Below the pieces are notes generated by a model that was not told where the DNA came from, did no database searches, and saw only the letters and a program-made list of their open reading frames with translations. The position numbers were made by a program, and so were the translations under genes. From an uncultured cyanobacterium (GTDB lineage Bacteria > Cyanobacteriota > Cyanobacteriia > Leptolyngbyales > Leptolyngbyaceae), in the NCBI GenBank assembly GCA_963766075.1, contig CAVYAN010000010.1, positions 32,001 to 96,000 of the forward strand: a stretch of DNA of 64,000 nucleotides. The letters are read 5' to 3'. Below, one piece after another: positions 1 through 64,000 of this stretch (positions are counted from its first letter, which is position 1; every line of letters begins with the position of its first letter).

Positions 1-3000
1 TGCGTCAGCAGTTCCAGCAAGAATTATCGCTGCGCTCGTTGTTTGAAGCACCCACAATCGCTGCCATTGCCGCCCAACTGGCCGAGGGCACGACCCCAGA
101 ATCAGCCTTAACCCTAGCGATCCCGCTGGTGGACCGAACCCAACCCATCCCTCTATCCTTTGCCCAACAGCGTCTGTGGTTCCTCAGCCAATTGGAAGGG
201 GCCAGCGCTACTTACAACATGCCGATCGCCTTGCGGCTCCAAGGAACCTTGAATTATGCCGCATTAGAGCAGTGTTTTGCCGAGATTGTGGCGCGCCACG
301 AAGTGCTCCGCACCAATTTTGCCCAAACCGATGGCGAAGGTATTCAGGTGATTCAGCCCCACCTGTCCATCCCTATTACGGTGGTTGATTTAACCCAGGA
401 GGCAGAATCATCATCGCCTGCACTGATTGCGCATTATATGCAAGCAGCAGCCCAAACTTGCTTTGACTTAGAGACAGGGGCCTTGCTCCACTTCAAATTG
501 CTCCGCTTGTCTGAGCAGGAACACATCCTGTTGCTGACCATTCACCACATCATCTCGGATGCGTGGTCGCTGGGCTTGTTTGTGCGGGAAATTATGGCGC
601 TGTATCCGGCTTACTGCAGTGGTCAAGTCTCCCCGCTATCACCACTGCCACTGCAATATGCCGACTATGCGGTATGGCAACGCCAACAGCAGCAGGCCGA
701 TGACTTCCAACAACGCCTAGCGGCTCAAGTGCAGCAGTTGATGGATGCACCTTCCCTACTAGAGTTACCCACTGACCATCCGCGTCCCGCCGTCCAAAGT
801 TTCCGGGGTGGACTGGTGCAGATAGAATTGTCCAGCACGCTGAGTGCGAAACTGAATGCCTTCAGTCAGCAACAGCAAAAAACCTTGTTTATGACCTTGC
901 TCGGGGCATTTGTCACCCTGATGCATCGCTACAGTGGCCACACCGATTTGGTCATTGGGACCCCGATCGCCGGACGCTATCACCCCGAGTTGGAATCCTT
1001 GATGGGCTTCTTCATCAACACCTTACCGTTGCGGTTCACCCTCGCTGAGGATGCCACCTACGCCACCTTACTGGAACAAGTACAAGCCAAGGCACTAGAG
1101 GCGTTTGCCCATCAGGATATCCCCTTCGAGAAATTACTAGAACAATTGCCCCTCGAACGGGATCTCAGCTATCTGCCGCTCTGTCAGGTGATGTTCACCC
1201 TGCAAAATGCCCCTATGGAAGTGCTGAAAATTCCGGGACTCACCCTGGAAGCCTTGCCGACCCATAGTGGCGTATCGCGGTTTGACCTGACCCTTTCCAT
1301 GATGGAAGTGGGCGATCGCCTGATCGGCGAATGGGAATATAACAGCGACTTGTTTGAGGCCAGCACCATTACGCGCATGGCGACCCAGTTTGAAGTTCTG
1401 TTAGAAGCCATCTTGGTTAACCCACAACAAGCCCTCGCCACCCTGTCGCTGTTGCCACCGAGTGAACAATACACGCTGTTGACCGAGTGGAATCAAACCC
1501 AGGTCGAGCGACCACAGCAGTGTATTCACCACTGGTTTGAAGCTCAAGTGGAGCTGACCCCAGAGGCAATTGCGATCACTGATCGCGATACTCCACTCAG
1601 CTACCGCACCCTTAACGAACGGGCCAATCAACTGGCTCATTACTTACAGTCCTTGGGCGCACAACCCGATCAGTTAATCGGCATTTGTCTGGAGCGATCG
1701 GTAGAAATGATCGTAGCCATGTTAGCCGTCTTTAAGGCCGGTGCCGCCTACGTGCCCTTGGATCCAACCTATCCGGTCGATCGGTTGACCCATATGGTCA
1801 ATGACTCCCAACTCCAGATGTTAATCGTCACAGCGGAGTTGATGTCTCGGTTCCCGCAGTTGAGTCCCCATGTTCACTGTTTGCACCTTGAGGCGATGGT
1901 ATCGGAACTCCAGTTGCAACCGCAAACCAATCCCACGAGTGCCGTTACTTCGACTCACCTCGCCTACGTAATTTATACGTCTGGTTCCACGGGCTTACCC
2001 AAGGGGGTCATGGTTGAACACAAGGGTTTGGGCAACTTAGCAGCCGCACAAATTCAGGCGTTTAACATAACGCCCCAGAGTTGTATCCTCCAGATGGCTC
2101 CCTTTAGTTTTGATGCCTCTGTGTCGGAGATTCTGATGGCGCTCTGTGCCGGAGCGCGGTTGGTGCTGGGTCACTACGATCAGTTATTGGGACAAGGTGA
2201 AATCCTGCAGCAACAGGGGGTTACCCACCTCACGATGCCGCCCTCTGCCCTCAGCATTCTGAGTTTAGAGGACTTAGCCGCCGTGGAGCATTTAATTGTC
2301 GCGGGCGAAGCCTGTTCGGCGGAATTGGTGGCGCAGTGGTCGCAACGGCCAGGGTTTTACAATGCCTATGGGCCAACGGAAGCAACTGTTTGTGCCACGA
2401 TCGCCAACTGTACCGAGACGCAGGCTAAACCCCCGATTGGTCGTCCCATCCAAAACGTCCAGGTTTACGTCGTCGATCAGCACCTGCAACCTGTTCCTGT
2501 GGGCGTTCCTGGCGAACTTCTGATTGGCGGTGTTGGGTTAGCACGGGGCTATCTACATCGACCCGAGTTGACGGCTGAGCGCTTTATTCCCCATCCCTTC
2601 TCCACGCAAGCCGATGAACGCTTGTATCGCACCGGAGATTTGGTGCGTTATCGCACCGATGGGCAGTTGGACTATCTCGGTCGCATCGATCATCAAGTCA
2701 AACTGCGCGGCTTCCGCATTGAATTGGGCGAAATCGAATCTGTATTGCGCTCCCATGCCGATGTGCAAGATGCTTTTGTCATCGTGCAAACGGCCCAGCC
2801 CGGGAGTCAACTTCTGACGGCCTATATTGTTCCCCATGCCCAAGCCCCAAGCGTTGAAGACTTGCAGCAACTGGTTGTCGATCGCCTGCCCCAGTACATG
2901 GTACCCGCTGCCTTTATTGTCTTAGCGGCGCTCCCGCTCACGCCCAATGGCAAGGTTGATCGCAAGGCGTTGCCGATTCCTGACACCCATCAGGTCATAC

Positions 3001-3320
3001 GCCAAACTGAGTTCGTCGCCCCCCGTAACGCTACCGAGGAAACCCTGGCGCAGGTCTGGGCCGAATTATTGGGGCTGGAGACCATCGGCGTGATGGACAA
3101 TTTCTTTGAACTTGGGGGGCATTCCTTGTTAGCCCTCCAGGTGATCGCCCGGATTCAGAAACTATTCCAGGTTCAAGTCCAGTTACAGCCGCTGTTTGAG
3201 CAGCCCACGATCGCCCAATTGGCCGATCTGATTTTAACTGAGCAGATGCTTCAGACCGATGACGACATCCTGGCGCAACTACTTGCCGAAGTAGAAGCCC
3301 TTCCCGAGGAAGACGCATAG
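1..3320 (+). CDS. NRPS, C-terminal part (end of PCP, then C-A-PCP); 5' end lies outside the window; A domain probably Tyr-specific
   Basis: Frame open from the window edge (RQQFQQELSLRSLFEAPTIA = PCP tail). C motif HHIISDAWS, A motifs YTSGSTGLPKG and NAYGPTE, PCP LGGHSL. Hand-read specificity code DASTIAAVCK. Confidence 0.95.
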   Translation, partial: RQQFQQELSLRSLFEAPTIAAIAAQLAEGTTPESALTLAIPLVDRTQPIPLSFAQQRLWFLSQLEGASATYNMPIALRLQGTLNYAALEQCFAEIVARHEVLRTNFAQTDGEGIQVIQPHLSIPITVVDLTQEAESSSPALIAHYMQAAAQTCFDLETGALLHFKLLRLSEQEHILLLTIHHIISDAWSLGLFVREIMALYPAYCSGQVSPLSPLPLQYADYAVWQRQQQQADDFQQRLAAQVQQLMDAPSLLELPTDHPRPAVQSFRGGLVQIELSSTLSAKLNAFSQQQQKTLFMTLLGAFVTLMHRYSGHTDLVIGTPIAGRYHPELESLMGFFINTLPLRFTLAEDATYATLLEQVQAKALEAFAHQDIPFEKLLEQLPLERDLSYLPLCQVMFTLQNAPMEVLKIPGLTLEALPTHSGVSRFDLTLSMMEVGDRLIGEWEYNSDLFEASTITRMATQFEVLLEAILVNPQQALATLSLLPPSEQYTLLTEWNQTQVERPQQCIHHWFEAQVELTPEAIAITDRDTPLSYRTLNERANQLAHYLQSLGAQPDQLIGICLERSVEMIVAMLAVFKAGAAYVPLDPTYPVDRLTHMVNDSQLQMLIVTAELMSRFPQLSPHVHCLHLEAMVSELQLQPQTNPTSAVTSTHLAYVIYTSGSTGLPKGVMVEHKGLGNLAAAQIQAFNITPQSCILQMAPFSFDASVSEILMALCAGARLVLGHYDQLLGQGEILQQQGVTHLTMPPSALSILSLEDLAAVEHLIVAGEACSAELVAQWSQRPGFYNAYGPTEATVCATIANCTETQAKPPIGRPIQNVQVYVVDQHLQPVPVGVPGELLIGGVGLARGYLHRPELTAERFIPHPFSTQADERLYRTGDLVRYRTDGQLDYLGRIDHQVKLRGFRIELGEIESVLRSHADVQDAFVIVQTAQPGSQLLTAYIVPHAQAPSVEDLQQLVVDRLPQYMVPAAFIVLAALPLTPNGKVDRKALPIPDTHQVIRQTEFVAPRNATEETLAQVWAELLGLETIGVMDNFFELGGHSLLALQVIARIQKLFQVQVQLQPLFEQPTIAQLADLILTEQMLQTDDDILAQLLAEVEALPEEDA

Positions 3321-3398
3321 CACATTCAGTTTAATTCTCTGTCTTGTTAAATTTTCTGTTTTGCCCATCCAGTTCACCCTATTCTCCCTGTTGAGTTC

Positions 3399-6300
3399 AT
3401 GTCAAACCTTGCCGATCGCCTTGCCACTCTCTCCCCGGCCAAACGTGCCCTGTTACTGCAAAAACTTCAAGCAGAAAATGCCGATCGCGGATCGGCAGCC
3501 TTGACAATTCCAGTCGCCGATCGCACCCAAACTTTGCCCCTGTCTTTTTCCCAACAGCGGTTGTGGTTTCTTAGTCAGTTTGAGGGCAGTCAGTCGGCCT
3601 ATAACATTCCCATCGCCCTAAAATTGACAGGGCACCTGCAAGAATCGGCATTATTGCAAAGTTTAAATCTCCTGGTGGAGCGCCACGAAGTCCTCCGCAC
3701 CCATTTTGCTCTGAAGCAGGGCGAACCCATTCAGATCATTGCCGATCGCTTATCTCTCCCCCTCGAGCGCTTAGACTGGCAAGCACTCACGACCGAGCAA
3801 GTCGAACCGCAGTTGACAGAACTCTTACAACAGGTCGCCCAGCACGCCTTTAATCTTCAACAAGGCCCCCTGTTTCGCATTGTTCTCATTCAGGTCGCCC
3901 CCAGCGTTCATTATTTAGTTGCGGCCTTCCACCATGTCATCACAGATGCCTGGTCGATGAATGTTCTGGTTCAAGAACTCATGGTCCATTACAGCGCCTT
4001 TGCCCAGGGGCAGTCGTCTCCCCTGCCTCCCCTGACGATTCAATATGCAGATTATGCCGTGTGGCAACGGCAGTGGCTAACCGAAGCAACGGCCACTGAA
4101 CAGTTAAGCTACTGGAAAGATCAATTGCGCGGCCTGTCGCCGTTATTGGAATTACCCACCGATCGGCCCCGCCCCCCCATTCAAAGTTTTAACGGTCGCT
4201 CCTTCGTCAAACATCTGGATTCCCACCTCACCCGCGAGTTAAAGGCACTCGCTAACAGCACCGGGGGGACGCTATTTATGGTGCTAGAAGCGGCCTTTGC
4301 ACTGTTGTTGAGTCGCCTCAGTCGCCAAACCGATATTGCCATTGGGACCCCCAGCGCTAACCGCAGCACCTACGATCTCGAACCCCTGATTGGTTTCTTC
4401 ATCAATACCCTGGTGTTGCGTAATGATTTAGACGGCAACCCCACCGTCCGGGAACTTCTGCAACGCACTAAGCAGATGGCTCTGGATGCCTATCGACACC
4501 AAGATATTCCGTTTGAGCATTTAGTCGAGGCCATCCAACCCGCTCGCACCATGAGCCATAGCCCCGTCTTTCAGGTGATGTTTGGTCTCCAAAATACACC
4601 CTCGACCACGTTAGAACTGCCCCAACTGACCTTGACTCCGGTTCCCTTGCCGAGTGAAACTGCTAAGTTTGACTTGACGTTGATCATGAATGAAACGGCT
4701 GATCACCTAGAGGCGACCTGGGAATATAACTGCGACTTATTTGACGCCGCTACCCTCGATCGCTGGGCGGGTCATTTTCAAACGCTGTTGAGCCAGATGG
4801 TGCAACAGCCTGATGCGCCGATTTCAACCCTGGCGCTGCTATCGTCCCCTGAGCACCAACAGATTGTCTATGACTGGAATGCGACTGCGGTTGAGTATAC
4901 CGATACGTTCTTGCTGCACGCTGGCTTTGAGCAACAGGTAGAACAAACGCCCGATGCGATCGCCCTGCTCTACGAAGACCAAACCCTCACCTATGCTGCC
5001 CTCAACGATCGGGCCAACCAGTTTGCCCAGCACCTCCGTCAGCAGGGGGTCACAACGGATGTGCTGGTGGGTGTGTATGTTGAGCGATCGCCGGAAATGA
5101 TCATCGGTGTTCTGGCCATTCTGAAAGCGGGTGGTGCTTACGTCCCCCTCGACCCCACCTATCCCTCTGAGCGAATTGCCGACATGATCGCCGATGCTGA
5201 AATGCCCATTCTACTGACTCAAAGTCACCTAGTTGAGCAGCTTCCGGGGCATCAAGCCCAAGTGATTTGCTTGGACGAACCCGCTACGGTTGCCGCTAAT
5301 TCGACGGCAAATCTCCCGCTATCGCTGTCGCCTGACCAACTGGCCTACGTGATTTATACCTCCGGGTCAACCGGCAAACCCAAGGGTGTGATGATCTCCC
5401 ACCGAGGAGCTGTCAATACTAACTTGGACATTAACCAGCGGTTTGGGATTGGCCCTGGCGATCGGGTGATTGGTCTGGCCTCCTTAAGTTTTGACCTATC
5501 GGTCTACGATATCTTCGGGTTCCTGGCAGCGGGGGGCACGATCGTCATTCCCCACCATCGGGATGTACTCAATCCCTCCGCTTGGATCCAACTGATGCAC
5601 GACCATCAAGTCACCTTTTGGGATACGGCTCCCGCTGTGATGGAAATGCTAATGACCTACGTCAGCAGTCAGGCATTGCGGTTACCCGATTCCTTGCGCG
5701 TGGTGATGATGAGTGGTGATGCGATTTCCGTCACCTTGCCCGATCAAATCCGCCGTCATGCCCAGCCACAAATCCAGGTCTATAGTTTTGGCGGTGCGAC
5801 AGAAGGGTCGATCTGGTCGATTTACTACCCGATCGCCCAGGTCGAGCCTGACTGGACCAGTATTCCCTACGGTAAACCGTTGTCCAATCAGCATTTTCAT
5901 ATTCTGGATGCCCATCTCAACCCGGTGCCCATTGGGGTTGCAGGAGAACTCCACATTGGGGGCACGGGGGTGGCCTTGGGCTACTTTAAGCGCCCTGAAC
6001 TGACGGCCCAACGGTTCATTCCTGACCCCTTTTTCCCAGCGCCCCAGGCCCAGTTGTATAAGACGGGCGATATGGGCCGCTATCTCCCCGATGGCACGAT
6101 CCAGTTTCTTGGGCGGATTGACCATCAGGTCAAAATTCGCGGGTTCCGGATTGAGTTGGGTGAAATTGAAGCGGCGGTGACGCAGCATCCCGGTGTCCGT
6201 GAGGCCGCAATTTTGGTGCGGGAGGATCAACCCGGCAGTAAGGTATTGTGCGCTTACGTGGTGCCCCAACCCCGTGAAACCGTGGAAGTTGCTGCACTGC

Positions 6301-6827
6301 GGCAGGCTTTACGGCAAAAACTCCCCGATTACATGGTGCCAGCCTTCATCCTGTTGCTGGAAGAACTCCCCTTAACCAGTAATGGCAAGGTTGATCGCAA
6401 GGCATTACCCCAACCCGATGCGGGTTCTACGACTGAGCAGGGCGCAATCGCCCTACCCCAAACCCAATTAGAACGGCAAATTGCCCAAATCTGGGCAGAA
6501 CATTTGCAAGTTAATCCCATTGGGTTGCAGGACAACTTTTTTGACCTGGGCGGACATTCCTTACTCATGGTCAAAATCTTCAGCGATTTACAGACAGCCC
6601 TCCAAACCGAGGCAAATGCGGCATTAAACATTGAACTGAGCATTGTTGATTTGTTTCAGTTTCCGACCATTGCCACCCTGGCCAATCATTTACAACATCG
6701 GCAAACTCAAGTCTCGGCCACAGCCCAGGCCCAACAACGAACGGAGGTGCGCACCAGCCAGCAGTCTACCGCCCTGCAACGGCGGGCCTTACGGCAGCAG
6801 TCCCGATCGTTAACTGAAGATGATTAA
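3399..6827 (+). CDS. Single-module NRPS (C-A-PCP) with Cys-like A domain
   Basis: C motif HHVITDAWS, A motifs YTSGSTGKPKG, FDLSVYD and GGATEGSIWS, PCP LGGHSL. N-terminal docking-like helix (LATLSPAKRALL). Confidence 0.95.
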   Translation: MSNLADRLATLSPAKRALLLQKLQAENADRGSAALTIPVADRTQTLPLSFSQQRLWFLSQFEGSQSAYNIPIALKLTGHLQESALLQSLNLLVERHEVLRTHFALKQGEPIQIIADRLSLPLERLDWQALTTEQVEPQLTELLQQVAQHAFNLQQGPLFRIVLIQVAPSVHYLVAAFHHVITDAWSMNVLVQELMVHYSAFAQGQSSPLPPLTIQYADYAVWQRQWLTEATATEQLSYWKDQLRGLSPLLELPTDRPRPPIQSFNGRSFVKHLDSHLTRELKALANSTGGTLFMVLEAAFALLLSRLSRQTDIAIGTPSANRSTYDLEPLIGFFINTLVLRNDLDGNPTVRELLQRTKQMALDAYRHQDIPFEHLVEAIQPARTMSHSPVFQVMFGLQNTPSTTLELPQLTLTPVPLPSETAKFDLTLIMNETADHLEATWEYNCDLFDAATLDRWAGHFQTLLSQMVQQPDAPISTLALLSSPEHQQIVYDWNATAVEYTDTFLLHAGFEQQVEQTPDAIALLYEDQTLTYAALNDRANQFAQHLRQQGVTTDVLVGVYVERSPEMIIGVLAILKAGGAYVPLDPTYPSERIADMIADAEMPILLTQSHLVEQLPGHQAQVICLDEPATVAANSTANLPLSLSPDQLAYVIYTSGSTGKPKGVMISHRGAVNTNLDINQRFGIGPGDRVIGLASLSFDLSVYDIFGFLAAGGTIVIPHHRDVLNPSAWIQLMHDHQVTFWDTAPAVMEMLMTYVSSQALRLPDSLRVVMMSGDAISVTLPDQIRRHAQPQIQVYSFGGATEGSIWSIYYPIAQVEPDWTSIPYGKPLSNQHFHILDAHLNPVPIGVAGELHIGGTGVALGYFKRPELTAQRFIPDPFFPAPQAQLYKTGDMGRYLPDGTIQFLGRIDHQVKIRGFRIELGEIEAAVTQHPGVREAAILVREDQPGSKVLCAYVVPQPRETVEVAALRQALRQKLPDYMVPAFILLLEELPLTSNGKVDRKALPQPDAGSTTEQGAIALPQTQLERQIAQIWAEHLQVNPIGLQDNFFDLGGHSLLMVKIFSDLQTALQTEANAALNIELSIVDLFQFPTIATLANHLQHRQTQVSATAQAQQRTEVRTSQQSTALQRRALRQQSRSLTEDD

Positions 6828-6972
6828 ACACTTCATCGTTTGGGGCTTGACGTTGGCGGGTACGCTGCCTGCTCAGCCCCCAAACCAAATTCCCTCGCTT
6901 CCAGGCAGCGCCTAAAGACCGAAGGAACCGCTTAGTTTTCACCTTTCAGCAGGGCAACGAGGAGTAATCAAA

Positions 6973-9900
6973 ATGGATGGGATTGACCCAGGTATGTCAG
7001 AGACAATTTCAGACCCCTTAACCGAGATTTCTGCCACCAATATCGCCATTATTGGGATGGCAGGGCGGTTTCCGGGTGCCAAAAATGTTGAGGAATACTG
7101 GGATAATCTTCAAGCTGGCCGTGAAGGCATTAAGTTCTTCTCGGATGATGAGTTAAAAGCGGCGGGGGTTCCGGCCTATCAGTTGAAGCAGGCCAATTAC
7201 GTTAAAGCGGGGGGCGTGTTAGACGATGCGGAACTATTTGATGCCAACTTCTTTGGTTTTAGCCCTAAGGAAGCCCAGATCATTGATCCGCAACATCGCC
7301 TATTTTTAGAGCAGGCATGGACCGCTTTAGAACATGCAGGCTATAACTCCAACACCTATCGGGGGGCGATCGGGGTTTATGTCGGCGTGGGGATGAATAC
7401 CTATCTGTTGCGATCGCTCTATCCCCATCTGCTCACTTCGGCTGAGTTGGATAGCTATCAGGTGCAAATCCGCAATGATAAGGATTTTCTGCCCACCTTA
7501 GTATCCTACAAACTCAATCTGCGGGGACCGAGTCTCTCGGTTCAGACGGCCTGTTCAACTTCACTGGTAGCAGTGCATTTAGCCTGTCAAAGTTTGCTCA
7601 ACGGCGAGTGCGACATGGCCTTGAGTGGAGGTGTAACAGTCTTTGTCAACCCCACGGGCTATGTCTACAGTGAAGGGATGATTTTGTCCCCCGATGGCCA
7701 TTGTCGGGCCTTTGATGCTAAGGCCCAGGGCACTGTGGGCGGCAATGGGGTCGGTGTGGTAGTGCTGAAGCGGTTGGCGGATGCGATCGGCGATCGCGAT
7801 ACGATCTACGCCGTGATCAAAGGCTCAGCAGTCAATAATGATGGCACGGCCAAGGTGGGTTATACCGCGCCCAGCATCGAGGGACAAGCGGCTGTAATCA
7901 CCGAGGCCCAGGCGATCGCGGATACGCCTGCGGATACGATCAGCTATGTGGAAACCCACGGAACTGGGACTACGCTTGGCGATCCGATCGAAATCGCCGC
8001 CCTAACTCAAGCCTTTCGCCACACAACGACCAAAAACCAGTTTTGTGCCATTGGTTCCGTTAAAACCAACATTGGTCACTTAGATACTGCGGCTGGCGTC
8101 GCCAGTTTAATTAAAGTTGCCCTCGCCCTAAAACACAAAGCGATTCCACCGAGTCTCCATTTTGAGTCGCCGAACCCAGCCATTAACTTTGTCCACAGCC
8201 CCTTTTTCGTCAACACGCAACTGACCCCTTGGCCCGCCACCGATACCCCACGTCGGGCCGGAGTCAGTTCCTTTGGGATTGGCGGCACCAATGCCCATGC
8301 TATTGTCGAAGAAGCTCCTTCCGAGACGCTTGAACCGGGTGGGGCCAGTCGCCCTTGGCACCTGCTCGTGTTATCGGCTAAGTCAGAAACTGCCCTCACT
8401 CAACAACGCCAAAACCTCGCTGATTATTTGAGCCAACAGCCCACCGTTTGTTTGGCGGATGTTGCCTTTACCCTCGCCCAAGGCCGACAAGAATTTGCCC
8501 ATCGCTGGATGGGGTTGGTGCAAACGTCAGAAGCAGCGATTCAGACCCTGCAAGCTCCCCCGTCTGGTACAACCTTCCAGGTTCAGGCCAATCGCACCTC
8601 GGTGGTGTTTCTGTTTCCAGGACAAGGCGCTCAAGTCATTAACATGGGTCGCGACCTATACAAACATGAACCCGTATTTCGAGAGGCACTAGATACCTGT
8701 GCACAACTGCTCTTGCCCGACTTGCAGGATGATTTGCGGCAATTGCTTTATCCAAAAGCCGATTCCCCGGTTGATATTAACCAAACGCAATGGGCGCAAC
8801 CCCTCTTATTCTCGGTGGAATATGCCCTCGCGCAACTTTGGTTGAGTTGGGGGATCAAGCCAGAAGCGATGATTGGCCATAGTTTAGGAGAATATGTCGC
8901 TGCTTGCTTGGCGGGAGTTTTTAGTCTGGAAGAGGGCCTCTGGTTAGTTGCCCAGCGGGCCAAGTTGATGCAGCATCTGCCTCCAGGAGCAATGTTGGCG
9001 ATTCCGGGCACGGAGGCTGAGATCACTCCCTGGCTGCGGGATGGGGTGGTGCTGGCCGCCACCAATGGCGGCATTTGTACGGTGTCAGGGGAGTTGAGTG
9101 CGATCGCCGACTTAGAGCACCAACTCACCGCCGCTGGACAATCGGTGACACGCTTGCAGACTTCCCATGCGTTCCACAGTCCCTTAGTCGAATCCATGGT
9201 GGCGGATTTTCGCCACCTGCTGCAACAAATTTCTTTCCACGCTCCCCAGCGCACCTACCTGTCCAATGTAACCGGCACCTGGATTACCGCTCCCGAAGCG
9301 ACGGATCCCGAGTATTGGATCCAGCACCTCCGCCAGACTGTACGGTTTGGGGAAGCGGTAGCCCAATTGTTACCTGATCCGAACTGGATCTTTCTTGAGG
9401 TTGGCCCTGGGCGTACCTTGACGGCCTTAGTGCGTCGCCATCCCAACTATACCCAGGCCCAGCCTTTGCTGAATAGCCTCTTGACGACAGCGACGGCCTA
9501 TCTAACGGAGCCTCAGCATGTGCTCCAGACCTTGGGCCAATTGTGGCTCCATGGTGTGACGCCGAAATGGCAACGGTTCTATGCCAACGATAACTGCCAC
9601 CGCATTCCTCTCCCAACCTATCCGTTTGAGGGCCAACGCTACTGGATTGATCCTCCCCAGGGCAGCGCGCTGACCCTGAACTTTGGGCTAGCGCGCAATC
9701 CTGATCCGAGTCGCTGGTTCTACGCCCCCTCGTGGAAACAGCTACCGCCCCTCTCTTTACAACCCTTGGCAACCGATGACTGTTGGTTGCTGTTAATCGA
9801 TCGGATGGGGTTGGGCACTGCCCTAGCGGAATCCCTCAAAGCGGCGGGTCAGCGGGTCGTGACGGTGGCCTACGGCGATCGCAAATTTTGGCAATCCGCC

Positions 9901-12636
9901 GACCATGTCGTGAAAGTCGGTGATACTGCCAGCTTTGAACGGTTACTGCTCACCCTCCAGGTCCGCCAGCACTGGCCGCAGCACATCCTGCATCTATGGA
10001 GTCTCGATCCTGGGGCAGCAGATCTCAGGCTCGACACCGTGGCCAAGCAGACCGAAGCGGGATTACATGCGCTCTTATCTTTAGTGCAAGCGATCGGCAA
10101 GGTGGGGCAACCCCAGCCATTACAACTCAGTGTGATCACAAATGGGTCCTACAACCTACTGGGAACGGAATCCCTCAAGCCGCTGAAAAGTCTGCTGCTG
10201 GGGGCGGTGAAAGTAATTCCGCAGGAGTATGCTCAGCTATCCTGTCGCTACGTCGATCTTGAGGAGGTGTTTCCCCATGCTGTATCCCGCTCCCAATGGC
10301 TGCAAACGTTGTTGACGGAGTTAACGACTCCCGAGGCACCTCAAGAAGTCGCCTATCGCGGTCGATCGCGCTGGATTCCTACCTACGAGCCCATATCTTT
10401 ATCTGAGCCAGAGGACAATCCCCGGTTGCGATCGCAGGGCGTTTATCTGATTACCGGCGGCTTGGGCGGAATCGGATTAACCCTCGCCCATCACTTGGCT
10501 CAGACCGTTCAGGCTCGCTTGGTTCTCGTGAGTCGCTCTCCCTTTCCGGCCCGACGCCACTGGGCCTATTGGTGTTTGACCCATCCCAAAGAGGACCCCA
10601 TCAGCCAAAAGATTTACCGACTGCGGGAGCTAGAAGCCTACGGAGCAAAAGTGTGGGTCGAGCAGGCCGATGTCACTGATCACGCTTCACTGGAACCCCT
10701 GGTGGCTTCAATAGAAGCGGTTTTTGGCCCCATTCATGGAGTCATTCACTGTGCGGGGATGGCGGATTTTGGTGGGATTATTCAAGGCCGCAACCGCAGT
10801 GATACTGATCGCATTCTAGCCGCGAAAGTGACAGGCACATTGGTGTTGGATCGGGTCTTCCGCAACCGGCCCCTCGACTTTTGGGTGATGAGTAGCTCCT
10901 TGGGAACGGCCCTCTATAAAACCCTGTTTGGTCAGGTCGGTTACAGTGCGGCTAACGAGTTTTTAAGTGCTTTTTGTGAGTACAAGCAACAGACCACCCA
11001 AACCTTCACGGTCGCCATTCATTGGACCGAGTGGGATGAGGTGGGAATGGCGGTTGATTCCCGCGCAGAGCGCCTAAAAACCAAGGCCCGGGCCGAAGAA
11101 GAACAAAATTGGTTAGTTGCCCTTACCCCCGAAGAAGGTGCAGATGCCTTTGGGCGAATCTTAAATCAGCCTCAAGCCCGAATCGCCGTATCCATTCAGG
11201 ATTTGCAGCAATTATTGCAACAGCAAGCCCAGTGGAGCACCAATCAATTTTTGGAGTCCCTTACTCTGGAACCGGACACCAACCAACCCAAGCAACAGCG
11301 GCCTGAGCTAGCAACGGCCTATATGCCCGCCCAGACCCAGCTAGAAGCCCTGCTGATTGACCACTGGGAAACCTATCTTGGTATTGCACCCTTGGGACTA
11401 GACGACAGTTTTTACGATTTGGGGGGCGATTCTTTGCTTGCCTTGGGGTTACTGGCCCAAATCCAGAAAAAGCTGTCGGTTAATATCCCGATGACAGCCT
11501 TGTTAGAAATCCCCACTGTGGTCGGATTGGTCACCTATCTGCAAACTCATGCCGCTGACACGATCGCCCAGTGGCTTATCCCACTCGAATCCACGCAACC
11601 AGAATCAACCATGGCTCCCCTCCCTAACGACGCCTTCTCTACCCCAGCACCCTCTCAGCCGACTGCACACCCCCCGGATGCGCGCATCCCCCAGCCCCTA
11701 GCCTATCCAACCCCAATGGCGATGACCCAACTGACGACCCCAGCTCAGCCTGTGGCTCGGCCTGTCGCTCCCGTCGTTGCTCGACTCCAAGCGGGTAGCC
11801 CCCAACATCCGCCCTTGTTTTTTGTCCATCCTATCGGGGGCGGCATTAGCTGCTACAGCCCGTTAGCACGCCATCTCAATCGGGATTGTCCTTTCTACGG
11901 ATTGCGGGCGATCGGTCTCGATCAGGAAGCGCCACCGCTAGCTGATGTGCCCCAAATGGCGGCCTGTTATATCCAGACCATCCGCACCATTCAGCCTCAA
12001 GGTCCTTACTACCTTGGAGGGTGGTCGATGGGCGGAGTCGTAGCCTACGAAATGGCCCTCCAACTGTTTCAATTCGGTGAATCGGTATCGGGGTTGATCT
12101 TAATTGACAGTCCAGCCCCAGTGGCAACGCCTCGCGATCCGGCGATCGATTTTACGGTCTTTGCTAGAGGATTGGGCTTCTGCCCAGAGCAAGTGGACGC
12201 CTTTAGTCAGTTGTTACAATCTGATTCAACCGCCCTCGATATGACCCTCCAGCGGTTACTGACAGAAGGTCAACGCATCGGCCTGCTACCCCAAAGTTTT
12301 GCCCTGGCACAGCTCCAGCAACTTTATACTGTGTTCAACGCCCATAGTTTAGCGTTAAGTAACTATACGGCGGCGATCTGTCCTCAGCGGCTACCCACGC
12401 TGTTGCTCCAAGCCAAAATTGCTGATCATTCAATGTTTAGCCGCTTAGGACCGCAAGTGGCTGATCACTGGACCAAACTCTTGGGCCGATCGCCCTTGAT
12501 TCGGAACCTGCCAGGTGATCATTACACCTTGGTCACCGAACCCCAGGTAGCACTGCTGTCCACTCATCTCAACAGTTTTCTATGTCAAATTAAACCATCT
12601 GGGCGGACTGTGGCCGCAACCAGTTTCTCACCCTAA
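6973..12636 (+). CDS. Type I PKS termination module KS-AT-KR-ACP-TE
   Basis: KS TACSTS/HGTGT/NIGH. AT GHSLG and HAFH (malonyl type). KR TGGLGGIG with K, S and YSAAN. ACP LGGDSL. TE GWSMGG. Confidence 0.95.
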   Translation: MDGIDPGMSETISDPLTEISATNIAIIGMAGRFPGAKNVEEYWDNLQAGREGIKFFSDDELKAAGVPAYQLKQANYVKAGGVLDDAELFDANFFGFSPKEAQIIDPQHRLFLEQAWTALEHAGYNSNTYRGAIGVYVGVGMNTYLLRSLYPHLLTSAELDSYQVQIRNDKDFLPTLVSYKLNLRGPSLSVQTACSTSLVAVHLACQSLLNGECDMALSGGVTVFVNPTGYVYSEGMILSPDGHCRAFDAKAQGTVGGNGVGVVVLKRLADAIGDRDTIYAVIKGSAVNNDGTAKVGYTAPSIEGQAAVITEAQAIADTPADTISYVETHGTGTTLGDPIEIAALTQAFRHTTTKNQFCAIGSVKTNIGHLDTAAGVASLIKVALALKHKAIPPSLHFESPNPAINFVHSPFFVNTQLTPWPATDTPRRAGVSSFGIGGTNAHAIVEEAPSETLEPGGASRPWHLLVLSAKSETALTQQRQNLADYLSQQPTVCLADVAFTLAQGRQEFAHRWMGLVQTSEAAIQTLQAPPSGTTFQVQANRTSVVFLFPGQGAQVINMGRDLYKHEPVFREALDTCAQLLLPDLQDDLRQLLYPKADSPVDINQTQWAQPLLFSVEYALAQLWLSWGIKPEAMIGHSLGEYVAACLAGVFSLEEGLWLVAQRAKLMQHLPPGAMLAIPGTEAEITPWLRDGVVLAATNGGICTVSGELSAIADLEHQLTAAGQSVTRLQTSHAFHSPLVESMVADFRHLLQQISFHAPQRTYLSNVTGTWITAPEATDPEYWIQHLRQTVRFGEAVAQLLPDPNWIFLEVGPGRTLTALVRRHPNYTQAQPLLNSLLTTATAYLTEPQHVLQTLGQLWLHGVTPKWQRFYANDNCHRIPLPTYPFEGQRYWIDPPQGSALTLNFGLARNPDPSRWFYAPSWKQLPPLSLQPLATDDCWLLLIDRMGLGTALAESLKAAGQRVVTVAYGDRKFWQSADHVVKVGDTASFERLLLTLQVRQHWPQHILHLWSLDPGAADLRLDTVAKQTEAGLHALLSLVQAIGKVGQPQPLQLSVITNGSYNLLGTESLKPLKSLLLGAVKVIPQEYAQLSCRYVDLEEVFPHAVSRSQWLQTLLTELTTPEAPQEVAYRGRSRWIPTYEPISLSEPEDNPRLRSQGVYLITGGLGGIGLTLAHHLAQTVQARLVLVSRSPFPARRHWAYWCLTHPKEDPISQKIYRLRELEAYGAKVWVEQADVTDHASLEPLVASIEAVFGPIHGVIHCAGMADFGGIIQGRNRSDTDRILAAKVTGTLVLDRVFRNRPLDFWVMSSSLGTALYKTLFGQVGYSAANEFLSAFCEYKQQTTQTFTVAIHWTEWDEVGMAVDSRAERLKTKARAEEEQNWLVALTPEEGADAFGRILNQPQARIAVSIQDLQQLLQQQAQWSTNQFLESLTLEPDTNQPKQQRPELATAYMPAQTQLEALLIDHWETYLGIAPLGLDDSFYDLGGDSLLALGLLAQIQKKLSVNIPMTALLEIPTVVGLVTYLQTHAADTIAQWLIPLESTQPESTMAPLPNDAFSTPAPSQPTAHPPDARIPQPLAYPTPMAMTQLTTPAQPVARPVAPVVARLQAGSPQHPPLFFVHPIGGGISCYSPLARHLNRDCPFYGLRAIGLDQEAPPLADVPQMAACYIQTIRTIQPQGPYYLGGWSMGGVVAYEMALQLFQFGESVSGLILIDSPAPVATPRDPAIDFTVFARGLGFCPEQVDAFSQLLQSDSTALDMTLQRLLTEGQRIGLLPQSFALAQLQQLYTVFNAHSLALSNYTAAICPQRLPTLLLQAKIADHSMFSRLGPQVADHWTKLLGRSPLIRNLPGDHYTLVTEPQVALLSTHLNSFLCQIKPSGRTVAATSFSP

Positions 12637-12650
12637 ATCTGGAGTCAGAC

Positions 12651-13838
12651 ATGATCCCTTCCTCTCGTCAATTTACGGCGTCACCTGTCTTGATCTGGGG
12701 CCTTTTGGGGCTAACGGTGGTGGCAATTACTATCCCCATCATCGGTATCCAGAAGTTTGCCCCTACCCAGACGCCGCCAACAGTGGCTAGCCCTGGGGTG
12801 CCTGATCAGCTACGCGTAGCCGCTTTGGGACGAATCGAACCGGTTTCCGGAGTCATTCAGGTGGGGGGACCTGTCGGTGAAATTGTCGGCCAACTCTTGA
12901 TTAAAGAAGGCGATTGGGTGACTCAAGGTCAAGTGCTTGGCTACCTGCGCAGTTATCAAGAGCGGCAGGAAGAATTAGCTAAGGCCAAACAAGATCTAGA
13001 CAGTGCTCGGGTGCGCCTAGCAGCCGAAACTCAATATAGTGAAGCCCAACTGCAAGAACGGACAATTGATGCGACTCAAGCTCCGGGGAGCCTGGAAAGT
13101 ACAATTGCGGCTCAGCAAGCACAAATTGAGTCACTGCGCTCGGAGCAGTCCCTGGCGACTAAGCAACTGAGCCGCTATGAATCTTTGGTAGCCCAAGGAG
13201 CTGCCCCCCGGCGTGAATTAGATGAACGCCAAGCCCAAGTGGATCAATTGGGTCAACGGATTCGCCAAGCCGAAGAAACCCTACAAAAAATCATCAAAGA
13301 CCGCGATCGCGAACTGGCAAATATCCAGGCCCAAGTGACCATAGCGCGCACAAATACGGCCCGGATTCAGTCCAATAGCCAAGTTGCAGCCGCAGAACAA
13401 GCGATCGCCCTCGCCCAAGTGCGCCTAGACAACACCATCATTAAAGCACCCCGCCAAGGTCGCATTTTGCGCATTGTCACTAAACCGGGGGAAAGTATTG
13501 GCGATGATGGTCGGGGTAAAGGCACCCTCGTGACACTGGCTGACACCAGCGCAATGCAGGTACTGGCTGAGGTAAATGAATCAAATATCCGGCAAGTTAA
13601 ACTCGGCCAAGTTGCAACCATTACGAGTCGGAACAAAGCCTTTGAAGAATCATTGAAAGGTCAGGTGAGTGAAATTGGGCGGCAAATTTTTAAGAATAAT
13701 GTGCTAAACGACGATCCCAGCGCCCTGAGCGATGCCAGGGTGATTCAAGTTAAGGTGCAATTGGATGATAGCCAAGCTGTGGCCAAATTTACGAATCTGC
13801 AAGTCGATGTCCAAATTGAAATCCAACCCACTCCTTAA
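12651..13838 (+). CDS. devB: DevB-like periplasmic adaptor (membrane fusion protein) of ABC exporter
   Basis: N-terminal TM, VAALGRIEP, coiled coil, AEVNES...GQ, DARVIQVKVQLD; directly upstream of DevC-like permeases. Confidence 0.85.
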   Translation: MIPSSRQFTASPVLIWGLLGLTVVAITIPIIGIQKFAPTQTPPTVASPGVPDQLRVAALGRIEPVSGVIQVGGPVGEIVGQLLIKEGDWVTQGQVLGYLRSYQERQEELAKAKQDLDSARVRLAAETQYSEAQLQERTIDATQAPGSLESTIAAQQAQIESLRSEQSLATKQLSRYESLVAQGAAPRRELDERQAQVDQLGQRIRQAEETLQKIIKDRDRELANIQAQVTIARTNTARIQSNSQVAAAEQAIALAQVRLDNTIIKAPRQGRILRIVTKPGESIGDDGRGKGTLVTLADTSAMQVLAEVNESNIRQVKLGQVATITSRNKAFEESLKGQVSEIGRQIFKNNVLNDDPSALSDARVIQVKVQLDDSQAVAKFTNLQVDVQIEIQPTP

Positions 13839-13874
13839 TTGTTTAGTTAACCCTACGTCAGCCCGCCAATCTCT

Positions 13875-15017
13875 ATGTTTAATTCTGTTGCTTTATCCAA
13901 TTTGGCTTACGATCGCACGCGATTGCTCGTAGGGATTTCCGGGGTGGCGTTTGCCGTTTTACTCGTGTTTATCAATCTCGGGTTTTTAGGGGCGTTATCC
14001 GACACGGCAGGGTTGATCTATAACCAATTGGATGCCGATGTTTATCTGGTTTCCCCATTATCTCTAAATGGCACGGCAACGAAACCCTTTACGCGCGAGC
14101 GGCTTTATCAGGCAGTGAGTCAGCCTGATGTCGCTCAGGCGACTCCCCTGTATATTGGTTATCAACCTTGGCGCAATGCTGAGAATAACCAAGAGTTGTT
14201 TATTCTCAGTTTTGGCTTTAATCCTAAGGATAAACCCTTTTTATTGCCTGATGTGCGTTCTGATCAGGCGATCGCTGCCTTTTCTGAAACCAATACTGTG
14301 TTCTTCGATCGGCGATCGCTGCCGAAGTATGGCCCCCAGACCCTCGGCCTCAAAACCGAATTTAATAAGCGGGAGGTCACCCTCAATGGTCTATTCTCCC
14401 TTGGCGGCGGGTTAGCGGCGGAAGGCACCCTGATGATGAGCGATCAAAATTTTCTCCGTTATTTCAGCCCCCGCACGCTAGAGCGGATTGATTTGGGTCT
14501 ATTGAAGTTAAAGCCGGGGGCCAATGCTCCAGCCGTGGTGCTCGAACTCCGGAAACAGCTACCATCTGATGTCACAGTCTTTACGAAAGAGGAGATGATT
14601 GCGCGCGATCGGCAATACTGGATGGAAACCACCGCCGTCGGATTTATTTTTAGCCTCGGCGTGGGGGTGGCGCTCATTGTCGGGGCGGCTATTGTCTATC
14701 AAATTCTCTATGCGGATATTGCCAAAAACTTCCGGGAGTATGCCACCCTCAAGGCGATTGGATTTCGCAATCGCTTTTTGGTCAGTATGGTGCTGCAAGA
14801 GGCCTTGTTGCTAGCGGTGATGGGATATGTTCCGGGCCTGATTTTGGGGTTGGGAGCCTATCAACTGATTCTGCAAGCTACTAATGAAGCGATTCCCATG
14901 GTGATGACACCAGATCGAGTGGTCGTGGTATTTGGATTAGCGATCGCCACCTGTGTTTTATCGGGGATATTTTCCCTGCGTAAAATTTTGGTTGCCGATC
15001 CAGCTTCCGTCTTGTAG
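13875..15017 (+). CDS. devC: DevC/FtsX-like ABC exporter permease
   Basis: GVAFAVLLVF N-terminal TM; YQILYADI...EYATLKAIG motif; C-terminal ADPA. Confidence 0.88.
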   Translation: MFNSVALSNLAYDRTRLLVGISGVAFAVLLVFINLGFLGALSDTAGLIYNQLDADVYLVSPLSLNGTATKPFTRERLYQAVSQPDVAQATPLYIGYQPWRNAENNQELFILSFGFNPKDKPFLLPDVRSDQAIAAFSETNTVFFDRRSLPKYGPQTLGLKTEFNKREVTLNGLFSLGGGLAAEGTLMMSDQNFLRYFSPRTLERIDLGLLKLKPGANAPAVVLELRKQLPSDVTVFTKEEMIARDRQYWMETTAVGFIFSLGVGVALIVGAAIVYQILYADIAKNFREYATLKAIGFRNRFLVSMVLQEALLLAVMGYVPGLILGLGAYQLILQATNEAIPMVMTPDRVVVVFGLAIATCVLSGIFSLRKILVADPASVL

Positions 15018-15023
15018 ACATTT

Positions 15024-16199
15024 ATGAACTTGACCATGGCATCTCGTAACCCTTCTGTTTCCTGGCTAAATCTGACCCATAAACCAGGTCGCCTCATGCT
15101 GCTGCTGAGTGGTATCGTGTTTGCCGTGATTTTGATGTTCATGTTTTCTGGATTTAAACATGCGCTCTATGACAGTCAACTGGAAATTTTGCACCATCTG
15201 AAGGGAGATGTTTTTATTGTCAGTCAGCGTCGCCCCAGCTTTGCCACACCCAATTTCATTCCCCGGCACATTTTGTATCAAGCGCAATCTTATCGGGGTG
15301 TCAAGACGGCTTCAGCACTTTATTTGGGCGAAGCATTTTGGAAAAATCCCGACACGCGATTGGTCCGTCTAGCCCGCGTGTTGGCCTTTAATCTGAATCA
15401 ACCGTTGTTTGATTTCCCCGAATTACAACAGAATATTTCCGCATTGCAGGTGCCTAATACCGTTTGGGTCGATCGGTTGGCCCGTCCTGAACTCGGTCGC
15501 ACATCGCCAGGGACAGTCACCGAGTTGGCCGATCGAGCTGTGTATGTGGTCGGCAACTTCACGCTGGGTAACGATTTTGCGTCACTCAATGGTAATCTCC
15601 TGATGAGCGAAGACAACTTCCAACAGTATTTTTCTGGCCGCGATCCTAAGGAAGGAAATCGTTCCTTAAATGAAGTGGATATTGCCGTTGTTGAGGTTGA
15701 ACCCCAATTCCAGCCGCAGGCTGTGGCTACGACGCTACGCCAAAATTTGCCGAAAAGCGTGAATGTCATGACCCGTGAGGAAATCATGCAGTGGGAACGG
15801 ACGGTTTGGGAGGAAAGTTCTAACATTGGCTTTGTGTTTGGCATCCTGACAACAATGGGATTTGTGATTGGGGTGATTCTTTGCTACCAAATCATTTATG
15901 CCGATGTGACCGATCACCTGCGAGAATATGCCACCCTCAAAGCGATGGGATATCAGAATCGGTTTCTATACGCGGTGGTGTTTCAAGAGTCTTTATTGCT
16001 GGCGGTGATGGCCTTCATTCCTGGCCTTTTACTCAGTGCTGGCCTTTACAGCTTAGCCAAAGGGGCGACGGGCTTAATGTTTCAGATGACCTTTGACAGA
16101 AGCACACAACTTTTCATCATGACAGTTCTGATGTGTTTTATTTCGGGTTTGGTGTCACTGGTAAAGTTGCATCAATCCGATCCAGCGGATATTTTTTAG
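15024..16199 (+). CDS. devC: Second DevC/FtsX-like ABC exporter permease
   Basis: YQIIYADVTDHLREYATLKAMGY; C-terminal DPADIF. Confidence 0.88.
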   Translation: MNLTMASRNPSVSWLNLTHKPGRLMLLLSGIVFAVILMFMFSGFKHALYDSQLEILHHLKGDVFIVSQRRPSFATPNFIPRHILYQAQSYRGVKTASALYLGEAFWKNPDTRLVRLARVLAFNLNQPLFDFPELQQNISALQVPNTVWVDRLARPELGRTSPGTVTELADRAVYVVGNFTLGNDFASLNGNLLMSEDNFQQYFSGRDPKEGNRSLNEVDIAVVEVEPQFQPQAVATTLRQNLPKSVNVMTREEIMQWERTVWEESSNIGFVFGILTTMGFVIGVILCYQIIYADVTDHLREYATLKAMGYQNRFLYAVVFQESLLLAVMAFIPGLLLSAGLYSLAKGATGLMFQMTFDRSTQLFIMTVLMCFISGLVSLVKLHQSDPADIF

Positions 16200-16215
16200 G
16201 CGATCGCAGAACATC

Positions 16216-19200
16216 ATGCAGCAATTTCTCATTCTTTGGTTAGGACAACTGGTTTCCTTGGTCGGATCACAGCTAACTGGATTCGCCCTCGGCGTTTGGG
16301 TCTATCAACAAACCCATTCGACCACGTTGTTTGCGCTGCTCATTGGGTTAAATGTCCTGCCGGTGATTGTGCTATCGCCTTTGATTGGAACGATTGTTGA
16401 TCGCTGGAACCGGCGCACAGTCATGCTGTTGAGTGATTTTGGGGCAGGGCTGAGTACAGTTGCTTTGGCGATCGCCCTAAAGGCCAACTATCTGCCGATT
16501 GGTCTAATTGCGGTCTTAATTGCCCTCAATGCCACCTTTAGTAGTTTTATGCGACCGGCTTACACCGCTGCAACGACACAATTAGTCGCTGCTAAAGATC
16601 TCGATCGAGCCAGTGGCCTGATGCAAATTGGCTCATCGGTCGCACAATTAATTGCGCCCATTCTGGGCGGAGCCTTACTCAAGTTCATTGGTCTTCCCGG
16701 CATCATCGGCATCGATGTGATCACCTTTTTAATTGCCGTTCTAACCCAAATGATTGTACGGTTACCCCCACCTGTTCCGGTGGCAACGGTGACACAATCC
16801 TCCTCTTCCCTCCTTAAAGACTTTCTCCAAGCGCTCCAATTTCTCAAACAGCGTCCTGGACTATTGGCATTGCTTGGTTTCTTTGTCGTCAAAAATTTTT
16901 TAACCTCAATTGTCTACGTTGCCACCACACCCTATGTTTTGTCCTTTTCGTCAGAGCTTGTCCTGGGCAGCATTTTGTCCGTGGGCGGTCTGGGAATGGT
17001 TGTAGGGGGCATTGTTTTGAGTATATTTCCGATCGGGCAATCGCGAATCCTGACCATTCAGGTCTTTGCACTCCTCGGCGGGGTCACACTCATCATGCTC
17101 GCCATGAAGAATTCAATTCCAATCTTCATGGTGGGTTCATTTTTATTCTTTCTCGGTCTCCCTTTCATTCATGGCTCCGGTCAGGTGATTTTCCAAAAGA
17201 AAGTGCCTCAGGCTCTACAAGGACGCATATTTGCTTTTAATGAAGCGCTGGCCGGATCGTCGGTGCCGTTGGGGTATCTAGCAGCAGGTCCGCTCAGTGA
17301 TGTTGTGTTTGAACCTTGGATGCAGCCCGATGGGTGGCTAGCTGGTACGATTGGCCTGTTCTTGGGAACGGGACCTGGACGCGGCATCGCCCTATTATTC
17401 ATCCTCCTCGGAGTAATACACGGGGCCCTCGCCTTAATGATTCAACTGTACATGCCCTTACGGAAGATCGAATGGCAATTACCCGATCAGGCAGAAGAAC
17501 CTTATGAAGAATTTGTCACTATTCCAACTAAATCTGATTCTACTTCCACCCTACGGCCTCCCAAAGAGAATATCATGATGGAATTCTCTAACTCCGTACA
17601 ATCCTATCAAAACCCCGTTCTTGATCATTCTCATGGCATCCGACCCACGATGGAACCCGTTATTTCTATTCAAAAATTAAATCATTTCTTTGGTAAGGGT
17701 GATTTATCTAAACAGGTGTTAATTGACATTAACCTGTCCATCCAACCAGGAGAAATTGTGATTATGACGGGGCCATCAGGTTCCGGAAAAACGACCCTCC
17801 TGACGTTAATGGGAGCCCTCCGCTCTGTTCAAGACGGCAGTTTAAAAGTCTTGGGTAGAGAATTAAATCAGGCGACCAATCAAAAGTTAGTGGAGGTGCG
17901 GCGGAATATTGGGTATATCTTCCAAGCCCATAACTTGCTACCGTTTATGACGGCTCGGCAGAATGTGCGGATGTCTTTAGCGTTACAATCGAAGACCGAT
18001 CGCGCCCATGCTTTGCAGAAAGTTGATGAGGTCTTAAATGCAGTTGGATTGGGGAATCACCTGAACTACTATCCTGAAAAACTTTCGGGGGGACAGAAAC
18101 AACGGGTGGCGATCGCCCGCGCCCTTGTCAACGAACCAGCTCTCATCTTAGCCGACGAACCGACTGCTTCCTTGGATAGTAAAACTGGCCGTGAAGTCGT
18201 TGAGTTAATGTATCGTCTCGCCAAAGAACAGCACTGCACGATCATCTTAGTCACCCATGACAATCGCATTTTGGACATTGCCGATCGCATTATCAACTTG
18301 GAAGATGGACGGCTATTACCAGCAGTTGGAGAAACTAAGCACCTGCGCCCCAGCACTACCCTAATTTCATCCGGGGGCAACGCACCAATATTGAATTCTC
18401 CGACTAAATCGACATCACAGGTGCTCAATCAAATCTACGATTTGGATTCATTGAGAGTTGAATCTACTTCGACGGAGACAGTAATCAACTTAAGACAGAC
18501 ACCCTCAGCATTGACACCTTCAGCATTTCCTGAGACAGGATATCCAGGGGGGCCATCCCTGCCGGTGGAACAACCAGAAAGTCAATTGAGACACTTGCCG
18601 CCCGGAACAGATTCATTAAGAGTCGAATCTGACTCAACATCTGATTCGACAGAGACACTGATCAACTTAAGGCAGACGCCTGCAGCCTTCCCACAGACAG
18701 AATATCCAGAGGTATCATCCCTGTCTGTGGAACAGCCAGAAAGTCAATTGAGACACTTGCCGCCTGGAACAGATTCATTAAGAGTCGAATCTGACTCAAC
18801 ATCTGATTCGACAGAGACACTGATCAACTTAAGGCAGACGCCTGCAGCCTTCCCACAGACAGGATATTCAGAGGTATCATCCCTGTCTGTGGAACAGCCA
18901 GAAAGTCAATTGAGACACTTGCCGCCTGGAACAGATTCATTAAGAGTCGAATCTGACTCAACATCTGATTCGACAGAGACACTGATCAACTTAAGGCAGA
19001 CGCCTGCAGCCTTCCCGCAGACAGGATATTCAGAGGTGTCGTCCCTGTCTGTGGAGCAACCAGAAAGTCAACTGGGACACTTACCGCCAGGGGCAATCCA
19101 ACCCCATAAACGATATAAGATTGTTTGTATTGATGATAGTCCGGCGGTGCTTTGTTCTCTGAGGGCCTTTTTATCTGATGATCTGTTTTCAGTCTATCTA

Positions 19201-19473
19201 ATTGATGATCCAATTCAGTCATTGATCCAATTGATTAAAATCAAGCCGGATATGGTGATTTTAGATATTAATATGCCCAGACTGGATGGTTATCAGTTAT
19301 GTTCATTATTGCGCCATCATGAAAAATTTAAACATATTCCAGTCATTGTGATTACCGGTGATCCAAAATTGATTGATCTCCAAGCGGCCCAAAAAGTCGG
19401 AGTATCGGAGTGTCTTGTGAAACCGTTCGATCAATCTGATTTAATGGTAAAGCTTTTCCCCCATTTGACTTAA
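16216..19473 (+). CDS. Apparent fusion: MFS efflux transporter + DevA-like ABC ATPase + Ser/Thr/Pro-rich tandem repeats + receiver (REC) domain
   Basis: aa 1-~425 is a multi-TM MFS (DRWNRR loop). From 17650 [40 protein letters not shown]-terminal CIDDSP/ILDINMP/ITGD/VKPF. Confidence 0.8.
18445..19092 (+). repeat. Four in-frame tandem repeats, 162 bp (54 aa) unit; first unit 165 bp
   Basis: Unit starts (gattcatt) at 18445, 18610, 18772 and 18934; peptide [29 protein letters not shown]...[14 protein letters not shown]. Confidence 0.95.
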
Positions 19474-19572
19474 CTCAACAGTCCGAGCAGATTTTAGAGG
19501 GATCAGCCTGAGAGGATGCTTTAAAAGGTAACCGTAACTACTCAGGCTGAGGGTACAAGGTCGGTGTCTTTC

Positions 19573-20977
19573 CAGGGTAAGCGCATCTAAAAAAGTAGCG
19601 AAATGCACAGATATTTAGGGCGAATCATGGGCTGAGGGCATAGAATGCAAAAATTCGTCATCGCCCGCTTGTCCCGATGTGACGTTGTCAGAGAGGATCA
19701 AAGTGTCCCCTTCATCCCCGTATGACGTATGCCTGAAGGCTTTGCTCCAGCGCCTGAACCCGCGCCAAACCGTCCGCTAGTTTTAGACGCACAAGCCTTA
19801 GGTCAGCGTCTCCAGTCCTGTTTTGCGGCGATTCAAGACCCACGGGTGGAACGGACTCGCGAACATCAACTGGGCGATATTTTAACCATTGCCATTCTCT
19901 CCACCATTGCCGGTGGTCAAGGGTGGGAAGATATGGAAATCTACGGATTGGGTAAACAAGCGTGGTTGTCAACCTTCCTGGCGTTGCCCAACGGCATTCC
20001 CAGTCCGGATACGTTCCGGCGAGTGTTAGAACGCATTCATCCGCAACAACTTGAGCAATGCTTTGAGCAATGGGTTCGCCTCTTAGTTGAGCGCTTAGGT
20101 GTGCAAGTCATTGCGATTGATGGCAAAGGTGTGAATGGCTCCTATGACCGTAAATCAGGCAAGAAAGCGCTCCATTTTGTCAGTGCTTGGGCCACCGAAC
20201 ATCGTCTCGTGTTAGCCCAAACGAAAGTGCAAGATAAGTCCAACGAAATTACGGCCATTCCTGCTCTCTTAGAATTACTCGATATTGCCGGTTGTATCGT
20301 CACACTCGATGCCATGGGAACCCAGAAAACCATCGCAGCACAGATCCAGGCAGTCGGCGCTGACTACATTCTGAGCCTCAAAGCCAACCATCCGACGTTG
20401 TTTGCACAAGTTAAAACTTGGTTCCAAGCCGCGACGACGCGTGGGTCCTTACCAGCGCCCGTTGAATATCAGACCGAAGCCGGGCATCATCGCATTGAAA
20501 TTCGTAAAGTTTGGAGCGTTTCCCTGGCGCAACTGCCGCCCCTGCATCAAAGCGACGAATGGGTGGGATTGCGCACCATTGTCATCGTTGAACGCACCCG
20601 GCATTTATGGAATGAAACCACCCACGAAGTTCAGTTCTATCTCAGCAGTTTACCGGCAGACTGTGCCCGCATTGCCAGCGCGATTCGTCAACACTGGGGC
20701 ATTGAAAATTCGCTCCATTGGGTGCTCGATGTCACCTTCGGGGAGGATGATTGTCGAGTCCGCTCGATGCATGCCCCACACAACCTGGCTGTAATCAGAC
20801 GCTTTGCCCTCAATGCCCTCAATCGCGAATCTTCCTGGAAGCGCAGTCTCAGGCAAAAGTCGAAACGCGCCGCCCTGGATGACCACTACATGCTCAACAT
20901 TTTGACCGCTGCTTTACCCGAATCCAGGCAGAACCTAGAACCTAGCTGTCAATAGGGTTTGAGATGCGCTTACCCTG
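19573..20977 (+). mobile_element. ISAs1-family insertion sequence
   Basis: Perfect 16-bp terminal IRs cagggtaagcgcatct (19573) and agatgcgcttaccctg (ends 20977); no target duplication seen. Confidence 0.92.
19729..20955 (+). CDS. ISAs1-family DDE transposase
   Basis: DPRVERT, IAIDGK, KSNEITAIP, TLDAMG, HWGIENSLHWVLDVTFGED. Confidence 0.93.
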   Translation: MPEGFAPAPEPAPNRPLVLDAQALGQRLQSCFAAIQDPRVERTREHQLGDILTIAILSTIAGGQGWEDMEIYGLGKQAWLSTFLALPNGIPSPDTFRRVLERIHPQQLEQCFEQWVRLLVERLGVQVIAIDGKGVNGSYDRKSGKKALHFVSAWATEHRLVLAQTKVQDKSNEITAIPALLELLDIAGCIVTLDAMGTQKTIAAQIQAVGADYILSLKANHPTLFAQVKTWFQAATTRGSLPAPVEYQTEAGHHRIEIRKVWSVSLAQLPPLHQSDEWVGLRTIVIVERTRHLWNETTHEVQFYLSSLPADCARIASAIRQHWGIENSLHWVLDVTFGEDDCRVRSMHAPHNLAVIRRFALNALNRESSWKRSLRQKSKRAALDDHYMLNILTAALPESRQNLEPSCQ

Positions 20978-21062
20978 TTGCCACAGCTTCTTTAGCATTT
21001 GTCTCTAGCTGTTGACACTTTTTGCAGCCTGTCCCCAAAATTTCAATCTTGATTGTTTCCAT
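20978..21062 (-). pseudogene. 5' fragment of a small thioredoxin-like (MTH895-type, CxxC) protein truncated by ISAs1
   Basis: Minus strand reads METIKIEILGTGCKKCQQLETNAKEAVA and runs into the IS IR; RBS ggagagg upstream. Too short for the ORF track. Confidence 0.8.
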
Positions 21063-21242
21063 GACACCTCTCCTTTTTTATGTTCCGTTATTGAGTTAGC
21101 GATCGACTGTGACAGGTGACGGTTTGATTTTCTGCATCAATTGATTGAATACGATACAAGATCTAACGAAAAATGTACGAGTTCAGCGCTATCGACTTTA
21201 CCCATCAATGGTTAACTCAATGGCGATCGCCCAATCTTCCTC

Positions 21243-21920
21243 TCAGCACCAGGATTGTTCATCAGGAGGATTGTGCAGCAGTTCCCGAATATTGGCTTCG
21301 ATGACCCGATAGCCCACGTTGCCATTGAGCCGCTGCCGACCTTCATTAAAAATCAAGGTGGGGCTGACGGTAACCCCATGCTCTTTGACCAAATCAAAAT
21401 CCTTTGATAAGAGGGCATAAGCCTCGCCAGTATCAATTTGCTCCTGAATCGCCGCGATCGGCAGTCCCAACTCCTCGGCAATGGCAAATTGCACGTTGCG
21501 GTCAGAAACATTCGCCAGTTTGGTAAAAAAGGCTTCCCGGAATGCCCACGTTGCTTTTTCAAATACCTGTTCTGAGGGTTGGACAAGTCCCTTGATCTCT
21601 AGGAGTTGAATGGCCTGGAGAAATAGATGACAGGACGTGGATGACGGTGGAACGACAACAGTCCAAATGTCAGGATGAAGGGTGATGTGATCAAATTTTT
21701 TGACGACTGTGTGAACGTGGTCGCTATAGCCTTTTAAGCCACCCTTGTCACGCCAGCGATTTTCTAACTTTTCTCGGGCATTGCCAAAGACAGGAACGAA
21801 GTGTGGCGCGATCGCAATCTTGTCTTGAAACGTTGTTTTCAACTCATCCAAGCGAATTTGCGCAATATACGCCCAAACGCAGAGAACATCGGAAAAGTAA
21901 AAGATACGAATGGGTTCCAT
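21243..21920 (-). CDS. DsbA/FrnE-like thiol oxidoreductase
   Basis: FSDVLCVWAY (CxxA variant), GVTVSPT cis-Pro motif, C-terminal SWC. Confidence 0.75.
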   Translation of the reverse strand: MEPIRIFYFSDVLCVWAYIAQIRLDELKTTFQDKIAIAPHFVPVFGNAREKLENRWRDKGGLKGYSDHVHTVVKKFDHITLHPDIWTVVVPPSSTSCHLFLQAIQLLEIKGLVQPSEQVFEKATWAFREAFFTKLANVSDRNVQFAIAEELGLPIAAIQEQIDTGEAYALLSKDFDLVKEHGVTVSPTLIFNEGRQRLNGNVGYRVIEANIRELLHNPPDEQSWC

Positions 21921-22180
21921 CGTTATTCCAGTAGTTAGTCATCTAACCACAATAAGTTGATCAACGAAATTGGTGCTTAACTGAGATATTTTATCTCTCG
22001 TAACAGCTCGTCCTGCAATGAATTGCGGGCAAACCAAACGAAGTCTGTTAAAACGGACTGAAGCTTGCTTCCAATGGCTTCTAGTCAACGACCGTGGACT
22101 TTATTCTGGGAGCCCGAACTTGTAGCTCAAGGCGTGGCAACCCTCTCACCCTGATCTACTCTCGTCCCATCACTTCATTC

Positions 22181-22717
22181 TCAAACCCACCAAGGCTTTT
22201 CCCCAGTCCGTGGATCGGTTTCTGTCCAGGGTGAGATCAAAATGCTATTTTCGATGACAGCGACATGGAAAATTTTGAGAGGGAGGGGAGCCGGTCCCCT
22301 GACTACGGTTCCATCTGGCGCATAGAGAGAACCATGACAGGGGCATTGGAACTGTTGATCGTTTGGATTCCAGGGAAAGGTGCAACCTAGGTGGGTGCAG
22401 TTATCCAGTATCCCAATGCTGTCTAGGGTGTGATCTTCCTTAACGATTAAGTAAGTGGGTTCACCGCTTAGACCGGCAACCAGCGCACGGCTTCCTGGCT
22501 CCTCTGCCAAAATTTGTGCGGCTGGGATAGGATTACCCAGAATATCTTTAGCAATCATGGCTCCCCCTGCTCCTGTTTTTTCTGCTGCAGGAATGAAAAA
22601 TTTGCCCGCCACGTAGAGCGCCGAACCCATGGGGACTGCAACGACTGCTCCGGTCAGAAAGTTGAGCAGTTGCCGCCGGGATAGGGACGGACTTTCGATC
22701 GGAAGACTAGTATCCAT
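22181..22717 (-). CDS. petC: Cytochrome b6f Rieske iron-sulfur subunit paralog
   Basis: Tat SRRQLL + TM; CTHLGC and CPCHGS; GPAPLPL; C-terminal WTETDPRTGEKPWW. Confidence 0.9.
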   Translation of the reverse strand: MDTSLPIESPSLSRRQLLNFLTGAVVAVPMGSALYVAGKFFIPAAEKTGAGGAMIAKDILGNPIPAAQILAEEPGSRALVAGLSGEPTYLIVKEDHTLDSIGILDNCTHLGCTFPWNPNDQQFQCPCHGSLYAPDGTVVRGPAPLPLKIFHVAVIENSILISPWTETDPRTGEKPWWV

Positions 22718-22752
22718 GCCGGATCTCCTTCAGTGTTAATGAGTGCATCCTT

Positions 22753-22965
22753 TTAAAGTTGCCCATGGGGCTGGCTGGTATGAATGCCCAGGAGGCGATA
22801 AAGACCGCAAAAGCCGACTAGAGCTGTAACCATCAATACACCCCCCGCAACCACTAGCCCAAGGCCCAGGGCAGAGCCGCTATAGAGGAACAGTCCCAAA
22901 TAAAACAACACCGAAGCCAACAGTAAGCGGATCAGGCGATCGATGGAACCCACGTTCGTTTTCAT
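22753..22965 (-). CDS. DUF2892 (YgaP-like) membrane protein
   Basis: MKTNVGSIDRLIR, two TMs, GFCGLYRLLGIHT. Confidence 0.85.
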   Translation of the reverse strand: MKTNVGSIDRLIRLLLASVLFYLGLFLYSGSALGLGLVVAGGVLMVTALVGFCGLYRLLGIHTSQPHGQL

Positions 22966-23460
22966 AACTGAAATCTCCAATATTGACCGGATTACAAAAA
23001 CTTAGTGCAATCACAAAAGAAGAAAATCCTAACCTATTGCAACTTTACAATCTTCTTTAGTATAACTGATTAAAATATAATCAAGTGAATTTATTTATTA
23101 AGGATATCAAGCACTTAACCAGTAGGCAGAAAAATTATTTGATGGTTGCAAAGATGGCTAAGTAGTTTCTCTAGAAAGTAGTGACTATGTTTACTTGTAG
23201 CTCGCTGCTTAAACTTCAACAGATATTATGCACTGTAGAACACATTTATATATCTGCTCCGATTCATTATTTTAGTGCTAAGGGAGTATGAGATTGGACT
23301 TGCTCCAATCCCTAAACAACTGAAAGTTTCTATCGTAAAGATTGATATGGTATCAGGATAATTCATTCAATTCATACAGTGCTCAAACATGCTTTCAAAC
23401 ATCAGGTTGCTATGTTCATTTTTGACTAATACCTTCTCGTCCAGTTCGGAGATGACCATC

Positions 23461-23945
23461 ATGAGTTTAGACAGTCTAGCGGCTCTCAAGCCCTACCTCG
23501 GCTTTTTCCATCCCATTACCATGTGGATTTTATTGGTCGTTTCACTCTACGCGATGTATCTGGGAGTGCAAGTCCGGCGGACGCGGTTGGCAGACGGCGA
23601 TCTCAAGAAAGAATTAGTGAAGGGTCGGTTTGCCATTCGCCATCATCAAATTGGCTCTATTCTCCTGGCACTGATGGTGATGGGGGCGATCGGGGGAATT
23701 ACAGTGACCTACCTCAACAACGGCAAAATTATGATTGGTCCCCACCTGTTTGCAGGGTTAGGAATGGTCGGGTTGATTGCCACGTCTGCGGCACTGGTTC
23801 CCTTTATGCAAAAACATGACTGGGTTCGCAGCCTCCACATTTCGTTGAACCTGTTTCTGCTAGGACTGTTTGGCTGGCAACTGTAACCGGGGTGCAAATT
23901 GTGCAGAAGATGTTGAGCAAGATGATGACAGATGGTGCAGCGTAA
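23461..23945 (+). CDS. DUF4079-like membrane protein with apparent 1-nt deletion near 23881
   Basis: HPITM, RHHQIGS, GPHLFAG, RSLH. Adding one base at tggcaa^ctgta gives WQAVTGVQIVQKMLSKMMTDGAA* (stop 23943-23945). Confidence 0.75.
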
Positions 23946-23976
23946 GTACGGATTCATCCGGTGGAATCTGACACTG

Positions 23977-24498
23977 TCATGATTTCGCGATCGCTTCTCC
24001 TGCGGCTTTCCACCCTGCAAAACTTGGCGGAAAGCCCCGGACATTGTCGTAGCCCAACAGGTGTAACGTCATCACTCCCATTGCCGATCGGTAACCTGTA
24101 GAACAGTACAGCACTACAGGGCGATTATGTGGAATTTGGGTCAGGGTTGCGGTCAATGTTCGGAGCGGAATATTGACCGCATCGGGGATATGTCCCGACT
24201 GATACTCAGAGGGTTCTCGCACATCCACCAAAACGATTTGGGGATTTTCTAGCAGGCTTTTCAACCCCTCGATATTGGCGATCGTGTAATAGCCCGACGG
24301 AATCGATGTGAGATACTGATCCACGGCTGATTCTAAGTTAGGAAATCCTTGTGGATCTGGCAGAACCTTGATGTCACCTGTTGAGGCTGATGAAGTGAGC
24401 GTAGCAGCCAGAATCGGGGTTTGCCCCATACTAAAACAGAGGCAAACCCATAGGGCGAGTCCCAGCAATATAGCCTGAATTGACTTCTTGGGTATCAT
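23977..24498 (-). CDS. Rhodanese-like protein with N-terminal signal/TM
   Basis: VDVREPSEYQSGHIPDAVNIP; active loop YCSTGYRS. Confidence 0.88.
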   Translation of the reverse strand: MIPKKSIQAILLGLALWVCLCFSMGQTPILAATLTSSASTGDIKVLPDPQGFPNLESAVDQYLTSIPSGYYTIANIEGLKSLLENPQIVLVDVREPSEYQSGHIPDAVNIPLRTLTATLTQIPHNRPVVLYCSTGYRSAMGVMTLHLLGYDNVRGFPPSFAGWKAAGEAIAKS

Positions 24499-24621
24499 AC
24501 GGTTTTTCCTGAAATAGAGGTCTCTTCGATTTGCTGTGTCAGTCAACCGAATCGTTCATGAGAAGGAAACCAGAATCGATTAAGAAAAGATGCTTTCCGA
24601 AATGTCCAAGGGATCATGCCA

Positions 24622-27600
24622 TTAACCCATTATGTTGGTGATAGGCTGCTCCACTTCATCTCCAGAATTATTTTGATTCAATTTTCCTTTGCGATCGCGC
24701 CAGAGTTTGTAATAGAGAATAGGAACGGCCGATCGCGACAGTAACAGGGATGCCACTTCACCCGCCATCAACGAGATTGCTAATCCCTGGAAAATCGGAT
24801 CAGCCAAAATGATAGCTGATCCCACAAACACAGCCGCAGCCGTGAGCAGCATGGGCCGGAATCGGACAGCCCCCGCATCGATTACGGCTTCTTCTAGAGG
24901 CATGCCTTCTTTCAAGCGTAATTCAATGAAGTCCACCAGAATAATCGAGTTGCGCACCACAATCCCGGCTCCGGCGATGAAACCAATCATCGATGTTGCC
25001 GTAAAAAATGACCCCATTAACCAATGGGCAGGCATAATGCCGATCAGCGAAAAAGGAATTGCCGCCATGATCACCAGCGGGGTTGCAAAGGAGTGAAACC
25101 AGCCCACCATCAAGGCATAAATCAGCAATAGCACCACCGCAAAGGCAATCCCCAGATCACGAAAGACCTCATAGGTGACTTGCCATTCCCCATCCCACTT
25201 GATTGCGTAGGTTTCGGTGGTTGGGGGCTGTTCCGTCAGGTAGGTCTGAACCTTAGTGCCAGTGGTCGGAACGAGCTTATCGATCTGCGGTTGGAGGCTG
25301 AGCATCGCATAAACAGCACTCTCGACCTTGCCGGAAACGTCACCCAGGACATAGACAACGGGCTGCAAGTTTTTGTGGTAAATGCTGGTATCTGCCGTCG
25401 TCGTTTCCGTTTTCACCAGGGCACTCAAGGGGACTAAATTACCCGTTGCTCCCTTGAGGTTGAGAGCTTTCAGGTCATCCAGACTGGTACGACTTGATGG
25501 GCTGAACCGCAGATTAATCGCCACATCCTCACGGGCATTTTCATCATGGAGTAGCCCCACGTTTTGTCCCGATAGCGCCATTTGCAAGACTTCGGAAATC
25601 TGGGTAGGACTAATACCATTGAGGGCGGCTTTCTCGCGATCGATCACTAGGCGATAATCCGTCTGGGGTGCTTCCACATACCAGTCTACATCGACGACTC
25701 CATCGGTTGACTGATACAACTGGCGAATTTTGGTGGCGAGGTCAATTTGGCCTTGATAATCGGGACCATACACCTCAGTCACCAGCGTTTGCAGCACTGG
25801 GGGCCCAGGGGGAATTTCGGCAACTTGGATGCGGGCATTGTAGCGATCGCCAATTTCCTTCAACTTAGGACGAATCGCTTTGGCAATATCGTGACTCTGA
25901 CGCTGGCGATAGCCTTTGGGCAAAAAGTTCACTTGAATATCCGCAACATTGGATCCCGATCGCAAAAAGTAATGTCGCACCAACCCATTGAAATTATAGG
26001 GAGAAGACGTGCCGACATAACTTTGATAGTGAATCACTTCCGGGACGGTCGCCAGATACTGTCCCATTTCTCGCGTTGCTCTAGCGGTCTGCTCTAGCGT
26101 TGTGCCTTCCGGCATATTCACGACCACCTGCAACTCGCTCTTGTTGTCAAACGGCAGCATCTTGAGAATCACCCGCTTAAAGCCTGCGAGCCCACCGACA
26201 ATACAGACCAAAGCCAACACCGTTGCGATCAGAAACGTGGTTCCCCGTCGCGGATAATGCACCAGGGGATACATAAATCGGCGATACAAGTGACTCAGGG
26301 CATCCTCTCCATGATCATGGGCAGCGTGACTGGCACCGCTAAAGACTCGCATCGTGGTCCAGGGCACCACAATGAAAGCGACCAATGCCGAAAAAATCAT
26401 CGCAGCCGAGGCACCCAACGGGATGGGCAGCATGTACGGTCCCATTAAGCCGCCCACAAACGCCATGGGCAGAATCGCCGCAATCACTGCTAACGTAGCC
26501 AGAATGGTAGGGTTGCCCACCTCATCCACCGCTTCCAGCACGATCTGTTGCAGGGTGCGCCGCCGATTGACCGACTGCTGTAGGCGCGTTTTATTTTCAG
26601 GCAGTTGGAGATGACGACCCACATTTTCCACAACCACGATCGCATCGTCTACCAGAATTCCAATCGAGAAGATGAGGGCAAAGAATGTGACCCGATTCAG
26701 GGTGAAGTGATAGAAAACAAAACTAGCCAGTGTTAATGCTAAGGTAACCGGAATCGATACCGCCACCACCATGGCCTCTTTTTTGCCCATCACAAACCAC
26801 ATCAGGATCGTCACCGAGCCCATGGCAATCAGCATATGGAACAGGAGTTCATTAGACCGTTCAGCCGCTGTTTCGCCATAGTCCCGTGTGACGGTGAGAT
26901 GAACCGTCTTGGGAATATAGTTGTGTTTAATTTGCTCCAGCTTGTGGAGAACATGGTGAGAGACCTGAATTGCGTTAGCTCCAGACCGCTTGGCGATCGC
27001 GATCGTCACCGCCTCCGTTTCACCGAGAAATTTTGAATTTTGAATTTTGAATTTTGAATTCCCCCCTGCTCCTTGCCCAAAGAACACATAACTAGCAGGT
27101 TCTTCTGAACCATCCGTAACGGTAGCGACATCCCGTAAATAAACCGGTTGATTGTTGGCAACCGCAACCACCAATCCTTTCGCCTCTTCCGCCGATCGCA
27201 TAAAACTTTGGGTTCTAACCAAAAATGATTGATTATTCTGGTTGAAAGCCCCACTGGCCAGCTCAGTATTTTGCCCCTGAAAGGCTTTTGAGATCTCTAA
27301 GGGGGTTAAGCCATAGGCCTTGAGCCGGGTTGGCTCGAGATTGACGCGTAATTGCCGTTTTTGTCCCCCGATGATCGTCGTTTCTGAAACATCGGGAACC
27401 TGCTTGATTTGCTCATCTAATTGGGCCGCAATTTGCCGTAATTCTGCTCCAGTACTTTGTTCGCCCCATAGCGTGAGCGTCAGAATGGGGACATCATCAA
27501 TGGATCTTGACTTGATCAACGGTTGAGAAACGCCCGGTGGAATCTTGTCAAAGTTGGCGTAGAGCTTGTTGTAAAGCTGCACCACAGCATCTTCTGGGTT

Positions 27601-27960
27601 TTGTCCCACTAGAAAGCGCACAATCACCAGGGATGAACCCGGACGCGATGTGGAATAGACATATTCCACGCCCGGAAGTTCTTTGATTAACTTCTCCAGG
27701 GGGGCGGTGACCCGCTGTTCCACATCTTTGGCAGAGGCTCCTGGCATTTGCACGAACACATCGGCCATCGGCACGGTGATTTGTGGTTCCTCTTCCCGTG
27801 GTAAAATCAGAGTTGCTCCAAGGCCCAACAGCAGTGCCACCAGGATGATCAGGGGTGTCAGCTTGGAGTCGATGAATTTCTTGGCTAAATTACCAACGAA
27901 GCCTAATTTAGGGTGATGGGAGGATGGGGATTGATGTCCATTCGGTTCGTTCTGCGTCAT
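24622..27960 (-). CDS. RND efflux permease (AcrB/CusA family)
   Basis: [42 protein letters not shown]; 1112 aa. Confidence 0.93.
27029..27060. repeat. Heptamer tandem repeat (aattttg)x4+ inside the RND gene
   Basis: aattttgaattttgaattttgaattttgaatt, encoding [11 protein letters not shown] on the minus strand. Confidence 0.9.
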
Positions 27961-27972
27961 TTCTTTACTCCC

Positions 27973-29319
27973 CTATTCCCGCAGGGCGATGGGTTGTCCG
28001 TCGCTGAGTTGGCTGATGTTGCTGGTGATGATGCGATCGCCTGCCATCAGACCTGAAACAATCTCGATCTGGTCATTTTGCGATTTCCCGGTTTTAACCC
28101 AACGCAGTGCTGCCGTCGATTGATTGGATGAATTCGTCTCTATCCCATAAACTCCCTGCAATTGGCCGCGTTGAATCAGAGCCGCCGTGGGAATGAGAAT
28201 GGTTTCCTGTTTTTCATCTAAAGGCAGGACGATCCGGCCAAACATCCCGGAAATCAACCTGCCGGAATTTTTGAGCGAAATCTTGACCAGGAAGCTGCGA
28301 GAAGTGGGGTCTGAGGCCGGAACAATTTGCTGAATCGTTGCTGGCAATGTTTGATTTACGGCATCGACTCGAACTTTGACAGGTTGACCAACCCGCACGA
28401 ACCGCACATTTTCTTCAGGCACAGCAATCTCCAGTTGGAGTCGGTCTGGATTTTCGACTTTCAGCAGTGCTGTTCCCGGAGCGGCCATTTCCCCTTCGTA
28501 GGCCAGTTTTTGAACGACTACCCCGTCAAAGGGGGCAACCACTGTACCGTAACTCTCGCTGATCGAGGCCGATGCGACACCTGATTCTGCCTGGTGGACC
28601 GATGACTGGGACTGCTCCACCGCTGCCCCAGCCTGCCCAATCGCAGCTTTGGCTTGGCGAACTCCCGCCTCGACTTGGACGACCTTGGCTTGGGCCTGGG
28701 CTAAGGCCGTATTGGCCTGATCCAGGCGTTCTTGGGAAACGGCCCCCTCGGCGCGGAGGCTGGCCATCCGGCCCTGATCAATTTTGGCCAGTTGCAGTGC
28801 TGCTTGCGCCTCAATTTTTTGCGCATCTAGCTGGCTGAGGGTGGCTTGCGATCGAGATAACTCAGCCTGAGCCTGAACCACCCCAGCCTGGGCCTGAACC
28901 ACCCCAGATCTTGCCTGGTCAGTTTGGGCAGAGATGTCGGTCACGTCAATCTGAGCTAGCACCGCTCCCTTGCGAAAGCGATCGCCGGATTCCAGCGCCA
29001 GTTGCGTGATCCGCCCCATCACCCGAGTAGACAGGGTAGCTTGTTCCAGAGGGCGAATTGTCCCCGAGAGTTCCAGCGTATTGGCGATCGCCTGGGCGCG
29101 AATCTCTAGAGTCTTCACCGCGATCGCTGGGACTGATACGGCGGCTGGTGCATCAGACACACGCGTAATGTGCAGAATCCCCCAGATGCCCCCTGTCAGC
29201 AGTAAGGAGCCTCCCAGCAACAGTCCCCACTGCTTTCGCGACAATTTTGGGGATGGCCGGTGGTTTTCTCTGAGCAATACGATCCCTCGATACGCTTCAT
29301 CCGAAGTCGTGTGAGTCAT
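27973..29319 (-). CDS. RND periplasmic adaptor subunit
   Basis: N-terminal TM, long Ala/Gln hairpin, APFDGVV, SGMFGR. Confidence 0.92.
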   Translation of the reverse strand: MTHTTSDEAYRGIVLLRENHRPSPKLSRKQWGLLLGGSLLLTGGIWGILHITRVSDAPAAVSVPAIAVKTLEIRAQAIANTLELSGTIRPLEQATLSTRVMGRITQLALESGDRFRKGAVLAQIDVTDISAQTDQARSGVVQAQAGVVQAQAELSRSQATLSQLDAQKIEAQAALQLAKIDQGRMASLRAEGAVSQERLDQANTALAQAQAKVVQVEAGVRQAKAAIGQAGAAVEQSQSSVHQAESGVASASISESYGTVVAPFDGVVVQKLAYEGEMAAPGTALLKVENPDRLQLEIAVPEENVRFVRVGQPVKVRVDAVNQTLPATIQQIVPASDPTSRSFLVKISLKNSGRLISGMFGRIVLPLDEKQETILIPTAALIQRGQLQGVYGIETNSSNQSTAALRWVKTGKSQNDQIEIVSGLMAGDRIITSNISQLSDGQPIALRE

Positions 29320-29334
29320 AGTTCTTCTTTCTCG

Positions 29335-29688
29335 CTAAAAGCGATTGCCTCGCTGTACAGAATATCCAGCGCTTTGCCATGCCAGTAGGCCCCCCTGCAG
29401 GTTGTAGACCTGACGGTAACCTTGAGTGACTAATTCTTGAGCGGCGATCGCGCTTCGATGGCCCGATAGGCACGTAATCGCGATCGGCTGGTCTTTAGAG
29501 ATGGTCTTCAGAATGCGATCGCGGCTTAACCGTTGTGCTCCGGGCACATGTCCCATCACGTATTCTAACCAGCCCCGCACATCAATCACCAAGAGTTGCT
29601 GTTGGCGTGACTTCAGTTGTATAGGCGTGAGTAAAACCGGGTTCATTGTTTGCTTCTGAATGTGTTGCTGAGTTGATTTCATTTTCAT
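29335..29688 (-). CDS. Single-domain rhodanese
   Basis: IDVR...GHVPGA; TCLSGHRS; NLQGGLLAW. Confidence 0.88.
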   Translation of the reverse strand: MKMKSTQQHIQKQTMNPVLLTPIQLKSRQQQLLVIDVRGWLEYVMGHVPGAQRLSRDRILKTISKDQPIAITCLSGHRSAIAAQELVTQGYRQVYNLQGGLLAWQSAGYSVQRGNRF

Positions 29689-29701
29689 AGGTTTTTCCTG
29701 C

Positions 29702-30103
29702 TTAAATTCGACTCATCACGGCGAATGATTTAACGAACGGTCCGGCCATTCTGGGATCTTTAATCATGGCGGTGTAGTCTCCCACTCGAAATTGCAACTT
29801 GCGAGTGATGTACGCCATGCTTAATCCCATCATGTTCAACCCTTTGGTTTTCCACTGTTGCCAGTGGTCGCGATCGGCGCGTAAATCCCAATTTAGTTTT
29901 TGGCCGGCATAGGTTTCCGCAGCCACCGCTCGTCCCGCTTGAATCGTGAGAACGCCGACCGGATTGACATCCTCTTCAAAGCCATAACCGATGACTGAAT
30001 CGAAGTAAATCTCGGCCAGAGCATGGGCTAGCTCGGGTTCCGCATTCCACTGTTCAGCAAACCTCTGCATCCATTCGGGTGAAAACAAATCTAAATCTGT
30101 CAT
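29702..30103 (-). CDS. SCP2 (sterol carrier-like) fold protein, putative
   Basis: LFSPEWMQRFAEQWN, WDLRAD, KLQFRVGDY; RBS ggggag before ATG 30103. Confidence 0.6.
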   Translation of the reverse strand: MTDLDLFSPEWMQRFAEQWNAEPELAHALAEIYFDSVIGYGFEEDVNPVGVLTIQAGRAVAAETYAGQKLNWDLRADRDHWQQWKTKGLNMMGLSMAYITRKLQFRVGDYTAMIKDPRMAGPFVKSFAVMSRI

Positions 30104-30129
30104 TGGTTTCTCCCCATTAATTTTGAACA

Positions 30130-30669
30130 TTATTCGTAACTGGAAACAGTCCGCCATTCTTGAACTAATGACGGTGAAACAGAGAGCCTGATGGCCTCTC
30201 CCTGGAGCGTCGGCAAGGCCAACGTGAGGGGAATCTCTGCTTGTAACTGCGAGAGTAGCGGCTGAAGATCGTACTGCCCTACGTTGGGTTCAAGGTGATT
30301 GCGCTCCGTGAAGATATCGTGGGTGGTATCAGTCGCCACTAGGGTATTTCCCAGGGAGTTGGTTAACGTCAGGGGATGGGCGCGATCGATTTCAACCCCG
30401 CCTGGGAATCCCACTAACCGCAACTCGAAGCTGGTTTTGCCATCGGGGCGGATGCGCTTGAAGGCTACTGTCTGCCAGCTATTGCCATGCTGATCTTTGA
30501 GGGTTTGGCGGGCCTGATAAACGATTTGTCCCGGTGCTTCCTCCAGTTGACGGATAGCAGCAGTGGCACTGGGTAGATTCAGCATCCCCACCCCCAGCAG
30601 CACACCCAGAATAATCGCACCCAACAACAATAACCCTGAAAAAAACTTCCGAATTTGACATCCCATCAC
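30130..30669 (-). CDS. DUF3122-like exported protein
   Basis: Signal peptide; QARQTLKDQHGNSWQTVAFKR, LRLVGFPG, NVGQYDL. Confidence 0.7.
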   Translation of the reverse strand: MMGCQIRKFFSGLLLLGAIILGVLLGVGMLNLPSATAAIRQLEEAPGQIVYQARQTLKDQHGNSWQTVAFKRIRPDGKTSFELRLVGFPGGVEIDRAHPLTLTNSLGNTLVATDTTHDIFTERNHLEPNVGQYDLQPLLSQLQAEIPLTLALPTLQGEAIRLSVSPSLVQEWRTVSSYE

Positions 30670-30678
30670 TATGGACTC

Positions 30679-31044
30679 CTATTGAGGATTAAGAGCTCGA
30701 TGAGTCTGCGTGCACAAGGCCAGCAGCTCCGGATCAATCACTCGGTAATACCGCCAAATCCCTTCCCGACGACAGGCAACAACTCCAGCATCTTTCATCA
30801 AGCGTAAGTGTTTGGAAACATTGCCTTGGTGTAACTGCGTGCGATCGCAAATTTTCTGGACGCTGCGTTCCTGATCACAAATCGTCATCAGAATTTGTAG
30901 CCTTGTGGGTTCCGCTAAAATTTTGAACCGATTGGCCAGCGCCTCCAGTTCATCTGGGGTTAGTGCCATCTCCATATGCAGAGACTCCTCACGATTTAAG
31001 CTGAAAGAGTTGAGGAACGTGTGAGGTTTTTTTTCTTCAGACAA
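30679..31044 (-). CDS. ArsR/SmtB-family repressor (possible persulfide sensor)
   Basis: FKILAEPTRLQIL, QGNVSKHL, RREG..RYY; four Cys. Start codon uncertain. Confidence 0.88.
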   Translation of the reverse strand: MSEEKKPHTFLNSFSLNREESLHMEMALTPDELEALANRFKILAEPTRLQILMTICDQERSVQKICDRTQLHQGNVSKHLRLMKDAGVVACRREGIWRYYRVIDPELLALCTQTHRALNPQ

Positions 31045-32363
31045 TCGGATGCTCCACCTTTAAACTGGCATCAGCCGACACAGGCTCCACCAGCGGTAAC
31101 CCGATCGCCCGAAAGCCCCAACGCTCAAACCAAGGAATCGTCCATCCCAGGCGCATTTTCGGTCAGAAAATATTTCTCAAATCCTAACTTCATCCAAGAC
31201 ACCCAAATGCCGTGATAGGTGAGTGCCCGGTGGCGATGCCCGGACTCATCCGGTAGGAGCGGATCAGCTAAAAATAGGGCTCCCGTATCGCCAAAATCTG
31301 CAAAGCAAACGGCCTGTAGAGTGGGCTTAAGCTGTGGACCCGAGGTAACCCCCAACTCTAGAGCAATATTATGGGCCACGGAAAGTGCCATTTCTTCAGT
31401 CATCAGGCCCACTTTGGGCGCACCGGTGGGGATGGGGGTTTGCTCCACGGCCTTGAGTTGGGTAATCACCCCCACGGCATAAATCGACTCAAAGTCAGGG
31501 TGACGATAGGTCGGCAATACGGGGATAAACCCCTTGGCATCGGTTAAACCCGGAGCCTCCCGCAGGAAGCGCGGACCGCGAAAAGGCGGCAGAACCATCA
31601 CAAATTTAGCGGGAATCCTGCGGCCATCCGCTAGGTGAACCGCATCTGGTGCAAAATGCGAAATGGCCGTGTTTTCCATCAGCTCAATTTCGCGATCGGC
31701 CATGAATTTGCGCATCAGCCAGCGGGAATCGGCCATTCCGCCGATACCCAAATGTCCGGCGTAGGGTTCTGAGGTAATGAAGGTGATCGGAACTTGAGCT
31801 CGCAGTCCTTTCTGCTTCAAAACATGATGGATTAAGAACGCAAACTCATAAGCAGGGCCAAAACAACTGGCTCCTGGTGCCGCCCCGACAACAATTGGCC
31901 CCGGATCGGCTAAAAATTTCTCCCAGGCGGCCCCCGCCAACACAGCATGATGCGGATTACACACAGACTGGGTGTAGCCTCCTTCTGGACCTAGTCCAGG
32001 AATGGCATCCAGCGCCAGTTCTGGTCCCGTGGCAATGACGGCATAGTCGTAGTCCAATGTGCGATCGCCTTGGCGTTGCGAAGCAATCTCGCCCAGCGTA
32101 ATCCGACGAGACTTCGGATCAATGGCTGTGACCGCAGCCTGGATTAATTCAATGCCGTGCCGAGGCACGATGGTCGCTAAATCTAATTGGATGCGATCAA
32201 GGGACTTTAACCCCAACCCGACCCACGGTAACGACGGCACAAACGTAAACTTCGGTTGATTGGAAATCAGCGTCACCTGATGTTCCGGCGGCAAGACATG
32301 CCTCAACTCATAGGCAGCGGGCAATCCTCCCAGTCCAGCACCAATGACAACAACACGAGCCAT
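31037..32363 (-). CDS. sqr: Sulfide:quinone oxidoreductase (type I-like), apparent 1-nt insertion near 31163
   Basis: GAGLGG FAD motif, SVC, GASCFGPAYE, HLGIGG, AVCFADFG, FEKYFL. Removing one base restores KMRLGWTIPWFERWGFRAIGLPLVE...* (stop 31037-31039). Confidence 0.88.
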
Positions 32364-32417
32364 AATTGCGACTCCTACAGTAAGTTTTACAGACAGTAAG
32401 TTTTTAAACGGCCATCC

Positions 32418-32636
32418 TCACTCTTTCACGCCCATCTGCTTCAGCAAGGCAATTAACGGACACCAGCGAGTAAATGCCGATTGCAGCAGATTCAGTCCTA
32501 TAAATGCGGTCAAAAACAGCCAGTTGGAATTAACGAGCGCTAGAGACAAGCTGAGGAGCACCATACTGCCGGCTACGAGCCGTACCCATTGGTGCTGAGT
32601 CCAAGACGGCTGACTCCTGTGCATTGGCTTGAGCAT
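32418..32636 (-). CDS. DUF2892 (YgaP-like) membrane protein
   Basis: VRLVAGSMVL, FIGLNLLQSAFTRWCP. Confidence 0.85.
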   Translation of the reverse strand: MLKPMHRSQPSWTQHQWVRLVAGSMVLLSLSLALVNSNWLFLTAFIGLNLLQSAFTRWCPLIALLKQMGVKE

Positions 32637-32683
32637 TGTCCCCTCCAGCAAATTAAGGTGTTAATACTACTATACAGTTATAT

Positions 32684-32700
32684 GACTAATAATCTTAGTC
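32684..32700. promoter_or_regulatory. Inverted repeat GACTAA-N5-TTAGTC upstream of the DUF2892-sqr-arsR operon; candidate operator
   Basis: Perfect 6-bp dyad in an AT-rich region ~50 bp upstream of the first gene; function inferred. Confidence 0.35.
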
Positions 32701-32905
32701 GTTGCAAAACTTTAAGGTTTTTCAGGATTTTGTGATGGAGTTAAAGACGGTGGGATTAAAGACACTGGGGCTAAAAGCAGTGGGGTTGACTCTGACGAGT
32801 CGGCGATCGCCCAACCCCATCGAGCAAATTCAATATTTTTCCCATTCTTTAGCCAGGGCATTTAGAATAAGCACTGGCCATCTCGCTATTACAACGGTCT
32901 GAGCT

Positions 32906-33454
32906 GTGCAAATTCCTTTTCCTGAAGAACGCAATCCTGATGCAGCCCTTCGGGGTGATGCTAGATTACAAGGAGTGATCGCGCATCTATCAACAACCCT
33001 AGAGCGGGATCAGCTAGTGGGGCAGGTCACGGATGATCTACAGCGCCAACTTGGGGTCGATCGCGTGCTCTTATACTATTTCTATCGTCAGTGGAAAGGG
33101 CAGGTCACCTTTGAAGCCCTGAGTGCTCCGCAGTTTTCCCTCTTCGGATCAACTGGCCCGGATGAATGCTTCAACGGCGACTATGCTGCAATGTATTTAG
33201 CCGGTCGGGTCCGGGCAATCGCCAATATCGAAACGGAGCCGATCACCGATTGTCACCGTGATTTTCTGCGCAGTCTCCAGGTTCGGGCCAATTTAGTGGT
33301 GCCCGTGCTGATTCCCCAGGGGTTATGGGGTTTGCTGGTGTCCCATCATTGCCAATCGGTACGCTCTTGGACTGAGGCCGATATTGTGGCAATGCGCCAC
33401 GGGGCCGATGTGTTAGCGACTGCACCAGCGATTCGAGGCCATGGAGCCGTGTAA
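32906..33454 (+). CDS. Stand-alone GAF protein, cyanobacteriochrome-like (DXCF)
   Basis: VDRVLLYYF, PDECF, DCH, VRANLVVP, LWGLLVSHHC. Confidence 0.8.
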   Translation: MQIPFPEERNPDAALRGDARLQGVIAHLSTTLERDQLVGQVTDDLQRQLGVDRVLLYYFYRQWKGQVTFEALSAPQFSLFGSTGPDECFNGDYAAMYLAGRVRAIANIETEPITDCHRDFLRSLQVRANLVVPVLIPQGLWGLLVSHHCQSVRSWTEADIVAMRHGADVLATAPAIRGHGAV

Positions 33455-33535
33455 GGGGCCCGTTTGCTAGGGCGGCGTGCCGCATGATTGGGTAGAGAAG
33501 ATTTCACGGGGAAAAACGTGCCCAGACAAAGTAAA

Positions 33536-33559
33536 GGCGATCGCTGATTAGCGATCGCC
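33536..33559. terminator. Hairpin of two HIP1 sites between convergent genes
   Basis: ggcgatcgct-gatt-agcgatcgcc. Confidence 0.4.
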
Positions 33560-33591
33560 CTTCAGGTGTGAGAACTTGTGGGATGGAGCGA

Positions 33592-34422
33592 CTAGCCGCG
33601 CTTTGGCTTGCTCTGCCGACTGGACAAATACGTGATCGTTAAGAGCGCCAGTCCAATCAATCCAAAAGAAAAAATAGTCGTCAGTGTCCCCAAGGCATAG
33701 AGCGCCGGAGATGTGACGTTGGTGGTCATGCCAAAAATTTCTAGCGGCAGGGTGTTGGTGTCCCCGGAGGCCAGAGACGTGCGGGTAAATTCATCATAGG
33801 AAAGGGTAAAGCTCAGAAATGCCACGCCAATGACACTAGAGGCAATCAGGGGAAAGACCACTTGCCAAAATGTGGTGACATCATTTGCGCCGAGGTCACG
33901 GGCGGCTTCCTCATAGGCAGGGTTAAATCGCCCAAAGATCCCCAGCATAATCAGAAAGGCAAACGGGATTGTCCAGGTTACATGCGCGCCTAGGGCTGAG
34001 GTATACCAGGCATTGGTTAGCCCTGTTAAGTTAAATACAACCGCAATCCCGAGGGAAATTAAAATGCTGGGAACAATCAGGCTAGAAATGGTGAGGTAAA
34101 AAATTATATTTGAACCCTTGAATCGGCTGCGAAACGCCATCCCAGACATGACGCTAAAGATCACCGTGAGCACCATGACAATTAATCCGAGAAAGAGCGA
34201 TCGCCAAAAGGCATCCACAAAGTTACCGACCCGCTGTTCCTCAAAGACAGATTGCATCCACATGAAACTAAACCCTTTCATGGGGAAGGTGAGACTGCCC
34301 TCAGGCCCTTGCAAGGACAGGATAAACACAGCGGACATGGGACCATAAAGAAACAAGATAAACAGGCCAAAAAATCCGGCCAGTAAGTAATAGGAGAGTG
34401 GGCGCTTTTTCTTTTCCATCAT
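33592..34422 (-). CDS. ABC importer permease (PotC-like)
   Basis: EEAARDLGA (EAA motif), SFTLSYDEF, TLPLEI. Confidence 0.9.
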   Translation of the reverse strand: MMEKKKRPLSYYLLAGFFGLFILFLYGPMSAVFILSLQGPEGSLTFPMKGFSFMWMQSVFEEQRVGNFVDAFWRSLFLGLIVMVLTVIFSVMSGMAFRSRFKGSNIIFYLTISSLIVPSILISLGIAVVFNLTGLTNAWYTSALGAHVTWTIPFAFLIMLGIFGRFNPAYEEAARDLGANDVTTFWQVVFPLIASSVIGVAFLSFTLSYDEFTRTSLASGDTNTLPLEIFGMTTNVTSPALYALGTLTTIFSFGLIGLALLTITYLSSRQSKPKRG

Positions 34423-34427
34423 TCCTC

Positions 34428-35339
34428 CTAAAGTTCCTTGCGAATATCGACAACGCGCAAAATCGCAAACACCAGAATTAGCGTCACCAGCAACAGAATC
34501 ACCGCATTGGCGGCGGCGAGGGGATATTGCAGGCTACCAATCTGATTTTTAATCAAGTTGCCGACGGAGGCAACTTGGCCTCCTCCCATGAGCCGCACAG
34601 TGGCAAACTCGCCCATCACTAGCGTGGTGATAAAAATAGTCCCAATCGCAATCCCGGAAGCCGATAGGGGCAGAATAATTTCTTTCTGAATTTGAAAGGG
34701 AGAGGCTCCAGCATCCTCCGCAGCCGCCACTAAGGCACGGTCAATCCGCATCATGCTGTTGAAAATGGGAGCCACCATGAACAGGGCATAGAGATGGACC
34801 ATCGCCAAGATTACCGAAAAGTCTGAGAACAGAAACATCTCAATGGGTTTGTCGGTAACATGCAATCCCATTAGCGCCTGGTTAATTAAACCTTCTCGTC
34901 CTAAAAATGGAATCCAAGAAATCATCCGAATGATATTCGAGGTGAGAAACGGTACCGTACAAACCAAAAACAGAATCGTTTGCCACTTGGAATTCTTAAT
35001 GTGAAACGATAGGAAATACGCGACGGGATAGGCAATCAGTAAGCAAATCAGCCATACAATTCCCGCAAACTTAAACGTATTCAAATAGGTGGCAACGGTG
35101 ACCTTCGAGGTGAAGACGGTAATGTAATTGGCCAATGTAAAGCCGGGAACCATGGCATAGCCATTGAAGTTCCAAAAGCTGACCGTGATGATGGCGGCGA
35201 TCGGCAACACCAAAAACAGCAGCAACACGATGGTTTGGGGCGATACCAGCAGGTAGGGCTGGAGGGCCTTCCAGTTGAATGCCTTGGTTCGACTGGGACG
35301 AATGGGTGGGGCAGTGGGCAGATCTTGAGCTGCTGTCAT
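34428..35339 (-). CDS. ABC importer permease (PotB-like)
   Basis: IAYPVAY, PFLTSNIIR, AAEDAGA. Confidence 0.9.
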   Translation of the reverse strand: MTAAQDLPTAPPIRPSRTKAFNWKALQPYLLVSPQTIVLLLFLVLPIAAIITVSFWNFNGYAMVPGFTLANYITVFTSKVTVATYLNTFKFAGIVWLICLLIAYPVAYFLSFHIKNSKWQTILFLVCTVPFLTSNIIRMISWIPFLGREGLINQALMGLHVTDKPIEMFLFSDFSVILAMVHLYALFMVAPIFNSMMRIDRALVAAAEDAGASPFQIQKEIILPLSASGIAIGTIFITTLVMGEFATVRLMGGGQVASVGNLIKNQIGSLQYPLAAANAVILLLVTLILVFAILRVVDIRKEL

Positions 35340-35453
35340 GGCTAACTCCAAGTTAGGTGTAGTGGGTAACCATACGGACACGTAATGGCCTGCGTGTCCG
35401 TCATGGTTACCCATGGGCGATCGCGAGAAGGCGATCACGAGAAATTGAACGCG

Positions 35454-37085
35454 CTAGAAATTGAAGTTGGTGCGAATCACCCCAATGAACACCGTATCAT
35501 TGCTATTGTTATGGTCGGGATTGGTAATCACGACTAAACCGGGCGTAATGGCAATGTGATCATTGATTTGGTGCTTATAGAACGCATCCACCATGAAAGA
35601 GGTGTCGTTGTCTTTAAAAAGACCGACATCGTTGCTGGTCACTTTAGAAGGCATTCCCAAAGTAATGCCGCCCAAGTTGCCTTTTTTGAACAAGTCGGGA
35701 AAGGCGAGAGCGACAGCCCAGGATTGCACGGTCGCATCGGCACCCTTGGTCACCCCGGACTCAGAGTTTGTGTCCGCTAGATAGTACCAGCCACTGAGGA
35801 TGAATTGCGGGCTGAAGGCGTATTGGGCTTCAACGCCATAGCCATGGGTTGTTGCCGCATCTGTCCCAAAGGGCTGCGCCGCATTTCGGCTGCCAAAGAA
35901 TCCACCTGCAGGAGCATTAATATTCCCATCATCGTAGGCATTGAGGTACGTGAGGGCGATCGCGGCCTTAGAAGTCGGGCGGAATGTGATTTGCGCCAAG
36001 GCTCCGTAGGGACCATCAAACAATCCTTGTTTAGGACTGGGATTGTTGGCTGTGGGCGTTCCAGCTAGATAACCCCCACCGATATTAATCGTGTCACTGA
36101 GGTTGTAATTAAAGCCTGCTCCCGAAAAGCCACTGGGAAAGTAAATGGGACTCCGTAATGCGAAACCGGTTAGGACGGTATCGTAGTCCCCATCCAGCGG
36201 GTGCAATGTCGGGACAAATAAATCCAAGAAGCCGTGGGCTTCTAAGAAAAAGGTGCCGCGATCGCCCAACGGGAAACGATACTCCAGTTGGTTGATTTTC
36301 ACCGCATTGCCGCCGCCATCCTGGAACGCCAAATTCGCCATTCGAGTGCCTGTAGCATCCGCAAAGCTTGGCGTATTCCCCGCCTGCAACCGCATGATCA
36401 GCTTATCTTTGCCCGTAAAACTGCTGGTCAGAATTAGCCGGACCCGATCCGAGAAAATAGTGCCATCAGCCAGATCTGCGCCGGACCCATCGGCCTTTTT
36501 ATTAGCCCCAAAGGCATTGACCAAGGTGAACAACGCATGGCCTGTGAGCTTGGTGGTGGTTGAGAATTGCTGCTTTTCCAAGGTCGCAGTGCGTGCTTCC
36601 AAGGCATCGACCCGCCCGCGCAGGGTAGCCAGTTCAGCGGCAAACTCTTCTTGCAACTTCTTCAGGGTTTCCAGATCTTCCTTTTTGACCAGATCAGCAG
36701 TGGCGGCCCCAATCAATTCATTCACCCGATCCATGCAAGCATTCAAACCGGCGGCAAACTCATAACGGGTCATGGCGCGATTGCCCCGGAAGGTCTTGTC
36801 GGGGTAACCCACAATGCAGCCATACCGCTCCACGAGGGACTGCAATGCCTGAAAGGCCCAATCCGTCGGTTTAACATCCGAAAGCTGGGAGACAGATGTC
36901 ACCTGGTCTTGAATAGTAGTCTGGAACGCCGTATTTTCTAGGGCATAGGCATTCACCTGCTGCAATGAAGCCGTTGAATTGTCAACGGAAACAGCTTCCG
37001 CCGCTCGGGCCGCCTGGGCAGACAACAAGAGCAGTCCCAAAACCACAGAACTCTTTCCCAAGAGAGTTTTGAATAACGTCACCAT
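35454..37085 (-). CDS. Cyanobacterial SLH-domain / OprB-type outer-membrane porin
   Basis: QVTSVSQLSDVKPTDWAFQALQSLVERYGC, QFSTTTKL, C-terminal RTNFNF. Confidence 0.93.
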   Translation of the reverse strand: MVTLFKTLLGKSSVVLGLLLLSAQAARAAEAVSVDNSTASLQQVNAYALENTAFQTTIQDQVTSVSQLSDVKPTDWAFQALQSLVERYGCIVGYPDKTFRGNRAMTRYEFAAGLNACMDRVNELIGAATADLVKKEDLETLKKLQEEFAAELATLRGRVDALEARTATLEKQQFSTTTKLTGHALFTLVNAFGANKKADGSGADLADGTIFSDRVRLILTSSFTGKDKLIMRLQAGNTPSFADATGTRMANLAFQDGGGNAVKINQLEYRFPLGDRGTFFLEAHGFLDLFVPTLHPLDGDYDTVLTGFALRSPIYFPSGFSGAGFNYNLSDTINIGGGYLAGTPTANNPSPKQGLFDGPYGALAQITFRPTSKAAIALTYLNAYDDGNINAPAGGFFGSRNAAQPFGTDAATTHGYGVEAQYAFSPQFILSGWYYLADTNSESGVTKGADATVQSWAVALAFPDLFKKGNLGGITLGMPSKVTSNDVGLFKDNDTSFMVDAFYKHQINDHIAITPGLVVITNPDHNNSNDTVFIGVIRTNFNF

Positions 37086-37379
37086 GTTCAACTCCTTTCA
37101 CCAATGTATTACGAAATAACAGCCAAGAAATGACCGCCACAAAATGACAGCCACGAAACAACACCGATGGGCAACCCAATACTCCAACCCACAAAACATT
37201 GAAGGTGAAGCGATCGAGAAACTTGATGGTGAAGACTTTTTCTGCGCAGATCTGAAACTCAAGAAGAAAGCAATCTATGAAATTAGGCAAGGGCGCGATC
37301 GCCACAGTGCCGCCATCACCCTCTTCCGCATCAGAGATCTACTGGCGCATTGCGCCGCCGAAAACAACCACCGCAGGGC

Positions 37380-38681
37380 TTAAGCCGCAACAAACTCATT
37401 CCACTTCTGCACCAAATAGGTTTGCTCCTTCATCACCGAGTTCCAACACACAATGTTGGCAAAACGATCTTTAAAGGAACCCCCGTCGCGCACCGCACCC
37501 TTGGCTTCAATCTTCTTGCCAAAAGGATCAATGATATCAATCGCTGCCGGTTTGCCCTCGTACCAAAAATCCCATTCCTCGGGTTTCATGAACTTTTGGG
37601 CCGTTTCCGGTGCAGCGCTATAGTAGCCCTGGCGACCCAAGAATGCCCCCATCCAGCCATCCAACATCCAGTTGAGATACTCATAGGCGGCATCTAGAGC
37701 AACACCCTCTAGATTTCTCGACACCCCGATACCCCCGCCCCAACCGCGATATCCTTCTTTGAGGGGAGCATAGGTACATTTAATCCCACGGGCTTTAACG
37801 GCAGTGACTGCTGGCGACCACATGGATTGTAGCACCACCTCCCCAGAGGCCATCAGGTTAACGGACTCATCAAAGTTTTTCCAAAAGGCCCGGAACTGTC
37901 CATCCTTCTTGAGCTTGATGAGCATGTCGGTGACTTTGTCCAGTTCTTCTTTGGTCATGTTGCCTTTATCACCAAACTTCATCAGTCCAGCGGCTTCCAG
38001 CACCATTGCGGCATCCATAATCCCGATGGACGGAATGTCCAGAAGTGCCGTTTTGCCTTTGTATTTGGGATCGAGCAATTCGGCCCAGGATTCAATTTTC
38101 TTACCGGTGAGGTCGGGCCGGTAGCCCAAGGTATCGGCATTGTATTGAAATGGAATCAACGTCGCCCAATCTGTTGGCGTGGGGGAAAACTCCTTAGAGT
38201 CTTTGTCTTTGACGTACATGACTCGGAAGGGCGCTGTGCCCTGGGAATCGTTCACCTTCGCGCCTTCGCCAAACTTACCGGACGTGAAGTAGGGAACAAT
38301 TTTATCCCAGTTTTTGATTTTCTTCACTTCAATGGGCTGGAGATTGCCTGATGGATAAACCAGGGGCAAGCTGAAATATTCCCCATCAAAGATGTCGTAC
38401 TGCTTGGGCTGAGTAATGGCGATCTGATTATTTTCTTCTGTTCCCAAGGCCCGCAACTGGATCTTAATGCCCAAATCCTGCTCGGCCTGCGCTTTAATTT
38501 CCTTACTCTGAGCGGCTCCTGTGCCAATAAACCGCAGGGTAACATCCTTAACGGAATTGGTAATCACGCCTGGGGAAGCTCCAGGCGCGACTTCTTTCTT
38601 CGGGCTACAGCTAGCGGTGACCACCATGGCTCCAGCAGCTAGTCCGGTTCTAACAAATTGACGACGACTAAACTTTGACAT
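37380..38681 (-). CDS. ABC substrate-binding lipoprotein (PotD/PotF-like), Tat signal
   Basis: SRRQFVR, TASC lipobox, SWAELLDPKYKGK, KEGYRGW. Confidence 0.88.
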   Translation of the reverse strand: MSKFSRRQFVRTGLAAGAMVVTASCSPKKEVAPGASPGVITNSVKDVTLRFIGTGAAQSKEIKAQAEQDLGIKIQLRALGTEENNQIAITQPKQYDIFDGEYFSLPLVYPSGNLQPIEVKKIKNWDKIVPYFTSGKFGEGAKVNDSQGTAPFRVMYVKDKDSKEFSPTPTDWATLIPFQYNADTLGYRPDLTGKKIESWAELLDPKYKGKTALLDIPSIGIMDAAMVLEAAGLMKFGDKGNMTKEELDKVTDMLIKLKKDGQFRAFWKNFDESVNLMASGEVVLQSMWSPAVTAVKARGIKCTYAPLKEGYRGWGGGIGVSRNLEGVALDAAYEYLNWMLDGWMGAFLGRQGYYSAAPETAQKFMKPEEWDFWYEGKPAAIDIIDPFGKKIEAKGAVRDGGSFKDRFANIVCWNSVMKEQTYLVQKWNEFVAA

Positions 38682-38850
38682 TGCGATTAAGTCTCACAAA
38701 ACACAATAGAGATCATGAAAAAACGTGCGAAAAAACCAGCGAAGCAAATGAATGTGTGAGAAGACAGGCTGTGTGGAAGGTAAGCTGTGTCAGCAAACCG
38801 CCACGGAATGCGGTAGTACGCAGGAGGACACTACCCAGAATGCGCTTCTT

Positions 38851-40050
38851 CTAATGGGGAAGAAAAACGCAATCATCTTTTGACCAACTGAGGACCACCA
38901 ACTGCCCCTCGCTCAGCGAATTACTGTTCCAGTCATTCGTGCGAGCTTTGTAGAGCATTTCTTGCCCAGTGGCCTCAGCCATGAGCGAGACACGCGTCAC
39001 ATATCCGGTCATTTCTACAGCAGTAATTCGAGCAACGACCTGATTGCCCGCCAATGTAGACTTGACAGGCATATCCGGATTGTAAACCTCGATATGCAAC
39101 AGATCAGGGCGGACGGAACAGGCCGCCTCTGTACCTATGGGGCTAGAGTAGCCGCGACAGTAAAGAGCCCCGAAACCCTCCACTTCTAGTTGAATAACAT
39201 CCAGCTCTGAGTCACTGATGACGTTTTTCACTTTGCCGGTGAAGATATTATTATCGCCCATGAATTTGGCAACAAATTGAGAACCTGGGCGGTCATATAA
39301 CTCGTCGGGAGTGGCGACTTGATCAAGGCGACCATGGGTCATCACGACTACCATGTCGGACAGTGAAAAGGCTTCTTCCACATGGTGCGTGACTTGAATG
39401 AAGGTCAAGCCAAATTGCTTTTGGATCTTGCGGAGTTCGGTGCGCATGCGTACACGCAGATTTTCATCCAAGGCACTGAGTGGCTCGTCCAGCATCAGCA
39501 CTTGGGGCCGGGTGACTAAAGCACGGGCTAGGGCAATCCGCTGCTGCTGCCCGCCACTCAGTTGGGTCGGCTTGCGATCGGCAGTATGGCTCAGGCCAAT
39601 CATTTCTAGGATCTCGCCCACGCGGACTCGTCGTTCGGCCTCGGGAACATGGCGCATTTTCAGCCCAAACTCAATGTTTTGCCAAATTGTTTTGTGGGGA
39701 AATAGCGCATAGCTCTGAAACATCATGGACGTGTTGCGTTTAGCCGCAGGCAAGTCGTTGACACGCTTGTCGCCAATCAGGATATCGCCGCTCGTAATGT
39801 CTTCATGGCCTGCGATCATCCGGAGAACGGTGGTTTTTCCACAGCCACTGGGACCCAACAGGCAGCAGTATTTACCCGCTGGAATATCAAGGGTAATATT
39901 TTCAACGGCAATGATAGAACCGTACTTTTTGCTGACAGACCGTAGAGATACTCCAGCGGCGGCTTGTGCCAAAGCTTTCTGGATATCGGTGGCAGAAGCG
40001 GGGGCAGTTCTGTTCGCTCCAACCGTTTTGATTTCGGTGTCAATTGTCAT
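38851..40050 (-). CDS. ABC ATP-binding subunit (PotA-like)
   Basis: GPSGCGKT, FQSYALFPH, LSGGQ, LDEPLSALD, TOBE-like tail. Confidence 0.93.
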   Translation of the reverse strand: MTIDTEIKTVGANRTAPASATDIQKALAQAAAGVSLRSVSKKYGSIIAVENITLDIPAGKYCCLLGPSGCGKTTVLRMIAGHEDITSGDILIGDKRVNDLPAAKRNTSMMFQSYALFPHKTIWQNIEFGLKMRHVPEAERRVRVGEILEMIGLSHTADRKPTQLSGGQQQRIALARALVTRPQVLMLDEPLSALDENLRVRMRTELRKIQKQFGLTFIQVTHHVEEAFSLSDMVVVMTHGRLDQVATPDELYDRPGSQFVAKFMGDNNIFTGKVKNVISDSELDVIQLEVEGFGALYCRGYSSPIGTEAACSVRPDLLHIEVYNPDMPVKSTLAGNQVVARITAVEMTGYVTRVSLMAEATGQEMLYKARTNDWNSNSLSEGQLVVLSWSKDDCVFLPH

Positions 40051-40328
40051 GATTACTCCTGCACGGAAAGGATGGATGTTGCGAAACCGAATGAACTCAG
40101 TGAAGACTGTGGAATAAACGCCCTACACACGAACGGTCTAAACTGTCTGGCAAACTACCTCGGGAGAGGCCCATTGAAAAAACGCCGGGGATTTTTCAGC
40201 AGGCTGCGATTTCGCACTAATGCGTTAAATTGGCACGCATTGAATTTGATAATCAAGTATTAGACCCAAAGAAGTTCTAAAACTGGCATATCCGATACAA
40301 TTCATCTATGCTGGGTTGTGGACGATAG

Positions 40329-40348
40329 TTGTATACAGAATTTGTACA
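40329..40348. promoter_or_regulatory. Candidate GntR operator (TTGTATACA palindrome plus adjacent TTGTACA)
   Basis: ttgtatacagaatttgtaca in the divergent intergenic region between the ABC operon and GntR. Confidence 0.45.
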
Positions 40349-40689
40349 CGGCTTTCAGCCTCAAAAAAGTGTTTCTCGATACAATTTGATGATTTTGACT
40401 GGAGGTATGGAAATGGTTGGGCGGTGCCAAGGCGATCGCGCGGGGCGCGGAGGTCTGCAAACATTTTTGCAATGCTTGGTCGTTAATCGGGGATCGGAAA
40501 ATCTGAAGCAGCCATATCAAGACTGGGATGACCACAATTTGGCAATCTTGGCGGCTAATATAGTGAGAGGGGAAAAGGGGAGCGTCAACGATCGCCAATT
40601 CCGCCCATGATTGCCTAAGCGCTCCCTTGCTAAGTGCTCCCTTGCTAAGTGTCCTATTGCCAAACGTCCGGTCAAAGGTCAATTTATCT

Positions 40690-41454
40690 ATGACTTCTGC
40701 ACAGCCGCTCACTCCCTCTAAACTGGCGACATCTAAGCTGGCTTCGGCCAAATTGGCTTCATCCAAATCGAAGCCGACGGAAGAGGCGATCTACGCAGAA
40801 CTCTATAATTCGATCCTAGAACGCAGGCTGCCACCGGAAACAAAGCTCGGTGAAAACCTTTTGGCAGAGCATTATGGCGTGAGTCGTACAATCATTCGGC
40901 AGGTGCTGCAACGACTGGCGCACGATCGCCTCATCAAATTAGAAGCCAACCGGGGGGCGTTTGTCTCTAGTCTGTCGCTGGAAGAGTCCAAGCAAATTTA
41001 TGAGGCGTGGCGGCTCACAGAAGCGGCGATTGTCCGAGACGTTACTAAAACGATTACCCGCAAACAGATTGCTGCTTTGAAAAAACTGGTGACCGAAGAG
41101 CGACAAGCCTGCGATGAACAAGACATTCATCGGCTAACGCGGCTATCGGCGCAGTTCCATATGCAGCTTGCGGACTTATGTCGGAATAAATTTCTCGGTC
41201 GGTTCTTGAAGGAATTGGTGCCCCAAACGTCCCTGGCGTTTTTTTATGAAGTGAAAAGCATGCCCATTTGCACCAAAGATGAGCACAGTGAGATCTTAGA
41301 CTACATCGCATCGGGAAATGAGGAAGCGGCGGTGGCGGCGGCGATGCGCCACTTGGACGGAATTGAGAAAGCCTTAAATGCGCGGGTGGCCATGAAAAAG
41401 CCCGCCAGTTTGGTTGATCTGCTCAATTCCAGAGTGCCCTCTCTATCCCCATGA
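40690..41454 (+). CDS. GntR-family regulator with FCD domain
   Basis: LPPETKLGE..LAEHYGVSRT, ANRGAFV, FH...EH...H. Confidence 0.9.
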   Translation: MTSAQPLTPSKLATSKLASAKLASSKSKPTEEAIYAELYNSILERRLPPETKLGENLLAEHYGVSRTIIRQVLQRLAHDRLIKLEANRGAFVSSLSLEESKQIYEAWRLTEAAIVRDVTKTITRKQIAALKKLVTEERQACDEQDIHRLTRLSAQFHMQLADLCRNKFLGRFLKELVPQTSLAFFYEVKSMPICTKDEHSEILDYIASGNEEAAVAAAMRHLDGIEKALNARVAMKKPASLVDLLNSRVPSLSP

Positions 41455-42776
41455 ATCGCTTTTCCTCCTTTGAGCTGCCAGTATTCCTGGGCCAATTTCT
41501 GCGGTTAACGCTGATCAACATCCTGGCGAATTTGATGGTGCCGTTATCAGGACTGCTGGATATGGCATTTCTGGGGCATCTTGCTGAAATTCACCATCTG
41601 GCCGGAGTCTCTCTGGCGATGGTGCTATTCAACTACCTCTATTGGTCCTTTGGATTTCTCCGGATGGGGACGACGGGCATGACGGCTCAAACAATGGGGC
41701 GGGGCGATCCGGAAGCGGCGCTGTTGATTGGCTTGCGCAATGGCCTCTTGGCGCTGTTGGTCGGGCTGGTGATTTTGGGATTGCAGGATCCTTTACGTGG
41801 GCTGGGGTTTGCCATTTTGAGTGCGACACCGGAGGTCAAGATGGCCGGTACAGCCTTCTACAACGCGTTAATTTGGGGCGCACCGGCAACGCTGGTTAAT
41901 TTTGTGATTGTGGGCTGGTTCCTGGGGCGATCGCAGAGTGCCCACGTGTTAGTGCTGACAGCAGTGAGCAGTGGGGCCAATGTGCTGTTTGACTATGGGT
42001 TCATTGTGCAATGGGGGTGGGCCAGTCGGGGGGCTGGATTGGCGACAACCGCCAGCCAATATTTGATGCTGCTGGTGGCGATCGTGCTGCTAAGTCTCGA
42101 GGTGCAACCCCACCAGATTCGAGCCGTTGCGGGTAAGCTGTGGGACCCATCCGCCTTGCGGGCCACGTTCAGTTTGAATGGTGAGATTCTCATTCGTACC
42201 TTTGCCTTGGTATCGACCTTGGCCCTTTTCACCACTCTGGGGGCGCGGTTGGGCACCGTTGTGTTGACTGTCAATGCCATGTTGATGCAGGCGGTGACTC
42301 TGGCGGCTTACTTCATTGATGGATTGGCCTTTGCCACCGAAAGTCTAGCCGGACTCTTTCGAGGGCAGGGAACATCTAAGTCGTTGATTCAGTTGGTGCA
42401 GGTGGCGGGCTGTGGCAGTTTACTGTTGGGATTACTGTTTGCGATCGCATTTATTGGACAACCCGATGCCTTATTTAAGCTGCTGACCGATCACGTCGAA
42501 GTGCTGGATAATCTCCATCAGTATGTGATTTGGTTGCTACCCGTTTTGGGATTTGGCTCGATTGCTTATATGTTGGATGGCTACTTTCTGGGTCTCACCG
42601 AGGGGCGCATTTTGCGACAAGCCATGCTGCAAGCGGTGGTGATTGGGTTTGTCCCCGGTGCGATCGCCGCTTGGTATGTCCGGAGTAACCATGGTTTGTG
42701 GTGTGCCTTGGCCTCATTCATGGCGGCGCGGGCGATCGCCCTCAGTGTGCAAGTGCCCAAAACCTTGAAGCAATAG
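41451..42776 (+). CDS. MATE family efflux transporter (DinF-like)
   Basis: FGFLRMGTTG, multiple TMs, DGLAFATE. Confidence 0.9.
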   Translation: MNRFSSFELPVFLGQFLRLTLINILANLMVPLSGLLDMAFLGHLAEIHHLAGVSLAMVLFNYLYWSFGFLRMGTTGMTAQTMGRGDPEAALLIGLRNGLLALLVGLVILGLQDPLRGLGFAILSATPEVKMAGTAFYNALIWGAPATLVNFVIVGWFLGRSQSAHVLVLTAVSSGANVLFDYGFIVQWGWASRGAGLATTASQYLMLLVAIVLLSLEVQPHQIRAVAGKLWDPSALRATFSLNGEILIRTFALVSTLALFTTLGARLGTVVLTVNAMLMQAVTLAAYFIDGLAFATESLAGLFRGQGTSKSLIQLVQVAGCGSLLLGLLFAIAFIGQPDALFKLLTDHVEVLDNLHQYVIWLLPVLGFGSIAYMLDGYFLGLTEGRILRQAMLQAVVIGFVPGAIAAWYVRSNHGLWCALASFMAARAIALSVQVPKTLKQ

Positions 42777-43037
42777 AAACAAAAAACAATGGCAACACAA
42801 GTCCATTGGAGGGCGGCAACGCAATCGGTGGGATGATCCAGGGGTCAGATCTAAACTTTTTAGATCCAAGTCTTTCTTTTTAGATCCAAATCTTTTTAGA
42901 GGATGTGTTCCTGCCAACATTCGGTTGATAAACCACTGGCGGTATACTCTCGGATATTAAATCCGGCAGGTCGATGGGCTTACCGCGTTTTTTGGCACTT
43001 GCCAGAAGTCAAAGTCGTATCTGCTACCTTTTCAATC

Positions 43038-43589
43038 ATGGGAGCGTCAGTGTTGCTTGAGATCATCCAGATTGTCATTGTTCAGTTTGGGGTTGCTGGG
43101 TTGCTCTTGTTTCTGGGTGACTTGATTTCTACGTTTCTATATCATGTTCCAGAGCATGTATTTGGTAAATTGCATTTAAAAACTCACCATGCGGCCCAAA
43201 AAACCTTCAGCCACTATGCGGTGCTTTTTCTTGACGCCCAAGTATTGTTGGATGGTTTGCTAGGGGCTTTGTCCTATTTGCTGATGGCGGTGATGTTGTG
43301 GCAATACTCCCCGATCGGGGTGGGGGTGGGGCTACTGTTGGGGCAGGGGCATGTGTGGTGGCGGCACACCAGTGCTTTGGGTTGGCGAACGCCGGGACTG
43401 ATTGTGGGTTTCTGTCGCGTGCTTGGCATTACGACACCGGAACAGCATTGGGTTCATCATCAGAAGGTCACGCATGGATTTGGTGATATTTTCACCTGTT
43501 TTGACTATCCGGCTAGGGTCTGGTTGCGCTGGCTGAGATGGCTTAGGGTACATGTGCGATCGCGCAATACTCATTTCACCATCGGTTGA
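43038..43589 (+). CDS. His-rich membrane protein, sterol desaturase/fatty acid hydroxylase-like
   Basis: His boxes YHVPEH, HLKTHH, HVWWRH and HWVHH with TM segments; start uncertain. Confidence 0.6.
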   Translation: MGASVLLEIIQIVIVQFGVAGLLLFLGDLISTFLYHVPEHVFGKLHLKTHHAAQKTFSHYAVLFLDAQVLLDGLLGALSYLLMAVMLWQYSPIGVGVGLLLGQGHVWWRHTSALGWRTPGLIVGFCRVLGITTPEQHWVHHQKVTHGFGDIFTCFDYPARVWLRWLRWLRVHVRSRNTHFTIG

Positions 43590-43591
43590 GC

Positions 43592-44263
43592 ATGATGGGC
43601 GGCCCTACACTCCAAGCAATTTCTTATTTGGCTCCTAACTGGTTTGAGTTTTACAAAGCGGTAACGCTGGCGCTGGCGAGATCGCTTGATGTGGAAATTC
43701 AACTTCAGCAAGGAGCGTGCGACCCCTTGGCGGATCCCTGGCTGGTACAGCATCGCCTGGATTTGGCTTTCATTTGTGGGTTGCCCTGGATTCGCCATAA
43801 TCACGTGGCTCCAGATGCTTTGCAGGTATTAGCGGCCCCGGTCATGCAAGCAGCCCGGTATGGCGATCGACCGATCTATTTTGCGGATGTGATTGTGAAT
43901 GCAGACAGTGATATTGATAGCTTTGAAGATTTGTCCGGTCGATCCTTTGGCTACAACGATCTGGGATCCAACAGTGGTTATAATCTGGTGCGTTGGTACT
44001 TACTGAGTCAGGGCTATCCCGTGGATTTTTGGGGGGATTGTGTATTATCTGGATCGCATCAACAATCGTTGGCGTGGGTGCTGGAGGGCCGAGTAGACTG
44101 GGCAGCCCTTGATAGCACCGTGCTGGAAATGGCGTTAGAACAGCATCCAGAATGGGGCAATCGTGTGAAGGTGATTGCAGAGATCGGGCCTGCGCCCATG
44201 CCGCCCATTGTGGCCGCTACGCATCTGGGAGCGGCCAGGATTCAGCAACTGCGATCGGCGCTA
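43592..44263 (+). pseudogene. PhnD/SsuA-like periplasmic binding protein, 3'-truncated by ISAzo13
   Basis: DLAFICG, YNDLGSNSGY, GSHQQSL, AALDSTV; the reading frame runs into the IS IR at 44264. Confidence 0.75.
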
Positions 44264-45572
44264 GGCGATTTCCATAAAAGAGACTACCGAGTTGAGTAGA
44301 ATGGTTCTATTGTTTCAATAAGCCACTGCCGTGAGTATGGACGCTTCCGAGGAAACATCATTGCCCCGCTCTCAAATTGAAGATCTGCGTCTGGCTGCAT
44401 CAAAAATGAATCTGGTGGATCGCCGGAGCTTCCAAGCGGAGATGACTTTGAAATACTGTGCGGGTAAAGCCCGTTTGGCCGAATCACGATTTGGCTGGGG
44501 CCGGGAAAGCGTGGAACTCGGACTGGCCGAGCGGCGGACGGGCCTGGTCTGTATCGGTGCTCAATCCGGGTACTCGGGGGCAAAACGGTGGGAAGACAAA
44601 AATCCGGCAGCGGCGGCGACGTTACGAGTGATTGCCGAAGCGCAATCGCAACAAGAACCGACATTTCACAGTTCGATTGCGTATACACGATTAACCACAA
44701 AATCGGCGCTGAAGGCGCTCCAGGATGCTGGGATTGAGGCATCGATTTTACCGTCCGAGAATGGCATGGGATTAATTCTGCATCGGTTGGGTTACCGATT
44801 ACGCAAAGTCGTTAAAGCCAAGCCAAAAAAAAGTGCCTGAAACCGATGCGATTTTCGAGAATATCAGAACGAAAGACCAGACGGTCAAAATTGGTGTGGT
44901 CAAACGCTTAAGTATGGATTGCAAAGCGACCGTTAATCTCGGGGAGTTTGCACGCGGTGGCCAAACTCGCGGACCAAATCAGGCTCTGGATCATGATTTT
45001 AGTCCCGTCGGTAAATCAATTCCCTGTGGAATTTTGGACGAAGACAGCGGTCAACTTTATCTTCACTTTGGCAATTCTGCTAAGACCAGTGATTTTATGG
45101 TCGATAATTTACAGGCTTGGTGGAATGGCTTACCCGTCTCGGTGCAAGCGGTGATGCAATTACTCCAATTAAAAATTGATAATGGACCAGAGAGTAGCGG
45201 GGTTCGGACTCAATTCCTGAAACGGATGGTCGCCTTTGCCGACACCATCGGTAAGCCAATTCAGCTCTTGTACTATCCGCCTTATCATAGTAAGTATAAT
45301 CCCATCGAGCGGTGCTGGGGGATTCTCGAACAACACTGGAATGGGACATTGCTGCGGGCTCTGCAAACCCTATTAGCATGGGCGAAAAGCATGACCTGGA
45401 AGGGGATTCACCCGATTGTTCAGTTAAACAATCAGATTTATGAAAAGGGCATTTCACTCTCCAAACAGGCGATGCGTGAAGTTGAATACAGGCTGGAACG
45501 CAATCCCGAACTACCCAAATGGGACATTTTGATTCAACCAGCTAATCGGTAGGCTTATTCTTGGGAATCGCC
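44264..45572 (+). mobile_element. ISAzo13-family IS; transposase split by -1 frameshift (44331..44840 and 44833..45552)
   Basis: Imperfect IRs ggcgatttccataaaagagactacc / ggtaggcttattcttgggaatcgcc, flanked by cta/tta. A8 run at 44825-44832. DNGPESSG and YPPYHSKYNPIERCW motifs. Confidence 0.9.
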
Positions 45573-45627
45573 TTAAGCCAACCCCAAGTGCGTTCGACAA
45601 CCCAACGTTTCGGCAGCAAGACAAAGC

Positions 45628-46283
45628 GGCGTTGCATAATAGGGGTATGAATTAGGGTGAATTAGCATGGAATGTCCTGAGTGCAACTCAACCCATGTCT
45701 GTAAAAATGGAATCAAGAAAGGTAAACAAAATCACATTTGCGTCGATTGTGGTCGGCAATTTATTGATGTTTATGCCCCGCCCCGCGGCTACAGTGACGC
45801 GATGAAACGGGAATGTCTCACGATGTATGTCAACGGCATGGGGTTTCGGGAGATCGAGCGGGTCAAAGGGGTGCATCATACCACCGTGATGACTTGGGTC
45901 AGACAAGTTGGCGAACGCCTGCCGAATGCTTACGCCCCTGACAAAATTCCTCAAGTGGGTGAATTGGATGAATTGGAAACCTTTATTGGTCAAAAAAACA
46001 AAATCTGGATCTGGACAGCCGTTGACCACTTCAGCCAAGGCATTTTAGGGTGGGTTTTAGGCGACCACAGCGCCGAAACGTTCCGGCCGTTATGGGCCAT
46101 TGTGGCCACTTGGCAGTGCTATTTCTACGTCACGGATGGGTGGTCAGTCTATCCCGGCTTCATTCCGGACGGTGACCAAATTATTTGCAAGACCTACATG
46201 ACTCGCGTGGAAGGCGAAAATACGCGATTACGGCATGATCTAGCCCGCTTACATCGCAAGACCCTCTGTTATTCCAAGTCAGC
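45628..46283 (+). mobile_element. IS1-family element, 3'-truncated (transposase ORF from 45667)
   Basis: CPEC/CVDC zinc ribbon, ELDELETF, TDGW, VEGENTRLRH. Probable left end ggcgttgcataatagggg; right end absent. Confidence 0.85.
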
Positions 46284-46431
46284 ATTTCCTCTGATTTGGA
46301 ATAACAAAGTGTCTTGCGATGCAGTCGCGCCAAGTAGTGTCGCAACCGAGTGTTTTCACCTTCTACCCGTGTCATGTAAGTCTTGCTAACAATCTGGTCG
46401 CCGTCTGGAATAAATCCTGGATAGACTGACC
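46279..46431 (-). mobile_element. Fragment of a second, diverged IS1 transposase in inverted orientation
   Basis: Minus strand reads SVYPGFIPDGDQIVSKTYMTRVEGENTRLRHYLARLHRKTLCYSKSEEML, with many synonymous differences from the + copy. Confidence 0.85.
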
Positions 46432-46565
46432 TTCACGGGCCAGTTGTTCAATCTCTTGAGGTGTCATGGTTGTACTTCCAAATTGGGTGTGACGAGTGAG
46501 TGAATGCAGCAAACGGGAAGAGCGAGTTATCTCCGGGAGAGGATTCTGATCGCTAAAGTTGGCCG

Positions 46566-47477
46566 TCAGGGCATCCCTCCTTCAACATTCAAAGGACAAA
46601 TATTGCGGATATCCCAGACGTAGATTTCTTGGCCCGTGTCGAGCCGTGCTTTCCAGGCGGTCATTCTTTGGCTGGGGTTGGGATGGGGATTGGGGATGGC
46701 GAGCAGGGTGGCGGGCTGCCAGGTGCTGATGGATTTGACCGTGACGCGATCGCCGATCTCAAATTCAGAGAAATCTCCTCTCCTTTCCAGTGGAGGTTCA
46801 TCTGTAGACCGCTGTAGACCGTGTGTAGACATCGTGTCTACACACCACAAGCTTTGCTCTGAAAGGAATTCAGCATTTTCTAGAGACGCTATAGTCACTG
46901 TAGACACGATTGGAAAAGGATCGAGCGCATCCAGGAATATCTCTCCTACCGGACTGTCCTGTGTAGCGGTGAGTAGACCGTCTGTAGACACTTGTAAGCT
47001 CTGTGCAATGGAGTATTCAGCGTTTTCTAGAGATGCTGTAGACGTTGTCGGCGCTGTAGATGCTAAATCAGTCGATGCCGTTAACAAACAGAATGAAAAG
47101 GCGGTCTTTTGGGAAGTGTAGGAAATCTTGTCTACAGTGTCTACCGTTTCCTGGAATCTCTTAGGTGTAGGGGTTTCAGCAGTAGATAACTCTTGTCTAC
47201 AGATGTCTACAGTGTCTGCGGTTTTAGTTCTAAATTTGAGTCGAATTCCGATTCCTTCCATTTCGCCATGCCCCATGCTAACTAGCTCTGAGAACATGTC
47301 ACGGATTTGATCTGGGAGAGTGGCTTTCAGCCCTCGAATGCCATTTTTGGTATCTCTAGCAGTAATCCAGCCTTTGCAATCGCTCAGTTCGATAATTTTT
47401 GCCAACAAGGGAGGTACTTCGCCTTGCATCTCATCCCCCCAACCATGAATCAGCCGCACCTGACCCAAACAAAACTT
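46566..47477 (-). pseudogene. C-terminal fragment of a probable plasmid/phage replication (primase-helicase, DUF3987-type) protein, cut by IS1
   Basis: wHTH-like KGWITARD...IRDMFSELV..GHG followed by a low-complexity T/V/D/S region carrying repeated GTAGAC/GTCTAC. Family assignment is from recall. Confidence 0.5.
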
Positions 47478-48351
47478 GGTAGTGTTCTAGACATGGGGAT
47501 TGATGCAGTCAAACTGCTCGTCCAAACTCATAGCGATTGACGAACAAACCAATCACGATGTCGTGCAGCCATTCAGATTTGGAGAAGCAGATCGTTTTGC
47601 GAGCTAATTGCTTAATTCGGGTTCGTAACGTTAAGTGTTTGCGCTCGATTTTTTGGGTATTCCACTTGCCAACGACGTGCTGGTCTTCATCCAACAAACG
47701 AGCCTATGCTCCCCAGCCTAAGCCTGCGGCACGCTCAGCGAACGGTGTAAAAAGTTTGAACGCCAAATGGCTCTAACAATGCCTTTAACTCGACCAATGC
47801 CTGAACTTTATGATCTGCCAGCACATACGCCAACACTTGTCCGGTTTGATGATCAATTGCGTGCCATAACCAACGCTCCTGTTTTTTACACCGGACAAAA
47901 CTCCACATCTCGTCTGCTTCAGCTTCCTCGACGTGTTTGGCAACGGTCACAGTCGTTGGCTTGAGTTGTTCCAACAAAGGACGGTTGCCCTGTTCAAGCT
48001 GACGACCTTTTTTTAATTCTTCAATCACGGTGGTGGGACTAATCTTGAGTACTCGTGCGGTATCGCGAACCCCGCTGCCGTTAAGCACCATCTCACGAAT
48101 CTGTTGCTTCACCGCTGGCAAGTAGCCTCGGTAGGAATACTCTAGAACAAAGCTATGACGCGTGCATTCAGGATTGCGGCATTTATGTCGCTGCTTACCT
48201 TCGGCGGTTTTGCCATGCTTGACGATATTCGGGCTGTCACAGGTGGGGCAATGTACAGGTTCAAGTACCATTGCTGTCGTTTAGGAATGATCTAACTGAT
48301 TCAAGTAGTCCTATTTTCCCTGATCTCTATCCCCATGTCTAGAACACCACC
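47478..48351 (-). mobile_element. IS1-family element, inactivated
   Basis: 23-bp IRs ggtagtgttctagacatggggat / atccccatgtctagaacaccacc (1 mismatch). ORF pieces 47735..48271 and 47509..47697 (CPTC, ADEMWSFV, IERKHLTLRTRIK). Internal insertion and stop. Confidence 0.9.
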
Positions 48352-48360
48352 TTCTGATTT

Positions 48361-48750
48361 GAGACCACGAGACTCATTATAGACTTAATAAAAGACCAAT
48401 TTGAGACTTACAAGACAGTTATCGCTCTGGCAGCTCACCTCTCTTGGGGCCTTCACACGACTGTCTCATAAAAGAATTAGAGACTTAAAACTAGACTCGC
48501 AATGGGTCCAAAATGAGATGAATGAGACGGCAAATTGTTGGATAATCGTCTTATATAGAGATTGAGAGACTCTTTTATAGACTTATAAATAGACTAATGT
48601 GCACCTATCGAGACTGAAATAGAGATTGTAAGACTCTTCTCTGGACTTATAAATAGACCAATGTGCACCTATTGAGACTGGTCTTAAAATAATAAATCAA
48701 GACTCATTTTAAGTCTTTATACAAGTCTTATTTGAGATTAATGAGACAAA
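48361..48750. repeat. AT-rich array of AGAC/GTCT motifs including a 64-bp tandem duplication (~48555-48680)
   Basis: About 18 AGAC and 5 GTCT by hand count, often 11-12 bp apart; motif pairs 48567/48631, 48591/48655 and 48611/48675. Confidence 0.85.
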
Positions 48751-49427
48751 AAATAGTAAGGAAATTTTCAGGGCCAGAAAATAATATACTCGTTGGCGGA
48801 GCGGGGATGGAAATCGCTTTCTGTAGAGTAGTCAGCTAAGATTGCCTCCTTAGTTTATGGGGGTTTATGGGGTGCTGCGAATAGGATGGCGAGGGAGACG
48901 GGTTGGATCGGCGATCGGGGGATTGTCTCTTTTGAGAATTTGAGAATTTATATAAGACTAATTGTAAGACTTAAAAAAGATCGTGAGACAAGGGTGGCGC
49001 GGGGAGGTTAGGCGATCGCGGGTGGCAAGGAGAATGTGCCAAAATCGGGCGATCGCACCTTGGAGGGGCGTTTTTGAGGGGCTAAAATCTAGTCCAATTT
49101 TAGTCCACTTGATTTTTATATCAATTGAAAATCAGTCAAAACTCCTTTCATAATTGGTTTTCGAAAATACTTAACGCGCCTGATGCTTTGCGTATACCGC
49201 AGAAGTGCAATCTGGATTTGGCTCACCCAGCACCCCTCTCAAGACAACCATTTTTCTCAAAGCTAACGGGATGTTAACCCCATCACAACCTTTTCTAAGC
49301 CAGAGGCTGAGAGAATTCGTAAGCAGCCTGAGTGTGATGTTTTTAACATTTTTGGTTACGGAGTCATGAAACACTGTCCGGTCGGCTGGGTTTTAGCGGG
49401 TGTCTATCGTTTATTCCTAGGGTTTGT

Positions 49428-50213
49428 ATGGCCTCTGTAGTGCAGATTGATTCCTCCTTGGCGCAAGCGTCGTCGTCCTCCCCATCTTCCCTGCAGCAAG
49501 TCTGCCAAGGGCAACTGTCCACCCCGGAACTGCTGCGCCTCCTCCAGCAATATCGCCTGCTGCCCCAACTGCTCCGGGAATTGGTCATTGACGCAGCGAT
49601 CGCCCCCATCTCCTGTACCTTTGCAGAAACCGTAGAAGTCTGCAAACAGTTCTACGCCCAGCATCAAATCACCAATGATGCCGAGCGCGCTGTCTGGCTG
49701 GAACAAAATCAGCTCACCGCAGCCGATCTGGATCATCTAATGACGCGTAACCTACGCCTAGATCGCTACAAACAAGCCACCTGGGGTAGCAAACTCGAAT
49801 CCTATTTTCTGCAGCGCAAAAAGCAGCTCGACCAAGTTATTTACTCCTTGCTGCGGGTAGAAGATCGGCACTTAGCCCAGGAACTCTACTTTCGGATTCA
49901 AGATGGCGAGCAAACCTTTGCCGCAGTGGTGCGGGAATTTTCCCAGGGCCAAGAGGTCCAAACCGACGGCATGATTGGGCCGGCCACCTTGAATACTCCA
50001 CACCCCGCGATCGCCCAGCGTCTCGCCACTCTCCAACCCGGTGAGTTATCTCCCCCCTTCCAAGTCGGGCAATGGGTGGTGATCGTGCGATTAGAAAAAT
50101 TGATCGCTGCCCAATTCGATCAAGCCATGCAGCAGCGCTTACTCACCGAATTATTTGAGCAGTGGGTCCAAACAGAAGTCACCTTAGCCAGCCAGCGGTC
50201 ACGTCTAATATGA
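49428..50213 (+). CDS. PpiC/parvulin-type peptidylprolyl isomerase associated with T1SS
   Basis: LDQVIYSLLRV, AQELYFRI, FSQGQE..TDG.IGP; ATGA overlap with the next gene. Confidence 0.88.
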   Translation: MASVVQIDSSLAQASSSSPSSLQQVCQGQLSTPELLRLLQQYRLLPQLLRELVIDAAIAPISCTFAETVEVCKQFYAQHQITNDAERAVWLEQNQLTAADLDHLMTRNLRLDRYKQATWGSKLESYFLQRKKQLDQVIYSLLRVEDRHLAQELYFRIQDGEQTFAAVVREFSQGQEVQTDGMIGPATLNTPHPAIAQRLATLQPGELSPPFQVGQWVVIVRLEKLIAAQFDQAMQQRLLTELFEQWVQTEVTLASQRSRLI

Positions 50214-53210
50214 CCTACACCCAAATCAACGCTGCCCTTTTCCTGGCAGACATCGCCCCATTTAATCAACTGTCCACCGCCGATCGGCAAGGTTGCCGAT
50301 CGGTTGCAGCCCTACCGCTACCGCATTGGACAGCCAATTTTGGTACGGGACAGACTGCCTGCCCAAATCCACATTCTGTACGAAGGCACAGTCCGCCTGC
50401 TGGGATACGACCCCGCCCACCCCACCCCGATCACACTCCAGCGCCTTGCCCCGGGAGCCGTTCTCGGTGCAGTGGGCTGGGTGCGCAGTGTCCCCTGTGA
50501 GGCCGCGATCGCCGCCACAGAATCGATCTGCCTCAGTCTCAATGCACCAGACTTTCTGGACTGGCTTAGCCACCATCCCGAAATTGCGGCCAGCTTCCAA
50601 GTCCCCAACCTGATCGAAGTCTTTGATATCGCAGGCCGAGAACTGCACCGCCGCGCCGATCGCACCCACCTGTTGCAAGCCCACAGCGTCACCAACCTCA
50701 AGGACTTCGCCAGCCTGATCGCCCTCCCATCAGCCCGCATCGCCCCAGCAGACAAGCCCCTCTTCCCCGATTGGGACTGGTTTGTCAGTGGGGGGCCCGA
50801 TGTGTCTACCGGGCAAGTGGGCGATCGCTACTCCTCTTCTCTCGCCGAACCCACGCTGCGACTGCTGGGCTTCCCGCGATCGCTATTTGCCCCCAGCGCT
50901 GCCAATCCAGCGCCCAGCACTCCAATATCGGTACCCATTCCACCCATCCACCCAATCCCCGACGCCCCCGCCACCCCACCCGAAGCCGAAACCCCACTAT
51001 CCCGTCAACCGGCTCAAAAATACCCCCACATCAAGGGACACGGTCCAGTGGAAGCCGCCGTGGCCAGCTTTCACATGCTGGCACAGCACCACAGCCTACC
51101 GTTCCGGCGGGACATGGTGCGCAAGGTCATCCTTACCCAACAGCAGCGGACTGGATCGATTTCCCTCCAGTTCTGCGGAGCCGTAGCCGAATTGATGGGC
51201 CTACAGGCCCAGTTGGTCACAGTCCCGCTGGAGGCGATCGGTCGCTTGCCCCTGCCCGCCCTGATTCGCTATGCGGACGGGCCAGTAGTCCTGTATGAGG
51301 CCAATACCAAGCAGGCCGTGCTCGGGGTACCGGAGATGGGGATCGTGAAGCGGGCGATCGCAGATTTGCTCCCGCCAGAAGCTCAGGATGATCGCCCCCC
51401 TGGCACAGACACTGATCCCAATGCTGGCGAGGGCACCATCGCCGCCCTCCTGCTGCAACCCACGCGGGATACTCCCCAGCAAACCTTTGGCCTCAGTTGG
51501 TTTCTCCCCTCCCTGTACAAATATCGCCGCATTTTGGTGGAAGTGTTCATCGCCTCCTTTTTTGTGCAGTTGTTTGGGTTAGCCAATCCCCTCATTACCC
51601 AAGTCATCATCGACAAAGTACTGGTGCAAAACAGTCCGAATACCCTGCAAATCCTGGGGGTATTTCTAATTGTGATTGCCCTGTTTGAAGCCGTACTGAC
51701 CAGCTTGCGGACCTACTTGTTTGTCGATACGACCAATCGGATTGACCTGGCCCTCGGAGCCGAAATTATTGATCACTTGCTGCGGTTGCCATTGCGGTAT
51801 TTTGAACGGCGGCCCGTGGGCGAACTGGCCACCCGCGTCAATGAATTAGAAAATATCCGTCAATTCCTCACCGGAACGGCCCTAACAGTAGTCTTGGATG
51901 CGGTCTTTTCCGTCATCTACATCGTGGTCATGTTCGTTTACAGTTGGTTGCTGACTATAGTGGCACTTGTAACCTTGCCACTGTTTGCGTTATTAACCAC
52001 GATCGTGTCACCCATTGTGCGTCGCCAGTTGCGGGTCAAGGCAGAACGCAATGCCGAGGCTCAGTCCCATTTAGTCGAGGTGCTGTCCGGTATTCAAACC
52101 GTTAAGGCCCAGAACATTGAAATGCGATCGCGTTGGAAATGGCAAGAGCGCTATGCCCGCTACGTCAGCGCCGGGTTCAAGACCACCCTCACCTTCACCG
52201 CCGCCAGTTCCACCAGCAACTTTTTGAATCAACTGTCCAGCTTATTGGTGCTGTGGGTGGGAGCCTACCTCGTGCTCCAGGGCCAGTTAACCCTGGGCCA
52301 ATTGATTGCCTTCCGCATCATTGCCGGATATGTCACCAGTCCCCTGCTGCGGCTGACGCAACTCTGGCAAAATTTTCAGGAAACCGCCCTGTCTCTGGAG
52401 CGCCTCAGCGACATTATTGACAGTCCCGTAGAAGCCGATGCCCTAGATCGATCCAACATCCCCATGCCGACTATTCAAGGTCATGTAGCCTATGAAAACG
52501 TCTCCTTCCGGTTCAATCCCGCCGGTCCCCTGCAGCTCAATAATGTTAGTGTGTCCTTCCCTGCTGGCCAGTTTGTGGCCATTGTCGGCCAAAGTGGTTC
52601 CGGGAAGAGTACCCTCATGAAACTACTGCCCCGGCTATATCCCCTAGAGTCCGGTCGCATTCTCATTGATGGCTACGACATTAATAAAGTCGAGCTTTAC
52701 TCCCTACGTCAACAAATCGGCATCGTTCCCCAGGACACTCTCTTATTTGAAGGCACGGTACAGGAAAACATAGCCCTGAATCATCCCGATGCCACCCCGG
52801 AAGAGATTATTGCTGCTGCCAAAATCGCTGTGGCCCACGAGTTCATCATGGGCCTGCCCAATGGCTACAACACCCGTGTAGGAGAGCGAGGGGCTTCGTT
52901 ATCGGGGGGCCAACGTCAACGGGTAGCGATCGCCCGCACCATTCTGCAAAATCCCAATCTATTGGTCATGGACGAAGCCACCAGCGCCCTTGACTACGAC
53001 TCCGAGCGCCAAGTGTGTTTAAATTTGGCGGAAGCCTTCCGCGATCGCACCGTATTCTTCATCACGCATCGGCTCAGCACCATTCGCAACGCCGATCACA
53101 TTTTGATGATGGATCAAGGTTTAGTTGTGGAACAGGGCACCCACCCAGAATTAATGGCCCTCAAAGGTCGATATTTTTGTCTGTATCAGCAGCAAGAATC
53201 CCAGATGTAA
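50210..53210 (+). CDS. Type I secretion ABC transporter (cNMP-like + C39-like + ABC; HlyB-like), apparent frameshift near 50290
   Basis: MTYTQINAALFLADIAPFNQL in one frame, continuing KVADRLQPYRYRIGQ in the next. GQSGSGKS, LSGGQ, DEATSALD. Confidence 0.88.
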
Positions 53211-53268
53211 CTGCTATCAACCGCGCCATTCAACCGCACCATTCAACCAATTGCATCAGGAGAAAAGC

Positions 53269-54820
53269 ATGGCATTGTCATGGGGAAAGAGGTCGTGGGA
53301 AAAGAGGCCCTGGGGAAAAGAGGCCCTGGGCAAAGGCCAGAAAAATAATCCGGTGCCATCACCACCGTTCGATCATCCCGTGATTTTGCAGCGATCGCCG
53401 ATTGCCTCCCGATTGGTCATCTGGGGAATTGTTGGCTTCACCAGTGCAACGCTGATCTGGGCCAACTTTGCCAGAATAGATGAGGCCGTCCCCGCCACCG
53501 GAAACCTCACCCCCCAAGGGGCCGTGCGGGCCGTGCAACTTCCCCTCAATGGCAAAGTTAAGGACGTCTTTGTCAAAGAGGGCCAGATCCGTAAAACAGG
53601 GCGATTTGCTACTCACCTTGGATCAGTCCGCCGCCGAAGCCCAACTCACCGCACTCAAAAAAATTCGCGGGGCGATCGCCGCCGAAACCCAACTCTACCG
53701 ACAAGTCATGGCAGGAACAACGGTCAGCTCTAATGCCGCCAGCCCCGACCCCGTCAGCCTCAACCCCATCACCCCCAATCCACTCCTCGATCTGACCAAA
53801 AGCCGATCGGCCCTGGCCACAGAAATGGAACTGTTTCGCGCCCAACTATCAGGAACAGCAACCGGAAAAACACTCTCTGCCGAACAGCAGTTGCGCGTAC
53901 AGGCAAGCCAAGCAGAACAAGCCTCCCGCCAACAGTCCGCGCAACTGGATATTGCCCAATTAGAACGACAACTCGCCCAAGCCCAAGCAAAATTAACCAA
54001 CGCCCAAGACAACCTGCGGATCAATCAAGGCATCTATCAAGATTTAGCTCCCGTGGCCCAAGCTGGCGGACTCTCCAAGGTGCAGTACCTGAAGCAGCAG
54101 CAGGAAGTCACCAATGGCCAAATGGTGGTGGAGCAAACGGTCCAGGAGGTGGCACGACTGCAACTCGCCATTGCCCAATCCCAACAACGCCTCAAAAATA
54201 CCGTAGCCGGATCAAACCAAGAAATTCTGACGCGCCTGGGTGAAACCGAAAAAAAGATTGCGGAAATCGACAGCCAGTTGAACAAAGCGATCGTCGAAAA
54301 CGACAAAAAACTTTCAGAAATCGACAGCCAAATCAGCCAAACTCAAGTAACTCTGCAATACCAGGAGCTTCGCGCCCCAGTGGATGGCGTCATTTTTGAC
54401 CTCAAAGCCGCCAATCCCGGCTTTGTCGCCACCTCCACCGAGCCCGTGCTGAAGGTCGTGCCAGACAAGGCGCTGATGGTGGAAGTCTACATCACTAATA
54501 AAGACATTGGCTTCGTCAAGGTAGGCATGCCCGTAGACATTCGCGTCGATTCCTTCCCCTTTAGTGAATTTGGTGACATCAAAGGCGAATTAGTCGCCAT
54601 TGGTTCTGACGCTTTACCCCCCACACAGTTGCGTCCCTATTCCAGTTTCCCAGCCAAAATCAAACTGAATCAGCAAACCCTCACCGTGCGCGATCGCCCC
54701 GTGCCCCTACAGTCTGGGATGTCGGTCAGTGTGAATATCAAAGTGCGCGATCGCACGATTATCAGCATCTTCACAGATGGCTTCCGTCAACACATTGATG
54801 ATGTAAAAACCATGCGATAA
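53269..54820 (+). CDS. HlyD-family secretion adaptor, apparent 1-nt insertion near 53587
   Basis: FDHPVILQRS, TM, IDEAVPATG, VKEGQ(a)SVKQGD, LRAPVDG, FPFSEFG, LQSGM. Confidence 0.88.
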
Positions 54821-54889
54821 GGAATGAGCCTTAAATAAGTTCCATGTCTTTTCCATATTTTTATAGAGGCCAAGTTATAGAGGCCAAGT

Positions 54890-55056
54890 TAGAGGATGTT
54901 TTAAAAGTCCTCGTGTCGGTAGCCAAGGTCTTGAATCCCCCTCAATCCCCCTTAAAAAGGGGGACTATGAGTCTGGTTCCCCCCTTTTTAAGGGGGGCTA
55001 GGGGGGATCGCGGAGTGCCTAAGGTCACAGTGAGACCCCTTTAAAACGCCCTCTTA
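54890..55056. repeat. MITE-like cyanobacterial dispersed repeat
   Basis: Terminal IRs tagaggatgttttaaaag / ctttaaaacgccctctta around two GC hairpins (cccccttaaaaaggggg; cccccttttaagggggg-type). Confidence 0.65.
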
Positions 55057-55188
55057 TAGCGGCAAAGCAGTTGGCAGGGAGTCTCGGCAGTGTTTGTAAG
55101 GTCGGTCAACATTGAATCGCGGCGGGATTGAGCCGTGTGCAGTGCAGTACAGTGGGTGAATAGAGAGCAAATCATGGAGGGCGGCGGG

Positions 55189-55827
55189 ATGAGTCTGACA
55201 CTGTATCTACTCCGGCATGGTGAGACGGTTTACAGCCAAACGGGAGGCTACTGCGGCGAACTTGATCCGGACTTAACGGCGGATGGAGCCCAAATGGCCA
55301 TGGACTTTGCCGCAGCGTATGACACGGTGCCGTGGCAGGCGGTTTACGTAAGCCCGATGCAGCGCACGATCGCCACAGCGACGCCCCTCTGCCAAGCTAC
55401 GGGGATCAACATGGACCTGCGGGCGGGCTTAAAAGAACTCCGCTATGGTCTATGGGAAGGGCAAACCCTCGCCTGGGTGAAAGAAAACTATGCTGAGGAC
55501 TATGTCCGCTGGCTGACTGAACCCGCCTGGAACCCGCCCACGGGCGGCGAAACTGCCGTGCAACTGGCCAGTCGCGCTGTGCCGGTGATTGCCGAAATTG
55601 AAGCTACTTTCCAGGAGGGCAATGTTTTGGTGGTGGCGCACAAGGCCACGATTCGGATTATTTTATGCAGTCTCCTGGGGATCGACCTGGGGCGTTACCG
55701 CGATCGCATCAATGTCTTAGTGGGCTCCGTCAGCGTGATTCGATTTGCAGACCACGGCCCGTTATTGGAGCGCTTGGGCGATCGCGCCCATCTAAGTCCG
55801 CGACTGCTCTCGCTTCCCGGCACCTAA
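55189..55827 (+). CDS. Histidine phosphatase (phosphoglycerate mutase-like) family protein
   Basis: LLRHGET, SPMQRT, ELRYGLWEG, GGET, VVAH. Confidence 0.92.
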   Translation: MSLTLYLLRHGETVYSQTGGYCGELDPDLTADGAQMAMDFAAAYDTVPWQAVYVSPMQRTIATATPLCQATGINMDLRAGLKELRYGLWEGQTLAWVKENYAEDYVRWLTEPAWNPPTGGETAVQLASRAVPVIAEIEATFQEGNVLVVAHKATIRIILCSLLGIDLGRYRDRINVLVGSVSVIRFADHGPLLERLGDRAHLSPRLLSLPGT

Positions 55828-55904
55828 ACCCCAAATTTCCCATCTTGTAGAAGCCGCCTCGATGGTCTCAAGGGGCTCGGGATCGGTACCCAAAGTGCTC
55901 CCTT

Positions 55905-55948
55905 CGACTCCGCTCAGGGAGCAACTTTCCGCTGGCTGAGCGGAGTCG
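55905..55948. repeat. REP-like palindrome
   Basis: 13-bp perfect IR cgactccgctcag ... ctgagcggagtcg. Confidence 0.7.
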
Positions 55949-55992
55949 TAGTTTGCTTCCCGCAGGGTAGCCAGCGGATCTATTACCCACTG

Positions 55993-56020
55993 GGTATATT
56001 ATTTCTTGGAAATCGCCTTA
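55993..56020 (+). mobile_element. Orphan right end of an ISAzo13-like element
   Basis: ggtatattatttcttggaaatcgcctta resembles the IR at 45548-45575. Confidence 0.55.
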
Positions 56021-56233
56021 GTGGACGAAGGATCACTCCTTGTGGACAAAGGATCACTCTTTGGTGGACGAAGGAACACTGCTTGTGGACGAAGGATCAC
56101 TCCTTGTGGACGAAGGATACTCCTCTTGTGGACGAAGGATCACTCCTTGTGGACGAAGGAATACTCCTTAGTGGACGAAGGATCGCTCCTTGTGGACGAA
56201 GGATCGCTCCTTGCGAATAAAGGATTGATCCTT
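56021..56233. repeat. Tandem array of 21-22 bp units gtggacgAAGGAtcacTCCTT (9 good copies + degenerate)
   Basis: Unit starts 56021, 56042, 56064, 56085, 56106, 56128, 56149, 56171 and 56192; no unique spacers. Confidence 0.93.
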
Positions 56234-56365
56234 GTGAACCAGGCGCCTCTTCTTTTGGGTGGACGAAGAGGCGCTTTTTCGGAACTTAGCCACGTCGCCA
56301 TGGCCCGATCGCCCCTGTGCCGCCATCGGCAAACCACCCGTTGCGATCGCCTGTCCGTCACTGCG

Positions 56366-56638
56366 TCACCGCGTCACCCCATCACCCCCGCCCGTGCCAA
56401 TTCCCCGCGAGGCTACCCGAATAATCATGGAACTGGATTTGAGGGCGATGGCCTTGCTCCACTCGCTGGCTCCGATCACATTCACTTGATGCAGCAGGTT
56501 GATCATGGCGGTGACGGCGGGGCGGGAGCCGGTCAGGGTGAGGTTGACCCAGTCGGGGTCGCGCTGGGTGAGGGCAGTAATGAAATCGGCAGGCGCGTTT
56601 TCGCAGGTGTTTCCATCACTCATGGGTTGAGTGGTCAT
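56366..56638 (-). CDS. Small cyanobacterial hypothetical protein (GS..AV...I..LH......EWS pattern)
   Basis: RBS ggag before ATG 56638; LTGSRPAVTAMINLLHQVNVIGASEWS pattern recalled from a cyanobacterial small-protein family. Confidence 0.6.
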   Translation of the reverse strand: MTTQPMSDGNTCENAPADFITALTQRDPDWVNLTLTGSRPAVTAMINLLHQVNVIGASEWSKAIALKSSSMIIRVASRGIGTGGGDGVTR

Positions 56639-57167
56639 GATTGGGTCTCCTTGTTTGTTTGCAGGGGAGGGAAACCCAAAAACCAAAGCCACCCCGATGC
56701 GTTGCAGAGCAGGGTGGCTTGTAAAATGTGACAAGCCGCCATGCTGGTAGTATCAGCTTGGGGGTTAGCGATCGCTCGGTGGTGCAAACACTGGGCGATT
56801 GCGTTTTATGGCAGAGGCTTTTGGGCGTCTGGGTGAGCGCAGTTGAACCTAGGCAACTCACCTTAACGCAAGAGAATACCGAATTGCGCTGCACTTTGCA
56901 AGTCCTATTTTGAGGCCATGGGCTAAATCACAAAATTCTACGGATCTCGTGCTGAAATTTCACTGCCCAGCGTCAAGGTGTCATTGGGCCCATATTTAGC
57001 ATCGACAGGAGGTTTGACTATGTGCGGGGGACGAAGGGTGCGGGGGTGAATGGGGCCGGGATGAACTGAGCGATCGGTCTAGACGCCATATTTTTTATGA
57101 AGATTTGCCCGAGTTTTATGGCACATTTTCTAGCGCGACGATAGAATTCTGTCTAAATCCTCTAGGT

Positions 57168-57334
57168 GGGGACATTAGACAGATCTGTGTCTGCCCTAAT
57201 TGCCGTTTTGGGGATATAGCCAGACGCGATTCTGCCTATATGACCTTCTGGGGGTATATGGACAGACTGGATCTGCCTATATCCCCGAGTCGGGGGTGTT
57301 AGACAGATCGGATCTGTCTACAAACTAGTTAGGT
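57168..57334 (+). other. Putative integron attI-like region with four ~41-bp palindromic units and core site GTTAGGT (57328-57334)
   Basis: GTCTACA-AACTA-GTTAGGT simple-site layout; the core is the exact complement of the attC inverse core ACCTAAC downstream. Confidence 0.6.
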
Positions 57335-57408
57335 GTCTGGAGCTTTTTGCCCGATCACTAGAGTCATATTCATGTAAGATTCGTGAAGGATTCGACGAGA
57401 AAATACTG

Positions 57409-58368
57409 ATGACTCAAGTAACATGCTTAGAAATCTGTGCTGGCGCTGGTGGTCAAGCCTTAGGGCTAGAGCAGGTAGGCTTCGAGCCTCAAGCACTTGT
57501 GGAGATTGATGGAGCTTGTTGTAACACTCTCAGATTTAATAGACCTCAGTGGAATGTCATAGAAGGCGATCTGAGAGACTTTGAGTGTAAATCATTTGAA
57601 GGAATTGATTTGTTAGCTGGAGGTGTGCCTTGTCCTCCATTTTCAAAAGCAGGAAAGCAGTTGGGAAAAGAAGATGAGCGCGACCTTTTCCCCGAAGCCT
57701 TGCGTTTAGTAGATGAATGCAGACCTCGTGCTGTCATGTTAGAAAACGTGCGAGGATTTTTAGATGCTGTCTTTGAAGATTATCGAGGTAATCTCAAACG
57801 GCAACTTGAAAAGATGGGATATGTAACTGATTGGAGGTTATTAAATGCTTCTGATTTTGGGGTGTCACAGCTTAGACCCCGTGTTGTCATCATAGCTATA
57901 CGCAAAGACTTATCAGAAAATTTTTTATGGCCAAAGGCTTATGGGCAAAATCCAGCAACTGTTGGGACACTTTTATATGATCAAATGGCATCAAGAGGAT
58001 GGAGAGGTGCTAAGAAATGGAAACAACAAGCCGATGATATTGCACCCACAATTGTTGGGGGGTCTAAGAAACATGGCGGCCCCGATTTAGGTCCTACTCG
58101 TGCTAAGCGAGCTTGGGCAAGCTTAGGGGTAGATGGAATGGGCATAGCTAATGAGCCACCTGACAAAGACTTCTTGGGGATGCCCAAACTAACAGTTGAA
58201 ATGGTTGCTAGGATACAAGGCTTTCCCGATAATTGGCATTTCACAGGCAAGAAAACCCCTGCATACCGTCAAGTTGGTAATGCATTTCCTCCGCCCGTTG
58301 CTCAAGCTGTGGCAAGAGAGGTTTATAGCTGCTTGACTCATAGGAAAATATTTGCAGTTGCCAGTTAA
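57409..58368 (+). CDS. DNA (cytosine-5) methyltransferase, M.NgoMIV/M.NaeI-like
   Basis: CAGAGG, GGVPCPPFS, ENV, QLRPR, TRD APTIVGGSKKHGGPDLGPTRAK, QVGNA. Confidence 0.92.
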   Translation: MTQVTCLEICAGAGGQALGLEQVGFEPQALVEIDGACCNTLRFNRPQWNVIEGDLRDFECKSFEGIDLLAGGVPCPPFSKAGKQLGKEDERDLFPEALRLVDECRPRAVMLENVRGFLDAVFEDYRGNLKRQLEKMGYVTDWRLLNASDFGVSQLRPRVVIIAIRKDLSENFLWPKAYGQNPATVGTLLYDQMASRGWRGAKKWKQQADDIAPTIVGGSKKHGGPDLGPTRAKRAWASLGVDGMGIANEPPDKDFLGMPKLTVEMVARIQGFPDNWHFTGKKTPAYRQVGNAFPPPVAQAVAREVYSCLTHRKIFAVAS

Positions 58369-58379
58369 ATGGTTATCTT

Positions 58380-58976
58380 ATGTCAGAAAAGAAAGGCGCA
58401 AGAGCAAAACTCAGAGAACACTTTCTGAATAACATCGGGAGGGTTATGGATTCTGATGAGCTTAGAGAAGTAGCAGGAGGTATTACGGAATGGGCAAGAC
58501 GAGTAAGAGAACTGCGCTCCGAAGAAGGATATCAAATTCAAACACACAACGACAGAGGCGATTTAAAGCCTGGTCAATACATCCTTGAAGATCCCAAGCC
58601 AATTCCTGCTTTTGAAAGAGCAATATCTAAGGAAACACGAGCGTATGTTCTCGACAGAAATGGATTTACTTGTCAGACGTGTGGTGCTGTAGCTGGAGAG
58701 CCCCATCCCTATGACCTTACGAGAAAAACTCGACTGCATATTGGTCACATAGTGGATAAATCTCAAGGAGGTACTGACGACCCATCAAATCTTCGTGCAA
58801 TTTGCTCTGTGTGCAACGAAGGAGCCTCAAATTTAACTCTGGAAAGACCATCAAACTTAAAACTTTTAGCACAGGTCAGGCGGGCGAAAGGTAGCGATCA
58901 AGTTGAACTGCTTAAGTGGCTTGTTCGGAAGTATCCAAAACAGACTGAGGAGTTCTTGGATGAGAAAAACACCTAA
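58380..58976 (+). CDS. HNH endonuclease (CxxC/CxxC zinc) with N-terminal HTH-like region; probable restriction enzyme
   Basis: WARRVRELR; CQTCG, HIGHI, GG..DPSNLRAICSVCN; 11 bp downstream of the MTase. Confidence 0.85.
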   Translation: MSEKKGARAKLREHFLNNIGRVMDSDELREVAGGITEWARRVRELRSEEGYQIQTHNDRGDLKPGQYILEDPKPIPAFERAISKETRAYVLDRNGFTCQTCGAVAGEPHPYDLTRKTRLHIGHIVDKSQGGTDDPSNLRAICSVCNEGASNLTLERPSNLKLLAQVRRAKGSDQVELLKWLVRKYPKQTEEFLDEKNT

Positions 58977-59060
58977 CATAATCCCGTTGCACACCGACCG
59001 TATGGAGTTGGTTGGTTGATTCGAAAGGTCACTAGCGGCGGGTGAAGCGGGACGTTATGT
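58971..59060 (+). other. attC site (90 bp)
   Basis: ACCTAAC (contains the HNH stop) ... TCCCG-TTGCAC-ACCG-ACCG pairing with CGG-CGGGTG-AAGCGGGA ... GTTATGT, with unpaired extrahelical bases. Confidence 0.85.
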
Positions 59061-59083
59061 AGCTTCAACTTCATTTTAGTCAG

Positions 59084-59175
59084 GTGAATATCAAAGTGCG
59101 AGATCGCATCATTATCAGCATCCTCCCAGATGGCTTCCATCAACACATCGATGATCTAAAAACCATGCGATCAGG
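59084..59175 (+). pseudogene. Diverged duplicate of the hlyD-like gene 3' end (54731-54822)
   Basis: 92 bp, 9 mismatches by hand alignment, stop TAA changed to TCA. Confidence 0.9.
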
Positions 59176-59249
59176 GGAGTGAACCTCCTGAGACACGACA
59201 TTAGGAAACTTGCCATGGGAAAACAAAGCAGCCCTGTTCCACAACCCTT

Positions 59250-59571
59250 TGCATCAGGTCATAAAACGAACAGTAGCGCAACGCTCCCGGCAGTTTATTG
59301 CCAAAGTGCCACGCCTCCCATTCTCCATCTTCAAAAACAACATCAGGAATGAAAAATTAATGGAGAAAATGTCGCATTCCAGTCAGCACCAGCACCACAC
59401 CTAATTCATTCGCCGCCTTAATGGAATCCTGATCCCGCACACTCCCACCGGGCTGAGCGATCGCCACAATCCCCGCCGCCGCCGTCCGCACCGAATCATC
59501 AAACGGGAAAAATCCATCACTCGCCAAAACCGCGCCCTGCGACTGGATCCCGCCTGCTCTAAAGCAATTTT
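59250..59571 (-). pseudogene. purH: Diverged duplicate of the purH 3' end and downstream region (62045-62370)
   Basis: ~322 bp near-identical copy with a 3-bp and a 1-bp deletion; stop at 59357-59359. Confidence 0.92.
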
Positions 59572-59780
59572 TGTAATCCTTTTGTGGAAGCTCCTGCTTC
59601 CTAACCTTTTGGGAAGCAAGAGCTTCCTGGTTAGCATTACCAAGCAGAGCTTACTAACGAGCTTTTTTCTTCGCCCTTGGGCCAATCATGCCGGGGCGAT
59701 CGTCGTCATAGGAAGGGGCGATCGCAAGAGAAAAAGAATAGACTTAAGGGATAAAGATAATGACAGCTTCGAGGTTGTCA

Positions 59781-60089
59781 ATGAAAACACCAGAAACCCT
59801 CAAAATTGAAGCAGTTCTTCATGAGCAGCGCGATCGCATTCTAGAGCTTGCCCTTCAACACGGCGCTAGAAACGTGCGGCTCTTTGGGTCCGTCGTAAGA
59901 GGAGAAGCCCAGCCCAATAGCGATATTGACTTATTGGTCGATTTGGGCGGACCCTTAAGTCCCTGGTTCCCCGTCGGGCTGATTCAGGATTTAGAAGCAT
60001 TACTCGGGCACAAAGTGGATGTGGTCACTGAAAAGTCCCTACACTATTTCATCCGCGATCGCATCTTAAAGGAAGCGCGATCGCTATGA
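59781..60089 (+). CDS. Minimal nucleotidyltransferase (MNT) antitoxin
   Basis: LFGSVVRGEAQPNSDIDLLV, KVDVV; ATGA overlap with the HEPN gene. Confidence 0.92.
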   Translation: MKTPETLKIEAVLHEQRDRILELALQHGARNVRLFGSVVRGEAQPNSDIDLLVDLGGPLSPWFPVGLIQDLEALLGHKVDVVTEKSLHYFIRDRILKEARSL

Positions 60090-60418
60090 AAGACAATCGT
60101 GTTTATCTGATTCACATTAGAGACTGTATTCAACGTATCGAAACTTACACGGCTGAAGGAAAAACAGCCTTTTTTGCCGATCTGAAAACTCAGGATGCGG
60201 TGATCCGAAATCTGCAAACGCTATGTGAGTCAGCCCAACGACTGCCCGATGCGTGGAAAGCGATCCGCCCCGAAATTGACTGGAGAACAATTGGCGATTT
60301 TCGCAACGTCCTAGCCCACCAATATTTAGACATCGACCTTGATATTGTCTGGAATGTGGTGGAGAACTATCTGCCAGATTTAAAGCAAGCGATAGAAGCG
60401 ATTTTCCAGCAGGTTTAG
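60086..60418 (+). CDS. HEPN/DUF86 (HepT-like) RNase toxin
   Basis: DAVIRNL, IDW, RNVLAHQY (Rx4HxY), IVW. Confidence 0.92.
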   Translation: MKDNRVYLIHIRDCIQRIETYTAEGKTAFFADLKTQDAVIRNLQTLCESAQRLPDAWKAIRPEIDWRTIGDFRNVLAHQYLDIDLDIVWNVVENYLPDLKQAIEAIFQQV

Positions 60419-60753
60419 ACTGAAAAGCCAGAAACTGGGGTTCTCGCAAAGAGGTTGGGCGGTGGCGCAGCCTGTGCAGAGCACTTATCGCCGTGACTCC
60501 TGGCAGAACCCCGGTTTCTCAAACCCCGGCGATCGCCCTTGAGCCAATCATGCCGGGGCGATCGCCGCAATGGGAAAGGCCGATCGCGCCAATCCCTGCT
60601 AGAACCCCATTTTCTCGAATTCCCGAGATCGCCTTTAAGTTGTTTCTGTGCAAGAGTTGATGGAAGCGGCAAAAAAAGCGGCAAAATTTGCTGGCTGAAA
60701 GTCTATCTCCTAGAATGGGAGAATGTTTCAGCGTATTCCTGATCGGCAAAGAT

Positions 60754-61935
60754 ATGGTAGATTCGGCGATTCCCTATCGACAATACGAGCCAAGCCTTCT
60801 CAAACCTGTCTATCCCCAAAGAACCAGACACTTAGAAGACTTAGCGGTACTCCTTGCTGGAAAAGCGGGTCAACTCACTCAGGGACTCCATCCGATCGTG
60901 GTTCGATCGCTCGGTGCATTGGTGCGATCGATGAACTGCTATTACAGCAATCTGATTGAAGGACATCGCACCCGTCCCATCAATATCGAACGGGCCCTAT
61001 TACAAGATTTCTCTAGCGATCCAGAGCAACGCAATTTGCAACTCGAAGCGAAGGCACACATTGAGGTGCAAACGCTGTTGGATTTTGACCCTGCTTGGCA
61101 AGTTCTCGATGTCGTGAGTCCAGAATTCATCCAACAGGTCCATCGGGAGTTTTATCAACGATTGCCAGACGTGTTTTGGCAACTCGATCAAGTAGCAGTT
61201 CAGCCTGGAGAGTGGCGCACAACGAACGTGCAGATTGGTCGTCACATCCCGCCCCCCCCAGAGACGCTAACCGTTTTTCTCGCCCGCTTCGCCCAAGTCT
61301 ATCAACCGGATCGACTCTCTAAAATAGACCAAATTCTTGCAGCCGCAGCATCTCATCATCGATTTGTCTGGATTCACCCCTTTCTAGATGGCAATGGTCG
61401 TGTGGTGCGGCTCTTCTCCCATGCCTATTTTCAGCGTGTTGGGGTTGGAAATAGCCTGTGGTCAGTTTCACGGGGGTTAGCGCGACAAATGCAAGAGTAT
61501 CGATCGCGTTTAGCTCAAGCCGATCAACAACGACACAACGACTACGATGGGCGAGGCAACCTAAGCATGGCAGCCTTAGTCAGCTTTTGTGAGTTTTTTT
61601 TGGAGACTTGCATCGACCAGATTGATTTCATGATGAAACTTTTGGAACCGACGCAACTGTTAGCTCGGATTGAGGCGAATACCGCGATCGCGGTTCAGCA
61701 GAAATCTCTGCTACCGGGTAGCTTTGCGTTGCTAAAGGCAGCTTTTTGGGAAGGAGAAGTGGCACGAGGGCAGGCAGCAGCGATTACTGGCTATCAAGAA
61801 AGACAGGCGCGATCAGTATTGAAACGCCTACTGGATCAGGGGTTGCTAGTAGCAGACTCTCCAAAAAGTGCGGTTCGATTGGGATTTCCAACCGTCGCAG
61901 CAGAGCAATGGCTCCCGCGTCTATGGATTGATTAA
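60754..61935 (+). CDS. Fic family protein with C-terminal HTH
   Basis: YYSNLIEG, WIHPFLDGNGRVVR. Confidence 0.92.
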   Translation: MVDSAIPYRQYEPSLLKPVYPQRTRHLEDLAVLLAGKAGQLTQGLHPIVVRSLGALVRSMNCYYSNLIEGHRTRPINIERALLQDFSSDPEQRNLQLEAKAHIEVQTLLDFDPAWQVLDVVSPEFIQQVHREFYQRLPDVFWQLDQVAVQPGEWRTTNVQIGRHIPPPPETLTVFLARFAQVYQPDRLSKIDQILAAAASHHRFVWIHPFLDGNGRVVRLFSHAYFQRVGVGNSLWSVSRGLARQMQEYRSRLAQADQQRHNDYDGRGNLSMAALVSFCEFFLETCIDQIDFMMKLLEPTQLLARIEANTAIAVQQKSLLPGSFALLKAAFWEGEVARGQAAAITGYQERQARSVLKRLLDQGLLVADSPKSAVRLGFPTVAAEQWLPRLWID

Positions 61936-62151
61936 GGCTTTGAGCCAATCATGCCGGGGCGATCGCGCTGGAACCACGAAAGGCACGATGTAGTCAGCGC
62001 GATCGCCATCCGCTAAACTAAAGGCATAGGCTCGCTTGCGTCGATGCATCAGGTCATAAAACCAATGGCAGCGCAACGCTCCCGGCAGTTTATTGCCAAA
62101 GTGCCACGCCTCCCATTCTCCATCTTCAAAAACAACATCCGGAATGAAAAA

Positions 62152-63723
62152 TTAATGGAGAAAATGTCGCATTCCGGTCAGTACCATCACCACACCTAAC
62201 TCATTCGCCGCCTTAATGGAATCCTGATCCCGCACACTCCCACCGGGCTGAGCGATCGCCACAATTCCCGCCGCCGCCGCCGTCCGCACCGAATCATCAA
62301 ACGGGAAAAAACCATCACTCGCCAAAACCGCGCCCCGCGCCTGGGATCCCGCCTGCTCTAAAGCAATTTTGGCAGACCCCACCCGATTCATCTGACCGGC
62401 CCCCACCCCCACCGTAGCGCCATCCTTGGCCACCACGATCGCATTCGACTTCACATGCTTGCAAATCTTCCAGGCAAACAGCAACTCCGCCAACTGGTCC
62501 GCCGTCGGCTGCACCTCAGTCACAATTTGCCAATCTGGCACCGGCGTCAGCAGCCGATCCGCCGCCTGCACCAAAAATCCCCCCGCAATATCCTTCACCA
62601 AATACGGACTTCCCCCACCCAAATCCGGCAAAATCAACACCCGCAAATTGCCCTTTTTCTGGAGGATTGCTGCCGCCTCCGGATCACAGCCCGGAGCCAC
62701 CACACATTCCAAAAACAACTGTGTCAGCGCCTCAGCGGTAGGCACATCAATCGCCCGATTCAACGCCACAATTCCCCCAAAGGCCGACGTCGCATCCGCC
62801 TGCACCGCCTTTTGGTAAGCCTCAAAAATTGTGCCTCCCAGGGCCGAACCGCAGGGATTATTGTGCTTAATAATCGTCGCCGCCGGTCCACTATCCGCAT
62901 CCGCAAATTCCGCAATAATCGCCCGCGCCGCCTCCAGATCCACCAAATTGTTATAGCTCAGCTCCTTGCCCTGCAACTTCTGAGCCGCCGCCCACCCCGT
63001 GGGTGTCGCCCCAGTCTGATACCAGGCCGCCGCTTGGTGCGGATTTTCGCCGTAGCGCAACGCTTGGATCCGGCTTCCCGTTACATCAAAGGTCACCGGG
63101 AGCACCGCTGTCTCCGCAGTACCGGAATTCGCTAAAGCCTGAGTTTCAAGGTACTGAGCGATCGCCCGATCATAATTTCCCGTATGCTGAAACGTCGCCA
63201 GAGCACAAGCCTGCCGAAAGGCCAGAGACACCTCCCCATTGGACTTGCGCCACTCCTGAAGATACTCGTCATACTGCGCCGGATTGCACAACACCGTCAA
63301 ATGGGCAAAATTCTTGGCAGAGGCTCGCAACATCGCCGGCCCCCCAATATCAATCTGCTCGATCGCCGCCGCCAAGGTCACCCCCGGTTGGGCGATCGTC
63401 TGTTCAAAGGGGTAAAGATTCACCACCACCAAATCAATCGGTCGAATCTGATTAACCTCTAAATCCGTCACATCCTGAGGCACATCCCGCCGCGCCAAAA
63501 TGCCACCATGGATTTTAGGATGCAGCGTCTTCACCCGCCCCCCCAAAATTTCCGGCGATCCCGTGTAGTCCGACACCTTCGTCACGGGCAAACCCGCCGC
63601 CTTCAGCGCCTGAGCCGTACCCCCACTACTCACAATGTCAAACCCAAACTCGTCCACCAAACAGCGGGCAAACTCGATTAGCCCAGTTTTATCGGATACA
63701 CTCAACAGTGCCAGCCGTGCCAT
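62152..63723 (-). CDS. purH: Bifunctional AICAR transformylase / IMP cyclohydrolase
   Basis: ALLSVSDK, GGRVKTLHP, IDIGGP, LRYGENPHQ, KHNNPCG, SDGFFPF, RHFLH. Confidence 0.98.
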   Translation of the reverse strand: MARLALLSVSDKTGLIEFARCLVDEFGFDIVSSGGTAQALKAAGLPVTKVSDYTGSPEILGGRVKTLHPKIHGGILARRDVPQDVTDLEVNQIRPIDLVVVNLYPFEQTIAQPGVTLAAAIEQIDIGGPAMLRASAKNFAHLTVLCNPAQYDEYLQEWRKSNGEVSLAFRQACALATFQHTGNYDRAIAQYLETQALANSGTAETAVLPVTFDVTGSRIQALRYGENPHQAAAWYQTGATPTGWAAAQKLQGKELSYNNLVDLEAARAIIAEFADADSGPAATIIKHNNPCGSALGGTIFEAYQKAVQADATSAFGGIVALNRAIDVPTAEALTQLFLECVVAPGCDPEAAAILQKKGNLRVLILPDLGGGSPYLVKDIAGGFLVQAADRLLTPVPDWQIVTEVQPTADQLAELLFAWKICKHVKSNAIVVAKDGATVGVGAGQMNRVGSAKIALEQAGSQARGAVLASDGFFPFDDSVRTAAAAGIVAIAQPGGSVRDQDSIKAANELGVVMVLTGMRHFLH

Positions 63724-64000
63724 AGATGTCTTGACCCACAATTCGCATTACACAGATTCAATAGGGTACAGGGTTCTGGGGGCAGAGCATAGAACCCTGA
63801 GCAAGTTTTAAGTTTTGGCTTAAGTTTTGGCTGCGGTTTGGGATTAGGGACTTCCAAATAAATCATCATCCCAACCCCGCCATTCAGGATATCAGTGGCC
63901 AATTCAAGAGAAAAATACCTTTGGACATTCATTGGCGATCGCTCGGACCTGCGCCGGACTAGAAGTCGGCGCTCTTAGAGCGAAGTCCACTAGAAGTGGA

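Follow-up and report, generated by a model that had tools for sequence, protein, structure and literature searches.

The window is the whole stretch of cyanobacterial DNA analysed here, 64 kb in length (positions 32001-96000 of contig C10, genome G000), from an assembly that is 85% complete, in 126 contigs, with a GC content of 53.5%. Within it, a two-gene unit consisting of a DNA methylase and a nuclease sits as an integron cassette behind an attI site without an adjacent integrase. The unit is likely a restriction system, with a putative role in phage defence. The features of the locus, in window coordinates, are as follows.

55135-55827, + strand: histidine-phosphatase (phosphoglycerate-mutase-like) gene, second copy (PF00300; 87% nucleotide identity to C1:45060-45722)
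56300-56920, - strand: repeated unit of ~600 bp with a 122-aa ORF (56366-56734); about 18 copies in the genome
57094-57328, + strand: orphan attI, from homology to contig C37 and genome G070; dyads starting at 57176, 57217, 57259 and 57300; crossover between G57328 and T57329
57329-59054, + strand: gene cassette, 1726 bp, first position behind attI; placed by sequence, public-contig breakpoints and the start heptamers of homologues
57409-58368, + strand: C5 cytosine DNA methyltransferase, 319 aa, putatively GCCGGC-specific (PF00145, E 4e-69)
58380-58976, + strand: HNH nuclease, 198 aa, putative cognate type II restriction enzyme (PF01844, E 1.4e-9; PADLOC REase_II, E 8e-9)
58971-59060, + strand: attC; R'' 58971-58977, 7-nt spacer (2 extra bases, 58978-58979), L'' 58985-58992, L' 59042-59048, R' 59054-59060 (model R1, 46.1 bits)
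59055-59078, + strand: stub of 24 nt, probably the beginning of a next cassette that has been truncated; contigs of runs X1 and X2 (one study) follow it for 14 nt and diverge thereafter
59079-59175, + strand: decayed second 3' end of hlyD, at which the island ends on the right (90% identity; intact copy 54725-54822)

The cassette has a GC content of 44.6%, compared with 53.5% for the genome, and contains no HIP1 sites, compared with 1.37 per kb genome-wide. From this HIP1 density and from the nearest named homologues, the host is taken to be a cyanobacterium. Its two genes are separated by 11 nt. It lies in a 4.35-kb island between the two hlyD copies, together with the phosphatase gene copy, tandem repeats, the ~18-copy unit, the attI and the stub. 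The tandem repeats number about ten, of 21-22 bp each (56016-56230); on contigs C22, C17 and C76 the repeated unit is adjoined by related arrays, and on C117 by a different type of repeat. At the right end, the hlyD copy begins at 59084 in an ungapped alignment (92 nt at 90%) and at 59079 in a gapped one, in keeping with the ~23 bp that a preliminary description of this DNA had placed between attC and the hlyD duplicate. Six of the eight altered codons in this copy are non-synonymous or a lost stop.

Other parts of the window contain further rearranged or mobile DNA. Upstream of the island there is a type I secretion cluster (49428-54820), consisting of a PPIase-like gene, a peptidase-domain ABC transporter and hlyD, the 5' end of which is seemingly split between ORFs 53251-53733 and 53480-54820. 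The ORF at 47735-48271 is, by resemblance, what we take to be an IS1-like transposase gene. Downstream, a duplicated gene end again delimits an island: an indel-bearing copy of the 3' end of purH, 95% identical (59250-59571), and the intact copy (62045-62370) enclose an MNT-HEPN pair (59760-60418) followed by a Fic gene (60688-61935).

Boundaries of the cassette

The preliminary description had proposed a two-gene cassette with true integron boundaries, and this is borne out by an attC model, by the homology of the attI site and by the same cassette in other arrays. First, the core motifs lie where they had been placed: GTTAGGT is found 81 bp 5' of the methylase start (57328-57334, with the ATG at 57409), its inverse ACCTAAC overlaps the stop of the HNH gene (58971-58977; stop codon 58974-58976), and a 90-nt site ends in GTTATGT (59054-59060). 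The start heptamer and R'' are complementary at 7/7 positions, as expected of the cassette signature that had been pointed out. The + strand of the window has two GTTAGGT motifs in all, and 0.24% of random 77-nt stretches contain one.

Second, the attC site is recognised by a covariance model made from 35 aligned sites of other cyanobacterial integrons, all next to a full intI. The sources were 19 intI-adjacent arrays in family genomes and two loci of genome G070, from which 48 canonical sites were harvested; a 58-nt site, a probable false match, repeats that were identical or nearly so and, deliberately, the closest sister site were left out. Because it was trained on rule-picked sites from IntI-adjacent arrays, the model favours cyanobacterial attC sites and under-counts others. 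In the training alignment, 94.7% of cells are paired and 14 of 19 pairs have changed on both sides; since the sites had been selected for pairing, this is no independent test. A search with such a model had been suggested as a check, and at E ≤ 1 it returns two matches in the 64-kb window: 58971-59060, at 46.1 bits (E 4e-9), and one of 15.7 bits (E 0.16). The former spans model positions 1-87 and is the sole significant attC in the window and on C10.

The window site is not a perfect attC. The closest sister site, kept out of training, scores 73.1 bits, and the lower score of the window site is explained by two extra bases between R'' and L'' (a spacer of 7 nt, compared with the canonical 5 nt) and by two unpaired outer positions of the L box. 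Contigs of the same cassette from runs X1, X2, X5 and X9 (three studies) all lack the two bases at 58978, and no L-box difference is listed for those of X1, X2 and X9. The 2-nt insertion thus appears to be either particular to the window copy or an assembly error. In computed folding, the R-box pairing probability of the window site is 0.97 in the circular form and 0.25 in the linear form; the insertion lowers the linear value from 0.87 to 0.25, and a canonical control site also gives 0.26. Since passages of PMC2727003 indicate that the central spacer of attC matters for recombination, impaired excision is plausible, and the window attC may recombine poorly owing to its two extra spacer bases. 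Simple folding of the site is no better than that of shuffles (z -0.93), and a rule-based attC scorer gives it 11.5, below the shuffled 95th percentile of 13.5. A search of the window against Rfam, which is not an attC library, gave no match. Neither a circle junction nor an empty-site joint was present in the public contigs compared.

Third, the upstream site has the architecture and the relatives of an attI. Its four dyads are spaced with a period of 41-42 bp. A 90.8% copy of 57094-57330 at C37:2466-2702 breaks at the same point, between G and TT, into a different cassette, and a 75% homologue over 189 nt (G070, contig C25) lies divergently beside a full intI, ahead of cassettes. Of the 89 family genomes, 3 matched this attI DNA. 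The alignment with one public contig begins precisely at 57328, with 158 other bases ahead of that point in the contig, and the homology of another stops at 59058. Judged by these relatives, the upstream site is evidently a retained attI; a spent attC was considered and rejected, given the G070 homologue beside a full intI and the C37 copy that breaks at the same position. A promoter scan gave four matches, with 3.4 expected, i.e., chance level. Immediately upstream, 56960-57093 is seemingly what a deletion has left of a small ORF; a longer version stands at the end of contig C117, where it also leads into the start of this attI type.

In a complete integron, intI adjoins attI; neither an integrase gene nor a fragment of one lies anywhere on C10, which extends to the whole contig the earlier statement that the window has none. 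A CALIN has at least two attC sites without a nearby intI, and this locus has one significant attC. Standard tools count attC clusters and would drop this single-attC locus, even though it retains an attI.

Other copies of the cassette

The HNH protein has 7648 relatives at E ≤ 0.001. Among the 160 homologue loci fetched (the best 80 of 533 and the best 80 of 530), a co-oriented methylase gene lies directly upstream in 158, the remaining two being cut by contig edges, and the start of a Vsr-like gene lies downstream of the pair in 17. Seven homologues match at 90% or more, six of them from the fetched loci and one from G055 (contig C50). All seven have cassette boundaries: the start heptamer is GTTAGGT, about 92 nt before the methylase, in six and GTTATAT in one, and a model-scoring attC lies on the HNH stop in five, while the other two have a group II intron in R''. 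In these homologues and in public contigs, to which the window cassette is 96.6-98% identical, the unit occurs with different neighbours at the same crossovers. The search for the cassette in other arrays, as had been recommended, was therefore successful, and a complete integron of G055 has the pair in first cassette position. Run X13 contained only other attC sites.

The preliminary description had tied its reading to the boundaries of homologous gene pairs; those of the close homologues agree with it, whereas most of the distant homologues lack them. A model attC lies at the HNH stop in 10 of the 160 loci (two apparently from the same contig) and in none of the other 150, of which a few more have core complementarity by rule. 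This suggests that the pair is a general mobile module, which takes cassette form in this cyanobacterial lineage and, here and there, in others. Its distribution is patchy, with 3 of 90 family genomes carrying it.

Three loci have opposite-strand group II intron sequence in the R'' of this cassette's attC (L099:3593-4315, L182 from 4167, and L018 after the HNH stop). The L099 intron, at about 720 nt, is too short for a reverse transcriptase. Group IIC introns that target attC sites are the subject of PMC3001079.

The methylase and the nuclease

The methylase is 69% identical, target-recognition stretch included, to plasmid methylases that are paired with NgoMIV-family nucleases. This identity makes GCCGGC the likely target, and the methylase probably recognises that motif. 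Motif avoidance supports the assignment weakly at best: among 64 palindromes, GCCGGC ranks 10th for avoidance genome-wide (O/E 0.32), third in the flanks of homologues and 20th inside the genes. The HNH protein retains its zinc and HNH residues: C98/C101, H123, N137, C142/C145 and N146 are kept in at least 97% of 144 homologues. Synonymous changes exceed non-synonymous ones 5-8 fold in the HNH gene and 2-3 fold in the methylase gene, and both genes are evidently under purifying selection. As in a type II system, an intact methylase gene is stably linked to a separate, intact nuclease gene. The nuclease has no similarity to NgoMIV (best E 0.4), and no close relatives were present in the phages, solved structures and E. 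coli genomes searched. Two other assignments were rejected: IscB (54 bits against a cut-off of 175) and Druantia (only the methylase model matches).

Integrase and attI platforms elsewhere in the genome

A genome without any integrase was rejected, and the absence noted for the window is thus a local one. Contig C41 encodes an intact IntI of 321 aa (C41:95200-96165; TIGR02249, 464.6 bits against a cut-off of 265) with its own attI and cassette. An intI above the cut-off is found in 49 of 90 family genomes, many of which also have fragments. With 150 of 1527 candidates scored, there are at least 29 attC matches on about 20 contigs of the window's genome, and one intact intI.

The genome has about eight attI platforms. 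Three of them (C17:164677, C31:99565 and C65:49077) are of the C41 attI type and have a common 849-bp internal deletion in intI, with a palindromic junction; their flanks differ, and so do their first cassettes. The first cassette of the C17 platform matches that of the intact C41 integron over 776 nt at 99.4%, their attI regions are 83% alike, and both loci reach contig ends. A gene-less cassette of ~135 bp, 97% identical between its two copies, comes first behind two attI types (C37:2701-2845 and C65:48806-48665). It may be a promoter cassette and contains what is presumably an extended -10-like motif. A third attI-like type, for which no cognate intI was found, is represented by C17:101842-102179 and C22:3-336, which are 94% alike; the C17 site has a model-scoring attC 2 kb downstream. 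Different first cassettes behind a common intI deletion, together with cassettes shared across attI types, point to loading in trans after loss of the integrase, with the caveat that several platform loci end at contig breaks in an incomplete assembly.

The ~600-bp repeated unit lies to the left of six of the seven attI platforms compared. Its 122-aa ORF has no match in Pfam, NCBIfam or PADLOC. A search of 89 family genomes for the unit (56360-56920), with at most six candidates scored in each, gave no match at E ≤ 1e-10, and the unit is absent beside the intI genes of relatives, so its link with integrons holds for this genome only.

What would an integrase elsewhere in the genome mean for these platforms? 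The window attI type goes with an integrase that is only 72% identical to the C41 IntI, and attI sites are reported (PMC2095811) to be recognised only by their cognate integrase. The cognate gene for the window attI may be missing from the 85% assembly or may have been lost. A more speculative idea, which we regard as doubtful, is a distributed integron: one intact integrase would serve at least eight dispersed attI platforms, of up to three types, spread as ~1.1-kb units with the repeated small-ORF element. It would load defence cassettes in trans, at non-cognate attI sites as well, and the window cassette would then have been locked by the 2-base attC mutation. Should a single integrase load many such orphan sites, remnants without an integrase would be live first-position expression slots rather than fossils, and there would be a natural exception to the rule that each attI serves its own integrase alone. 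In open-access text, no report of one genome with many orphan attI sites was found.

How did the cassette reach the locus?

The explanation that we favour, and consider very probable, is that IntI loaded a restriction cassette at an orphan attI, and that the right end of the island arose by a rearrangement independent of IntI. Because the genome has an intact integrase and about eight attI platforms, loading by IntI is likely. IntI would have inserted the circular cassette between G57328 and T57329 and pushed the older 24-nt cassette stub downstream. The junction of stub and hlyD is not a GTT site, so a non-IntI mechanism fits the fusion to the decayed hlyD copy. The preliminary description had pictured an integron remnant moved as a whole by another mechanism; this holds for the right-end junction, but the cassette itself was likely loaded by IntI. 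The cassette differs from public contigs by 2-3.4% and the hlyD copy has diverged by 10%, which favours later insertion by IntI, although selection on the cassette genes blunts this comparison. The right-end rearrangement is likely older than the arrival of the cassette. Once in place, the genes would be transcribed from a start either in the 80-nt leader or within the attI region, the methylase would mark GCCGGC, the nuclease would cut unmarked sites of incoming DNA, and the 2-nt insertion in the attC spacer would lower excision and tend to fix the cassette.

There are three alternatives to this explanation. First, transformation or rearrangement could have brought attI, cassette and next-cassette stub in together, as a single block out of a complete integron, to be frozen at the locus with no IntI action since. 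An island bounded by hlyD copies and containing a second phosphatase gene is consistent with block arrival, as are the imperfect attC and the reported integrase specificity of attI sites (PMC2095811). The X1 and X2 contigs match 14 nt past the crossover, which fits co-transfer with the next cassette equally well. We nevertheless think block arrival unlikely, given that platforms with one common intI deletion have three different first cassettes, that one platform shares a 99.4% identical cassette with the intact integron yet has an attI region only 83% alike, and that divergence is much lower in the cassette than in the hlyD copy. Second, the HNH protein could be a methyl-directed (McrA-like, type IV) or non-restricting nuclease, in which case the pair would not be a cognate restriction-modification system. 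In favour of this, some sources name homologues McrA, the HNH core alone matches McrA structures (E 0.02-0.08) and mREase_IV (E 0.001) weakly, and no characterised close relative was found; against it, REase_II models match better, the methylase pairing is fixed and co-oriented in 158 of the 160 loci, and in other systems methylases of this family are partnered by NgoMIV-type enzymes. A restriction-modification pair made up of a GCCGGC methylase and an adjacent HNH protein has also been proposed (in passages of PMC5446998, compared by description only), and a McrA-like or non-restricting role is improbable. Third, the notion of chance look-alike boundaries around an ordinary mobile module, to which the folding z-score, the low rule-based score and the distant homologues without attC might point, is refuted by the G070 attI homology, the exact breakpoints in genome and public contigs, the complete integron of G055 and an independent model score of E 4e-9, and has a negligible probability.

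Taken by itself, the locus is one more restriction cassette, with a widespread HNH enzyme that putatively cuts GCCGGC. Its integron context is worth more.

Comparison with known systems

KpnI-type HNH type IIP enzymes are about 200 aa long, with two CxxC pairs around the HNH site. The window nuclease resembles them in size and CxxC layout, and the PADLOC REase_II models (218-219 positions) match it weakly.

Its methylase is 69% identical to those of the NgoMIV-type GCCGGC systems on plasmids pAES2 and pLM16A1 (described in passages of PMC3832669 and PMC4447125), but the nucleases of those systems are NgoMIV-like, whereas that of the window is an HNH protein without similarity to NgoMIV. The gene pair is also like ORF48/ORF49 of the Aeromonas prophage O23A, where an HNH gene lies beside an m5C methylase shown to protect GCCGGC (according to passages of PMC5446998). 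Unlike the window pair, ORF48/ORF49 is prophage-borne; its nuclease is putative, and the likeness is one of description.

Two-gene restriction cassettes and mobilisation in trans have been published before. In the relevant passages of Darracq et al. (bioRxiv 10.1101/2024.07.02.601686), type II restriction systems with no more than two genes are described as a prevalent cassette cargo, and restriction-modification systems in cassettes are also stated in parts of PMC9892861, PMC8618304, PMC12409362 and bioRxiv 10.1101/2025.06.18.660453. The last of these, on Xanthomonas, also has passages on two-ORF cassettes and mobilisation in trans. Cyanobacterial integrons, and CALINs in IntI-bearing genomes (half of CALINs), appear in passages of Cury et al. 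(PMC4889954). Like the type II cassettes of Darracq et al., the window unit is a single cassette of no more than two genes, a compact defence system between attI and attC. It differs from them in its cyanobacterial host, its orphan attI and its methylase-HNH family, for which no characterised nuclease was found. Like CALINs and intI-deleted integrons, the locus is cassette DNA without an adjoining intI, with an IntI elsewhere in the genome; unlike a CALIN, it has a single attC, below the two-site definition, and retains its attI. Finally, the several platforms of this genome differ in their first cassettes, whereas in Xanthomonas, as far as passages of that study describe it, loci with a shared intI deletion usually have identical arrays.
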